Positions 1 to 64,000 of a stretch of DNA of 64,000 nt are shown one piece after another (within the stretch, counting starts at the first letter, position 1; every line of letters starts with the position of its first letter). A model generated the notes under the pieces. That model was given only the letters and a program-made list of their open reading frames with translations, had not been told where the DNA came from and made no database searches. The translations under genes were made by a program, and so were the position numbers. The stretch lies in the NCBI GenBank assembly GCA_030265395.1, contig JARFYF010000094.1, forward strand, positions 59,741,682 to 59,805,681, in the 5' to 3' direction. The stretch is from Rhina ancylostomus. Lineage: Eukaryota.

Positions 1-118
1 GAAAGCTATTTCTAAACTGGATAAAAAAACTTGATCAGAGATTTGCCAATTTGGAAATGCTGTTAAAGGAGATTGAATACAGACAAACAACACTAATACA
101 GGAAAATATTAAACAGCA

Positions 119-186
119 ATAATTGCTGAACTGAATGAAACATGGGAGGAGAAACTGCGCCGAACAGAAGCTATAAGAATGGAAAG
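119..186 (+). CDS. KIF1A: KIF1A coding exon (CC1 region), 5' boundary uncertain: IIAELNETWEEKLRRTEAIRME(R)
   Basis: Manual translation matches KIF1A CC1 as I recall it; donor AG|GTAAAG at 186/187 is phase 2, matching the next exon. No in-frame acceptor found upstream (see findings). Confidence 0.9.
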
Positions 187-829
187 GTAAAGCCCACTGC
201 AGAATATGTTATCAGCAAGATGGTTTCATAAAACCAGCAGGAGGTTCATGTGCAGCTTTCAGCTGCTTAGTTGATATAATCAGCACATAAACATTGGCAC
301 AAAGTCTGCTATTTGGGCCACACCTTTTTGCTGAGTTACCTAATTGTGATCGGGGCAACAGCATTAAATACTGGGGCATTATAATCAACATGTTTTTCCA
401 GGGACCATTGTTGCGGAGCTGAGACTTCTGCTCAGTAAAATGCTGAAGTGTCGATAAATCAGTGTGCACACAAATCACAAGTAGAATTAACTTGGGGAAG
501 ACAGCCCTGCAGCTTTGTTAAGAACAAGCAGTCAAAAGTTTCTTTTAGTTGGGCAAGGGCTTTAATTTTTGTTCCTGCATCCTCCAGTTCACACTACATT
601 GTTTTTTGAGTCATATATGGGAAGTGAGGTGTTGCTGGCAAGACCGTCATTTATTGATTATCCACAGAAAGGGGAACCACCAAAAATGTGGGGCAGGTCT
701 CCAGGTGAGCCGAAGCCTTTTCTATCTTGGAATTAGTCATGATCAGATTGGAAGGTGAAGACCAAAGACTAAGTGGCTCACACTTGATCCTGTATCCTTC
801 TGATATTCTTAATAATAATAAATAGCTCA

Positions 830-1165
830 TAGAGTCGTACAGGAAAGTAATTGACCCACTGAGTTTGTGCTGACCATTAAGCCCTCATGTACACTATTCT
901 TAACACTAATCTCATTTTATTGTCTGCACATTCCCATCAGCTGATCACAGATTGTTCCACTCACCTATCCACAAGGGCCAATTTACAGTAGCAGATTGAC
1001 CCACCAACTCACACACTTTTGGAATGTGGTAGGAAGCCAGAGTTCCAGGGGATATCCCAGGAAGAACAGGCAAACTCCACACAGACAATACTAGAGGTCA
1101 GGATTGAACCCAGATCTCCAGCAATGTGAGGCAGCAGCTCTACCAGCTGCATCACTGTGCCACCA
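830..1165 (-). mobile_element. HE1/V-SINE-like tRNA-derived SINE
   Basis: Reverse complement begins ggtggcacagtgatgcagctggtagagctgctgcctcac...gggttcaatcctgacc (A/B-box-like head) then the V-domain-like tgtgtggagtttgcctgttcttcc. Boundaries approximate. Confidence 0.75.
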
Positions 1166-2808
1166 GTTTAATTTATTTTTATGACAGTCTTCTACTATTT
1201 TAGCCCAGGAGCTTTCCACTTCATTTAATAGGAGATAATGGGATGAGGTTTCAACTTGCAGCCATAATTCTAGTGTGTAGATCAGCATCTATTATAGAAA
1301 CCTAATGATTTTCATTGGGCTTGTATTCCTTGAATATGGAAGACAGAGTGGTGATATGATTGGAAGATTTGAAATATTGAAGAGGTTGAAATGATTCCAG
1401 CTTAAGGGGGCACGCACAATAAAGTTAGAGCTGGGTAATTAGAGAAAGAAATGAGTAAGGGTAGCATGGAATATTGTGAAAAGACACCATAATGGATTAG
1501 ATGTGCAGATCAGTCAGGGTCTAACGGAGTGTTTCAAGGGGTTGAATGGGCAATTCTTGTTTCAGAAATGAAAACTGAATGTTTTCAACAAATCTAAGTC
1601 AATCCACAACGTGAGTCTAATGCTTGTGTTTAAGGATGAAAGCCCATCTCACTGTTAAAGCGGAGAGCAGAGGAATGTTCTATGAACGTGAAGTTCTATG
1701 AAATGTTGATTATTTGCAACGAATATGGCAGCAGAATTTTTAGGCCTTACATGGAGCCTTGTGGCACCAATGTTTACTGTTCCAGTGATCTTTTCAATGG
1801 TGTTCTAATGGTTGTGTCATGGTTCTGAGTTCTGGCCCTCAATTTGGCTCCATTAATGCCTTGTTGTCCAGCACATGGATTCCNNNNNNNNNNNNNNNNN
1901 NNNNNNNNNNNNNNNNNNNNNNNNNNNNNNNNNNNNNNNNNNNNNNNNNNNNNNNNNNNNNNNNNNNNNNNNNNNNNNNNNNNTATCCTGACTCCAGTCC
2001 TGTATCAGTGTGCCGCATTTGGGTTCTCTGTGAGTTTACTCTGGATCAACATTGTGACAGGTTGGGGCTTCCTAGGAGTGGATACAATATTCACATCTAT
2101 GCAAGACCATCCCCACATCACTCATGGTCTCGTAAACCACTCATTAATGCATCTACTTTCTGCACCCTCTCTAGTTTAATTGCATCATTCCTATAGCATG
2201 GCAACCACTACTGCACATAATACTCCAAGTACAGCCTAACCAATGACTTGCACAACTTGTGCAACCAACAGTCTGTACTTCTCAAGGATATGCTGGTTGT
2301 TAGGTTAATTGGCTACAGTAGATTACTTCTAGTTTACTGCCTGCTGATTATAATCAAGGGGGATAGTAATGGGCATGTGTGAGAGGATAGGTTACCAAGA
2401 AATAATTGGAAAGGGATTGCTCTGAGAGCATAGATTCAATGAGCCAAATGACCTCCTTCTATGTTAATATGAAATATGAGCTCATTAGTACTGAAACTGA
2501 TCATGTATGATATACTTAATAGCAAGTGTAGAGACTCTCAAGAACCATCTGACAAATATTACTTGTAAACTTTCTCCACAGATGTTTCTTTCTCTGCTAG
2601 AATCTAGGAACATATTTTTACTTTATTCCTCTGCAAAGTTGCCCTCAGACAACCTGTTTACGGGCTCACCTTCCAACAACTGCTTATGGATAATGCTGGG
2701 TTAGCTGCAGACGGCCAGTGGTTCAGTGCATAGAATTACAAAGTATTCATCCAGCCACCATTTATTCCCTTGTGCTGGAGCCAACAGCCCAAATCATTTA
2801 CTGTTTAG

Positions 2809-2931
<123 letters not shown>

Positions 2932-4308
2932 TAGGTTTGAAGAAGTTTGAACTAACTATTTCTATCTCAATTGCCCAGAGACATGGGAAGGCTGTTGCAG
3001 CTAAATGATGGTTTGGAATGGATGGTTTTGGTGAGCCCCTTGTTGGTTGGGAAAACTTATTGCCTATGCTCTGTAATATCTATTCATAAAGCAAATGAGA
3101 GCTTTCTCTCATGGGTTAAGGCAAGAGGCAAGCCTTCATCAATGTCATTGTTCTGCAACTTCAATGGAGATCAGGAAAATCTATCTGGCTTTACTACAGC
3201 AATGAGAAACAAATCAATAGGCCATATGTCCAATGTATGAAGTTTACAGTCATTGTTCCTAATTACTGAAACATAGTAGCAGAAACCCACAATGAGGTAT
3301 CATAAACAAGGAGATGAATGACCAACCTAGTATGTTTTTGCTTGGAAGATGAACATTGGCCAAGACAATTAGCAATCTTTTAACTGTCTTTCAACATTCA
3401 TTCAAAGACATGTATGATCTGAGCTTAACCTCTGCCTTTATGATGGCACCTACTGTTCTAAATATTATATTGAAGTTTCAAGAAGTTATGTGCATACAAG
3501 CCCTCAAGTAGAGTTTTTAAATGAGGTGAGGTTATACCTACTGTCGATTCAGACTTGAACATCTTGATTGGTTTATCAATTCTTCTACACACATTATAAG
3601 GATAATCGCTTTGTATTGTTTCTTCACAAAACAAGATGTTCCAAAGTACTTCATAGAAGAGTTTGACACAGATATATTATGGTAGAAAAGAGTTTGGTTT
3701 TCAGGATGTAGGTTTATAGAGGAAATTCCACAGGTTCAAGCCTTGGCAGCTGAGGACATGCAGCAAGTGGTAAAATGGTTGGATCTGGGATAGTCAAGTG
3801 ACCAAAACTGATGAAGTGCAAATCTTTCAGGAGGTTGTAGACCTGGAAGAAATTAAGGAAATATGGAGGCATGAGGCCATTTGAAAACAAAAGTGAGGAT
3901 TTTAAATCAAGGTATTGTAAACTAAGAGCTAATACAGGTCAGCAAGCACAGGAGTAACGTACAAAAAGCATTTAGTGCCTTCTGAAACATGGGCAGTCAG
4001 GTTTTAGACAATATGAAGTTTGCTTGCTGTAGGTTGAGTGAGAGCAATGGGAACATATTGGAATAGCTAACCAGTTGTAATAAAAACACAGATGAGGATT
4101 TCACCAGACAGTGAGCTAAGAAAGGTATAGGTGGGCAATGAAGTGGTGATGCAAATAGACAGCCTTTGTAGTAATGTTGAGATAAATTTTCTGAAGCGCA
4201 TATTGGGATGACATATTAGGCATCACAAGGATGGTGATTAGAAACTCAAGCATCCAAAGCATAGCTATCTGTTCCCAATGGAGGAATAGTGGGAAGGAGG
4301 AATATTTC

Positions 4309-4335
4309 AGTGTGTGTGTGTGCGCGCGCACACAC
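4309..4335. repeat. (TG)n(CG)n(CA)n microsatellite
   Basis: gtgtgtgtgtgtgcgcgcgcacacac read directly. Confidence 0.9.
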
Positions 4336-4631
4336 CAGTGCATGAGACTTAAACACATCTATGATGATGTACATTAATATTTATCCACTTTGTGAGTGAG
4401 TGTGTGTAAAACACATCTGATTTAACTGTAGTCAGCTGCACACCTCTGTCTAAATTCCAACAGTTGCTGCTTTCTAATTTGTATACCAGTGTCATTTGTT
4501 TTGTTTTTGCTATCTCCCCTACTCCCCTTTCCCATTGTTTCATCCCCCCTCCCCTCCCAACTCCCCTCCCGTCCCCTCCCAACTCCCCTCCCAACTCGTG
4601 CTCAACCCTGCAACTGTTTAATTCCTGTTAG

Positions 4632-4694
4632 ATTGAACATAGAAGAGCTGCTCAGATGTTGCTGGAGTCTCTGGGGGTGTTCTCTCCCAAGGAG
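4632..4694 (+). CDS. KIF1A: Candidate alternative KIF1A cassette exon IEHRRAAQMLLESLGVFSPKE
   Basis: ttcctgttag acceptor after a long pyrimidine tract, gtttgt donor, 63 nt, phase 0-0, no stop; the 3' end is paralogous to the preceding exon (LGVFSPKK). Confidence 0.6.
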
Positions 4695-7600
4695 GTTTGT
4701 TCTGGGTGACTGTGTGTGTGAAGTGTTGTGCTCGCTTTCATTTGGTTTGCTCAGTTATTTATGAGATGGAATCCCTGATTCCATTGGCTGGTTCTGATTC
4801 ATTTCTCAGCATCAATTCCCTCTCTTTACTGACCCAGTTTCACGGATGAAAAGATTGTAAATCTGTCAGATTTTGAAGATGTCTTTTGGACCTAACCCCT
4901 CCCTTACCACGACCCTGCCTTCTTGTCTCTCCCTTTCCTGTTTCTTCTTTACCTCTCTCCGCCCCTCCTTCTCCCTTTACTGTATCTTGTTCCAGACATG
5001 TGCTATCCATCCCACTTCCATCCATTCATCTCTTCCAACTTCCTCCTTTTGTCCCAATTATCTACTCCTCTATTTCTTTCCTCCTCCCCTCATTCTCTTT
5101 ATCACCTTCTCAACTGCTCCCTTTAAATGTCATCTAAAAGGTCATGAGAAACTGTGGCATGAGGAAATGATGCACTGTCCATCAAGCCTGCCAATTACAC
5201 AGCCTCGTTACAGTTGGTTCATTTAACTAACTGGGAGGGTGATCCCCTGATTTCCTCAAAAGGTAAAATTCCTTAAGTATCTAGCCTTCCATCCCACATG
5301 TTCTGTATCCTTGCGGGGTGGCTTTACCTGTGCATGAATCCAGCATCTCTCTGCACCCTATGTTGAGATGGGGTTTGACCATTTCTCTTTGTGTTTCTGC
5401 TTTGTGTTTCTACACACTCCTGTCAGTATAGTTTCCATTTCGAATATCATTAAGTCCCAGTATTTGTGCTGATTAAATGAACTGTCTGCACAGGTTCTAA
5501 TCATGATGCTGGAGGGTGTTCCCAAACTCCTCAATCCACGAAGACTATTGAGTTCTACAGTTCACCTGCACTGTTACCATTAGCCCAATGCAGTTTGCTG
5601 GATTGCTCCAGCATAGAGAGTCTGCTTGCACAGAGACATGATGGGTGACTGGCTTCATTAACAGTGAGATGCGTGTTAGGTTTTCAGGTTTTTGGGATCA
5701 ATGGAGCAGACTGCCATTATCATTGACATAGTGCTGCAGTAGGACAAATGAAGGGTAGATCGACCATATTACTTCCCCATGTTATCCATATAATCCCAGC
5801 ACTGAAGAGGAGAAGGCAAGTATTCGTGTGCATTAATTGGCATTGTCAGAAGCATTTAATATGTTAGACACACCAATATAGGCATGGCCTGAACTGGGTT
5901 TACAGTGTGACTGAGTCCTACTACAATCTTACTGAGATTCCAGGAGGGCCAGAAGATATTCCAGAAGAAATNNNNNNNNNNTTTACACAAACCTGAGAGG
6001 CATAAGCAGTCAGTACAATATAGAACCATAAAACAGTACAGCACAATATAGACCCTTCGGCCCCACCATGTTGTGCCGACCTTCAAACCACACCTAAGAC
6101 TATCTAACCCTTTCCTCCCACATATCCCTCTAACATATCACCCACAAGTCTCTGACTTTTAATTGTTCAGTTTATTCTTGAACAAGAGCAACTTGCATTT
6201 GTATGCCACCGCTAAAGCAGTAAAACATCTCAAGGTGCCATCCAGTGTCCCAAATATTATGGTACTCAATGGAGAAACTGAGCAATGTTAATCTACTGAT
6301 GGGAGTGACTTAGCCCTGTTCATAGAACAAACCTCACATAGAGGATCTCCAGAGGGAAGACCAGAGTATTAAAACTGGAATGTTTCCAGCTCCCTGATTG
6401 GGAACTAACGCTCTGTATTGTGATACCAAGGCACAAAAATCACTAATGTGATTCCTAATCCATCCTGAGTAAGTCTCAGTCAGAGCAACAGCAGTTACAC
6501 TGAAAGCTATGATCCTTTCTCAAAATCAAATACCAGTAATATCAGCCAGTGATTCCGAGTGCTGTTTGTTACCCATTCACTAGTGCTGGAAGTTGTGCAT
6601 GGAAACCCATCCTCAGCTCTGATACCTACACACCAGGGTTGTCCAGGTTCATGCACTCCGAATAGTTACTTGAGTGAACTCAAGGCACCTGTAGAACTGG
6701 GACCATTCGATAGAATCATAATGTTATATTAAAAGAAGGAGCCATTTGATCTGTGCTAATGTTTGGGAAGAGTTAACCTCTTGGTCACACTCTTTCCCCA
6801 CAGCTCTGCAATTATTCCTTCCTTGAGTAGATGTTTAATTCCTTCTGAAAAGTTACAACTGAATATTTTCCCACCACTTTCCTGCAATGCCCGTCACGTC
6901 ATGATGACTTGAGTGAAAAAAAAAGCCTTTACTTCTCCTCCATCCAGTTTTTAGAAAAGCAACATATCTTCAAAGGATCAGAGAGATGGTCGGTGGGGGA
7001 GGAGGAGTAAAGTACTATGGCAGTGTCCCCAATTCCCTGGTAAAGTTAACACACAATCCTTTGTGGGGTAACATGAATGTTGGTGTTTGCAACCTAAATC
7101 TCATCAGTCCATCAGCCAGTGATAATAAATCCTTTATAGTGTAAAAAAAAGATTGAAATATCATTAACACAGCATCTGCTGTCCATAAATGCCGCTCTCC
7201 CAAGTGCCACTGTTGAGGATGTGTTACACAGTGGAAGATGCATGGTTTTGGCAATGCATTCTGGGATACCTAAGGCATGCACCATCTTTTCCTTGCTGCG
7301 TCACCTGTAAGTATTAATGTTTGGATCTCCTGTGAGTAATCAACCTTGTGCTAGTTAGCTGTTGCATGGAGTTAACTGTTAATATTTTTCCTCTCAGAGT
7401 CACATTAAGGACCATAGATGATAGATGTATATTTGGCCTTGAAGTGTTCCAACCAGTCTAACAGATATATGCGTGTGTGTATGTGAGTGTGTGTGAGAAA
7501 TGTTTTGTGCATGACTGCAGCATCAAAGTCACAGCCATTGAACTTCAAAAAACAGAAACAGCAGCTGCATCTTTTAGAGGTTTTTGACCTCAAAGAATGA

Positions 7601-7699
7601 ATCCATAAACATCAAGATCCTCCACATTTTCACCTACATTTTCTTTCTGAAAAGGGTCCTGGTAATGAAGGTATCTCTTTACTTAGTATTCTGAAGTTG

Positions 7700-8245
7700 A
7701 ACATAGAACGTACAGCACAGGAACAGGCCCTTCAGCCCATAATGTTTGTGCCGACCATGATGCCAGCATAAACTGATTCTATCTGCCTGCACATGGTCTG
7801 TATCCCTCCATTCCCTGTCTGTTCATGTGCCTGTCTAAATACCTCTTAAATGTTGCTATCCCATCTGCCTCTTCCACTTCCACTGGCAGCAGAATCCAGG
7901 CATCTACCATTTTCTGCATAAAAAAACTTGCCTCATAAATCTGCTTTAAACATTCCCCTCACTTTAAACCAATGCCTTCTAGTATTTGACAATTTCACCC
8001 TGGGAAAAAGACTATCTACCCTTTCTAGGCCTCTCATTATTTTATATATTTCTATCAGCTTCCCCCTCAGCCACCAACACTCCAGAGAAAACAATCCAAG
8101 TTTGTCCAACCTCTTCGTATAGCTAATACTTTCTAATCCAGGCAACGTCCTGGCGAATCTCTTCTCCACCCTCTCCAAAGGCTCCACGTCCTTTCTGTAA
8201 TGTGGCAACCAGAACATACTCCAAAAATGGCCTAACCAAAGTTTT
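7700..8245 (-). mobile_element. CR1 LINE 3' fragment (ORF2 C-terminus plus 3' UTR)
   Basis: ORF 7933..8217(-) KDVEPLERVEKRFARTLPGLESISYTKRLDKLGLFSLE..LRGKLIEIYKIMRG is the typical CR1 ORF2 tail. Confidence 0.88.
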
Positions 8246-8686
8246 ATGAGGTGAAATGGGCGGGGAGCTGGACATCGAATGCAGGAATCCTTGGCACGTA
8301 CAGAGTGAGTGGGACAAAGAATGATCGTAGGTAAATCTTGCCATGCTTACTAAAAACTAACCAAATGGTAAAAGAACAATAAAAGCTTTGACTTATCCTT
8401 GCCACCCAAAGGATAAGAACTTCAATGGCCAAGAACCTGTTGACAAGAGGACCTGGGAGATAATTGGCATTAGTTGCCAAATTGAAAGCTTGTGTAGTGT
8501 TGCCAATTTGAAGGTTTATGTAGTAATCTTATTAATGCGGTGAGACAGCACGGCAACCTCCCAGGTAGACTTTGATGGAGCTGGATGTTAATTGTTTTTC
8601 AGTTCATTGGGAAACCCTTACAGTGTACACAGCAAATTAAAAAATTGTGATCAGGTCCCACATTTTTCAGGAGTAGAGGTCCCTAG

Positions 8687-8860
<174 letters not shown>

Positions 8861-10974
8861 TAGATGTGGTAGGGCAGGATGCATGGCCAGTGATAGATTA
8901 GCAGCACTGCCTGACTTTGAATTATTTAATTGGAAAAAAGAGTTTATTCACAGAGCTGGCTTCCTTGATGTCCCTTGGCTTCAATGTCCCTACAAATTTC
9001 TGTCTTTGACCCAGAAGGGGTGATACAGACAAAGTGGACACATACACACACACACCAACTAATCAAATTCAAAAATTCTAGCTTTGCAGACTCGAGACAA
9101 TACTTCAGCAAAAAAAACATGTAACCCAGAACCTCTAAAAAGTTTAAGTGAAACCAAACTGATTCCAAGTGTTGAAATGTGCAGAAAAAGAGGCATTGGA
9201 TTAAATGTAAGCCGTTTAGGACAGAAGGCAATAGAACTGTTCATACTGAAGTTTTGCAAGGCTGTGGCACACACTACTGATGTTTGTTACTGTAGCAGCG
9301 ACAATATTGACACCAGAATAAACTGGAGAGAAGGGCCAGGAGTTATTGGGACAGGATGAGCATGTAAAATTGGGTCTGCTGTTCCCATAAGGGATGAATA
9401 CCAACATGGGCTGGTGGAGCCACCCAGCCTTTTCCATGGTGTAATTTCTGTGGGGTTTTATGTAACCTTGGACCAAGTGGACTGTTACATTTGTGGTTCT
9501 TTAATAACCCTCTTGCTCCAGATCATTTCAGCTGCTTGCTTGCCAGTTTCTGAGCCTCATTCCCATGGAGGCCCAAGGGGACCAATAAACGTTCCCCACA
9601 ATCCATTTCAAATGATCTATTTTGCTCCTGTGCTGAAATATTGGCCATACACAGAATTGACAGCCTGTAGTGTATTATGAGGTGATTTAAATTCTTCAGG
9701 AATTAGCAGTGGCAGCATGAACAGGAGCCAGAAATGTTGATGACTCATCCTGTGACCAGATGTTTGGCACCTACACAACTCTTGATATCTTTGGATCATT
9801 CCCAATGCCTCTGCAAATGACTAACTTGGTCTGAAGTTGATGAGCATTTAGCAATGTACCTGGGAAGCAAACAGCAAATGCTGCCTGGTAATTGCTTACA
9901 TGGCTCCTTATGGTCCCAACTAAGTGCTGTGCAAGTGTCACATTAGGTCTATTTTAAGTTTAAAACATCAAGCTAATCTACTTTACAAAAGATAAGCAAG
10001 TACATAAATAAGAACCATAAATATGATTGCAAAGTGACAATAGACCATCTTCCACTCATCTCCCAAGGCAGCACAAAACAAACTCAATGAACTAATCGTA
10101 CTCTTTGAAAATAACCTCTAGGTAATGTAACGTTTGCTTTCCTGTAACATTTTTTAGCAGTCTGGCAGCTGGTCTGTATTGCTTCTTGGATACTAAAACT
10201 GATTTATCATTTTTTGGGAGGTTCAAACTGATTGGTTCCTTCTCTCAGGTAGTTGTATAGAGTTACTTGTATTTGAACAGAGCAGCTCCTATTTCTAGTT
10301 GAGAGAAGTTACCAAGACATTCTTGGATTTTGAAAATCTGACCACATAAATTTAAACAGGAACTTTAGTCACATATAAACCAGATTTCAAGTTAGAAATT
10401 CTCCTCTTCCTAGGTTATAACGAAGATAACTGAGTAATATTGTTTTTGGATATGTTTTGATTGCTTGTTTAGTTCAGTTTTACCTGTGTGCCTCAGATTA
10501 TGCAAGTTTGAATTTATATGATGTATGTCATGTCTCATAACTGTTTATGTGCAATTCATTATATTTGCACACTGTCGCAATTGTGCACTTTGTCATCTCC
10601 AGGGTTTCTAACTGTGGTTGGACGTATTTCAGGAGATTTCATCATGTAAATTCCCATCACCAGTCTGCCCCATCCCAACAATCCCACCTTTGGTTATCCA
10701 ATATGCCAGCTGCACAAAACACTACCTTCCTTTTGAATCAGAAAACAAACAGGCTCTTCATTTATTGAGTGAATATTTCCTGACTGTCATTCAATCTTGC
10801 TTCCCATCACCAATATTTTATGTATAGCAGTTGAGAAGATTCAAATATTTTTCAAATAAAAGCACGCAATTGTTTTTAGTGCCCCTGTGAGTTTCCCCCA
10901 GCATTGCCCAAACCAGGTTCTGGTAGTTAATCTCTAATCTGTGATTACTGGATAGTCCTAGAAAGACAATCAAC

Positions 10975-11215
10975 CTGGTAACATAACCGTAAATGACCAA
11001 GTAATCTGCTTTTGATGACATGAATAAAGGCTGACCATTGATCAGGACAAAAGAACTCCCCACTTGCCTGCAGATAGTATGGTGACATTTGGCTGTACTG
11101 ACAGGACAGGGATATTACCTATTATTTCTTTCCATAATACTACATCACTTCAATATTGCTAGATTATTAGATAAATATTATGAAAAGCTTAGTTGTGTAA
11201 GGGCCTTGACTTCCA
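10975..11215 (-). mobile_element. Deu-domain (SacSINE1-like) SINE, degenerate
   Basis: Similar in reverse orientation to the copy at about 14070-14450 (gaactcccc, aatgaccaagtaatctgc). Confidence 0.45.
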
Positions 11216-11330
11216 GGAATTTATATTGGAAATTTAGGGAGTTGCCTTCCTTGATTTTCCATTTATTCATTTATTGTTCTTACAGTTTTCTATCTTTGAC
11301 TTAGAAGGGTGGTGCAGCCAAAGTGGACAC

Positions 11331-11355
11331 GTGCGCACGCGCGCACACACACACA

Positions 11356-11419
<64 letters not shown>
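11331..11419. repeat. (CA)n microsatellite with CG interruptions
   Basis: Long acacac run read directly. Confidence 0.97.
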
Positions 11420-11421
<2 letters not shown>

Positions 11422-11760
11422 CGCTCTGTGGTTCTGTCCCTACCTCATGTAGCTTTCATGGAAACCCAAGAGACCTAAACAGAAACCTAAATGGGCATTA
11501 CCACTAATTCAGTGCTTCGGGTCAAAGATGTGACAAGGGATTGGTATATGCCCATGGAAATTCAATCCTCTTGTTTTTGTTTAGCCACATTTCAAACATA
11601 AATCCACTCAGTTATATGCTATATGCTTAATAGAAGTTCCTGTGAACAATACATTATTTCCATTTTATTTAAGCTCCTGAACTTCACAGTGGACCTGGGT
11701 TTTGATATGTTGTTCAGTGATATTTTCATGTATTTAAACTAATATAATCTCTTTCCTCAG

Positions 11761-11867
11761 AGTTGGACGTGAAGATGCAGAACGGCGGCAAGATATTGTA
11801 CTGAGTGGACATTTCATTAAAGAAGAGCATTGCATCTTCCGCAGTGATGTCAAGTCATTAGGTGAAG
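11761..11867 (+). CDS. KIF1A: KIF1A exon: [35 protein letters not shown] (FHA)
   Basis: ctttcctcag acceptor, gtatag donor, 107 nt, phase 2 to 1; VGRED and [10 protein letters not shown] are KIF1A-type. Confidence 0.97.
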
Positions 11868-13075
11868 GTATAGCACTTTGAATGCACTTGTTCTTCTGAA
11901 TCTCAGCTAAGTGATCTTCTAACTTACGAGTTGCATATTCAAGTGAAACCACATCTTATTTGCTGTGATACCGGCTGTATCTGGTGTGAAAAGCTTAAAT
12001 TTTCTCTTATGTTCAAGAAAAGTTTTAATTTAGACTGAATGTCCTCACTTTTAGATGAATGATTCATTGCTTTGTATTCAAGGAATGATAACTCGTCCTA
12101 TTGTGCTGCATGAGTCCAATTGGTTATTATAGTCCAAATGGTCCACTCAACCTATTGTGCTGTATGCTGCACCCATTTAGTCACTCGCTGGCCTTTTGGT
12201 TACCTTTTTCACAAGGCTTAAAGACAAGGTCAGCATTAATCCCCTAAATACATGCAAGAAGATGCTGCTGAGGTGCCTCTGGAACTTCTGCTAACCTTGT
12301 GATGACACTGTTGGAGCAGTTTGGTATAATTAAGCAGATTTCTGCTCGATTTCAGAAGGTAGATCAAAGTTAAATACAACTGGGGTCACATATATTAGCT
12401 GGTAGATTTTCTTCCCTAAAAGACAGTAATGAATGGGATGGATTTTCATAACAGTGCAGTAGTTTAATGGTCGCTAATAGTACTACTTTAAATTCCACAG
12501 CCTTTATTTTAGCAGCCTTTAATCTCTTTAGCTCCAAGTGGATTTCAACTTACCTCTCTGGAACTTTGCTCCAACTTAGCTCTCTGGAACTTTGCTCCAG
12601 TTTTTGATTATATCTCCAAGGATTTCTGTTATCCCTGTGCTATATCAATGAGCCTTGCTTTTTGCAATTTATGATGCATTGAGGGCTAATAGTGAGATAG
12701 TTATGATATTGTGACAGTTTAACAGCTTCAAGGTTACTTTTACTAATGTCAGCTTTTTATTGCTGCGCTTCTTAAATGAACATATCCTCATGGTGCCATT
12801 GTGAGGTCTGAGCATTTTCTTTTGATTTTTAGTCTGGTATCATAATCACTACATTATTAAAAACCTTAAAATCTAGCTTCGGGTTTCTGAAAAGAGAGTG
12901 TGTAAGTGAGAGAACTGGGCAGGCAAGGTTAATGTGCAGTGCTGAAAGTTGCAGTTATCGGTGTGGACTGCAGGGGGAGCATGGAGACCCATTGAAGATG
13001 CGGAAATTTATAAAACTAAGCAGCACAGTTGTGTTAATTTTAAGAACCTCTCAGCATTTTTCTTTTACTTTATAG

Positions 13076-13159
13076 TGATTGTCATTCTTGAACCATGTGA
13101 AGGAGCAGACACGTACCTCAACGGAAAGCAAGTGACCGAACCAACTGTACTTAGATCGG
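13076..13159 (+). CDS. KIF1A: KIF1A exon: (V)[27 protein letters not shown](G) (FHA)
   Basis: tttatag acceptor, gtgcgt donor, 84 nt, phase 1 to 1; lies within ORF 12949..13299. Confidence 0.97.
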
Positions 13160-13184
13160 GTGCGTATCATGGCAGCATTTTTGG

Positions 13185-13695
13185 TCATGGAATCATACAG
13201 CATGGATACCGGCCCCTTGGCCTACCATTGCCCATGCTACCCATCAATTACTTGTCCATACTATTTCCATTTACCAGCACTTGGGCTGTAGCTTACTAAG
13301 CCTTCAGAATTCTAGTGCTAATCCAGTCTAAAATGTTGTGTGAATACCTGTCTCCAACACCTTCTCAGGAAGTGCATTCCAGATTGCACCCTCTGTGTGA
13401 AAACATTCTTCTTCAGATCCCCTCTAAATCTCTTACCCTTCACCTTAAACTGTGCCCTCTGGTCTTCAATACCAGTTACTATCTACCTATCTATGGCTCT
13501 CATAATTTCACATACTTCTATCAGGTCCTCCCCCAGCGTACTTTGCTCCAAGAAAAACAAACCCATTCTGTACAGTCTCTCTTCATAACTGAAATATTCC
13601 ATCCCAGGCAACATCCTAGTGAATCTCCTCTGCACCCTCTCCAGTGCAATCACATCCTTCTTACAGTGTGGTGACCAGAAGTTGTGCTGAAGTGT
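13185..13695 (-). mobile_element. CR1 LINE 3' fragment
   Basis: ORF 13483..13716(-) FWSPHCKKDVIALERVQRRFTRMLPGMEYFSYEERLYRMGLF; begins about 25 nt after the exon donor. Confidence 0.88.
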
Positions 13696-14067
13696 TGGAA
13701 TGGGTCTTAAATCCACTACCTACTCTGAGTTGAGAGTGATCCCAACCAAAAGAACATACGAAGGAAGAGCTAGTGCCTGGAAAAGGAAATAAATAAGAAC
13801 CTCTAAAGTGCCTACTGTTATTATCTGAGATATATGTTTGCATATGATTTCACAAACTAACTGAGAGATTACTCTGAGTGTTGATATGGAACAAGACTTG
13901 ATATATCACAACATAGTTTCAATCAGGAAGCATGTTACCAAGATAACTGCAGATGGAAAGGCCATTTACCCCAGGTGAATTATCATTATGGACTTAACCT
14001 AAGATTGCTCCATTTTGGCACTGATTATTTGTGAAAACACCAGGCTTTTCACCTTTACTGTGAGGCT

Positions 14068-14480
14068 AAGTTGTGGCTCAGTGGTTGCACTCTTGCCTGA
14101 GCCAGAAGCCTGTAGGTTCAAGTCATTTTTTCAATGGGTTGAAGTTCCAGGCAATACCGAGGGAGTGTGTAAGTATATGTATCAGTGATATTAATAACTG
14201 GTAAGCATAGCTTTCAGATGAGATATTAACTCAAAGGCTCACTCCCAGATGATTACAACTCCACTCTGAAGAAGAGCAGGAGAACTCTTCTCAGTATCCC
14301 AGCTAGCATATTCCTCATGCAGTATCATTAAAACTGAGTTCTACGGATAACATGTTTATGGGAACTTACTGTGTACATATCTGTTGCTTTACTTTCTACA
14401 TTACAGCAGCGACTGCACTTGGAAAATATTTTATTCACTGTAAGCACTTTGAGATGGCTTGGAAGTGCTCTTTTAGTGAA
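14068..14480 (+). mobile_element. tRNA-head Deu-domain (SacSINE1-like) SINE
   Basis: gtggctcagtggttgcactcttgcc...ggttcaagtc A/B-box head; gaagaagagcaggagaactc Deu-like core. Confidence 0.55.
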
Positions 14481-14794
14481 AGTTTTTCTTTCTTTACCCT
14501 TCCTATTTGATACATCGATCACCCTTTGTATGAAAAAAGGCTTCTGTCAATGCTCAGCCTTTTGATCTGTCATTTGGCTCTTCTGTTCTCTCTGATAGAG
14601 GAGCACCACCTTTGCTTTGGGATTTGGAACTAGATACAGTCTTCCAACTACAATCAGAGTCCAGCCTGAAAGATACCACACTTAATGGCTTCTGAATGAT
14701 TGACTTTCATAAAGGACAGATGCCTAAAATCCTTGGCAACCACCATAACTTTCTTATAATTGAGGTAATTTTTTTCCATTTCTCACCTTCAAAG

Positions 14795-14975
14795 GAAACC
14801 GTATTATCATGGGGAAGAGCCACGTTTTCCGCTTCAATCACCCCGAACAGGCACGTCAAGAGCGCGACAAGACACCCTGTGCAGAGACGCCAGTTGAGCC
14901 TGTGGACTGGGCTTTTGCCCAGCGAGAATTGCTGGAGAAACAGGGCATTGACATGAAGCAGGAGATGGAACAAAG
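14795..14975 (+). CDS. KIF1A: KIF1A exon: [59 protein letters not shown](R)
   Basis: ccttcaaag acceptor, gtaaat donor, 181 nt, phase 1 to 2. Confidence 0.97.
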
Positions 14976-16528
14976 GTAAATGAGGAATTGTGGAAGAATA
15001 ATGGTGTCCAAAGAGGGTTAAGTGAAGGATGCACTGTAAAGTTCTTTGACATAGAGTGGAATGACAATGACTGCATTTAGTCCAGCATAATGGTCTATGT
15101 TTGATTACATTCCTTTCTGAAACAGTGATGTTGAGTTTTGTTAGTTGAAGATAATATGGCTTTAATCAGTGAAATATTCCTTGGTTATGAAAACCTTAGT
15201 TAAAGCCTTGGGTTGGACTGGTACCCATAAAACTGACTTGGCACAATCAGATTAGCTTCCAGTGACAACTTTAGATTTTGTACTTGAGTTACCATGGATT
15301 GGTTTTCTATTTTGGGACAATAAACCCAAGGGGATTCCTTATTTGGCATGTCCACCACTTCACTGTCTTAGTATTTTCGATTGCAGTGGTGTAGTGCACT
15401 AGATTTCCTTCTATATAAAAAAGTTACTTGAGAGAGCCTTGACATTTTTGTCACCTTATAGTAATCATTTCACAGTGAAGTAAACATGAATGGATGTGGC
15501 ATATGTCCAAGCCTTGCATTTCTTTACTGGTGAATTTTCACTGGGAGAACAGGGTTAGTTCCAGGAGCTGTACACAAACTATTAAAAGCAACAACATGAT
15601 ACACCCTCACATCAGTTATCTTTCAACCAGCATTAAAATAAGGCTTCTGTATTCTGAATTGCTAATACGTCTTAACTAATTAATATTTACATTTATAAAA
15701 TGAGAATATTTGACATTTTTGAATGGCACTGTTAGTTTAGATTGAAATTATGGACAGTTTTTCCACTTTTTGCAAGTACTTACAGATGATGATAAATGAT
15801 TACTTCAGTCTTTATATTATTTTAGATTATAGGATATGTGCTAACCTGTGATTTAATTGATATTTCTGTGAATGTCAATGCATGGATTATTAACCTCATT
15901 GGCACACATGCAGTGCAGAGAGACCTTTAAATTGATCTATAGTGCCTGTTGTAGCTAACCTAGGAGTGATTGATGGAAGAGCTTTATTTTCACAGAGAAT
16001 AGAGTCATATAGCACAGAAGCATGTGATTCGGCCCATCATGATGATAATCACATTCCTTTCTACACTAATCCCATTTTCCAGCAATTGGTTTATAGCCTT
16101 CTATGTCTTGGTTATNNNNNNNNNNNNNNNNNNNNNNNNNNNNNNNNNNNNNNNNNNNNNNNNNNNNNNNNNNNNNNNNNNNNNNNNNNNNNNNNNNNNN
16201 NNNNNNNNNNNNNNNTGGTTTATAGCCTTCTATGTCTTGGTTATTTAAGTGCTCATCTAGATACTTATGTAACCAATCTGTTTTGTTCCTGATCTGGGAG
16301 TGATTAATAGGAAAGCGCTGATGGAACTTTATTCTGTATACAGTCCTTATTACACGGTACCCAGCAATATCATGGCCTAGTGTTGAAGGAGCTGTACAAT
16401 AAGGAACATATATCCTTTTTTTTTCTCCAGGGTTATATCAATCAGTGTTTAATTTTATTCTGCATTGAAGCAATTTGTGAAACTTCTGTAACTCAGTACC
16501 TATTTTACTTTATTGAATTGTTTCTCAG

Positions 16529-16601
16529 GCTTCAAGAGCTAGAAACCCAGTACCGGAGAGAAAAGGAGGAAGCTGATTTACTGTTGGAACAGCAGCGACT
16601 G
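16529..16601 (+). CDS. KIF1A: KIF1A exon: LQELETQYRREKEEADLLLEQQRL (CC2)
   Basis: tttctcag acceptor, gtatgt donor, 73 nt, phase 2 to 0. Confidence 0.97.
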
Positions 16602-17059
16602 GTATGTGACATTACACTTTTCTGAGATTTACTGAGCCAACAGCAGATACCAGGTAATTGTGGTGAATTGAGACTGGCTCTCATGTAGGTAGAGTGGAGG
16701 CAAGGACCAGGAGGCAAAAATGTAATTGGCATCTTTTTAAAGACGAGATGGTCTGGAAGCTATCTATGCACACACCCACAAAGGGTTAGGGTGGGTGGAC
16801 AGGAGGATTATGAGAGTTCCTGAGTGATGGAGTTGGCAAATAGAATGAAGACAGATAAAAATACAGAGAATGCTGGAAATACTCACAGGTCATGCAGCAT
16901 CTGAGGAGAGAGAAGCAGAGCTAATCCTTCAGATTAAAGGCCTATATAAAACACTACTTTGGCTCCAGTGGGAGTGTCCAACGCATGTCTATACTAAACT
17001 TCTGATAATCCAGCACCTGGTTGTTTGGAAATTGTGATGGTTTGGCATCTGGCTCACTC

Positions 17060-17220
17060 ATTATAGTCTGGAGTGTGAACCAGGGGGTCAGAGGGTGTGC
17101 AGCCAGAGCCTGGGTGTCTGGAGTGTGGATGGGTGGTGCAACCAAAACCAGGGATTGGGCTGGAACACCAGGGGTCAGGAGTGTGGTAAGATTTGTAGCC
17201 AGAACTGGGGTACGGAGTGC
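17060..17220. repeat. Degenerate G-rich minisatellite (ggggtc(a/t)ggagtgtg...ccaga)
   Basis: Recurring ggagtgtg, ccagggg and agccaga units. Confidence 0.6.
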
Positions 17221-18204
17221 TTGTACATTTCCTGCTCCCTTTAAACTCCCCAGGTTCTCAGGAAACATCATTATCCTGCTTTGCGATGTGTAAAAAAGAG
17301 TAAAATAAAGTATGTTTAGGTACTAATAAGATTAATTTCCAAAATTCCAGAAAATTGGCCAGTTCAGCACTACCAAAATCCTGATGGTGTCGGATTATTG
17401 GAGTTATTGAAATATATAAACTATGAAGCAGGGATTGCCCTCCTGGGGGAAAGGAGAGTGGATAAGATTTAATGTGCATGTTTCCAAAGAACTGCTTCTA
17501 TTGTCTGAAATCTGTAACCAAGGACATAAAGTTCAGGTGATTTACAGAGAGCCAAAGGCAACATGAGAGAAAATATTTTAAGCAACACATGATTAAAATT
17601 TGCATTATCTGCCTGATATGATGGTGGACGTTTAGTCTGTAACACCTCTCTTCTGTGTGCCCTTGTTTCATGGTACTCCAAAAATCCTGTGTTCTCCTTG
17701 CTCCTTGATGGTGTCATCCAAGTGCTGATAGCAGGCTGTTAGAAGGCTGGTAGCTGGCCCTGAAGAGATAAAATTGCAGGGATATGAGGAAAGAGAAACA
17801 GAGTGGTATTAACAAGATTACTCTTTGCAAGAGCCACCACAGACTCAGTGGGCCAAATGACCACCCTCAGTATTGAGATAATTCCATCGAGGCTAAATTG
17901 AATAGTCCCTAAAATGGGCATTTGGGTCGTGTTGTTCAGCATGGTCATTTATTCCAGGCTTCATGTCGATCAGATTTGTCCTGCCAACTCACCAGAATGT
18001 TTTCTGTGTCTGTCAGTCTTACCTGAACTATTAATTGACTGGACTTACTCATGAGGGACAAGTGGCAAGGATTCACTAAAGGTAGCCCGTGCTGCTTTAT
18101 GCTAGCCAACACTTCTTAAGGGGGGAGGGGATAAATTGTCTCAGAAACGGTGTTGGCATTGATGCAGGAAGGGATTTTGATCTGAGAAACATTAATACTA
18201 GGCA

Positions 18205-18420
18205 CATCATGGGAGCGAGTAAGATCCAAGATTTTAGGGGTTGCACTGGAAGGCTTTGTGAAGGTGGTGGAAAGTAGGAGAGATGGATTGGCAGGCAAGC
18301 AGGAGACCCTCCAGATACACAATCAGAAGTAATGGAGACAGAGAGCCTCAGCGGTCAGTGGCAGGAGACCTTGAGGACCTGGATGCAGTACTGCCAAAGG
18401 TTCAGTGATCTTGCACATTC
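18205..18420 (+). mobile_element. Decayed Myb/SANT (MSANTD) coding relic, PIF/Harbinger-type transposon
   Basis: Frame-broken translation DPRF*GVALEGFVKVVESRRDG...RRPSRYTIR...WRQRASAVSGR...RTWMQYCQRFSDL resembles the trihelix/MSANTD pattern PRF..LE.LV..V...W..IA..V...RT..QC.KRF.DL. Confidence 0.55.
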
Positions 18421-19492
18421 AAATGCTTCACTGCACTCTCTCGCTCTGCACTACTGTCAGCCTTGCATCCACATCTCATAGCTTGCACAGCTGGTAGCCG
18501 CACTATCCAAACACAGTGCACAGGACTCCTCCGCAGGAGGAGGCAGTGTACAGCCACAGGCTGCAGGAGATAACCAAAAGAGGACAGGCACGCATGCATG
18601 TCTTAGGAATATCCACTGCTGGGACAGTGACCGGTCATGGGACTGAAAACATGATGGTATCATCATACCTAATCCCCTTCCTCACTCCCAGAACATCCTC
18701 AACTCATGCTCCCTTCTCTTCCATGGGCTCTTGATAACGTAACACTGATCCCTTCCCTTTTCTCCAACTCCCTCCTCACGCTCCATCTTTGTGCCTTTCT
18801 CATTCCAATTCGTCAAGAACTGCAACTTGGTCAGGTGTCAGAACATTGGAAAGAGAGTGATTAAAAAAAATGCACCATTACTGAATATCACACTCACAGC
18901 CGTCAGCTGAGATGTTGGCCAGGCATGTAATTTAGAGTACAGCAGTTGGTGAGAGCCAAGCAAAAGACTTGGTCTCAGTGCAAATAAAAAGCATCAGAAG
19001 CAAATATTATAAATTTAAATCATTCCAAACTGTAAATGCAAGTATATTCTTGTGCAGTCTGTAACATCTGTCTTCTGTGTGCCCTTGTTTCATGGTATTC
19101 CAGAAATCCTGTTTCCTCCTTGCTCCTTGACAGTGTCCTTCAAGTGCCAACAGCAGAGAATGATGCAGACAATCTTGAAGGACTCTGCACCAGTTCCAGA
19201 CACAAAGCATGTCCCCTCCAGCTTGGCTTCAGTCAGTGCTAGCTAACTTGAATTAGTTTTGATCACTCACAAAACTGGGCCCAGTAGAATTATACTAATT
19301 CCATGGTAATAAATGATGCTGGCTACTCAGAGAGGTCATAGTAACACACTGGGAGGAAGAATTTTGTGTGCATTAGGCACACGAGGTGTTGGTTAATTGG
19401 GCATCCCAATCTCAGCACTTATCTTCCAGCATTATTAATGTTGGCTCCAAAAGTAAAGAGCTTTTCAATGCTTCTTTTGTCTACCATTCCAG

Positions 19493-19586
19493 GACTATGA
19501 AAGCAGGCTGGAAGCTTTACAAAGACAGATGGATTCCTGCTTTTACCCAGACAATGTACAGGAAGATGAAGAACCAGAGGAGGAAG
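19493..19586 (+). CDS. KIF1A: KIF1A exon: [31 protein letters not shown]
   Basis: attccag acceptor, gtgagg donor, 94 nt, phase 0 to 1. Confidence 0.96.
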
Positions 19587-20154
19587 GTGAGGGAATGGTC
19601 CTATCCATTTTTGGTTTTGTTTTACTTTTGTCCAATGTTCCCAGTGCTATCAGCAAGGAAGCTGGTCGATAAGATCAGGAGACTTGCAACATATGCAGAG
19701 CCACCTAACTCATGCAGGAAGTACTGTTCCCGTGCTGGTGTATGCTGTCATCCAGTATCTCCCACAAGTGAAGTAACCAGTCTGAGTTCTGGCCCATTGA
19801 AGGTAAAGAAACTGTCTCAGGGAAGGGGAAAGTCATGAAGAGGGTTTCCAGACACCTGTAATTTCTCAGGGACCTATAATCCAAACATTTGTTGCTGTTA
19901 GCCCGGCTTTACTGCATTTTGTCAAAAATAGATGAAGCCACTTTAATGGAATGACATGCTGCAATGTCCTTTCACACTCTGGGACTGAGTGGTACAGTGG
20001 GTGGAACTGAGTCGTACAGAGATAATTTTCAGTTTCTACATAATGTAGGTTGGCGAAAGTCTGTAATACTGCTCAGAATTTAGCTCTCACGTTTTATTCC
20101 CATACCCACAGGTAGATGATACAGTTACTGTGACCTCTGGTGTGGTGATCTTGA

Positions 20155-20424
<270 letters not shown>

Positions 20425-21221
20425 TGACAGAGAGATTCACACAGTGGTGTTGTCATTTAATCTGCTATTATTACCAGCTGTAAATGAGTGAAGCAAAGGT
20501 TAAAACAAAATAACACATCTCCTTTGCAGTTGCAATGAGATCCTTATGATTGGCAGATGCTGTGTAGGTAGATCCAGGTACATCTATAGGTTTCTGATGG
20601 CTCCATTGTAAACCTGGTCATCATTGTAACCAGGATAGGTAAAGCTGATCAGTAATACACAGGTCCAACCATCATAAAGGAAATCCAGAAATAAAGAAGA
20701 TCGAGCTAAGTGCCCTCAGTGTATCTGTTGAAGCTGAACCCCTCAGAGAGAAATTGCACTATAATGAAGAGAGAGAGGGGGCAAAATATACATTTTGAGA
20801 TGACCATAAAAATGGGAGGGAAGCCATTGGTGGCAACATGGAGACTATGTTGGAGGAAGATTAAATTAGCAACTTTGCTGAAGACAGTTGAAAGGTCCTG
20901 CAGAAAAGGAGAGAAAGTGAATTCCTGCTTCAGTTCCAAAGTATGTTTTTTAACACCTTGCACACTAGCTGTGTACACGTTGCAGGACAGAAGCTAGACT
21001 GAATGGGCTTGAAGAAGGATTGGAGAAAGAATGCGGGCATTATTATAAGGTGCAACTGTTTTCAGCGATATGTGAGGGAGGAAAACTTTCTATAAAAGTA
21101 GGTACTAACTGAAAGCAATAAAGCTCAGATATTCCATTAATCACAGTTACCAGATGTGTAAATGTTTGGAAAGAAGACCTATTGAAGCTTGCTTCAACAG
21201 TGTTGCCTTGTCTTTAAATAG

Positions 21222-21652
<431 letters not shown>

Positions 21653-22509
21653 TCATCAGTAATGAGAACCTTGATCATAAAAACCAATTGTTTTACTAAC
21701 ATCCTTCAAGGAATGAACTCTGCTGTTCTTACCCAGTCTGGCTCATATTTCTTTTTACCAGACTTGCTGTACCATGGTTGACTCTAACAGCTCTCTGAAA
21801 CATACAGCAATCGCTTTGATTTCAGGGACAATTATGGATGGGTATTAAATAGTGAATTGCCATCAACAGCCACATCCTGAGAACAAATATCTAAAAACTA
21901 AATCCCTTCCTGAATTTTTGCAACATGTCCACTTTAAGGAGCAATGCACCCCAAACCATCCATGGGCCCACTGAAAATTTTAGCCTTTACTTTCATCTGC
22001 GGGTTCATCTTACCCTGGAGTCATCCACATTAAAAACTGTTAGTACAATCTAATTGACTTTTCTCAACCTCTCAATTTCCTTCTGTGTTTTATTGTCCAC
22101 AGAACTTTATTTCATTAAGTAACTTAATTGTGCTGCCTTGGTAGCATCAGTGTTAAGAGGAAACATTTACAAGGAAATTAAAAGTACTCAAACTCAAAAT
22201 CTACCAGTGGACACCTAACAGGCGCCGTGCAGTAAACATGTTTACTTTTTTCTGTCATCTCATTCTGTATTAAAATCATTTGTCCATGATTTAGCCCACC
22301 TCACTCATTGGTTTGTTGAATTCTATATATCTCTGCCTACATAAATCACTGTCTTGCTGCACCAGTGTCCTCAACAAGGGACATAAAGGAAATCTCTGTG
22401 GAGCTACGTTTACTCCTGCAACTTGGATGAGCCCTTGTCTGTTTGTGCCTGTGCCTGTGCCTGTACGGATGTGGCTCAGATTGGTGTGTTGGACTTTTAT
22501 CTCCTGCAG

Positions 22510-22647
22510 GCAGAGACTGGACCTGATGCGTGAGATGTATGACCGTGCAGCTGAAGTGCCTTCCAGTGTGGTTGATGACTGTGACAATGTTATGACAGGC
22601 GGAGATCCATTTTATGATCGTTTCCCATGGTTCCGTTTGGTCGGAAG
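22510..22647 (+). CDS. KIF1A: KIF1A exon: [45 protein letters not shown]
   Basis: ctcctgcag acceptor, gtaaga donor, 138 nt, phase 2 to 2. Confidence 0.97.
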
Positions 22648-24559
22648 GTAAGAGAGCAATGAAGTTCTTTTTATAGCATTGTTTACCATGAAAACTAATA
22701 TTTGTAGTGGTGTATAGAGATGAGCAGTGAAGCCAGTGGAAACCCAGGTTAACTTCCAATTCCAGCTTCAATTGATTTGGTTTACAAACTGGCTTTCCCC
22801 ATTTCATTCGGATGACATGATAGAGCCCAGAAGCAATGTATCAATATTTAATGACTTGCGCTGCAAAATAGGTCTGTTCTTTACAGTTGGTAATAATTTA
22901 TACCAGTGCATTTGGATCCAAATGTGAAAGGATACTGCTCATCCCTAGCATTGTCTCCATGGAAATAGCAACGGGAGGTTAAGAGAGAAGTGGCTGTCCT
23001 GTCTCGACACTGACTGTGTGCTAATTCTCTTTGGAGTCCCAATATGTTTTCATCTGAATAATGCTGAAGCTTTCTCTACAGTCCAGCCTGTAGTATGGGT
23101 CTCTTCCTTAGATCAGAAGCACTTGACTAATCCAAGTGTTGTCATTCCTAACAGTCAGGATGGCATCAAATGCTACAATGTGCCACCAGCAATCTCCAAA
23201 TTTTTGCTGTCAGCTCCAGGTTGTGATTTGAGAAGGTAAATGGTCTACCATACATTCTCTAGGGTTATACAGTGGTTTCAATGGGAACTTGACCATCACA
23301 TATATTTTCTGTATATTTTCATTCTCTGGATTTTGGAGAAGCAAGGAAAGTTGCATATATTTCACTAATTTTTCTGAGAAACTGATGGAAACTTTCACTT
23401 TGAACTGTTGCACTCCTTGAGAAGCTGCTGTGATGTTGGTTAGGATAATTCAGGATGTTAACCCAGAAACAACAAAGATGATGATATGCTTAGTAGATTT
23501 TGAGTTTAGTCAATATTTGTAGGGAGACATTGTGATGCTAATGTACATTCTCTTAATCCTTTCTGTCCTCATTACCTTTCACCAACTTTCAAATTTCAGC
23601 CTTTCTACATTATCTTACTACACCGATATCTTGGCCCACTTCCTCATCACTAGGAAGGTTGCTAGTTCATATCACCTCTTGAGGCAGCAGGTTTGTTTCT
23701 CCAAGAACATGACACCGAAACAAATTGACAAGGCAATCAAGGAGCCAGGAAAATGAGCCACATATCTTCCATTCTGCATATTGAGTAGTGTGGTCACACA
23801 TACACATTCACATAATCGCTCATTGTAGGCAACCATTATGCAACTATGATTTTATGCCTACTTTTCCATATTGATTTGTGACCATCCAGCTCATTTCATT
23901 AAGCTTACTATAACTTTGGGAAAAACCCTTATTTATCTGTACCAACAGTTCCTCCCCAACCACTAATCACATGAACTATTAAAAGGAAAAGGGTTCTTAA
24001 CTGTTTAAATTCCTTCACAGTCTTAGTAATGAGTAGCCAATGAAGACGTTTGTTAGACCTGTTCTAAGTGAAACTCTTCAGTGAAGGTAAGACATCTGAT
24101 AGGCAGTGCTGACTTTTGTGTGCAATAACTAGGGGCTTTACTTGCAGCTTGACCAAGTGTAGGAGAAGATGGCCAACAGTTTGCAGAGAAGGTGGAGGGG
24201 GGTGGTGGGGATAGAAACACTCAGAGATCTTAGGCTATAAGTGGAACTGTTGGACATTGTCATTCCCTTGCAGTTTTGTGGGATTGATTCCCCAAGGAGG
24301 AGGTCAACCTCAAATGGCAGAGTTGTGTCTGGGCTGCTCTGCCTGTGGCCCTCCATTTTTTTGCCTCTGGCTCGTTCCAGGAAGAACATTGGGCCCTCTG
24401 ACCAACAGGCAGCAGCAAGAGCAGTGGCAGTGAGAGTACGAACTCTGTCATCCTGAGAATGGACTGCTGGTTTATGCTCCATTGGGATGCTATCAATGCC
24501 CCACAGTGCACTTCATCAGTGCTAGTAACCTGTTACACAGCAATAGGTGTTAACACATG

Positions 24560-25085
24560 CTGTAACACCTATATGAGCACGAGAATCTTTATTTTCTTGG
24601 ACAGTCCCTTGGGGTCGAGGATGACTTGCTTCCATTTGAGTTCTGTGGTGGTGGCTGATGAGGCTAATGTTGGACCCACAGACTGCCTCAGGTGGGGCAG
24701 GAGTTGGCCGAGGACATGGCCAGCTAGATAATTTATGAGGTGATGAACCCCTTCCTATTGGGTTTCTGTGTGCTTCCCATCGCATCAATGTAAGGCTCCC
24801 AGAACCACTCCAAATGCTCCTTCTCCACTTTGTGGTCATGGACCAGGAATTCCCAGGAGTCAATGGGGATCTTGCACTTTTTCATGGAGATTTAGAAACA
24901 TTTTTGCTGTCTGCTCAGAAATCTCTTCCTGTAATGGATCTTGGAATAGAATATGTTTACAGAGTCTGGTATTAGGCATGAAATGACTTGGCCTACTCAT
25001 TGGAGGCAATTGAGTGTAATTAGGGCCTCAATACAGGGAACATTTTCAGGGAGAGGATCTGATGTTGGTTAACTTTTTCTTATTC
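24560..25085 (-). mobile_element. RTE-clade LINE 3' fragment
   Basis: Minus-strand translation TPGNSWSMTTKWRRSIW resembles the RTE ORF2 C-terminus; shares the end motif gaggatgacttgcttc with the 59060-59630 copy. Confidence 0.6.
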
Positions 25086-25769
25086 TAAGGGATGAATAAC
25101 ACAAAGCAGTGTGAATGATGGGAAATGGATTTTGTTGATATCTTCACTGACTGACCAAACATGTGAGGCTATATTATTATTTGGGTTTCTGTGTCCATAT
25201 CCTGGGTGCTTCTCTTCTGGCATTGAGCTTGTTCACCACCAACCATCAGTGGCAGTGTCTAATGGGTCTGCAGGCCTTGCAGAACCTGTAGGTGTGGGGG
25301 AATTCCCAACCTACAGAACACCTTCAGGACATTGGACTACCCACTTTCATCCCTACTTTGCCTTGGCTTCCTCCAAGTGTCCAAAACCTGTTAAACAATT
25401 CCCATCTTCATTTGCAGATAGTGAGTCCTTCCATATTAAAAGGTAGCTTCGCGCCTTCAGTTAGTGCCAGCCAGCTTCATCTGATGATCCAGTGAATAAA
25501 CAGGGTAGCCCTCAATGCAAGCCTCTCTGATTACGGTGAGAGAGCAAGCACAAGTTAAAGCTGTCATTTGCACTAGGTCAGACTGACATGGATTACTTGA
25601 GTGTTGCAGTTCCAGTCCACATTTTCCAATTTGTCAAACTGATTTATTCCCCAGAGTGTTGAAGGGATAGCTCACAATCCTCTGGGATCACAACCTTCTG
25701 TGTGCATCTTTCGAGCAGCAGCAGATCTAGATTGCAGTATTTATACTTATTAATATCATCATATAAAAT

Positions 25770-25985
25770 GCTTACCTTGTACCCAGTTGCTACTAATATT
25801 ATACTCTTAAATTTGAGCACATAATCTGGACCTCTGATACTGAGGAACTTCTCACTTGTCAGAGATACTATCCTTTGGATATGATGATCTGCCTTGGAAG
25901 GTTGAAATCAAATACTCATTTCAAAATATAGACTCTCCTGGAGTCATGACCAACAATTCCTCCCCAGCCAACACCAATAATCTTT
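25770..25985 (+). mobile_element. Deu-domain SINE, degenerate
   Basis: tttgagcacataatc...ctctcctggagtcatgaccaacaattcctccccagccaacacc resembles the Deu core. Confidence 0.45.
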
Positions 25986-26444
25986 TTCTTATAAAGCACA
26001 TAATTTGATCTTTTACTTTTTGAAGGTGCTTTTTGTGTGCAGCTTTTCTTTCTTCCTTTTCTCCATCCTTTGCTTTCATCCTTACTTTCTCTTTCTTATT
26101 CATTCCTTTCATTCTCCCTTCCATTCACTGGGGACAGACCTGGTCCTTACTCTAATATTGGGTCTTACTCTGTCACACTTACATGTCTGTATCTCCTGAC
26201 TCAAATATTAAGGATTCTGTCTGATCCATGTTCCTTTGCTGATCTTCTGGCATTGTTTACAGTGTTAAAATGTGGTAAGGTGACAGTCAAAGAGTACCTG
26301 ATTGGAGATGAGGGATGTATCCTGTGAATGGGAGATCAGAGCTGAACATGCTCAGCCACCTCATCCAGCTCGGGTCCTAGCTTCCCACTGGGTGCATTTC
26401 ATCCAATAAGATAGAATACTTGGGACACACTGAGGTCAAGTACA

Positions 26445-26620
26445 AGAAGACACAAGAGACTGCGGATGCTGGAATCTGGAACATAAACAAACTGCTTGAG
26501 GAACCTGGCAGGTAAAGCAGCATCAGTGGAGTACAGATGCAGGCTCTTGACCCAAAATGTCAACTGTCCCTTTGCCTCCATAGATGCTACTTGACCTGCT
26601 GAGTTCCTCCAGCAATTTGT
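26445..26620. mobile_element. Palindromic repeat with about 36-bp inverted arms (26489-26524 / 26583-26618)
   Basis: aaactgcttgaggaacctggcaggtaaagcagcatc is largely complementary to gatgctacttgacctgctgagttcctccagcaattt. Confidence 0.75.
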
Positions 26621-26984
26621 CAATTACAAGGAGTTGTCTAGGTTTGGAGGGAAGTCCCTGTGTGAGAGGGAGAGTGATGGCTCCCGTGTGGTACCTGTGC
26701 ATTCTTAATCAGTTTATTATCCTATACACCTCTGTCCAGATGATATTTTAAGTAACTGGAATAGGAGGAGGCCACTTGGCCCTTTGCTACACAATTTAGG
26801 AAAGCCTTGGTGGCTAATCCTAACTCTTTTCTGCTGATCTACACCTCGCTTGATTCCACTGGTTCCCTCAGAGTCTGGAAGCTGTCAGCCTTGAAAATAA
26901 TCATCCACCCAGCCCTGGCATGTGCAACTTAGTACACTGGATATGGAGGAGCTCAATAGATAAGTTAGTGGGCTGTTAACTTAT

Positions 26985-27175
26985 TTAATTTCAGCATGGT
27001 AACAGGCCCTTCCAGCCCAACGAGTCCACGCCGCCCATTTTAAACCCATGTTAACCTACCTGTATGTCTTTGGGATGTGGGAGGAAACCGGAGCACCCAG
27101 AGGAAACCCATGCAGACACGGGAGAACATACAAACTCTTTACAGACAGTGATGGGAATCGAACCCAATCAAGGAT
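26985..27175 (-). mobile_element. V-SINE/HE1-like SINE
   Basis: tgggaggaaaccggagcacccagaggaaacccatgcagacacgggagaacatacaaactc is the reverse complement of the V-domain. Confidence 0.8.
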
Positions 27176-27278
27176 CAANNNNNNNNNNNNNNNNNNNNNN
27201 NNNNNNNNNNNNNNNNNNNNNNNNNNNNNNNNNNNNNNNNNNNNNNNNNNNNNNNNNNNNNNNNNNNNNNNNNNNNNN

Positions 27279-27620
27279 AGAGTCATACAACACAAGAACA
27301 GGTCCTTCAGCCCATCATATCCATGACGACTATTAAGTACCTATCCACACTAATCCCATTACCCGGCTTGGTCCGTAGCTTTCTATGCCTTGGCAATTCA
27401 AATGCTCATCTACATACTTTTTAAATGTCATGAGAATATCTCAGGCAGTGTGTCCCAATTCCAACCAATCTATAGGTGACAAAATTCTTCCTCTAGTCCC
27501 TTCTAAACCTCTTACCCCTGACCCTTACCCTGTGCCCTCGAGTTTTAGAGACCTCTGCTATGGGGGCAAGTTTCCTATCATCTATTCCATCCATACCCCT
27601 CCGACCCTTCAAGGAAAGAA
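27279..27620 (-). mobile_element. CR1 LINE 3' end
   Basis: agagtcatacaacacaagaacaggtccttcagccca terminus shared with other CR1 tails in the window (13190, 15998). Confidence 0.65.
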
Positions 27621-28049
27621 ATCTGATCTGATCTGGCCTATGAATCAACCAATCAACATGGTGACTCTACACTGCCTTCTGAAATGGTGCAGAATCCACC
27701 CCTTTCATGGGGCTATTCAGTATGGATTATAAAATGAAGATATTGCTAGCAATGTCCACACCCTATGAAATAATGTATTTTTTAAAAATGNNNGGGTGTG
27801 AGATCACCTCAAGATGAAGGAACTTTCCCCTATTCTGGCTGACCCCCTGAAACTTTGCCTCCTGGCTTTGGACACCCAAGCCAGGACAAACAGCTTGCAG
27901 GCACCACTCTGTCAAGACCTCAGAGTGTTTTCTGAGTTCTGAAGATCACCTCTTGTTCTAAATGGCAGTGGATTGAAGGCCATTTGGATAACTTGTTGAA
28001 GCAGCAGGACGTGCAGAAGGACATCCCACAACCTGTCCCAACTACAAGA

Positions 28050-28360
28050 GCAGCAAAGCTGCTATTCACGGGTCTAGGCGGCAGACAGTCGAAGGTTCCG
28101 CCCAAGCTGATTGCCTGCTCCTCTTCTGGGGTTACGTCTGTGCCCGTATTTCCCTGGAGAAGGAGCACGTGATATCCATGGATACAATGGGGCATTTCTG
28201 GGACTGGTGGGCGTCACAGGGGCTCGAGTTCATTCTGGATTTAGATGACTGTGTTATAATTTGAAACTGTAAATGATGTTATCTGTGGAACACTGTAAAA
28301 TTGTAATAATATGATGCTGTCATCACTGAATAAACCTCCTTTGGAGAAGGAAAAAAAAGG
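28050..28360 (+). mobile_element. Tx1/L1-clade retrotransposon 3' end with A-rich tail
   Basis: Homologous to 31830-31960 and to the reverse complement of 32950-33380; ends ctgaataaacctcctttggagaaggaaaaaaaa. Confidence 0.7.
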
Positions 28361-28964
28361 GAAGCAAGAGTTGTACAAGAGGGAGACACTGAAGCTAGTA
28401 TTTGTTTGGAGGAGGCAGCTGAGGTCTGTTGCTATGAGAAGGCAGGAACAAAGCCGAGTGGTGTGGAATTCAATGCCTGAAGATGGATAGTGGGTGATCA
28501 TAGCAGAACGAGAAAACAGACATGGCCAAGGGAAACAGCACAGTAAAATCCCAACCTGGAAGAGGAAGGGGGGGTGGGTGGCATTCAGCTTCTAATACAG
28601 AGAGTCTATGCTGGCGATTCAGGCCCAGAACTGGAATGATTGTTCCAGAGACTGACCATGGCAGACAGGCTGGACTGTAGGAGAGAATCTGTCATTTTGA
28701 GGGATGTCACAATATCACAATGTCAGGAATGTTTCTTTCCATTGTTTCAAAGTGTCACTTGGCTTGGAGCAGATACTGTTGTGGAGAAATCTTGCTAAAA
28801 GTTTCAAGTTTTACATCTTCAAGCATAATATTTAAGATTTCAAAGTCCAGTTCATAGAACTTAGCAACAAAATAAATGGTAGAAAATCACTGAGCCATTG
28901 TGTCACCAGTTAGTGAATTCTGAGCCACTGCAATGAAAAGGTGGTTGTTATCCTATCGGTCTAA

Positions 28965-29405
28965 GTCAGTCACTGACACTGTGGCACACAAGTTAGTGCA
29001 AACAGTGATACTTACACTAGTCAATGCATACTCTGACACTGTGGACCAGTCAGTGCACTGTCACTGTGAAACAAGTCAGAGTGAACATAGACACTGGAAC
29101 AAATCAGTAAAAACACTGATGCTGTCCAAGCAGACAGAGCAGACACTCACATTGTGACACAAGTCTGTGCAGACAGTGACACTCTGTTGTCAGTCAGTGC
29201 ACTCAGTGACACTGTGGAACCAATTAGTGTAAACACTGACACTGATGTACCAGTTAGGGCAAATGCTGACACTGTGACATTGTGGAAACAATTAGTGCAA
29301 ACAATGTGATTGAAGAACCAGTCAGTACAAACACGGACACTGTGAAACCAATCACTGCAAATTCTGATACTGTGGAACCTGTTAATGCAGATACTAAAGC
29401 TGTGG
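28965..29405. repeat. Degenerate 30-bp minisatellite (ccagtcagtgcaaacactgacactgtggaa)
   Basis: Consecutive units such as ccagtcagtacaaacacggacactgtgaaa / ccaatcactgcaaattctgatactgtggaa. Confidence 0.8.
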
Positions 29406-29409
29406 ATGT

Positions 29410-32237
29410 GGGCAAGGCTCACATCCATCTCTTCTGTCAAGAGTATGCAAAGGGGCTGAGCAAGGGACAGGAGTCCAAAACTGACTGGCCTGAGAGGGCA
29501 GTGTTCAACTTGGAGTCTTGTCTGGGTTCAGCCACTGAGGAATCACTCTTGTGACAGTTGTACCAAGAGAAGAAGGAAGCACTGAGGCATTTGCAGCTCG
29601 AGGGGCCTTGGGCCATCAATGATTCTTCTGTCACAGATCTGGAGAGAATTGGTGCCTCAGTCCGCTCCCTTTACAAGACTATCTTCACCAGATACTTCCA
29701 ACAAGGATGCATGTAGAGTTTTGTGGGAGGACCTACCGAAAGTCAGCCCACAGGTTGCTGAGTGTCTGGACCTTCCTCTGATGATGGAGGAGCTGACCAG
29801 TGCCCTCCACTGGCTCCAGAGGGCATGGGGCAGCTCCTCCACCAGCAAATGCCCGGGACTGGATGGTCTGACCGTAGAGTTCCTCAGAGCCTTTTGGGAA
29901 ATCCTGGGAGGTGACTATGTGAGGGTCTTGGGGGAAAGCCTGGTGACTGGAGACCAACATAGTGTAGTCCTGCTGCCCAAGGGCAATCTCCACTGCTTGA
30001 GAAACTGGTGCCCAGTCTCTCACCTCAGCATGAATTATAAGGTCTTTGCCCAGGCAATGGCCAATCTTCTGGGCTTTGTACTGGCCCAAGTGATCCACCC
30101 TGACCGGTCCTACATGGTCCCAGGATAGTCCATTCAGGACAACATCCATCTGATCTGGGACCTTGTCTACCTGTCCCAGAGGGCTGGTCTGTTGGTTGCC
30201 TTTCTCTCTCTTGACTAGGCAAAGGCACTTGACAGGGTGGACCACGAGTATCTTTTTGGGATATGTTTGGAGTCGAGCTGCATTTTGTAGCCAAGTCTGA
30301 CTTTTGTATGCTGCTGTGAAGTGCATTGTGAAGGTAAATGGTCCTTGATGGCTCCCCTTCACTTTGGGAGACATGTACGTTAAGGATGCCCCATGTCTAG
30401 CCAGTTGCATTCTATCTGCTTAGAACCATTCCTGTGTCTTTTTTAGAGGCTGACGGGTCTGTCTTTGCATGGACTGGGCATGGAGGTGGTCCTCTCAGCC
30501 CATGCTGACAACATGCTCCTCATGGTCCCAGATGCTCATGACCTGGAGTACCTTACACCACCTCTACCTGGGAGTCTACCTACTGTAAGTCCCATTGAGG
30601 AAATCTAGCCAGTGAACTGGCTGGACATGGAGACGAAAGGTGTTGCCGGCAGATCATTGGTCATAAATCAACTGGTGATCTCCATGTTGTGGTACTGGTT
30701 AGTCACTTTGGTCCCACCCTTTGTCTTCATCACCAGAATCCAAAGAAAGTTGGTGGATTTCTTCTAGAGCAACAGGAAACACTACATCTCTGCTTACTTC
30801 TGAGTCTCCCAATCGGGGAGGGCAGTCAGTCGCTGGTGTGCATTTGTACCCAGATGGTGACTTTCTGCCTTTGGACCCTGTAGACACATCCATGTGCTGA
30901 GCATCCTCCTAAATGGCAAANNNNNNNNNNNNNNNNNNNNNNNNNNNNNNNNNNNNNNNNNNNNNNNNNNNNNNNNNNNNNNNNNNNNNNNNNNNNNNNN
31001 NNNNNNNNNNNNNNNNNNNNTGACTTACTTATTTCACCAAGGACATTGCCTCCTGGAGGACACACAGTTCCCAGCAGTGACCATCACCGTGCTGTTCTGA
31101 GGGAGTTGCCTAACTTTTACTGAGACCTGTTAAGAGCATGGGACATGGTTGTCTCCAGTCACAGCATTTTTCCATTGCCAGAGAGAGGCGTTTTGGCAGT
31201 GAGAGCAGCCAGCCCCCATCCTGTCACATTGGGTGTCAAGAAGGTCATGGTTGTGGAATGATTCTAACCACGCTAATCCTGGCTCGGCCAGAATTACTCC
31301 TCGGACCCAGGCTCCAGAACTTTTCTCGGGAGCTGATCCCGCATAATGTGAGCCATTTCTCAGAGATGCCCTTTATCCCATTCCATGACGTGCAGAAAAA
31401 TTTCCTGTACAGACTGCTTCTGCACACTGTACACTTCTTTGCTGTTATCTGCCATCTGGACATGTTGTGGAGGTCAGTTCTGCCATCTGGCAGTGAGTGG
31501 GATCCTCAGTGGAGGTCTATCTTTGTGGGAGTCTTCCCCCTTTACACCAGGTACCTGGGGTGGAGATTGTTGCAGATTTTTCAGCCAGTCTATGGACATA
31601 ACCTGTTGTCTGTCATTTCTACAGCCTGAAAGAGTCCATGTTCCATTATATATTGAATGTGAGAAGCTGCAGTTTCCATTTGCATATTTGAAAGGCCTGC
31701 TCCTTAAATTTTGGCTGTACCTTAACCCCACATTCCTGATCTTTGGGCATCAGGTGAGAGGTGGGGAGTAGGGTGGTGAAAGGGGATAGTTGTTTGTCGA
31801 GGGATCTCCTTGTGGGTCTGCTTCTGGACCCGGCCAAGGTGGCCATTCACGGATCCAGGTAGCGGGCAGTTGATGTTTCTGCCCAATCCAACTGCTAGCC
31901 CCTCTTCCAAGGTTACATCTGTACCCAAGTGTCCCTGGTGAAGGAGCACACAGTGACAACAAGCATCTNNNNNNNNNNNNNNNNNNNNNNNNNNNNNNNN
32001 NNNNNNNNNNNNNNNNNNNNNNNNNNNNNNNNNNNNNNNNNNNNNNNNNNNNNNNNNNNNNNNNNNNNAGCAGCGGGGAGGCCTTCAGGGACCCTGGGGC
32101 ATCCAACTGCATCCTGGATAACGATGACCATGTATTGATTAGCAGTTTGGGTGAATATATATAGAATGTGTTGAAAGTACTGCAGTATTGTAATGTTTTG
32201 AATTTATAACTTTGTAATGAACTTCTTTTAAAAAATA
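29410..32237 (+). mobile_element. Tx1-like (L1 clade) non-LTR retrotransposon, 5'-truncated, decayed ORF2 with reverse transcriptase
   Basis: ORF 29619..30128 KCPGLDGLTVEFLRAFWEILGGD...LLPKGNLHCLRNWCPVSHLSMNYKVFAQAMANLLGFVLAQVIHPDRSYMVPG; then SLD*AKALDRVDHEYLF and GCPMS; ends in A-rich ttttaaaaaa. Confidence 0.88.
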
Positions 32238-32239
32238 GC

Positions 32240-32950
32240 ATTGATGTTGTGGAGCCAGTGCAGACACTGACACTGTGGCACCAATTAATACCAATTTGAC
32301 ACTGTAGCACCAGTCAGAGTAAACAGTGACAAAGTGGAACCAGTCAGTGCAAATACTGGCATTATGGCACCAGCTAGTGCATTCACTCTGACACCTGTTA
32401 GTACAAACATGACACTAGTCACTTCAAACACTATGGCATCAATCAGTGCAAACGTTACACTGTGCAACCAGTCAGTGCAAACATTAATACTGTGACATAA
32501 GTCACTGCAAATGTGATATTGGCACCAGTTAGTGCAAACAGTAAAACTGAAATCAATGACATTATGGTACCAGTCAATGTAAACGGTGACAGAATGGAGT
32601 TAGTCAGTCCAAACAATGCCACTGTGACACTACTCAGTGCAAACGCTGACACTATTGCAACATTCAGTGCAAACACCAACACTGGAACTAGTCAGTTTCA
32701 ACACTGACTCTGTGGCACCAGTCATGTAAACACTGACACTGTGGTACCAGTCAAATCAATGTCTGAGATTGGCATCAGACATTGCAGTTAGTGAGTGAAT
32801 ATGATAATGGTTGGTGCAGTCATTGGGCCACTGTGGAGGTTTGAGTTAGTATGTCATTGGATCATTGTGACACAGTGTTGGTAGTAATTGGGTTAGTATG
32901 ACACGGGAGTGTAATTATTGGATCAGTGTGACACAGTGTGGTGTAGTCCT
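32240..32950. repeat. Continuation of the 30-32 bp minisatellite
   Basis: gacactgtggcacca / ccagtcagtgcaaa units, grading into cattggatcagtgtgacacag units. Confidence 0.8.
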
Positions 32951-33697
32951 TTTTTTTCCCTTTTCCAAAGGTGGTTTATTCAGTGATTACAGGATCACAT
33001 TAATACAGTATTAAAGTACTTCACAATGCACACTATTTACAGTTTCAAATTATAACACGGTCTTCACTATCNNNNNNNNNNNNNNNNNNNNNNNNNNNNN
33101 NNNNNNNNNNNNNNNNNNNNNNNNNNNNNNNNNNNNNNNNNNNNNNNNNNNNNNNNNNNNNNNNNNNNNNNACACGGTCTTCACTATCCACAATGCACTC
33201 AAGCCCCTGAGACACCCATCAGTCCCAGAAATTCCCCATTGTACCCGTGGATACTGCTTGCTCCTTCTCCAGGGACACACAAGCACAAACGTAACCCCAG
33301 AAGAGGGGCAGGCAATCTGCTCGGGCAGAACCCTCAACTGCCCGCCAGCTAGACCCATGAATGGTCACCTTGGCCAGGTCCAGGAGCAAACTGACCAGGA
33401 GATCCCCTGACCGAAACGCCCCTCCCCCGCACCGGGTGACCAAAGATCAGGAGCGTGGCACAAACTTGAGGAGCAGCCCCTTCAGATACACAAATAGAGG
33501 CTGCAACCTCTCACACTCCATATATACATGATACACTGTCTCCTCCCGGCTGCAGAAATGACAGGTGGGTGGGGAGTCCATAAAATGACGTAAGAATCTG
33601 CTACATGGTACTGCTGTATGCAACACCTACCACCCCAGATCCCCAATGCAAAGGGGGAGGACTCCTGCGTAAAGAGACCTCCACTAGGGACCTTGCT
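32950..33697 (-). mobile_element. Tx1/L1-clade retrotransposon 3' fragment, antisense
   Basis: T-rich start (reversed tail), tttattcag signal, ORF 33219..33443(-) GDLLVSLLLDLAKVTIHGS homologous to 31800-31860. Confidence 0.8.
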
Positions 33698-34010
33698 TGT
33701 GTAATCCTTGGATCAGCGTGACACAGTAGTGTAATCCTTGGATCAGTGTGACACAGAGTAGTGTATTTATTGGGTCAGTGTAATACAATAGAGTGTAATT
33801 GTTGCAGCAGCATTGTAATGTTATCATTGGATCAATGATTACATTGAACAATGTAATCATTGGATCAATGTGAAAAAGGGCAGTGTGAAGGGCAGTGTCA
33901 TTGTCTCAGTATGAAGGCATTCAGTATAATCATTCAGCTAGTGTAACCCCAGTCAGTGTACTTAGTGGGTGTGTGTGACACCAACCAATGCAATAATTGA
34001 AGCCATGTGA
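33698..34010. repeat. 30-32 bp minisatellite (gtgtaatcattggatcagtgtgacacagta)
   Basis: Adjacent near-identical units at 33699-33760. Confidence 0.8.
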
Positions 34011-34014
34011 ACAT

Positions 34015-36120
34015 AAAAATATAAATAGTTGAAACTTTTGCAGAAGTGACTATTTGGCAACTCATGCACTCTTTCAGTCAGTCAGAGCATTGCAGACTGT
34101 AACTCATTGATATTTTCCTGCACTCACCCCGTTTACCTCAATTTTCTTAATAATATTGATCAATCTGTGCCTTGACTATGCTCTGTGACTGCATTTCCAC
34201 AGACCTCAGATGGAGAATTCCAATGATTCACTATCTGAGTGAAGAAATATATCCTCATGGTGTTCCTGAATGGCCAACCTTTTGTTTTGNNNCGTCTGCC
34301 CTACTAAGCCTCTGAATATTGTACACTTCGATGAAATAGGCCCTCATTCTTTTAAAGTCTGGAGAATATAGGTTCAGATTCATTATTATCTTCTTTTACA
34401 ACAAACCCGCCATGCCAGGAATCAATCTAGTGAATCTTCGCTGAACTCTCTCTGTTGCAAATATATGCAAACCAGATGAGGTCTCACCAGGATGCTATTT
34501 AATTGGAACAAGATGTATTTTGTGCTCAAAGACACTTGCTGTCAATACCAGTATATCATTTGCCTTCCTAATCATTTGCCACATCTGCCTGTTAACTTTC
34601 AGTGATTTGTGTATGAGAACACCCAGATCCGGTGTACACCAACACCTTTCAACCTCTCATTATTTAGAAATGTTCCACCTTTGTATTTTTTTGGGGATGA
34701 CCTCACATTTTTCACATAATATTCCATTTGAAATGGTATTGAGCATTCACTTAACCTCCCTATATTCCCCAAAGCCTCTCAGAAGCCTCCTTGCAGCCCA
34801 CACCATCTGCCAGCTTTGTACCATCAGCAAACATAGATATATTACACCTTAGCCCTTCATCCAAAACACTGATAAAGATTGTGAAAATTGGGGTCCCAAC
34901 ATCTTTTCCTGAGGTACCACACTAAATGCAACCTCCCAAACAGAGACTAATATCCGAAATGGGCAGGTTATCTCATGAGGAAAGGTTGGTCTGTGTGGGC
35001 TTGTATACTCTGGAGTTTGGAAGAGTGTGAGAGGATTGAAATGTATAGGATCCTAAAGGGTCTTGACAGGTTGGGTGTGGAGACACATTTCCTATTGTGA
35101 GTCTTAGAGTACTTATTAAGACAGAAATACATGGATCCTTGACACACAAGGGAAGAAAGGGTTAGATTGGAATGCAGAGCAGGCTCAAATGGTTAATTCC
35201 TGCTCTTAATTTGTGAGTTCATGTATTTCACCCATTCACTCCTGCAGTCTGATTTCTGTTGTTAACCAATCCTCAATCTATGACAATATTTTATCCCTGA
35301 GACCATGCCCTCTTTAATTTTGAATAATTTGTTATGCGGTGCCTTATCAAATTCATTCTGAAAATCCAAATATACACATCTATGCATTCTGCTCATTACA
35401 ATCTCAGAAACACAAATAGATTTGTCAAATACTGTTTCCATTTTATATATCCATGTCGATTCTACACAATTATATTATTATTTTCCTGGAACCCCCATTA
35501 CAGCATTTCCTAATTATAGATTCCAGCATTTCCCTACTACTGATCTCAGGCAAATTGTGCTCTGGTTCCCTGTTTTCTCTCAACCTCCTTGTTTAAATGG
35601 TTGTTTACACCTTCTCCCTTCCAATCTGTGGAAACCATTCTTGAATCTATGGAATTTTGGAGGATGACAACTAGTGCATCCACTATCTCTGTAGCCACCT
35701 TCTTCAAANNNNNNNNNNCAGTCCCATCAATTTCTCCACTAGGTTGTTACTGATACTGATTTCTTTGAGCTTCTCATACATTCTAAACCTTCTGCATTAT
35801 TTCTAGGAGGTTTTCTGTATCCTTGTCTGCAAAGTCAAAAGCAAAATATTTAATTTCTCTGCCATTTCCTTATTTCTCGACACATTTTGTCCTGCTATAG
35901 TCTGGAAAGAAAGCATATTGACTTTAGCTGAACTTCTCCTTTTTATATATCGTATCTATAAAAGTTCTAGCAATCTGTTTTTATATTTCTTCTGAGGCTG
36001 CACTCATATTCTGCTTTCTCATTCCATATCAATGACTTGGCCCTTCTTTGCTGAAATCTGAATTTTTTTCAGTCAAGCTTTTTGCTTTTTTTTGGCAACA
36101 TTGGATGCTATTTTCCTGTG
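34015..36120 (-). mobile_element. Old CR1-type LINE, antisense, with a nested plus-strand CR1-like 3' fragment at about 34955-35225
   Basis: Reverse-strand CR1 RT motifs (gccttatcaaattcattctgaaaatccaaatatac = VYLDFQNEFDKA; ttgtaccatcagcaaac = FADGT); the inner piece atgaggaaaggttgg...gaaatgtataggatcctaaagggtcttgacagg is in the opposite orientation. Confidence 0.65.
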
Positions 36121-36134
36121 GTCTAATCCCATTA

Positions 36135-36525
36135 ATGTGTCACCACTTAGTGTAACCATCAGGTCAGTGTAAAACCTGTCATTACAATCGTTGGGATAGT
36201 GTGACAAATGTCAATGCAATTACTTGGTTTTCATCAGTACAATCATTTGAACTGTATCACAACAGTAACACTAGTCAATGCAATCATTGGTTGGTACCCT
36301 ACTAGTCAGTGTCTTCACTGCACAGTATAACACCAGTTGGTGCAATCCTCAAGTCACTCTGTGGCACCAAACATTTCAATCATTAAATGAGTCAACAAGT
36401 CAGAAGTCAGTTCACAGAAGTCAGACCAATCAGTGAGTGGCTGTGATACTCAATTGTACAGCCCATAAATCAGTGTAGCATCAGTCATTGCAATCATTAT
36501 GTCTGTGAGAGCTGGGCCAGTATGG
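36135..36525. repeat. Distal degenerate part of the same minisatellite
   Basis: gtcaatgcaatcattgg, ctagtcagtgtc and gtggcacca units. Confidence 0.55.
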
Positions 36526-36529
36526 TTAT

Positions 36530-36815
36530 TGAGTGATAAGATCTCTTTATTAGTCACATGTACATCAAAACACACGGTGAAATGCATCTTTTGCGTAGAG
36601 TGTTCTGGGGGCAGCCCGCAGGTTTTGCCATGCTTCCGGTGCCAACGTTGCGTGCCCACAACTTCCTAACCTGCCTTTGAACGTGGGAGAAAACCGGAGC
36701 ACCCGGAGGAAACCCACACAGACATGGGAAGAACATACAAACTCCTTACAGACCGTGGCAGGAATTGAACTTTGGTTACTGGCACTGTAATAGCATTACG
36801 CTAACCACTACACTC
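36530..36815 (-). mobile_element. V-SINE-like element, relatively well preserved
   Basis: ggagaaaaccggagcacccggaggaaacccacacagacatgggaagaacatacaaactcc...ggcactgtaatagcattacgctaaccactacac. Confidence 0.8.
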
Positions 36816-39694
36816 CTGTGAGTGAACGCTGCATCAGTCAGTGCGGGCCCTTGGAAAGTGTAGCCCCACCCACTTCAATTTCTAACTTCCCGTGCCACAT
36901 CGGTAGAGTAATTCAATGGATTCCCCATAGTGATTTACTTTGTTAATGTTGCAGCACCGTCTCAAAGATTTTCAATCCCTGTCCAACTTCTTCTCCACTT
37001 CTGCATTGGTAAGGTAGGGGCTCGATCAGGGATGTTTTTTGCCACATACCTGGCAATACATCCTTTCCTGGTTGTGCATAACTAAAAGGAAATAAGGAAG
37101 AGATGACTTCTTTAGCGCATAAGTCTCCCAGTGGCTAATTGCACAGCTTATCATTTTGGGTCTGTTCTCCATGTCTTTCAGTTTAGATGATATTATTTGC
37201 AAAAAAATGTCAGCCTGATCCACTGTTATTTGTTCTATGTTACTGTTCAATGGATATTGAAGGGGTTTTTTCATGGGGATCATCATCTGGGAAGTGCCCA
37301 GTACCCAGATTTCCCCTGCCTGCTCTTGCCAACAGTTGGCACTCGTTCTTCAGGTTTTCCCCTCAAGCTGAAACATCTCTACATTTACCACAACATAATC
37401 TTAAAGCTTTCTATTGAGTCAAGAGCCCCAACCTCAAATGTTCTGCTGGGTATGGGAATATCTTGTTCCCACTTCTCCCATTGCTTCTCTGACTTCTGAT
37501 AATTTGGAGGCCAGAGCTGTTAATAATCCCCCAGTTGTGGTCTAACCAAGGTTTCCAGTCACTTCTTTTCAATTCTATTCTTCCAGAAGTATAATTTTTT
37601 TTTGTTAACTAGTCTTATTACACTGAGTTGTTGATTTAAATTATTTCATTCCCAGGTTCCTTTATAGGCACATTTTTCAGAATGTACCTAATCACTTTAT
37701 TCTTCCCACCACTATATACTTATTTTGCTAGTCACATGGCACTCTGCTGGTGTCTTAATGTTTCCTGTACCTTATCAAGCCTTCCGATGGATTAATTACT
37801 CATCAATTTGGTGCTATCAATTGTACTTTCAATTCCCAAATCACTTATGTAAATTGCAAATAACAGTGTCACAATGTTGAGCAAGGAGCAAGCTTGCAGA
37901 GAACCCAAATGCAGTACACCTATACAAGACTGGAGTCAGGATACTTCCTCAAGAAAAACACACACAGTCACTGGAAGGAAACTTGCCTCAGAAATCTGAA
38001 GAGGAATGCCAACACAAACTGGATCTTCAAAAGGAATAGAGAACACAGGACTGCTCTAGAGTAGACCACTCTAATCAACTAGGAGCCAAAGGTAGACCAA
38101 TACTCCGGCAACTAATGCTAGAGAAACCCAGGTACTTATGCTAGGCCCCTGATGGGGCTCAGGTGTGTGTCATTATACAATCAGTCCAGCATGGAATCCA
38201 TGTGCTGTACAACAAGGCATTAAAGGAACCAAATTGAGGGCCAGAACTCAGAACCATGACAAACAGCAATTTTGGAACATCCTGCCCTACATATGCCAAT
38301 CTGGATGACTGTCTTTAACCTATGATTTCTGTTTTGTTTGATAGGGATTATTCAATAATTCAGTGGTCAGGAATAGTGTGTTTGCATAGCTGCTTACAAA
38401 CTGAGTTGGGTTTAAGTCTTCCAGTCTCGTCCCTAATGCAGAATGTAAATGTTTTGCATGATCCCACGGTGATGCATTTCTATGATGAGCAGGTATCCCA
38501 CTCTGCCGAAGCAGTGATGCTGGTAGACAGTCCTGACAAAGCCCAGTACATGCCTGTTCTCCCTATGTATGTGCTCCATTCAGGAATTATGTGCAGTGTT
38601 CTGTGATCAGAGTGGTAGCACTTGCACTGCATGTTGACCTTGGAGCTGAGCTATTGTTGGTAGTAAGCCAAAAGAAGCACAAGGGGGATATATCAAACCC
38701 ACTAGTCAATGGACCCTGCTGATTTTCAGTGGCTTCTGTGTTAATCACGTTTGCACATTTACAGTGGCTCAGTGCCAAAAGATCCAATGGTCAGACAGTT
38801 CACACAATCCCATTCCCATTCTCCTCATCCTGTACTGGTCATTGCTCATGCTAGAAACTGTGAATTGTTCTTTCCAAATTGCACGTCCACCACTGATCAA
38901 TCTCCATGCTACATACTCTCCACTGTTCACCTCTTTGCACTGGGCGTCCCATGCTGTCCACTGTGTACTGCACACTCTACATAGCCAGTGCTTTTCATGC
39001 TTTCATGTTTCTCATCCTGTACAGAGCACTAACTGCCCGTGGTCCATCTTCCACAATACTCTGAGGTGTAACAGCTGTAATGTTTGGATAAGTGGGTTAA
39101 TTATGTGTAACTCATGAGATTGTTTCTTACTCAGACAAAGAGAAGTTCCTCTTCTGATTCAGAGAGTGATATAAATGAGTGGTGAATACTGCACTGTAGG
39201 AGTGTCATATTGTGATATCCCTATGAAATGATTGATATTGTTTGAAACATTTCTGTGATGTATTTTTACACTTCCTATGCACTGAGTTGAAAATGCTGAA
39301 TATTGAAGGTGTTTTTTGTGATCTTGCTCTGGGTATCCACTTCACCGATTGATCCATGTGCCGGCTGATTCTGGTTTTTGTCAACAGATGCAGCCAGCCA
39401 TGGCTGAAACAGTGTGTGCAATAGAAGAACAAACAGGCCAGGCTAACTTTCACTGTGGGCTGAAATGAGCTACTAGCCCTGTGTCTTTACCTTTTCCCAC
39501 TGTCACACACTTCACACATTGGACAAAGAGCTGGATGCCAAATAGAGCTCTATTTTTAATTCTCCTATTAGTCTCCAATTTAAAATCATAATTAACAGGT
39601 TTTGAGAAGGGTAGGGGGTATGGTCCAGTCAGCAGTAGCTACAATGCTTAGTTGTTCACTGCCTAAATCTAGCCTCCAACTAGCATTCTTATAT

Positions 39695-40040
39695 TTACAC
39701 AGAAAGAGGCCATTTGGGCTTTCAGGTCCATGCTGGCTGCCAGGAGAACAATCCCATCAGCCCCCTTCTCCATCTCCTTATTTCCCTGTGGCCCTGCAAC
39801 TTATTCTTGCTCGCACCTGGCCACCAAATCCACTTTGATTCTTTCTGCCATTAACCTACACTAAGGAGTAGGTTACAACAGCCAATTAACTAGCTGGCAA
39901 ATCTTTGGGATTTGGGACGATAGCGGAGCACCGGGGAGGAAGCCCACGCTGTCACAAGAAGGACGTGAACATTCCACTCCTGAGGTCAGGATAGAACCTG
40001 GGTCCCTGCAGCTGTGATTCCACTGGATGGCCACACCATA
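39695..40040 (-). mobile_element. HE1/V-SINE-like SINE
   Basis: ggagcaccggggaggaagcccac...gaggtcaggatagaacctgggtccctgcagctgtg. Confidence 0.7.
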
Positions 40041-41044
40041 AATAATTGATCACTCAGTGGGGAGGGAGGGGTGGTGAGAGTATATTGTTAGCCGAGTGGT
40101 AGACCCATAGCATTCACCATGTTTACTTACATGTTCACACGGGTATTGCCTTTTCTAAGTTGTACCAGGAGAAGAACCAGTGGGGAGAGAGAGAACTTTA
40201 TAAATAGAGATTTGTCATGATCTGAATGCACTGTTTAAATGGGGCGGCAAAATAAGCATCAGGAGGCAAATTGATTCATAAAACAGAGCAACACCACAGG
40301 GAAAGGGAAGAGGTGGGCTATTTCATTGAGGAGGTGCATGAACTAAGGTCAGATGTCTCCTCCTGTGCTATGTGATTCTGTACCCCATGTAAGCACAGTG
40401 AGGAAGGAAACATGATGATGGCAAGGCCACATGACTGTCCAGTGAGGTGGATGCCGAGTGCAAGTTCTATGTGAAATACTCTGACGGGGTTAAGGATCGG
40501 ATTGGGGTATTCTGAAGCTGGCCCTCAGATCTGTGAAATCAGTAAGAGATTGGTCAGAAGTGGTCTGTTTGGCTGGCTTGGGAATCTTCTGATTCTGCGC
40601 CAGTGTTGTAGCCCTCATTGGGTTGAGTAACACTGTCATGAAGTGGTACCAACCAGAACCACGAGCCATTGACCAAGTCTTTGTTTGTCTGCTTTTAACT
40701 TTTTAACTGTTCTGTAGATTTATTATGTTTGAAATCGACTCTCTAACTGTTCTTTAAAAAAACAGTCAGATATCTGTTGCTACTCAGCTGCTCCTACAGA
40801 ATGAGGTGCACATTCCTTACAGGCCTCCCCGTGTGTGAATGTTACCTCCATTGACAGCATGATAAGTTATTTTGACAAAAGATCTTTAAATAGGAAACAG
40901 CTTCTGACCAAAGCTTACTGACTTCAGGTTACTGTGGAGCAAACTTATCACAATCTTGATGAGCAGTGTCAGTCAGAGAGTTTCCTGCTGATTGTGGAAT
41001 GATGAGGTTTTTTTTAACATGTCTTTGTCTTGTACTAACCCTAG

Positions 41045-41338
41045 TTCCCCTGTCTCTGGCTGTACTAGTACTCCCATTTTCAACACTTGCATGACTGAGC
41101 GCATGGCTGATCTCACCCCCTCCCCCACCTTCTCGAACCCTGACTCTGACATCACTGAGCTCGCAGATGAGCAGCATGATGGGAAGGAGGAGGAGGAGGA
41201 GGATGAGGAGGAGCTGGACGATGAAACCTTTCTGGATGATCCCTTTTCTGACCTGGGGGGAGACGAAGGGTACCAGTTCCACCATGATGGCCAGGACCCG
41301 TTTTACGACCGCTCACCCTGGTTCAGTTTAGTGGGAAG
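41045..41338 (+). CDS. KIF1A: KIF1A acidic alternative exon: SPVSGCTSTPIFNTCMTERMADLTPSPTFSNPDSDITELADEQHDGKEEEEEDEEELDDETFLDDPFSDLGGDEGYQFHHDGQDPFYDRSPWFSLVG
   Basis: ccctag acceptor, weak gttggt donor, 294 nt symmetric phase 2-2; resembles the poly-Glu exon of the long human KIF1A isoform (NTCMSERMAALTPSPTFSSPDSD). Confidence 0.93.
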
Positions 41339-44299
41339 GTTGGTGAGGTCTCTAGAGCATGAAGGGAAGGGACTAGCTCTTTCACACTGAGAATAGTAAC
41401 CCCTGTGGCAAGTGGTCACAAGAGATCTTAATGCTGGAGCCATTATCCATTCACCATCAGTTCCAGATTTGCCTCAAGGGCTGCTGCCTCACACTGAGGG
41501 AGACCTAATTTAAGACATGGACTGTAATATTCTCCAATAATAGTGGAATAACCATCCAGAAGAAGAAAAAAAGGAAAGCTAAATAACACATTGGCATAAA
41601 CGTTGCAAGTGCCAAACAAAACTTCAAGTTCATGTTGTCAGATAGAGTGGAATCCTACTGTATGCAACAAAATCGTGAAATTCACGCCATCAGTGATTAT
41701 AACTTATCTGGGAATGCTGAAAGTTATATAGTCATATTAATCCATTGACAGTCTACTGTTGGGGTAGTAAGTTTCAAAAGCTGGGTATCTTACTGAAAAT
41801 TTATCCTTTGCTCTACGTAAGAGAGGATACTCTGAGCAGAGATTTCTGCAAATAATGTCGTCAACCCAGTGAAAGTGAGTGTGTTATTAGCTCATGACCA
41901 TTAGTGTGGGCTAATAGGATGCAGAACGCCCAATGGATCCCCAGGTGGATTCCCCTGTGTTTGGGGATATACTGACAGCAGCATTTTACCGATTGAGCTG
42001 CATGTTCCCTCTTGTCAGACACCTATTTATTCTACTTGACAATAAAATGCTTCAACTGGATTTTGGATGGGATGATCATGAGCACCAGATTTGGTCTTCT
42101 AAATCCAATGAGTGGCTAGCCAAAATGCATTCAGATAAACTGGTTAAATCTCTGTGCCTTTGCATCACAGTTGTATACATATGGATTCCATTGTATCTCT
42201 CAAAGGAAGACTGCTTTGTCAGTGGCTTCCAGCTTGGTTGACAATCGGGCACTGCAGTGAGACTTGCATTAATGCGCAATTTACTACCTTTTGTTAACTT
42301 ACTTTAAGAAGGATTGTGCATTTTTTTGTTTTGGAATTGTTAGCTCTTAAATCATTTGACATGCACTTGATAGAACTGGATTTTTTAGGAGAAACAGAAG
42401 GAATCAGCTCCTTCAGTAGAGATGTCAACTGCCTGTGTTTAGTCTCAGAGCCCCGTAACATCCAAGCAACAAATTCTGACTAGATAGTGTTCTAGCTAGG
42501 AAGGAGTAAACACTGAATTAGGAGAGAGAGCAAGGCTTCTGATGTGATAGAGAAGGGTGTTAACCGAAAGCACAAGTGAATGATCAGTTCAGTGAGCAAA
42601 AAAGCAGCAAAGAAGGACAATTTAGGGACATAGGAAGTAGCTGATGTGGATGACATCTCTTGAACTAACGGAGTGAACTGGAAGGAGGCATGGTACGGGA
42701 CAAAATTACAAAGGTAACATTGAGAAAGGCCACAAGGAGAGTTACAAAGGGGTGAATATTTTGAATTCCTGGAGTTAGAGGAATGAGAGATTATTGGAGA
42801 TGAGTGAGGGCAAGAGTTATAGGTGAGTGCACCTTAATGCAGGGTTAAGATGCAAGGAGTACAAATTCAATAAAGTTCAAGTTCAGGAGGCCAACAGTAA
42901 AAGTCTTGGTGAAATATGTTCTGGTGGCAATATACATGAGATTAATTGGGGCAGGGATGGTTATAAATTACCCTGGAAGTGGATAGGAAACACCCAGTGT
43001 GGGTCACTCTGCCCACTCCTCACAGTTCCAGGTGTGCAAGTTAGACTTAGCCCCTTCCTCAGTTTCCTTGGAAAGGATTACTCTTAGAACACCTCCTGAA
43101 CAGCTTGATAGTAAAGGTAATTAAATCTTCTGACCAACATCATTATTGGGGTGTGTAAAATATTTTTAAAATTATTTATTTTCTATTGCATTTAATGAAT
43201 ATTCATTGTATTGCTTCTGGTTTAGAAGCGTTTGTTTGAATTACAGCATTATGAATGTAAACCTCTCTAATAACTTGGAGGATTAGTCCAGGTGTCAATG
43301 CAGTTGCCTTGTCAATTTTATAATTCACAGCCCATTAATATTTATAGTTTCATCTGAGATCTTTTTTCACAGCTTTGAGTCCTACTGTTCTCCCGATGAA
43401 AGAGCTTGTCCCTTTACCAGCTCATCTCAATAGGGCATGCCAGACTTTCTGAGTAGGTCATGCCAAGGCATCGCAATAAGGCATGCCAAGGCATTCAGTT
43501 TCCAAACATGTTACAGTTAATCTCAATTGGCTATCCCAGCACAGCGGCTTTGAAAAAAATAATAAAAATAATTTTATCAAACTGTGCACGCACATTGGCA
43601 CCACTGTTTTGCAACCTGCTGTGCCGCCATTTTGAAAACCGCTGCACCAGATGCTGGGTATCTTCTGTTAATTTTACAGGCGCTACAGTAGAAGCTGGCT
43701 CTACCAATGTTTAGCCAATGTTTCCTTTCAACTGACGTTTATCATTTCTTTGTTTATTGTGTTGAAAGCTTTGTGTTCTGAGCATGCCACCTTTGCACCT
43801 CACCAATCTTGTTACCAGCTCCGTTGCATTGGGCACCGTATATTCAGTCTGCTTCAAGTGTCTTGCCATGCCCCAGGTATCTCTTTGTGGTTGTCGCATG
43901 AGTCACACAGATGTTTTTATTCCTGTTTATCCATTTTTGGATCAAACCTGTGCTCAGCTAATCAGTACAACATTGTCACTTGCCCCTGGAAGTAGTTGGA
44001 CAAGGAGGGGGGTTAATTTTGTTAAGAACCTTGTAATTTCTCTTCAGTAGAAATGCATTTAATTAAATACATATCCGTAATTATTTCTGTAGCAGCAGAA
44101 TCAATATCATATTTTAATTTCTCTTCACAAGGTTTGAAAGCAGATCTTGTACTAATGTTAGCAGTAAACACAATCGTATTTTATGATAAGCCCCTCCCAA
44201 AAATAAGATTGAAAATCATAAATTTATTCTAGATGTCCAAAGTTCAGCTGATAAATCATTTAATTTTGGTGGAACACTTTGGAGAGTATCTGATGCAGT

Positions 44300-44400
44300 A
44301 TTAATAAAAACAGAAAATTTTAGAACACAGAGCAGTTCAGGCAACATCTGTGGAAAGAGAAACAGTCAAAGTTTCAGGTCCATGACCCTTCATCAGAGGT
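44300..44400. mobile_element. Palindromic-repeat half copy carrying a hammerhead-like core on the minus strand
   Basis: agcagttcaggcaacatctgtggaaagagaaacagtcaaagtttcaggtccatgacccttcatcag. Confidence 0.6.
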
Positions 44401-47400
44401 GTCAGGGGACCCCCATAGACCAAGACCCAGGAGGCACTGTCGGTGAAGATTTGATGGGATCTCGATGATAGCACCCCTGAGAAAGTACTGACTTGTGAAA
44501 TTCTATGTATGTATAGTAGGTGGGAAGTTCTGATCTCCAGACTGTGGTCCTCATGGTCTCTGTTGAGAACTTTTGTAGAATGAAAATTTAGAAATGACGG
44601 ACATGGAAAGAAGATTATATACCACCACCATCAGAGGCATCATGTGAAAATGAGTAGAGTGAGCTACCTTCTGGTGATACATGAAACATATTGTCAATTC
44701 ATTGATTGGCATATGGAATATTTATTTTTGTGTGACATTTCCAGTCCTTTCCACTTCTGAAACTTACCTGACCAGAACTGGGGAAAAAATAATTTAAATA
44801 TGCAAGTACAAGCATCTTGGAATATTAGGACATTTATAAAACCCTACCCCACTCCCAAGAGCAACCTCTTCTCCCTCCAGTCCACCTCCAGGCTCTCAGG
44901 TTGAGCACTGACCAGAAATCAGACTTATCTGAAAGGGAAAACATGACCCTCTGCTTCTCTTGCAATTCTTCCCAGCTGGCTGGATGGTCGCCTGGTCAGA
45001 GGTCTAGGCAAGATTGGCATTCACCTCTTTGGCCACATGTGAGTGATATGAAATGTGGGTAGGTGCAAAAGTGAAAGGATTAAATAACCTAATGTCAACA
45101 TAAGTCACTGAAATTAAGATTTCAGGAAACTGTATTTCACTCATTTAAATAAATGGTCTGCTGTACACTAAGTGTTGGCAGGAAGACTAGCGTTTCCTTA
45201 ATTCAACCAACTCTGATTCCAACCCAATGGAATTCTCAACTTTAATTATCACGGAATTCCCCTTAAATCAGCCTTCAATGTGGTATGTATTTAAATATTA
45301 TAATGAAGTCTTAGGGTAGAATTACCACCAAGCCATCTGGTGTCTCTCGACATTGAGTTCACTATTTCTGACACAGAAAGTTCCTGACCATTTCACAGGA
45401 GCATGAAGAACATAGTATTGATTACCCTGGGAGCCTGTTTTCCAAAGGTGAGCAGAATTGTCAATCACATGGCATTTTACATTGGTACATGGAAGTGTAG
45501 TGCACTGAACCAATGCAACTTCAGTAGTGTTGCTCATTTTCCACTCTACAGCAGAAAGCTTCAAAGATAGATTACAGAAGTGTTTGCTCTTCACCGTTCT
45601 CCAGATGACTGAGTGTCAGTTTCCTGGCAGTGGCGCTCACACAGCTAACAGTCATTGGTTAGAGGGAAATAAACAATTTACCTCACATTGTTTGAAATGT
45701 GAGGTCCTCCCAGCTTATGCCCACAGGATGCATTGGAGAGGAGAAATGCACAAAAGGTTTGGATCTGATTGCCCCTTTACTTCTTGTTAGTTTAAGATTT
45801 TCAATGAACTTCCTCCTTCTTGGGAAGTTGCATTGTTTTAAATAACCTGACCACAAACAATGAAGTTTATTCAAATGAAGACTGACCCTAGTATATGAAA
45901 AGAAATAATCTGTGAATACCCTTGGAAGCAGTTGAGTGTTTCAACTTCAACCAATGCTGAAGGTCACACTTTGAACACTTGGTAATATACTACCATACTT
46001 AGAAATCCTTAAAAAGGATAGAATTCAGGCTATTGGTAGCAAATAATTTGGAAAGGGAAGCACAGTTCACTTTTAATTATAAATGCAAAATTTTAATTGC
46101 TGCCTATGAATTTTGGGCCATGACATGATGTTCCCCTGAGATATGCAGGCAGTATTTTTGCATAATCCCAGTATAAAATCTAAGAAGGATAACAACATAA
46201 GGGAACTTTCAATCTTGATGTAACTGTGGTTAGTTACCAGAGATTTTTAGCTTATACCTCTAAATGTCATGTCATGGCTACACAAAGCAGGTTGTCCCAA
46301 AATACCACCCCTCATAGGGGCAGAACATTGTCTCCTCTACTTTCCTCCATTTCCCACTGGGCTTGTGAAAATTGTATCAGAAAAGGTCAAAATGCCTGGT
46401 AAAATTTTAGTATTTATCCAGTTGAGTTAATGACGTTTTGATCTTCTGAGTATTATATTCCATTTTTGGTGGAAAATTTACAGATTAAGCATGGAAACTG
46501 GGTGTTAGTCCCATTTGGATTTCGTTCCTCTTGAAGCAGACTGAATCCTCTGGATCCAGTATGGTCGCTCATATTTAATGCTACTGAATATCTTTTTTCT
46601 TTATGTTCTTTTTATTACAGATGTTTTTATGTCCACAAAGTTTGCTTGATTGCAAGGCAGCAGTGACTCCCTCCCCTTCCATGCTGATTGTGACTTGTTG
46701 ATGAATCTTTTGGTGGTACATGTGTGGTTGTCTCCAGTTACTCTCACCTGGCTGGCTGTGGCTGGCTTTCGATGCTGCTTTGTTTTGCTGCTTTGTTTCC
46801 TGGCACTGTGGCGTGCTGTATATGTTGGATGAAGATTGCAGGTGGTTCTACTTTGATCACTCAGGGACTTTACTCTTTACTCCCTTTCCCATACTTGAAT
46901 ACAACCTATCAATGGAACCCTTTTTGCCAATGGCCAATCAAGGGGCCTTCTTAACAAATCCAATAGCCTTTACCTAAAATTTAGTGAGTGAGAACAAATA
47001 ATTCACTTTTCCTGTCACTCTAAGTACCCATTTACTGGGTTGCTTTGTCATTTCCCTATTCAAGTTCATGGCTGTTGAAAATTTTCTCTGTCTATTGTAA
47101 GCTGTTGCAAGTTGTCCAGTGAGGAATCTGACTAGCTCAGCCTCCAAGAATTCATTCATGGTTAAATCATTTGAGGACATCCAGCAGTTTATTGTGCCTG
47201 TCCACGTAAAGTTATTGAGGCTACTGTGGTGCTTCAGCCAAAGAGCATGGCACTGCTCTGCACATCACCTGATGATGGAGATGAGCACAGAAGCCTGTTT
47301 CCTGAATGCATCGCTGTTGAAGTTTGTTTTGGAGCTGGATGCAAAACTTCCAAAAGCAACAATGTTCAAGTTCTGACAACTTTAATGACATGAAACACGA

Positions 47401-48542
47401 GTCAACAGTTCACACTAAAGCAATATCATCTTGAGAAGACGTATCTAAGAAAAGCAATCAAGTTCACTGTTGGTATTGGTTAAAGGAACTTGAGATGGTT
47501 ATTTCAGAGACTTAAACAGGTCATAAGGCAGAGAATGGCTGATTACAGATCCATGGCTTTCACAGAAAAATAAATGTTCTATTTCCGGCTTGTCTTTTCA
47601 AAGGAGAATGCATTCTCATGGAGAGAGATTGGTTAGTCCATCTATGAAAAATGTTTGTTCATCACCCCTTACAATTCTGGCCCAGTTATTGCTGTCCCCT
47701 GAGTTTGTTTTTCAGTTCATGGGAATTAGGATAGCCACCAACCTAAGGAATCCTGGCAAACTAGCACAAAGTGTCTTTGTTTCTCCCAGCTGAGATTTTC
47801 TTCAGAGCTCGTGTTGGATTCTCCATGATCTGGCCATTCTAGTCAGTGAGCATCAGTAAATCACTTTTCCTCTCGTTCTTGCTGTGTTATTTTGTCAGTT
47901 TCCTGGTCAGGTTTATACTTGCTGAAAATGTTTTCTGCCTAACCAACAGCCCAGACCAATTCTTGATGAGGCTGCAGGTTGTCCAATGAGCAACAGGAGT
48001 TTGACCATTTCTTCCAAGAAGTCATCAACTTAAGGCTCACTGCTGTATCCCCTGCCTCTCCTTTGCAGTTCACTCCATTCAAAGCACTTCAGAAATGTAG
48101 GTGCCTGCTCCTTGGCAGATTTTGCTGCAACCCACCTGGAGCTGCTTCCTTCCTAGTACTAGCATATGAATGGAGTCTTATCTCTCTTTCTTCCTCCTTT
48201 CCATTTATGTGCATTTATTCTTTGAATTCTCCCTGATTCTGACTCATTTTCCTGGGTCAGGAATCTTTATTTATCCATGAAACATTGCCCTTTGGCAGTG
48301 AGATTCCACATGGTGTCAATGTTGCCAGTGACACAGGGATTTGAGTCGTGCTTGGCAGGATTTGAAGAGTCAGTGAATAACTCGCCCCACTAGAATTCTA
48401 CCCCAGGAAGAACATATAAGTATATCCTGGGCTAATCAACACAATGTGCTCATGTTTACCTCTTTTCTGAGAAGGAATAAACAGTGGGGTAACAGTTACT
48501 AAAAATAAGTTTATTTACTGGCTTTGACTTTTATTCATTCCT

Positions 48543-48792
48543 TTAGAGGGGATCTGAGGATGAACTTGTTCACCCAGAGGGTGGTTAGAATCTGAAACTC
48601 ACTGCCTAAGTGAGCTGTGGAGGCAGGTACTCTCACAACATTTACAATGTATCTGGGTGAGCACTTGAATCGCCAGTGCAGCTGCAGATCACGTCCTGCT
48701 AAATAGGCTCTGTATAGAGAGATACTTGATGGTCAGCATGAACGTGGTGGGCTGAAGGGCCTATTTCTATGCTGTCTGATTCTATGACTCCA
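48543..48792 (+). mobile_element. CR1 LINE 3' end
   Basis: tttagaggggatctgagg...ttcacccagagggtggttag...gggctgaagggcctatttctatgctgtctgattctatgactc. Confidence 0.8.
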
Positions 48793-50311
48793 CATTAGGA
48801 ACAATGCCCTCTTGGTTAAATGTGAGCTGTGGTTCTGTCGATGCCACTCTAGCCTTCGACTTAGACACTTGTACATTGAAGATTTCCTCCAGAAACTCCA
48901 GTGATGTGAGGAAGAACTTCAGCATTAAGGTGCTCTGAGATGAATCAAAAGATAGTCCATAATGAAGTTGGATGCTGTACCTTCAACCCAGAACCATACA
49001 CCAGTCATGCACTATCTTGTCTTGGAGAACATGATTTATTTTAATTGAAGAATGAGATAGTCGCAAAAGAATCACTTGGTTGGCCAGTTATTAGGCATCC
49101 TATTAGGAGATTTACATCCCTTGGCAGCTTCTCCTTTATGAAAAATTGTCATACCAGTTACTGCCGTTGATTATCCAAAAGTAAAAATCATATTTACTTG
49201 AAGTTTCCCAGAAGAAGCAGTCTGTAGCCCTAATTAAAGGGCAGAGGTTGTGTTGGATGTAGAACATTATACTTTTGTTTTTGACTAGATCCAGTNNNNN
49301 NNNNNNNNNNNNNNNNNNNNNNNNNNNNNNNNNNNNNNNNNNNNNNNNNNNNNNNNNNNNNNNNNNNNNNNNNNNNNNNNNNNNNNNNNNNNNNNTGATT
49401 TTGACTAGATCCAGTCACAAAGCGAGCCAGCTGATAGCGCATGACCACTACATTCTCTGTTGTGGGATCTGAAGTCCAGTGTCAGGTCCCATCAGTATCA
49501 GCTCAGGCTCCAGATCAAGTCAGTATGCCTTGAAGTGCAGACTAAACTATTCCAATTCTGCAAACTATCAGCTACAGATGGCCAACTGAATTCTCATTGC
49601 TACTTCTCCACTTACCCTCCCCACCCCTATTTTCAATATCCTTCAAATCTTCCAGGAGGTACCCTTCTCCAAGTGGCCAGCAGATTAGATTTTGCCATTA
49701 CAGCTTCTGAAGTAGCATGAATCCATCACCCAGTGGGTTAGTACAACATATGATTTGAATGGTGGAGGCAAAGTGAACAGCAGTCTGCTGCCCCCCCACC
49801 CCACTCTGGATAATGGGACAATCTGACTGAACTCAATGTACAAATGAACAGTACAACCAAAAACTCCTGACATGTGGACACAAAGAGCTAGGGATACTTG
49901 CTACAGAATCCAAGCACAGCCACCAGCCCACTGGGTTGACACATGATGACTAGAAAGAGAAAGGAGTATTTGGGCCAATCAGGTTGATGGTTTCCATGGG
50001 CCAGTACTCAATTCATATGGGGAGAGAGAGAAAAACATTAATACCAACTACCAGCAAAGTGGAGTGACTTTAAATAAAGTCAGCAGCAGATCACATCTTC
50101 TAAACAAAACATTGGAAAGGCTAAAATCAAATCCAAACCTTTGGTCATTCCTATTCTCTTAGTATCTGTCCTTTCTCACGGTCCTATGGAGTGGGCTCTG
50201 TCTTCACAAAATGTTGGCTTAACCAGTTCCAGTTGCAAGAGAACCAACCATCAATGCCATGTTTTCTAACAGCCCCAGCTGTGAAGTCCCTGAGCCAATG
50301 AGGAAGTGTAG

Positions 50312-50785
<474 letters not shown>

Positions 50786-50995
50786 TGAAAGTGAAACCAG
50801 GACAGGTGATTACTTCGATCCTTTGACATTTCACTTGGCATGTGAGGTTAAGATGACCTTTGACTTGTGCCTTCATATTTAATGTCATATTTTTAACATG
50901 CATTAAATTAAATCATGTTAATCTCCTTATCATAAATCAAGCACTGTTAGAAAAATTATACCAGGGTCAGCAACACCATTGCACATGTTAATTGA

Positions 50996-51313
<318 letters not shown>

Positions 51314-51579
51314 CNNNNNNNNNNNNNNNNNNNNNNNNNNNNNNNNNNNNNNNNNNNNNNNNNNNNNNNNNNNNNNNNNNNNNNNNNNNNNNCTGAGTCT
51401 GTGAGGCAGCAGCTCTGGTGGTTGCACCACTACCATCCTAGAATAGAACCAGAATGGAGTAAATAGATAATTTACCAACAACATAAAGATGTGAGGATAA
51501 GTGAACAGCATGAGAATATTTTAAGAAGGCATCCGGAAGACCCAAAGCAACAGCATAATTCAGCAGAAAACACTGAGTA

Positions 51580-52080
51580 ACTTCCAACCTTGAGAAGGCC
51601 TGCAATAACTTCTAACCGTGAGAGCACCCATGCTAACCTCTAACCCTGAGAATTTCTACTGTAATCTCTCAGCCTAAGAAAGCCCCAAATCATCTCCAAT
51701 TCTTGAGAATGCCCACACTAACCTTGAATGCTGGAAGTGCCTACAGTAACCTCTAACCTTGAAAAACACTCACTAACATCTAGCACTGAGAATGCCCACA
51801 GTAGCCCCTAACCCTGAGAATGCCCACACTAATCTCTAACCCTGAGAATCCCCACTGTAAAAACTCAGAGAATGCCCACACTAACCTCTTACCCAGAGAA
51901 TCCCTACTGCATTCTTTAACCTTGAAAATGCTTAAATTAACCTCTCACCCTGAGAATCCCCACAGTAACCTCTAACCCTGTAAGTACCCACCCTAACCTC
52001 TAACCATGAGAAAGTCCAAAGTAACCACTAACCCTGACAACGCCCACAGCAATCCCTGACTGTGAGAACACCCTGAGAAT
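51580..52080. repeat. 28-bp minisatellite (cctgagaatgcccacactaacctctaac)
   Basis: Many consecutive degenerate units, each with ctaacc/taaccc. Confidence 0.85.
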
Positions 52081-52473
52081 ATCCACGTGTCCCCCAACAG
52101 AAGGACTCCATGGTATTTAGAATTATATGCAGAACAGTAATATACATCTTCAGNNNNNNNNNNCCACATGATATGGGAAAGGAGGTTCTTTTTAAGTGGC
52201 ATAGAATCTATGATGACATGGTTCTGCAGAACACTCCGCTTGATGTGTGAAATGGTTCCATGCTTATCACACTTTGTTGCTTTCACTTCTAAACTTAGTG
52301 GCTACACGTCACTGTAGGAAGATTTGAGCTCATTCATGGAATGACAAGTTGTGGCTGCGATTTAATTTGGAGAGGTGTGGGGCAATACATTTTGGTGAAT
52401 AGATGAGGTGTTCCGGATATGCATCAATTAGGAAGAGACTGAAGGGCAAGGCTAAAGGGATGCTACTGATTAA

Positions 52474-52830
52474 GGGTGGTACATTGGCACAGCTTGTAGC
52501 CCTGCTGCCTCACAGCAGTCTCACAGCTTCAGCGGCCCAGGTTCAATCCTGACCTGTAGCGCTGTCTGTGTAGGGCCTGCACATTCTCCCTGCGATCATG
52601 TGGGTTTACTTAGGTTCTCCGGTTTCTGTCCATATCCCAAGGGCGTGTGGGTTGGTAGGTTAATAGGTCACTGTAAATTGCTGTTAGTGTGCAGGTAAGT
52701 GATAGAATCATGTGATAAGAATGTAGGGAGAATAAAAATGGGATTACATTAGGAATGATGCAAATAAGTGCTTGATGGCCGGGATGGTCTCAATAAGCCA
52801 AAGGGCCTGTTTCGAAGCTGCATGACTTTG
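52474..52830 (+). mobile_element. HE1/V-SINE-like SINE with CR1-like tail
   Basis: tRNA-like head (ggcacagcttgtagccctgctgcctcacagc, ggttcaatcctgacc), V-domain (cattctccc...tgggttt...ctccggtttc), tail agggcctgtttc. Confidence 0.8.
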
Positions 52831-53320
52831 ACAAGCATAGGTCATTGGTTCACTAAGTACCTAGGAATGGCAAATGAAAGCAACAATGTGAGAGCTGGGA
52901 TTCTAAGATTATTTCCACCAGAGCAGTGAAGGTCAAGAAGAAACTCAATGGAAGATTTTAAAACCATGTACGTAACAGCAGACTCTTTCCTATGACAAGG
53001 AGTCAGCATTGAGGGGCAATCATTTTAATATTGTTGGTGAGAGTGAGATGTGATATTGGAAGACATTTTGTTGGCTCATGCCGTGCCTTGCCACCCATAG
53101 TAAATGAGATGGAGAAAGTGGACAACTACATGAAGCAGAGGAAAGTACAAGCCTTCAGACTATGTAGTTGGCTTAGTTCCAGGTTGCTTCTGCACAATAG
53201 GCTAAATGGTCTTTACTGCTGTTAACATGACTAGCTTGATTAATATTGTCATGAATTCTTGCAAGAATGAAGAAGGGTATTGCAGTGATGTCGCTCTGTG
53301 ATGCTCTCTGTTGTGTTTAG

Positions 53321-53456
53321 TTTCAGTCAGATTGTTGCACAGCTGGAATGTCTCGCTCAGGCACATCACAGGAGGAGCTACGTATTGTTGAAGGGCAAGG
53401 TCAGTCGAGCGATTCAGGCCCTTCAGCTGATGAGGTTAACAACAACACCTGTACAG
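53321..53456 (+). CDS. KIF1A: KIF1A exon: [45 protein letters not shown]
   Basis: gtgtttag acceptor, gtatgt donor, 136 nt, phase 0 to 1. Confidence 0.95.
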
Positions 53457-55117
53457 GTATGTACTGCCCCATCAAACCCAGAGTACTGTATATTATCTGG
53501 TTTGAATTGTCCAAGATATGAATGCTTCAGAGGTCAGGAGCTATTTGGGAAAAAGGATATTATCTTCTCGGGATATTTAAGTGCTCGCTGGAAGGTCACG
53601 TGTTCACATCTGGTTTCTTCCCAACTAAGTGAAATCAGCTGACAGAAGGTTCCCATTCCTTCAAATTCCATGCCATCATTTTATACTTGCATTTATTTCT
53701 AAACCTATTGTCTGTACAGCAATATAGTACAGAACACTATATAGAAGACTGTCAAAACATTACTGGAACCATTTAGTTTGGAGAGATGTGAGGTAATACA
53801 TTTAAAATAGGCTTTGGAGAACCTTACAATGCAGGCCAATTCCCAGACCCACTCTAGAACATAAACTTTACTTTGGATGAGCATTAAAGACAGACGATAT
53901 TGATTCAGTCACATCCTTCCCAATATGGTCCAATTTTACTCTAACGCTGTACAAAAGACTGGGGCTGATTTGGGACCTTCTAGCTCTCTTGTTTAATAGT
54001 TCCTGGAAAGCTTCTTTTGATGTACTAGCCCTAGAGCACTTCTAGTGATATTCCTCGGGGAAAGGAAAGGATTTATTTTTTTAACATGACAAGTTGTTAT
54101 TTTCAGAATGCATGACCTAAAGGCATTGAATAATGACTTTCAACATTTAATTTGATATCTGTCTACTTTAAAAGGAAATATACAGCACAGTGGTAAAAGA
54201 TCAGGTGAGTAGGACTAATTAAGTAGCTCATCAGAATGACTAGCATCAATACAGTGGGCTGAATGGCCTGCTTCCATGCTTCAAGATTCTGTGATATCCT
54301 CCTCTTGATTCCTTTTGGGATTGTGGTACATGGACAACAGATAAGGGAAGGGTCACACTTAGATATGATGTTGCAACAGTGAGAGGGTGGTTAGGGTTAG
54401 GGTTCTCAGGTAATCAGGGGGTCCTGCAGAGGCTGGTGAAAAAGGGTTGTGCATGCAGGTCATGAAGATCCTTAAGGTCGTCTCGGCAGGATGGTCCAGG
54501 GAGGTCTTTGTAAGGACATGACTTATATAATGTAGGCAAATCCCTCTGTATTCTCTGCCTTTCCTGTGGGCCAAGTGAAAAATAGTTGAAATCTCCTTTC
54601 CCTGAATGTGGATTTTAGATGGATCTACATAATACAGAGTGTAATACAGAATGTCAGTGACAGAGGTCATGTCAGACTGGAATGGTCCTGAGGCTAGCAA
54701 GCTGAGACTAGCTGTGTTACTGACCTCTTTAGGAACAATCAGAAGTGTCCCCACCAAGATCAGTAAGGAATGAGAGGGAAGCAGTCAGGAAAGTTTGCAA
54801 TCACTGAGTCAGGAGGGTGGGGTTGGGGAAGAAGCACGACCTATTTTTGGAGTTGGGAGTTATGTTGCAGCATCCCTGGTCCACAAAGATACCTGGGCTT
54901 CCCACAGTCTGCTGTGCTCAGGATCTTGGTGGCTGCAAGCTTTTGCAAACAGTAGTGCAGGATTTAGTTGGGAGCATGTTGAAAATTGGCCTGGACGTCC
55001 TAATGACTGCCCCACTCCACAAGCAGGAAGATTCTCCTTGTCTGGTTAAAATGGTGATGGGCAAGATTGAGGCATGAACCTTTAGCCCTTGCATTTTAAG
55101 CCACCTTATCCCCCCCA

Positions 55118-55139
55118 AACACACACACACACATACACA

Positions 55140-55173
<34 letters not shown>
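55118..55173. repeat. (CA)n microsatellite
   Basis: Read directly. Confidence 0.95.
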
Positions 55174-55174
<1 letters not shown>

Positions 55175-55250
55175 CATCACCACCAACTGGTTTTGAGCTT
55201 GTGTGAGATTAGGGGTTGTAAATGCTTCTGGTTTTGTCTCCAATCTGCAG

Positions 55251-55413
55251 CCACCCAGGAGGAACTGGAGAGTCCAGTGAAGTCACCGGTAGAAGCACAG
55301 GTAGATGGGATAGTAGAACATCTCAGGATTGGCAGCAACTTCACTTTCAGAGTGACTGTGTTACAGGCATCGAGTATCTCAGCTGAATATGCCGATATCT
55401 TCTGCCAGTTCAA
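55251..55413 (+). CDS. KIF1A: KIF1A exon: (A)[53 protein letters not shown](N)
   Basis: atctgcag acceptor, gtaagt donor, 163 nt, phase 1 to 2. Confidence 0.95.
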
Positions 55414-55819
55414 GTAAGTAAGCCATCACCATCCTGTGTAAACCCATTGCCATGTGTGATAGGTGTGATATTTCCCCATTACAAAGAAATCTGCTTATCC
55501 CATTTGAGAGATCCACCTTGTTTACATTTATACCAGTGCCACACCTTACCCACACCCCTTTGCCATCTTCTTAAACCAATCTCAAGAGTTTCTGCTGGCA
55601 AGGTGGGGGGTGTAAAACAGCCCACTAAGGATTTGTAGTTTAGCCTATATTCTGCAGCACCCCGAGAATCTGATATATTGACCCAGTACTATGACTAAAT
55701 TGTACATAACATATAGAACTTGGCAGTTAGGCTGAATCAATATCAGAACTGCAGACAGGAATGTAAGGAACTTCTAACCAAGGTCCAGCTGTGATTTTAT
55801 TTCTTTATTTCTCCTACAG

Positions 55820-55910
55820 TTTCATCCATCGCCAAGAAGAAGCCTTTTCTACAGAGCCATTAAAAAACACAGGCCGAGGACCCCCACTTGGCTTTTACCA
55901 TGTGCAGAAT
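55820..55910 (+). CDS. KIF1A: KIF1A exon: [30 protein letters not shown]
   Basis: ctcctacag acceptor, gtgagt donor, 91 nt, phase 2 to 0. Confidence 0.97.
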
Positions 55911-55984
55911 GTGAGTCGGTATTGCGGGTACAGCCGCAATTAAACAGGACTAGATAGAATGCCCACACATTACTCAACCATACA

Positions 55985-57495
55985 AATTGTACAAGGTGTT
56001 AGTGAGACCATACTTGGAGTATGGCGTGCAGTTCTAGTCATCCAGCTGTTGTAAGACAATCACACTGATCCTTAAGGGGACTTTTTCTCTCCCTAGTTAC
56101 CCTTTTGATCTTAAAGTACTTACAGAATCTTTTAGGATTCCCCTTTACCTTATCTGCCAAAGCTATCTCATGTCCTCGTTTTGCTCTCCTGATTTCCTTC
56201 TTAAGTGTCCTCCTACATCCCTTTCACTCCTTAAGGGACTTGCTTGATCTCAGCTGCCTATACCTGACATATGCCTCCTTTTTCCTGACCAGCGCCTCAA
56301 TATCCCTCACCAACCAGCTTCCACAATCCTGCCAGCCTTGCTCTTTACTCGAACAGAAACATGCTGTCCTTAAACTCTCCTGATCTCACTTTCAAAAGCC
56401 TCCCACTTGCCAGATTTTCCTTTACCTAGAAACAGCATCTCCTGAGCACCCTTTGCAAATTTCAAAGTTAGTCTTGCCCAAATTTAAAACTTGAACTTGT
56501 GGACAAATCCTGTCATTTTCCATAACTATTTTAAAACCGATGCGCCATTTAAAGGCCAGGAGAGAGGGAAATCAGACTAACTGCAGGCTAGTCAGCCTAG
56601 TGGTAATAGTAGAGACTTTGAGAGACATTAATTGGGCCTAAACTATTCAGACTGTGGGAAAGTACAGGTGATTAAATGAGAGTCAGCATCGATTTGGCAA
56701 AAGGTAAATTATATTTGACTAATTTGATTGGGTCCTTTGATAAAGTAACAAAGAGGGTTGATATTGGTAATATTGTTGATTTTGACCAGATTTACAGGAG
56801 AGCAGTGGTAAAGGGTAGCTTTTCAAATTCATCTAAAGTGGAGACACAAGACGCTGCAGATGCTGGAATCTGGAGCAACACACAAAAAGCTGGAGGAATT
56901 GAGCGGGTCAGGCAGTATCAATGAAGGGAAATGACAGTCAACATTTCAGGTTGAGACCCTTAATCTGGAAGGGATTCTGAGAGACAGGATCTATCTGCAT
57001 TTGGAAAAGCAAAGACTAATTAGGGATAGGCAGCATAGCTTTGTGTGTGGGAAATCGTATCTCACCAATTTGATTGAGGTTTTGAGGAGGTGACCAAGAG
57101 AAGTGACTGTTTACCCTGGAGTGAAGGTGCCTGAAGGTTGACCTTATAGTGATTTATAACATGATGTGGGGCACAGATATGGTGGATGGTCACAGTCCTT
57201 TTTCCAGGGTAGGAGAGTCTAGAACTAGAGGGCATAGGTTTAAGGTGAGAGTGGAAAGATTTAAAGGGGATCTGAAGGGTAAGTTTTTCCACACAGAGGG
57301 TGGTGGGTATGTGGAACAAGCAGCTAGAGGAAGTGGTAGAGGTGGGTACAATTATAATGTTTAAAAGACATTCAGAAAGGTACATGGATTGGAAAGGTTT
57401 AGAGGAATATGAGACTTAGCTCAGGTAGGCAATTTGGTCAGCATGGATAAATTGAGCCACAGGGCCTGTTTCTGTGCTGTTATAACTCGATGACA
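55985..57495. mobile_element. Cluster of CR1 fragments in both orientations plus a palindromic repeat at 56838-56970
   Basis: Plus strand: LVRPYLEYGVQF (about 56000), YLTNLIGSFDKVTKRVD (56710), SYLTNLIEVLRR (57055), SRTRGHRFKVR and 3' UTR (57220-57490). Minus-strand piece about 56070-56540. Confidence 0.8.
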
Positions 57496-58606
57496 TCTGC
57501 ATCCTCCAGTCCTCTGACACTGCCACTGTATCTAAAAAGCATTGGAAAATAATGGCTAGAGCCTCTACAGTTTCTTTCCTTCCAGTTTCCATTAACTTGG
57601 AACAAATTTCATGCAGACCCTGCGGCTTTCAACTTTGTGAGCAGTTGCAATTACACTGTCCAATTTCATCACTGTGCACTCCTGTGTTGTTACATGGGCA
57701 GCACCCTCTCAAGTAGATCCACATGTGATGTGCTGTTTTTATACCTCACCCATGCCTCCTGCTTCTGAGAGAATTTTGGTCTCAAATAATTGGCTCATTT
57801 TTTTCTTGACACCCCTTTTCACTATTCATTTGATTTGAATAAGTCAGAAGCTTTAAAATTCTGCAACAATGTAATTTAAGGGGACCCTGCATGAGTGGGT
57901 TCCAGACTAGTTTTGGCACCCTGACTTATGTGGGTCCCTTTAATTATTTGCCTCCAGTGCTTGAGTCCTTTCACCCCACAATGTCAATCCCCCCTGCATC
58001 TCCTTTGCCTGACATCTCCAACCACATTCACTCAATCACGGCCTCCCCTAAGCTCTGATCTGCAACTCCTCTGGACCGTCAGACCACAATCAATGTACAA
58101 CCCTTAACTGAACTTCCAACCCAACTCCCTACCCATTCAGCCCCCTAAAGTGCGCAGCATTTGCAGGGCTAAGCATGAAATCAAAGACTAGTTGTCGTGC
58201 ACTCTGATAGGTGTGTTTTATGGGGTTGTTGAATTGGCCTTCTGTACCAAACCACCAGGCCCAGGGCTGCTGATCTGCTGTTATACCTTTGAGGGTGTTC
58301 GGGAATTGGAAGGTCAGGAGCAAAGAGGACTGGGCCAATTGAGGATTGTGAGTCATGGGTTTGGAGAATTTGGGGGTGGGGGCAGGAACAATCAGGATTT
58401 GAAGGAGTTGAGGGTGAGTTGGCCTCCCAAGTAAACCGGACTTCTTCAGCTCTAAAATCTCTGCACTTCTAGCATTGTAGAGTCATTCAGGAACTCTGTA
58501 CATAGCAGTGTGCTCTGCCACCTGTCCTGTTAATGGCTGCAGCAGATTGGAAACGGGTTTTTTTCTCAATCTTGAAATGTATTTGAAGGAATTATTCTTT
58601 TTACAG

Positions 58607-58725
58607 ATTGCGGTGGAGGTGACCAAATCGTTCATAGAGTATATCAAGACCCAACCCATTGTCTTTGAGGTATTTGGACACTACCAACAGCACCCGTTCT
58701 CACCACTCTGCAAGGACCTCATCAG
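58607..58725 (+). CDS. KIF1A: KIF1A exon: [39 protein letters not shown](S)
   Basis: tttttacag acceptor, gtagac donor, 119 nt, phase 0 to 2. Confidence 0.97.
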
Positions 58726-59059
58726 GTAGACACTCCTGCTATATATTGTTTATAGCCACATTACTCAATTATTCTGCTGAAAGTTCAAAAGTACCTCACT
58801 CTATAGCAACAGAGGTTCTGCATCAGTCTTCAGTTCAGCTTGTATTGCAGTGGCTGGGGAGGATCTAGGATAAGATAAACTATTCAAGGACTTGGAGGTG
58901 CAAATGTAAGTCAACTAAAGAGCACAATATCTGACTGAGAGAGAAAGTCCACCCCAAGCCTGTGCTGTCTATTGTTGGTATTTCAGTTGGCATCCAGAAT
59001 TTATCATTGTGATATTCCTGCCCCAGGCACTTCACAGAGGCCAAACATTGGTTAGAAGC

Positions 59060-59630
59060 CTTCTTCTGAGGCACTGCCTCAGGATTGAAGATGACTTGCT
59101 TCAATTTTATTGGCTCTGAGGAAATGCCAACCCTTCCAAAGATAGAGGTGCCAAATGGGGCAAGTAGATGAATAGTTTATGAGATGATGCTCCCCTTCCA
59201 TTGCTTACACTGGTCTTTTGGCATGATCCCAGTGCATGTAGTCAATGTTGTCAATGCCATCACAAATGCTTCTTCTCAATGTGGAGTGGTCATGAGCCAA
59301 GGATTCCCACGTGTCAGTAGGGTAGCTGCAATTTTTTCAAGAAGGTTTTAAGTACATACTTAAGTCTTTTCTTGTGCCCATCTGGTATTCTCTTCCCTTC
59401 ACACAGCTTAGAAAAGAATGTCGGTTTCAGGAGGGTCTGCTAGCAGGCTTGTCAATGGCATGGCCTGTGCAATGGAGACAACTGAGTATAACTAGGCCCT
59501 CAGTGCTGGAGATATTGGCCTTAAAGAAGACAAATGGTTCTCTTATCCTTCTGTGACTTTGGAGAGTTTTGTGGAGACATCATTGCTGGAACCTTGAAGT
59601 GCCTGCAGTAGGTAGTCCAGGTACAAAAGG
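59060..59630 (-). mobile_element. RTE-clade LINE 3' fragment, second copy
   Basis: gaagatgacttgcttc and aactgagtataactaggccctca match the 24560-25085 copy (aattgagtgtaattagggcctca). Confidence 0.55.
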
Positions 59631-60380
59631 TTAGAGCACTGTTGGTGTGCCTGATTCTGTTCTGTGCACCACACCCTAGAAAGATGTATTCAACTTGGAG
59701 AGATTGCTGAAATTTCTGAAATGATTCTTGAATTCCAAGGCCAATTGTGAGAATAGGTGACAGAAATCAGAGTTCATTTCCGCTGGAACTTAAAATTAAT
59801 CAACATTTTGGACATTAAGAAAGTCCGATAGAGTGAATAGAGAGAAACTTTTCCCAATAATTGGCAGTCTATTACCAGCCACATAACCAAAAGAATTGAG
59901 TTAGACCTACTAGGAAGTTAGGAAAGTTCAGCAAATTGGTAAAAGTTTGTTCCTGTCTTCTGCAAATTCTGCTGAGGCAGAGTCAATCATTAATCGGAGC
60001 TTGATACACTTTACTAATAAAGGTATTAAGTATTGGGGGCAAAATGGGAGGATGGTCACAGATCAATTAAGTACTCATTAAATGGTGCAACAAGGTAAGG
60101 GACCATGTACCCTTTTCCTGTTCCTATGAACAGCAGTTTAGTTGTCATGCCCCTATAGGCAGCTCTCATTCCTAGAGAAATAGTTTCTTTACATTTTGTC
60201 AGACTCTGCATTTAACAACTAAACCAGGAATTTAACTGTGCAAAGGGATCCAGAGAATGAATCATCAATTTATGGTATAGCATGCTAACGAAGTCTAGCT
60301 GGGGATCTCTTCTCAATAAGTACCCAGCTTCATTGTACTAAAAGTGGTTTTCATTAGGTCTTTTCCCTTTCTGTTCTCAG

Positions 60381-60436
60381 CCCCTTAAGACCATCTCGCC
60401 GGCAGTTCCCTCGGGTGATGCCCTTGTCTAAACCAG
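60381..60436 (+). CDS. KIF1A: KIF1A exon: PLRPSRRQFPRVMPLSKP; gene continues beyond this exon
   Basis: gttctcag acceptor, gtaaga donor, 56 nt, phase 2 to 1. Confidence 0.96.
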
Positions 60437-63400
60437 GTAAGAGGAATAAACTTGTTTCATGCTTTTTTGATTCACATAGTAACATTAGAGGCTAGCAATT
60501 AGGTGGGAAACAGCACAAGGCCACCATTTTTGGTATGTAATATCCTTTACCCAATCATAAGCCATTTTACTGACAAAGATGGCTTTTTTTTGTATCCTGG
60601 GTGAGTACGTAAGTAACATTTCACCCCTTACTTTTGTAGACTAGGGACTGAATTTCATTGCTGTCACCAAAACTGATCAACTGGAGGTGTTGGTCCTGCC
60701 ATGCCTGGGTCCCTTACCTGATCTGTGCTCAGTTTGCTTGTTCTTCAGCCAAAGAGTAGCCAGTTGCCTGAGGGAAACCACTGAGTCAGCAACCTCAGGG
60801 CAGCAGGATAAAGAAGGAAGCAAGTATAATTGTATAGATCTCGATTCACATGCTCAGAAGATGGATTTCTGAATGTCAGGAAGTTCAGAAGTGGATAATC
60901 ACTCTCAATAAGATCAGTGGTCGGCATAGCAGGTTTCAGACATGATCAAGGCTTCTCATCAACTCTCGCAATCACATTGTAATTTTAATGCCAGCCTCTC
61001 AACGTTACCGTGAGAACAACCTTCTGCCTGAAACCCCCACCAACACATATTCCTTGGTACCAATCTCTGACCTCAGACTTTCTCCCAAGGATGATACTAG
61101 GGTAGAGTAGAGAGTTTGAGGTTCAAGGTATGAACCTTAAAACTCTACCTCTCTCCTGTGGCCTGGTATCAATCTTAGCCTCAATCTGTCCACATCAGTC
61201 CAATGGCACATTTTAACTTCAGCCTGTGATCATTATACTAACCTTGATCTCGATCATTATACTTGCCCTGAACTGCTGTAAAATGAACACTTCAGCTTTC
61301 ATTAGTATGGTGGTACCACCCGGCATCAATCTCCTCACCAGATTCAACAAATCTGAAGTTGCAAAGGAAAGATACACCACATCAATCCTCCACACCAACA
61401 GCACTAGACGTGGCAGTGATGGCAGAGCTTTCACACTGATAAATCACGCAACACCTTGACACAACCATACCAATCAGACAATGTTGCAGACTCCTCCCTC
61501 ATGTTCCTGGACATACACATTTCCATTGCAGGAGAGATCGATTAGAAGTGATGACACAGTGGAATATGGTCAAAAGAGAGTGCCAGGAATGGTCTTTATT
61601 GACCATGTTAACCGAGCCTTGAATGACTTAATGGCCAGACTAGTGACAGCTGTTGGTGTTACCCCAAGTGATGTAAGGGCATGGTTCATTGACCTACAAT
61701 GCCACCTTGTCGGAAAGGTGCACTGCTTTTACCGAGTACTGTCAGGGCAGAGAGCTGGTGTGGCTCTGGCCTCAGTTCTCAAAGTATCAGCACCTGAAAT
61801 CAGAGATGTTTGCCAGGGCTGGATAATATTCAAGGACAACACTCAGGTTTTCTCTAGCGCATGGAGGGGTGGGAATACTAACATGTTTTCCTTTCTTCAT
61901 TAGACAATCTGTTGGAGTTGGTGCAATGTTATGATTTATGTTGTTTTCTGTTCCCATTACACACCTGGCAGAGAATGAGAAAGCACTTGTTTTGATTAGA
62001 CACCTGATGCCAAATGGGTTGAGCCTTCCATTCCTGGACTCGCTATCCATGCACGCCGTGTCTGCTGCTAGTGTTGCTGTTTCCTATCTCTCCGAGGAGG
62101 AGGATTGTGCTCCCTTGCCCCTTCCTAATGCCCTTGGCTGTGCTGTCAGGAAAGCCCAGACACATGGTTTGTAGTAAAGGAGCCTGTTGGAAGTCTCTTT
62201 GATNNNNNNNNNNNNNNNNNNNNNNNNNNNNNNNNNNNNNNNNNNNNNNNNNNNNNNNNNNNNNNNNNNNNNNNNNNNNNNNNNNNNNNNNNNNNNNNNN
62301 NNNNNNNNNNNNNNNNNNNNNNNNNNNNNNNNNNNNNNNNNNNNNNNNNNNNNNNNNNNNNNNNNNNNNNNNNNNNNNNNNNNNNNNNNNNNNNNNNNNN
62401 NNNNNNNNNNNNNNNNNNNNNNNNNNNNNNNNNNNNNNNNNNNNNNNNNNNNNNNNNNNNNNNNNNNNNNNNNNNNNNNNNNNNNNNNNNNNNNNNNNNN
62501 NNNNNNNNNNNNNNNNNNNNNNNNNNNNNNNNNNNNNNNNNNNNNNNNNNNNNNNNNNNNNNNNNNNNNNNNNNNNNNNNNNNNNNNNNNNNNNNNNNNN
62601 NNNNNNNNNNNNNNNNNNNNNNNNNNNNNNNNNNNNNNNNNNNNNNNNNNNNNNNNNNNNNNNNNNNNNNNNNNNNNNNNNNNNNNNNNNNNNNNNNNNN
62701 NNNNNNNNNNNNNNNNNNNNNNNNNNGCTGCAAACCCATCCTCATGTACCTGACTAGGGCGTTCTACATCCTGACTAGGGCTCTGGTTGCACACCCAGCC
62801 AATACATCCAGTAATATAGAGCAAATCTCACACGCATGGGGATGCATGGATAGTAATTCCATGAATACTGAGGACTTTGTGTACTAACCAGTGAGGCAGA
62901 TGCTGAAATATTGGGATTTCCAAACAATTAGATACCAGGTTTTTGGAGTTTTACTGTACCTAATTCATCTCTTCCATGTACAGTTGGATAACTCACCTTC
63001 CTGACTTCCTGTCTTTTCTGAATGTGAAATCTGGTGCTCAAACACACTCAGAACACCTTCCTTCCCACTAAACATACATTGTAGTGGCTTACCACGGCAG
63101 GGAGTAGCTGAAATCTGAAACTGCTATGGTTTATTCGACAGGTTATAGATTCTTCCTTTCCTCTTTTCATTTCTGTTCCTTGATTTTGGGCTAACTGAAG
63201 AAAAGCAATATTCTTCTGGTGGAATCTTGGTCTGTAAATTTCTGCATCCTCCCTGATGAAGAATTTTACTGCAAGTCCCCAAATATTGACCTGTGAGGAA
63301 ACATCATTCTGTCTGCTTGTATAAAATGGTGATTCCCCAGTTTATCCCACTCACTTCTCTTGCCCCTGGTGATGTAACCAACTCAAAGCCACTTCCCATA

Positions 63401-64000
63401 GGATACAGCAGTGTGTCACTTCTCAGTCCTGTGCCCTTGTGTCTCACTCAGTAACAAACAACAGTGGACAAGAGTGTGCAACTAAATTGAAAATAGATAT
63501 GACTTCAGAACAGATTTGACATAATTGATATTGATGGCAGTATTGTGATTCACTTACGTTTGAAAGTTGGTAAGTCTTGGTGGAGCCTAAGATGAAAGAT
63601 TTCCCCAAGGTAAATAAGGCTGAATCAAACTGGTGATGAGGTGAAGTTAAGGTTTGTTTTTAAAAGCAACAGAAGGAAGAGAGCTCCTCAGTGGGTCTTC
63701 CCAATAGAAAGTAAGGCTGAAGTGATTGCTAGAAGGCAGCAAGTTCAGACTTGTAAACCAAAAAATGTGCAGATTCATAATTGAGCTATTTTAGGGCCAA
63801 TGAAATTTTGTAAGACAATGCACACTTAGTCCATTGCTGTTATTCAATCACACTCAACTGTTGTCCTTTTATTTAATATTTATATGTTAATTTTAATTCA
63901 AGAAGCCACACTTAACAACTGAGTGCCCATGGTCCATTGAATAGTGGCACTTTCATAGTCAGGTGTAAGAATGTCCGTTCCAATCAGCTTTCGGTGTGAT

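Follow-up and report, generated by a model that had tools for sequence, protein, structure and literature searches.

A conserved in-frame cassette exon at the CC1-FHA linker of elasmobranch KIF1A, its probable origin by exon duplication and its likely use in the retina

Kinesin-3 motors fold their CC1, FHA and CC2 against the motor domain, and CC1-FHA forms a dimer when they are activated (PMC9314371, PMC8298099, 10.1101/2023.12.24.573241). Alternative exons of these motors have been described. The 9-residue hinge insert encoded by exon 13 of Kif1a raises dimerization and activity (PMC12436618). For chicken KIF1B, two adjacent exons of 63 nt are listed whose PSI values are 19.1 and 21.5 in retina and ≤0.3 elsewhere, including brain, and which are located upstream of retina exons of 201 and 27 nt (PMC9303857 Dataset S1). 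In mouse, the 201-nt KIF1B exon is rod-specific, with an inclusion of 72.7% in rods (PMC6952364 supplement).

The window, which is the whole 64,000-nt stretch of Rhina ancylostomus DNA analyzed here, contains the corresponding region of elasmobranch KIF1A. Over the 158 residues of five window exons, a ray KIF1A was identical at all 158 and a shark KIF1B at 146, and a separate KIF1B locus was found in the same genome. The exons around the CC1-FHA linker are as follows:

119..186, forward strand, upstream CC1 exon, the 5' end of which is missing from this assembly
2850..2925, forward strand, exon A, constitutive, phase 2-0, encoding the end of CC1 plus the hairpin
4632..4694, forward strand, exon B, a 63-nt phase 0-0 cassette exon encoding the 21 residues IEHRRAAQMLLESLGVFSPKE
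8720..8799, forward strand, exon C, the next constitutive exon (TPHLVN...), where the FHA region begins

The hairpin, according to work attributed to Huo in 2012, reportedly is the beta-finger of the CC1-FHA dimer interface. Over 25 residues, exon A was identical to the KIF1A CC1-FHA chains of PDB entries 4EJQ and 4EGX. At positions 1-118, a dispersed repeat with 40 scored matches, one of them 98% identical (on contig C63), replaces the expected acceptor and the first four codons of the exon at 119-186; the likely cause is a join made in assembly, and not damage to the gene. In addition, the same contig carries a more distant kinesin-3 exon with an LVNLNEDP motif (G000:C63:47581630-47581845, locus L015). 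The long intron of the window also contains a 180-residue open frame (29586-30128, forward strand), which we take to be a decayed piece of a retrotransposon reverse transcriptase.

The preliminary description of this DNA had read 4632-4694 as IEHRRAAQMLLESLGVFSPKE between ...cctgttag and gtttgt, and this reading was exact. The exon has AG and GT at its ends, a length that is a multiple of three and no stop codon, as a cassette exon should. With 63 nt, it is not a neural microexon, a class of 3-27 nt with its limit at 27 nt, and its DNA is single-copy in this genome. Its surroundings contain the following features:

4474..4478, forward strand, candidate distant branch point CTAAT, a motif match only
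4490..4629, forward strand, AG exclusion zone with a long pyrimidine tract
4630..4631, forward strand, AG that serves exon B as acceptor, the first past the 140-nt AG-free zone
4641..4642, forward strand, internal AG that would give a 52-nt replacement exon, a use that is unsupported
4695..4700, forward strand, donor gtttgt of exon B
4695..4777, forward strand, conserved downstream intron flank, which aligns in organisms B, F and G

Upstream of exon B, C and T made up 78% of positions 4481-4620, TGC was found at 4609-4611 and a second branch point candidate at 4618. AG-free zones ahead of an acceptor are over-represented in alternative exons (PMC1431707), which suggests that the zone at 4490-4629 may be regulatory. 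The donors of exons A and B had been described as matching; they differ at +3, where exon B has gtttgt and exon A has gtatgt.

Exon B had also been called hidden. It is, however, already part of the predicted RefSeq KIF1A of two skates, where it lies between FSPKK and TPHL, the very junction at which a 63-nt in-frame insert had been proposed. In Amblyraja radiata (XP_032887359-362, isoforms X1-X4), the insert has the same junction and length and shares 20 of 21 residues, differing at position 3 only; in Leucoraja erinacea (XP_055502045, X1), junction and length are again the same and positions 2 and 3 differ. Isoform X4 of A. radiata was recovered with a profile of exon A plus exon B. Among the 14 full-length members listed of the skate cluster, these five include exon B and nine skip it, and both forms occur within Amblyraja as well as within Leucoraja, as predicted isoforms rather than reads. 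All protein support comes from predicted models (XP_ or Ensembl). RefSeq models of this kind are built from RNA-seq. An unbiased search yielded 161 full-length shark and ray KIF1A isoforms (104 + 57; the longest isoforms of several species lie outside this set), and exon B was absent from all of them.

Similar segments recur at the same place in other vertebrates. With a second profile, all 120 of the top 120 matches had units of 20-23 residues, or two units, at the junction of exons A and C. The KIF1A units were 21 residues long in chicken and a cyprinid, 22 in a catfish, 23 in a killifish and 20 in Dallia, and a zebrafish fragment also had one. In KIF1B, a single 21-residue unit was found in kiwi, owl, rattlesnake and colugo, and two units in sharks and many birds. 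Over all collected proteins, clean units were present in 38 KIF1A and 113 KIF1B proteins, a count from which three salmon models and one skink model with intron read-through were left out, as were four turtle models. These turtle KIF1A models (P0292, P0294, P0296 and P0298) have an 8-residue leucine-rich extension before exon A, which probably reflects another acceptor or a model artefact. Moreover, the KIF1B locus of this genome (L014) has two such exons in the matching intron:

G000:C59 about 24615671-24615730, minus strand, KIF1B B1, 60 nt, phase 0-0
G000:C59 about 24612965-24613027, minus strand, KIF1B B2, 63 nt, phase 0-0

Exon B shared 36 of 63 bases with B2, and its acceptor junction is likewise tag|ATT; the donors of B1 and B2 are both gttggt. 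In protein comparisons, exon B scored 40 with B2, 38-40 with teleost KIF1A units and 28 with exon A. The A-C intron of KIF1A yielded no further unit; the next score there was 6.1. That exon B is a real exon, as proposed, is borne out by the predicted skate proteins together with this repeat family, and it is very likely an in-frame cassette exon.

Between the last eight codons of exon B and those of exon A there are five differences, four of them synonymous and one non-synonymous, as had been noted, and the codon preceding them encodes T or S in the two exons. Over the last nine residues, 20 of 27 bases are identical. When exon A was used as query against the 17,639 six-frame windows of the window, exon B was the best non-self match with a score of 38 vs. 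32 for the next, a modest margin. With a matrix of non-skate units only, exon B ranked first among 123,562 positions (34.9 vs. 15.0). Homology between the two exons appears secure for the last nine residues only. Over the N-terminal half of the unit, the match to exon A was not significant (483 of 2000 shuffles; 19 units, two of which are read-through artefacts). An alignment in which the Arg conserved at position 5 of the unit marks an old phase-2 acceptor, the unit being exon A minus its hairpin, was plausible but not significant. The intron phases also differ, exon A being 2-0 and the supported form of exon B 0-0. Elsewhere in the window, the ends of the neighboring KIF1A exons at 22598-22648 and 41289-41339 repeat each other (..DPFYDRSPWFSLVGR in one), another instance in which the end of an exon recurs in the optional exon that follows it.

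The duplication is very likely older than the split between KIF1A and KIF1B. The simplest reading would be one tandem duplication before the two genes separated, followed by another in KIF1B or by a loss in KIF1A. The best explanation of the whole, to which we give a probability of about 0.6, is that exon B is a conserved KIF1A cassette which arose when, long ago, the end of the exon before it was duplicated in tandem, that it would be included mainly in retinal photoreceptors and that, as a spacer of 21 residues separating the hairpin of CC1 from FHA, it would loosen the autoinhibition of the motor. A linker lengthened by a repeat of [ST]-x-G-V-F-S-P would be expected to shift the balance between monomer and dimer, because linker geometry matters both to the CC1-FHA dimer and to the compact lock that CC1-FHA forms with the motor.

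With regard to function, the insert leaves the hairpin intact; its 21 residues come between hairpin and FHA and end in a copy of the closing segment. That it acts as a spacer which weakens the folded state is a tentative proposal, to which we give somewhat less than even odds; the 9-residue insert of the nearby hinge (PMC12436618) is a precedent for such an effect. Lineages differ strongly in the N-terminal half of the unit, which fits a spacer and also weak selection at the protein level. Mean pLDDT was 35 and 42 in structures predicted with and without a unit, values too low for use. Instead of a plain spacer, the insert might provide the neighborhood of the FHA domain with another Ser/Thr-Pro site or with a copy of a beta-strand that could be swapped. 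For this speak the S/T-P retained in 16 of 17 distinct units, the G, F and P of GVFSP as the most conserved columns of the unit, and the residue after GVFSP, which stays basic in KIF1B units and is E or Q in all KIF1A units. The same codons, however, flank the donor, and their conservation may serve splicing. We regard this reading, the main mechanistic alternative, as rather improbable.

The tissue in which exon B is used may be judged from its KIF1B relatives. In bird KIF1B models, the recurring optional segments were of 6, 14, 26, 21, 83, 67 and 9 residues, and those of 67 and 9 residues correspond to the 201-nt and 27-nt retina exons. The two 63-nt retina rows of chicken are very likely the two KIF1B units, an assignment by gene, size and order rather than by sequence, because the units are the only recurring 21-residue segments and are located upstream of those of 67 and 9 residues. 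KIF1A also has a paralog of the 201-nt rod exon, which encodes 65-73 residues at a site that equals that of the 67-residue KIF1B segment. All five X1 models that carry exon B included it, and all six that lack exon B did not (p 0.002); three of the five positive models came from searching for the insert, and the co-occurrence could result from deeper neural sampling rather than from retina. In the window, an optional KIF1A exon of 195 nt, phase 1-1, is found at 61972-62166 (forward strand); it encodes 65 residues and has a gtttgt donor like that of exon B. Models of Amblyraja and Leucoraja include it, at the position that the 201-nt rod-specific exon has in KIF1B; the other shark and ray isoforms seen lack it.

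Against a retina bias, the retina lists of PMC9303857 Dataset S1 had no 63-nt KIF1A exon among their 14 kif1 rows; chicken KIF1A has no row there. In the same paper, TAG is the Musashi motif. No TAG was found in the 200 nt after exon B, vs. 2.3 expected and five after KIF1B B1, so exon B falls outside the retina-enriched long exon class (RetLONG) as far as downstream TAG is concerned. The other mark of RetLONG, a high PSI in retina and near zero elsewhere, is shown by the likely KIF1B paralogs in chicken. On balance, KIF1A exon B is probably retina-biased. Exon B could also be a real cassette exon of pan-neural use, or of another sensory cell such as the hair cell or electroreceptor. Such use would agree with the retina lists and with the lack of a downstream TAG, as well as with the six TGCATG motifs in the A-C intron (about 2.2 expected, p 0.03), none of which is within 290 nt of exon B. 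The sister KIF1B exons, however, look retina-specific, with neural PSI of 0-0.3, exon B co-occurs with the paralog of the rod exon, and it is missing from the 161 shark and ray isoforms, all of which make pan-neural or other sensory use unlikely.

Exon B and its splice sites showed no substitution in the DNA contigs of organisms B and G. In organism G, there were no changes at the 63 positions of exon B vs. 12 at the 79 scored flank positions (Fisher p 0.001), in an alignment that ends at 4784, about 90 bases downstream of the exon. The 63 unchanged positions of organism B, which is too close, were not significant alone (P 0.14). A contig of organism F over 4612-4777 had three differences. In X14, the piece over 4345-5000 had 26 differences, of which 12 were listed, with others near piece ends or under C-rich pile-ups. 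Because there were no substitutions, dN/dS has no value for exon B. Part of 4590-4780 was found in 20 of 24 sequencing-run rows from 8 organisms, with no RNA run among those listed; only runs that were aligned in detail serve as evidence here. In the raw RNA run X24, KIF1A exons were covered at a depth of <1, and the matches listed, in a table crowded by repeats with 154 further joints beyond the listing, included no joint between exons. X13, which is RNA only by guess, had an unspliced contig spanning exon B and its flanks. X22 and X5 gave no piece over exon B among the matches listed (110-8850), and X10 and X18 no cover of it (4345-5000). The complete lack of synonymous change in organisms B and G points to constraint at the RNA level, as expected if this were a conserved intronic regulatory element or a dead exon that gene predictors sometimes take in, with no usefully abundant peptide. 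The open frame and near-constant length of the unit in sharks, teleosts, reptiles, birds and one mammal, in two genes, and the inclusion values measured in chicken for the exons that are likely the KIF1B copies argue against this reading and render it very improbable.

The preliminary description had further proposed a splice switch, in which the AG at 4641-4642 gives a 52-nt exon that takes the place of exon A and deletes the hairpin. The part of that proposal which holds is the relation of exon B to the end of exon A; the exon is inserted instead of swapped. The description did not foresee that the duplication would predate the KIF1A/KIF1B split, that KIF1B would have two copies or that retina, rather than brain in general, would be the likely tissue. 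Although that AG does give 52 nt in the phase of exon A, and in KIF1B B2 an AG of the same phase follows three bases later, replacement is very improbable and the least probable reading, as none of 340 proteins with both anchors lacked the hairpin (the profile searches favored forms containing exon A, yet the 340 include the 161 isoforms found without bias for the junction), all 38 KIF1A models with a unit retain exon A, contrary to mutual exclusivity, 4630-4631 is the first AG past the 140-nt zone, B1 has no AG at the corresponding place and the KIF1B sister exons also begin in phase 0 (tag/cag|AT).

Exon B thus appears to be an ancient alternative exon, annotated but undescribed, in the regulatory hub of the motor. 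No description of the exon family was found in the literature on KIF1A and KIF1B splicing and structure (subscription journals were outside the coverage). What is new here is that a family is recognized, together with its age and the tissue in which it is likely used; the exon itself was already in database models. Whether KIF1A and KIF1B remain folded, or dimerize and run, is decided by the CC1-FHA region, and mutations make KIF1A a disease gene. A very old natural insert at the CC1-FHA linker offers a ready test of how linker length relates to activation, and the exon family would tie kinesin-3 control to the photoreceptor splicing programme. More speculatively, and with considerable doubt, KIF1A and KIF1B may share a serially duplicated linker cassette predating jawed vertebrates, of which photoreceptors would set 0, 1 or 2 repeats, each serving as a second closing strand of the hairpin, in an undescribed graded kinesin-3 switch; an unannotated counterpart may persist in human KIF1A or KIF1B introns. 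If so, that counterpart would sit where disease variants go unscreened.

Among known systems, the closest are the Amblyraja and Leucoraja isoforms, which are predictions carrying no functional description. The chicken KIF1B exons GgaEX2015682 and GgaEX2015683 (PMC9303857), adjacent and of 63 nt each, are likely two KIF1B units at the same junction. Different from exon B, they belong to the sister gene, come in two copies and are known as table entries only, in a dataset that does not list the KIF1A copy. Similar to exon B, exon 13 of Kif1a and the KIF1B hinge inserts (PMC12436618) are optional in-frame exons of the stalk that alter dimerization and activity, an effect that for exon B is predicted. 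Exon 13, however, lies at the hinge between neck coil and CC1, upstream of the site of exon B, encodes 9 residues and does not repeat its neighbor. Finally, the substitutions derived from tandem exon duplication (PMC8373072), the main text of which does not name KIF1, likewise involve old homologous tandem pairs conserved to fish. Those exons replace each other, whereas exon B is a partial copy in another phase that is added to its parent.
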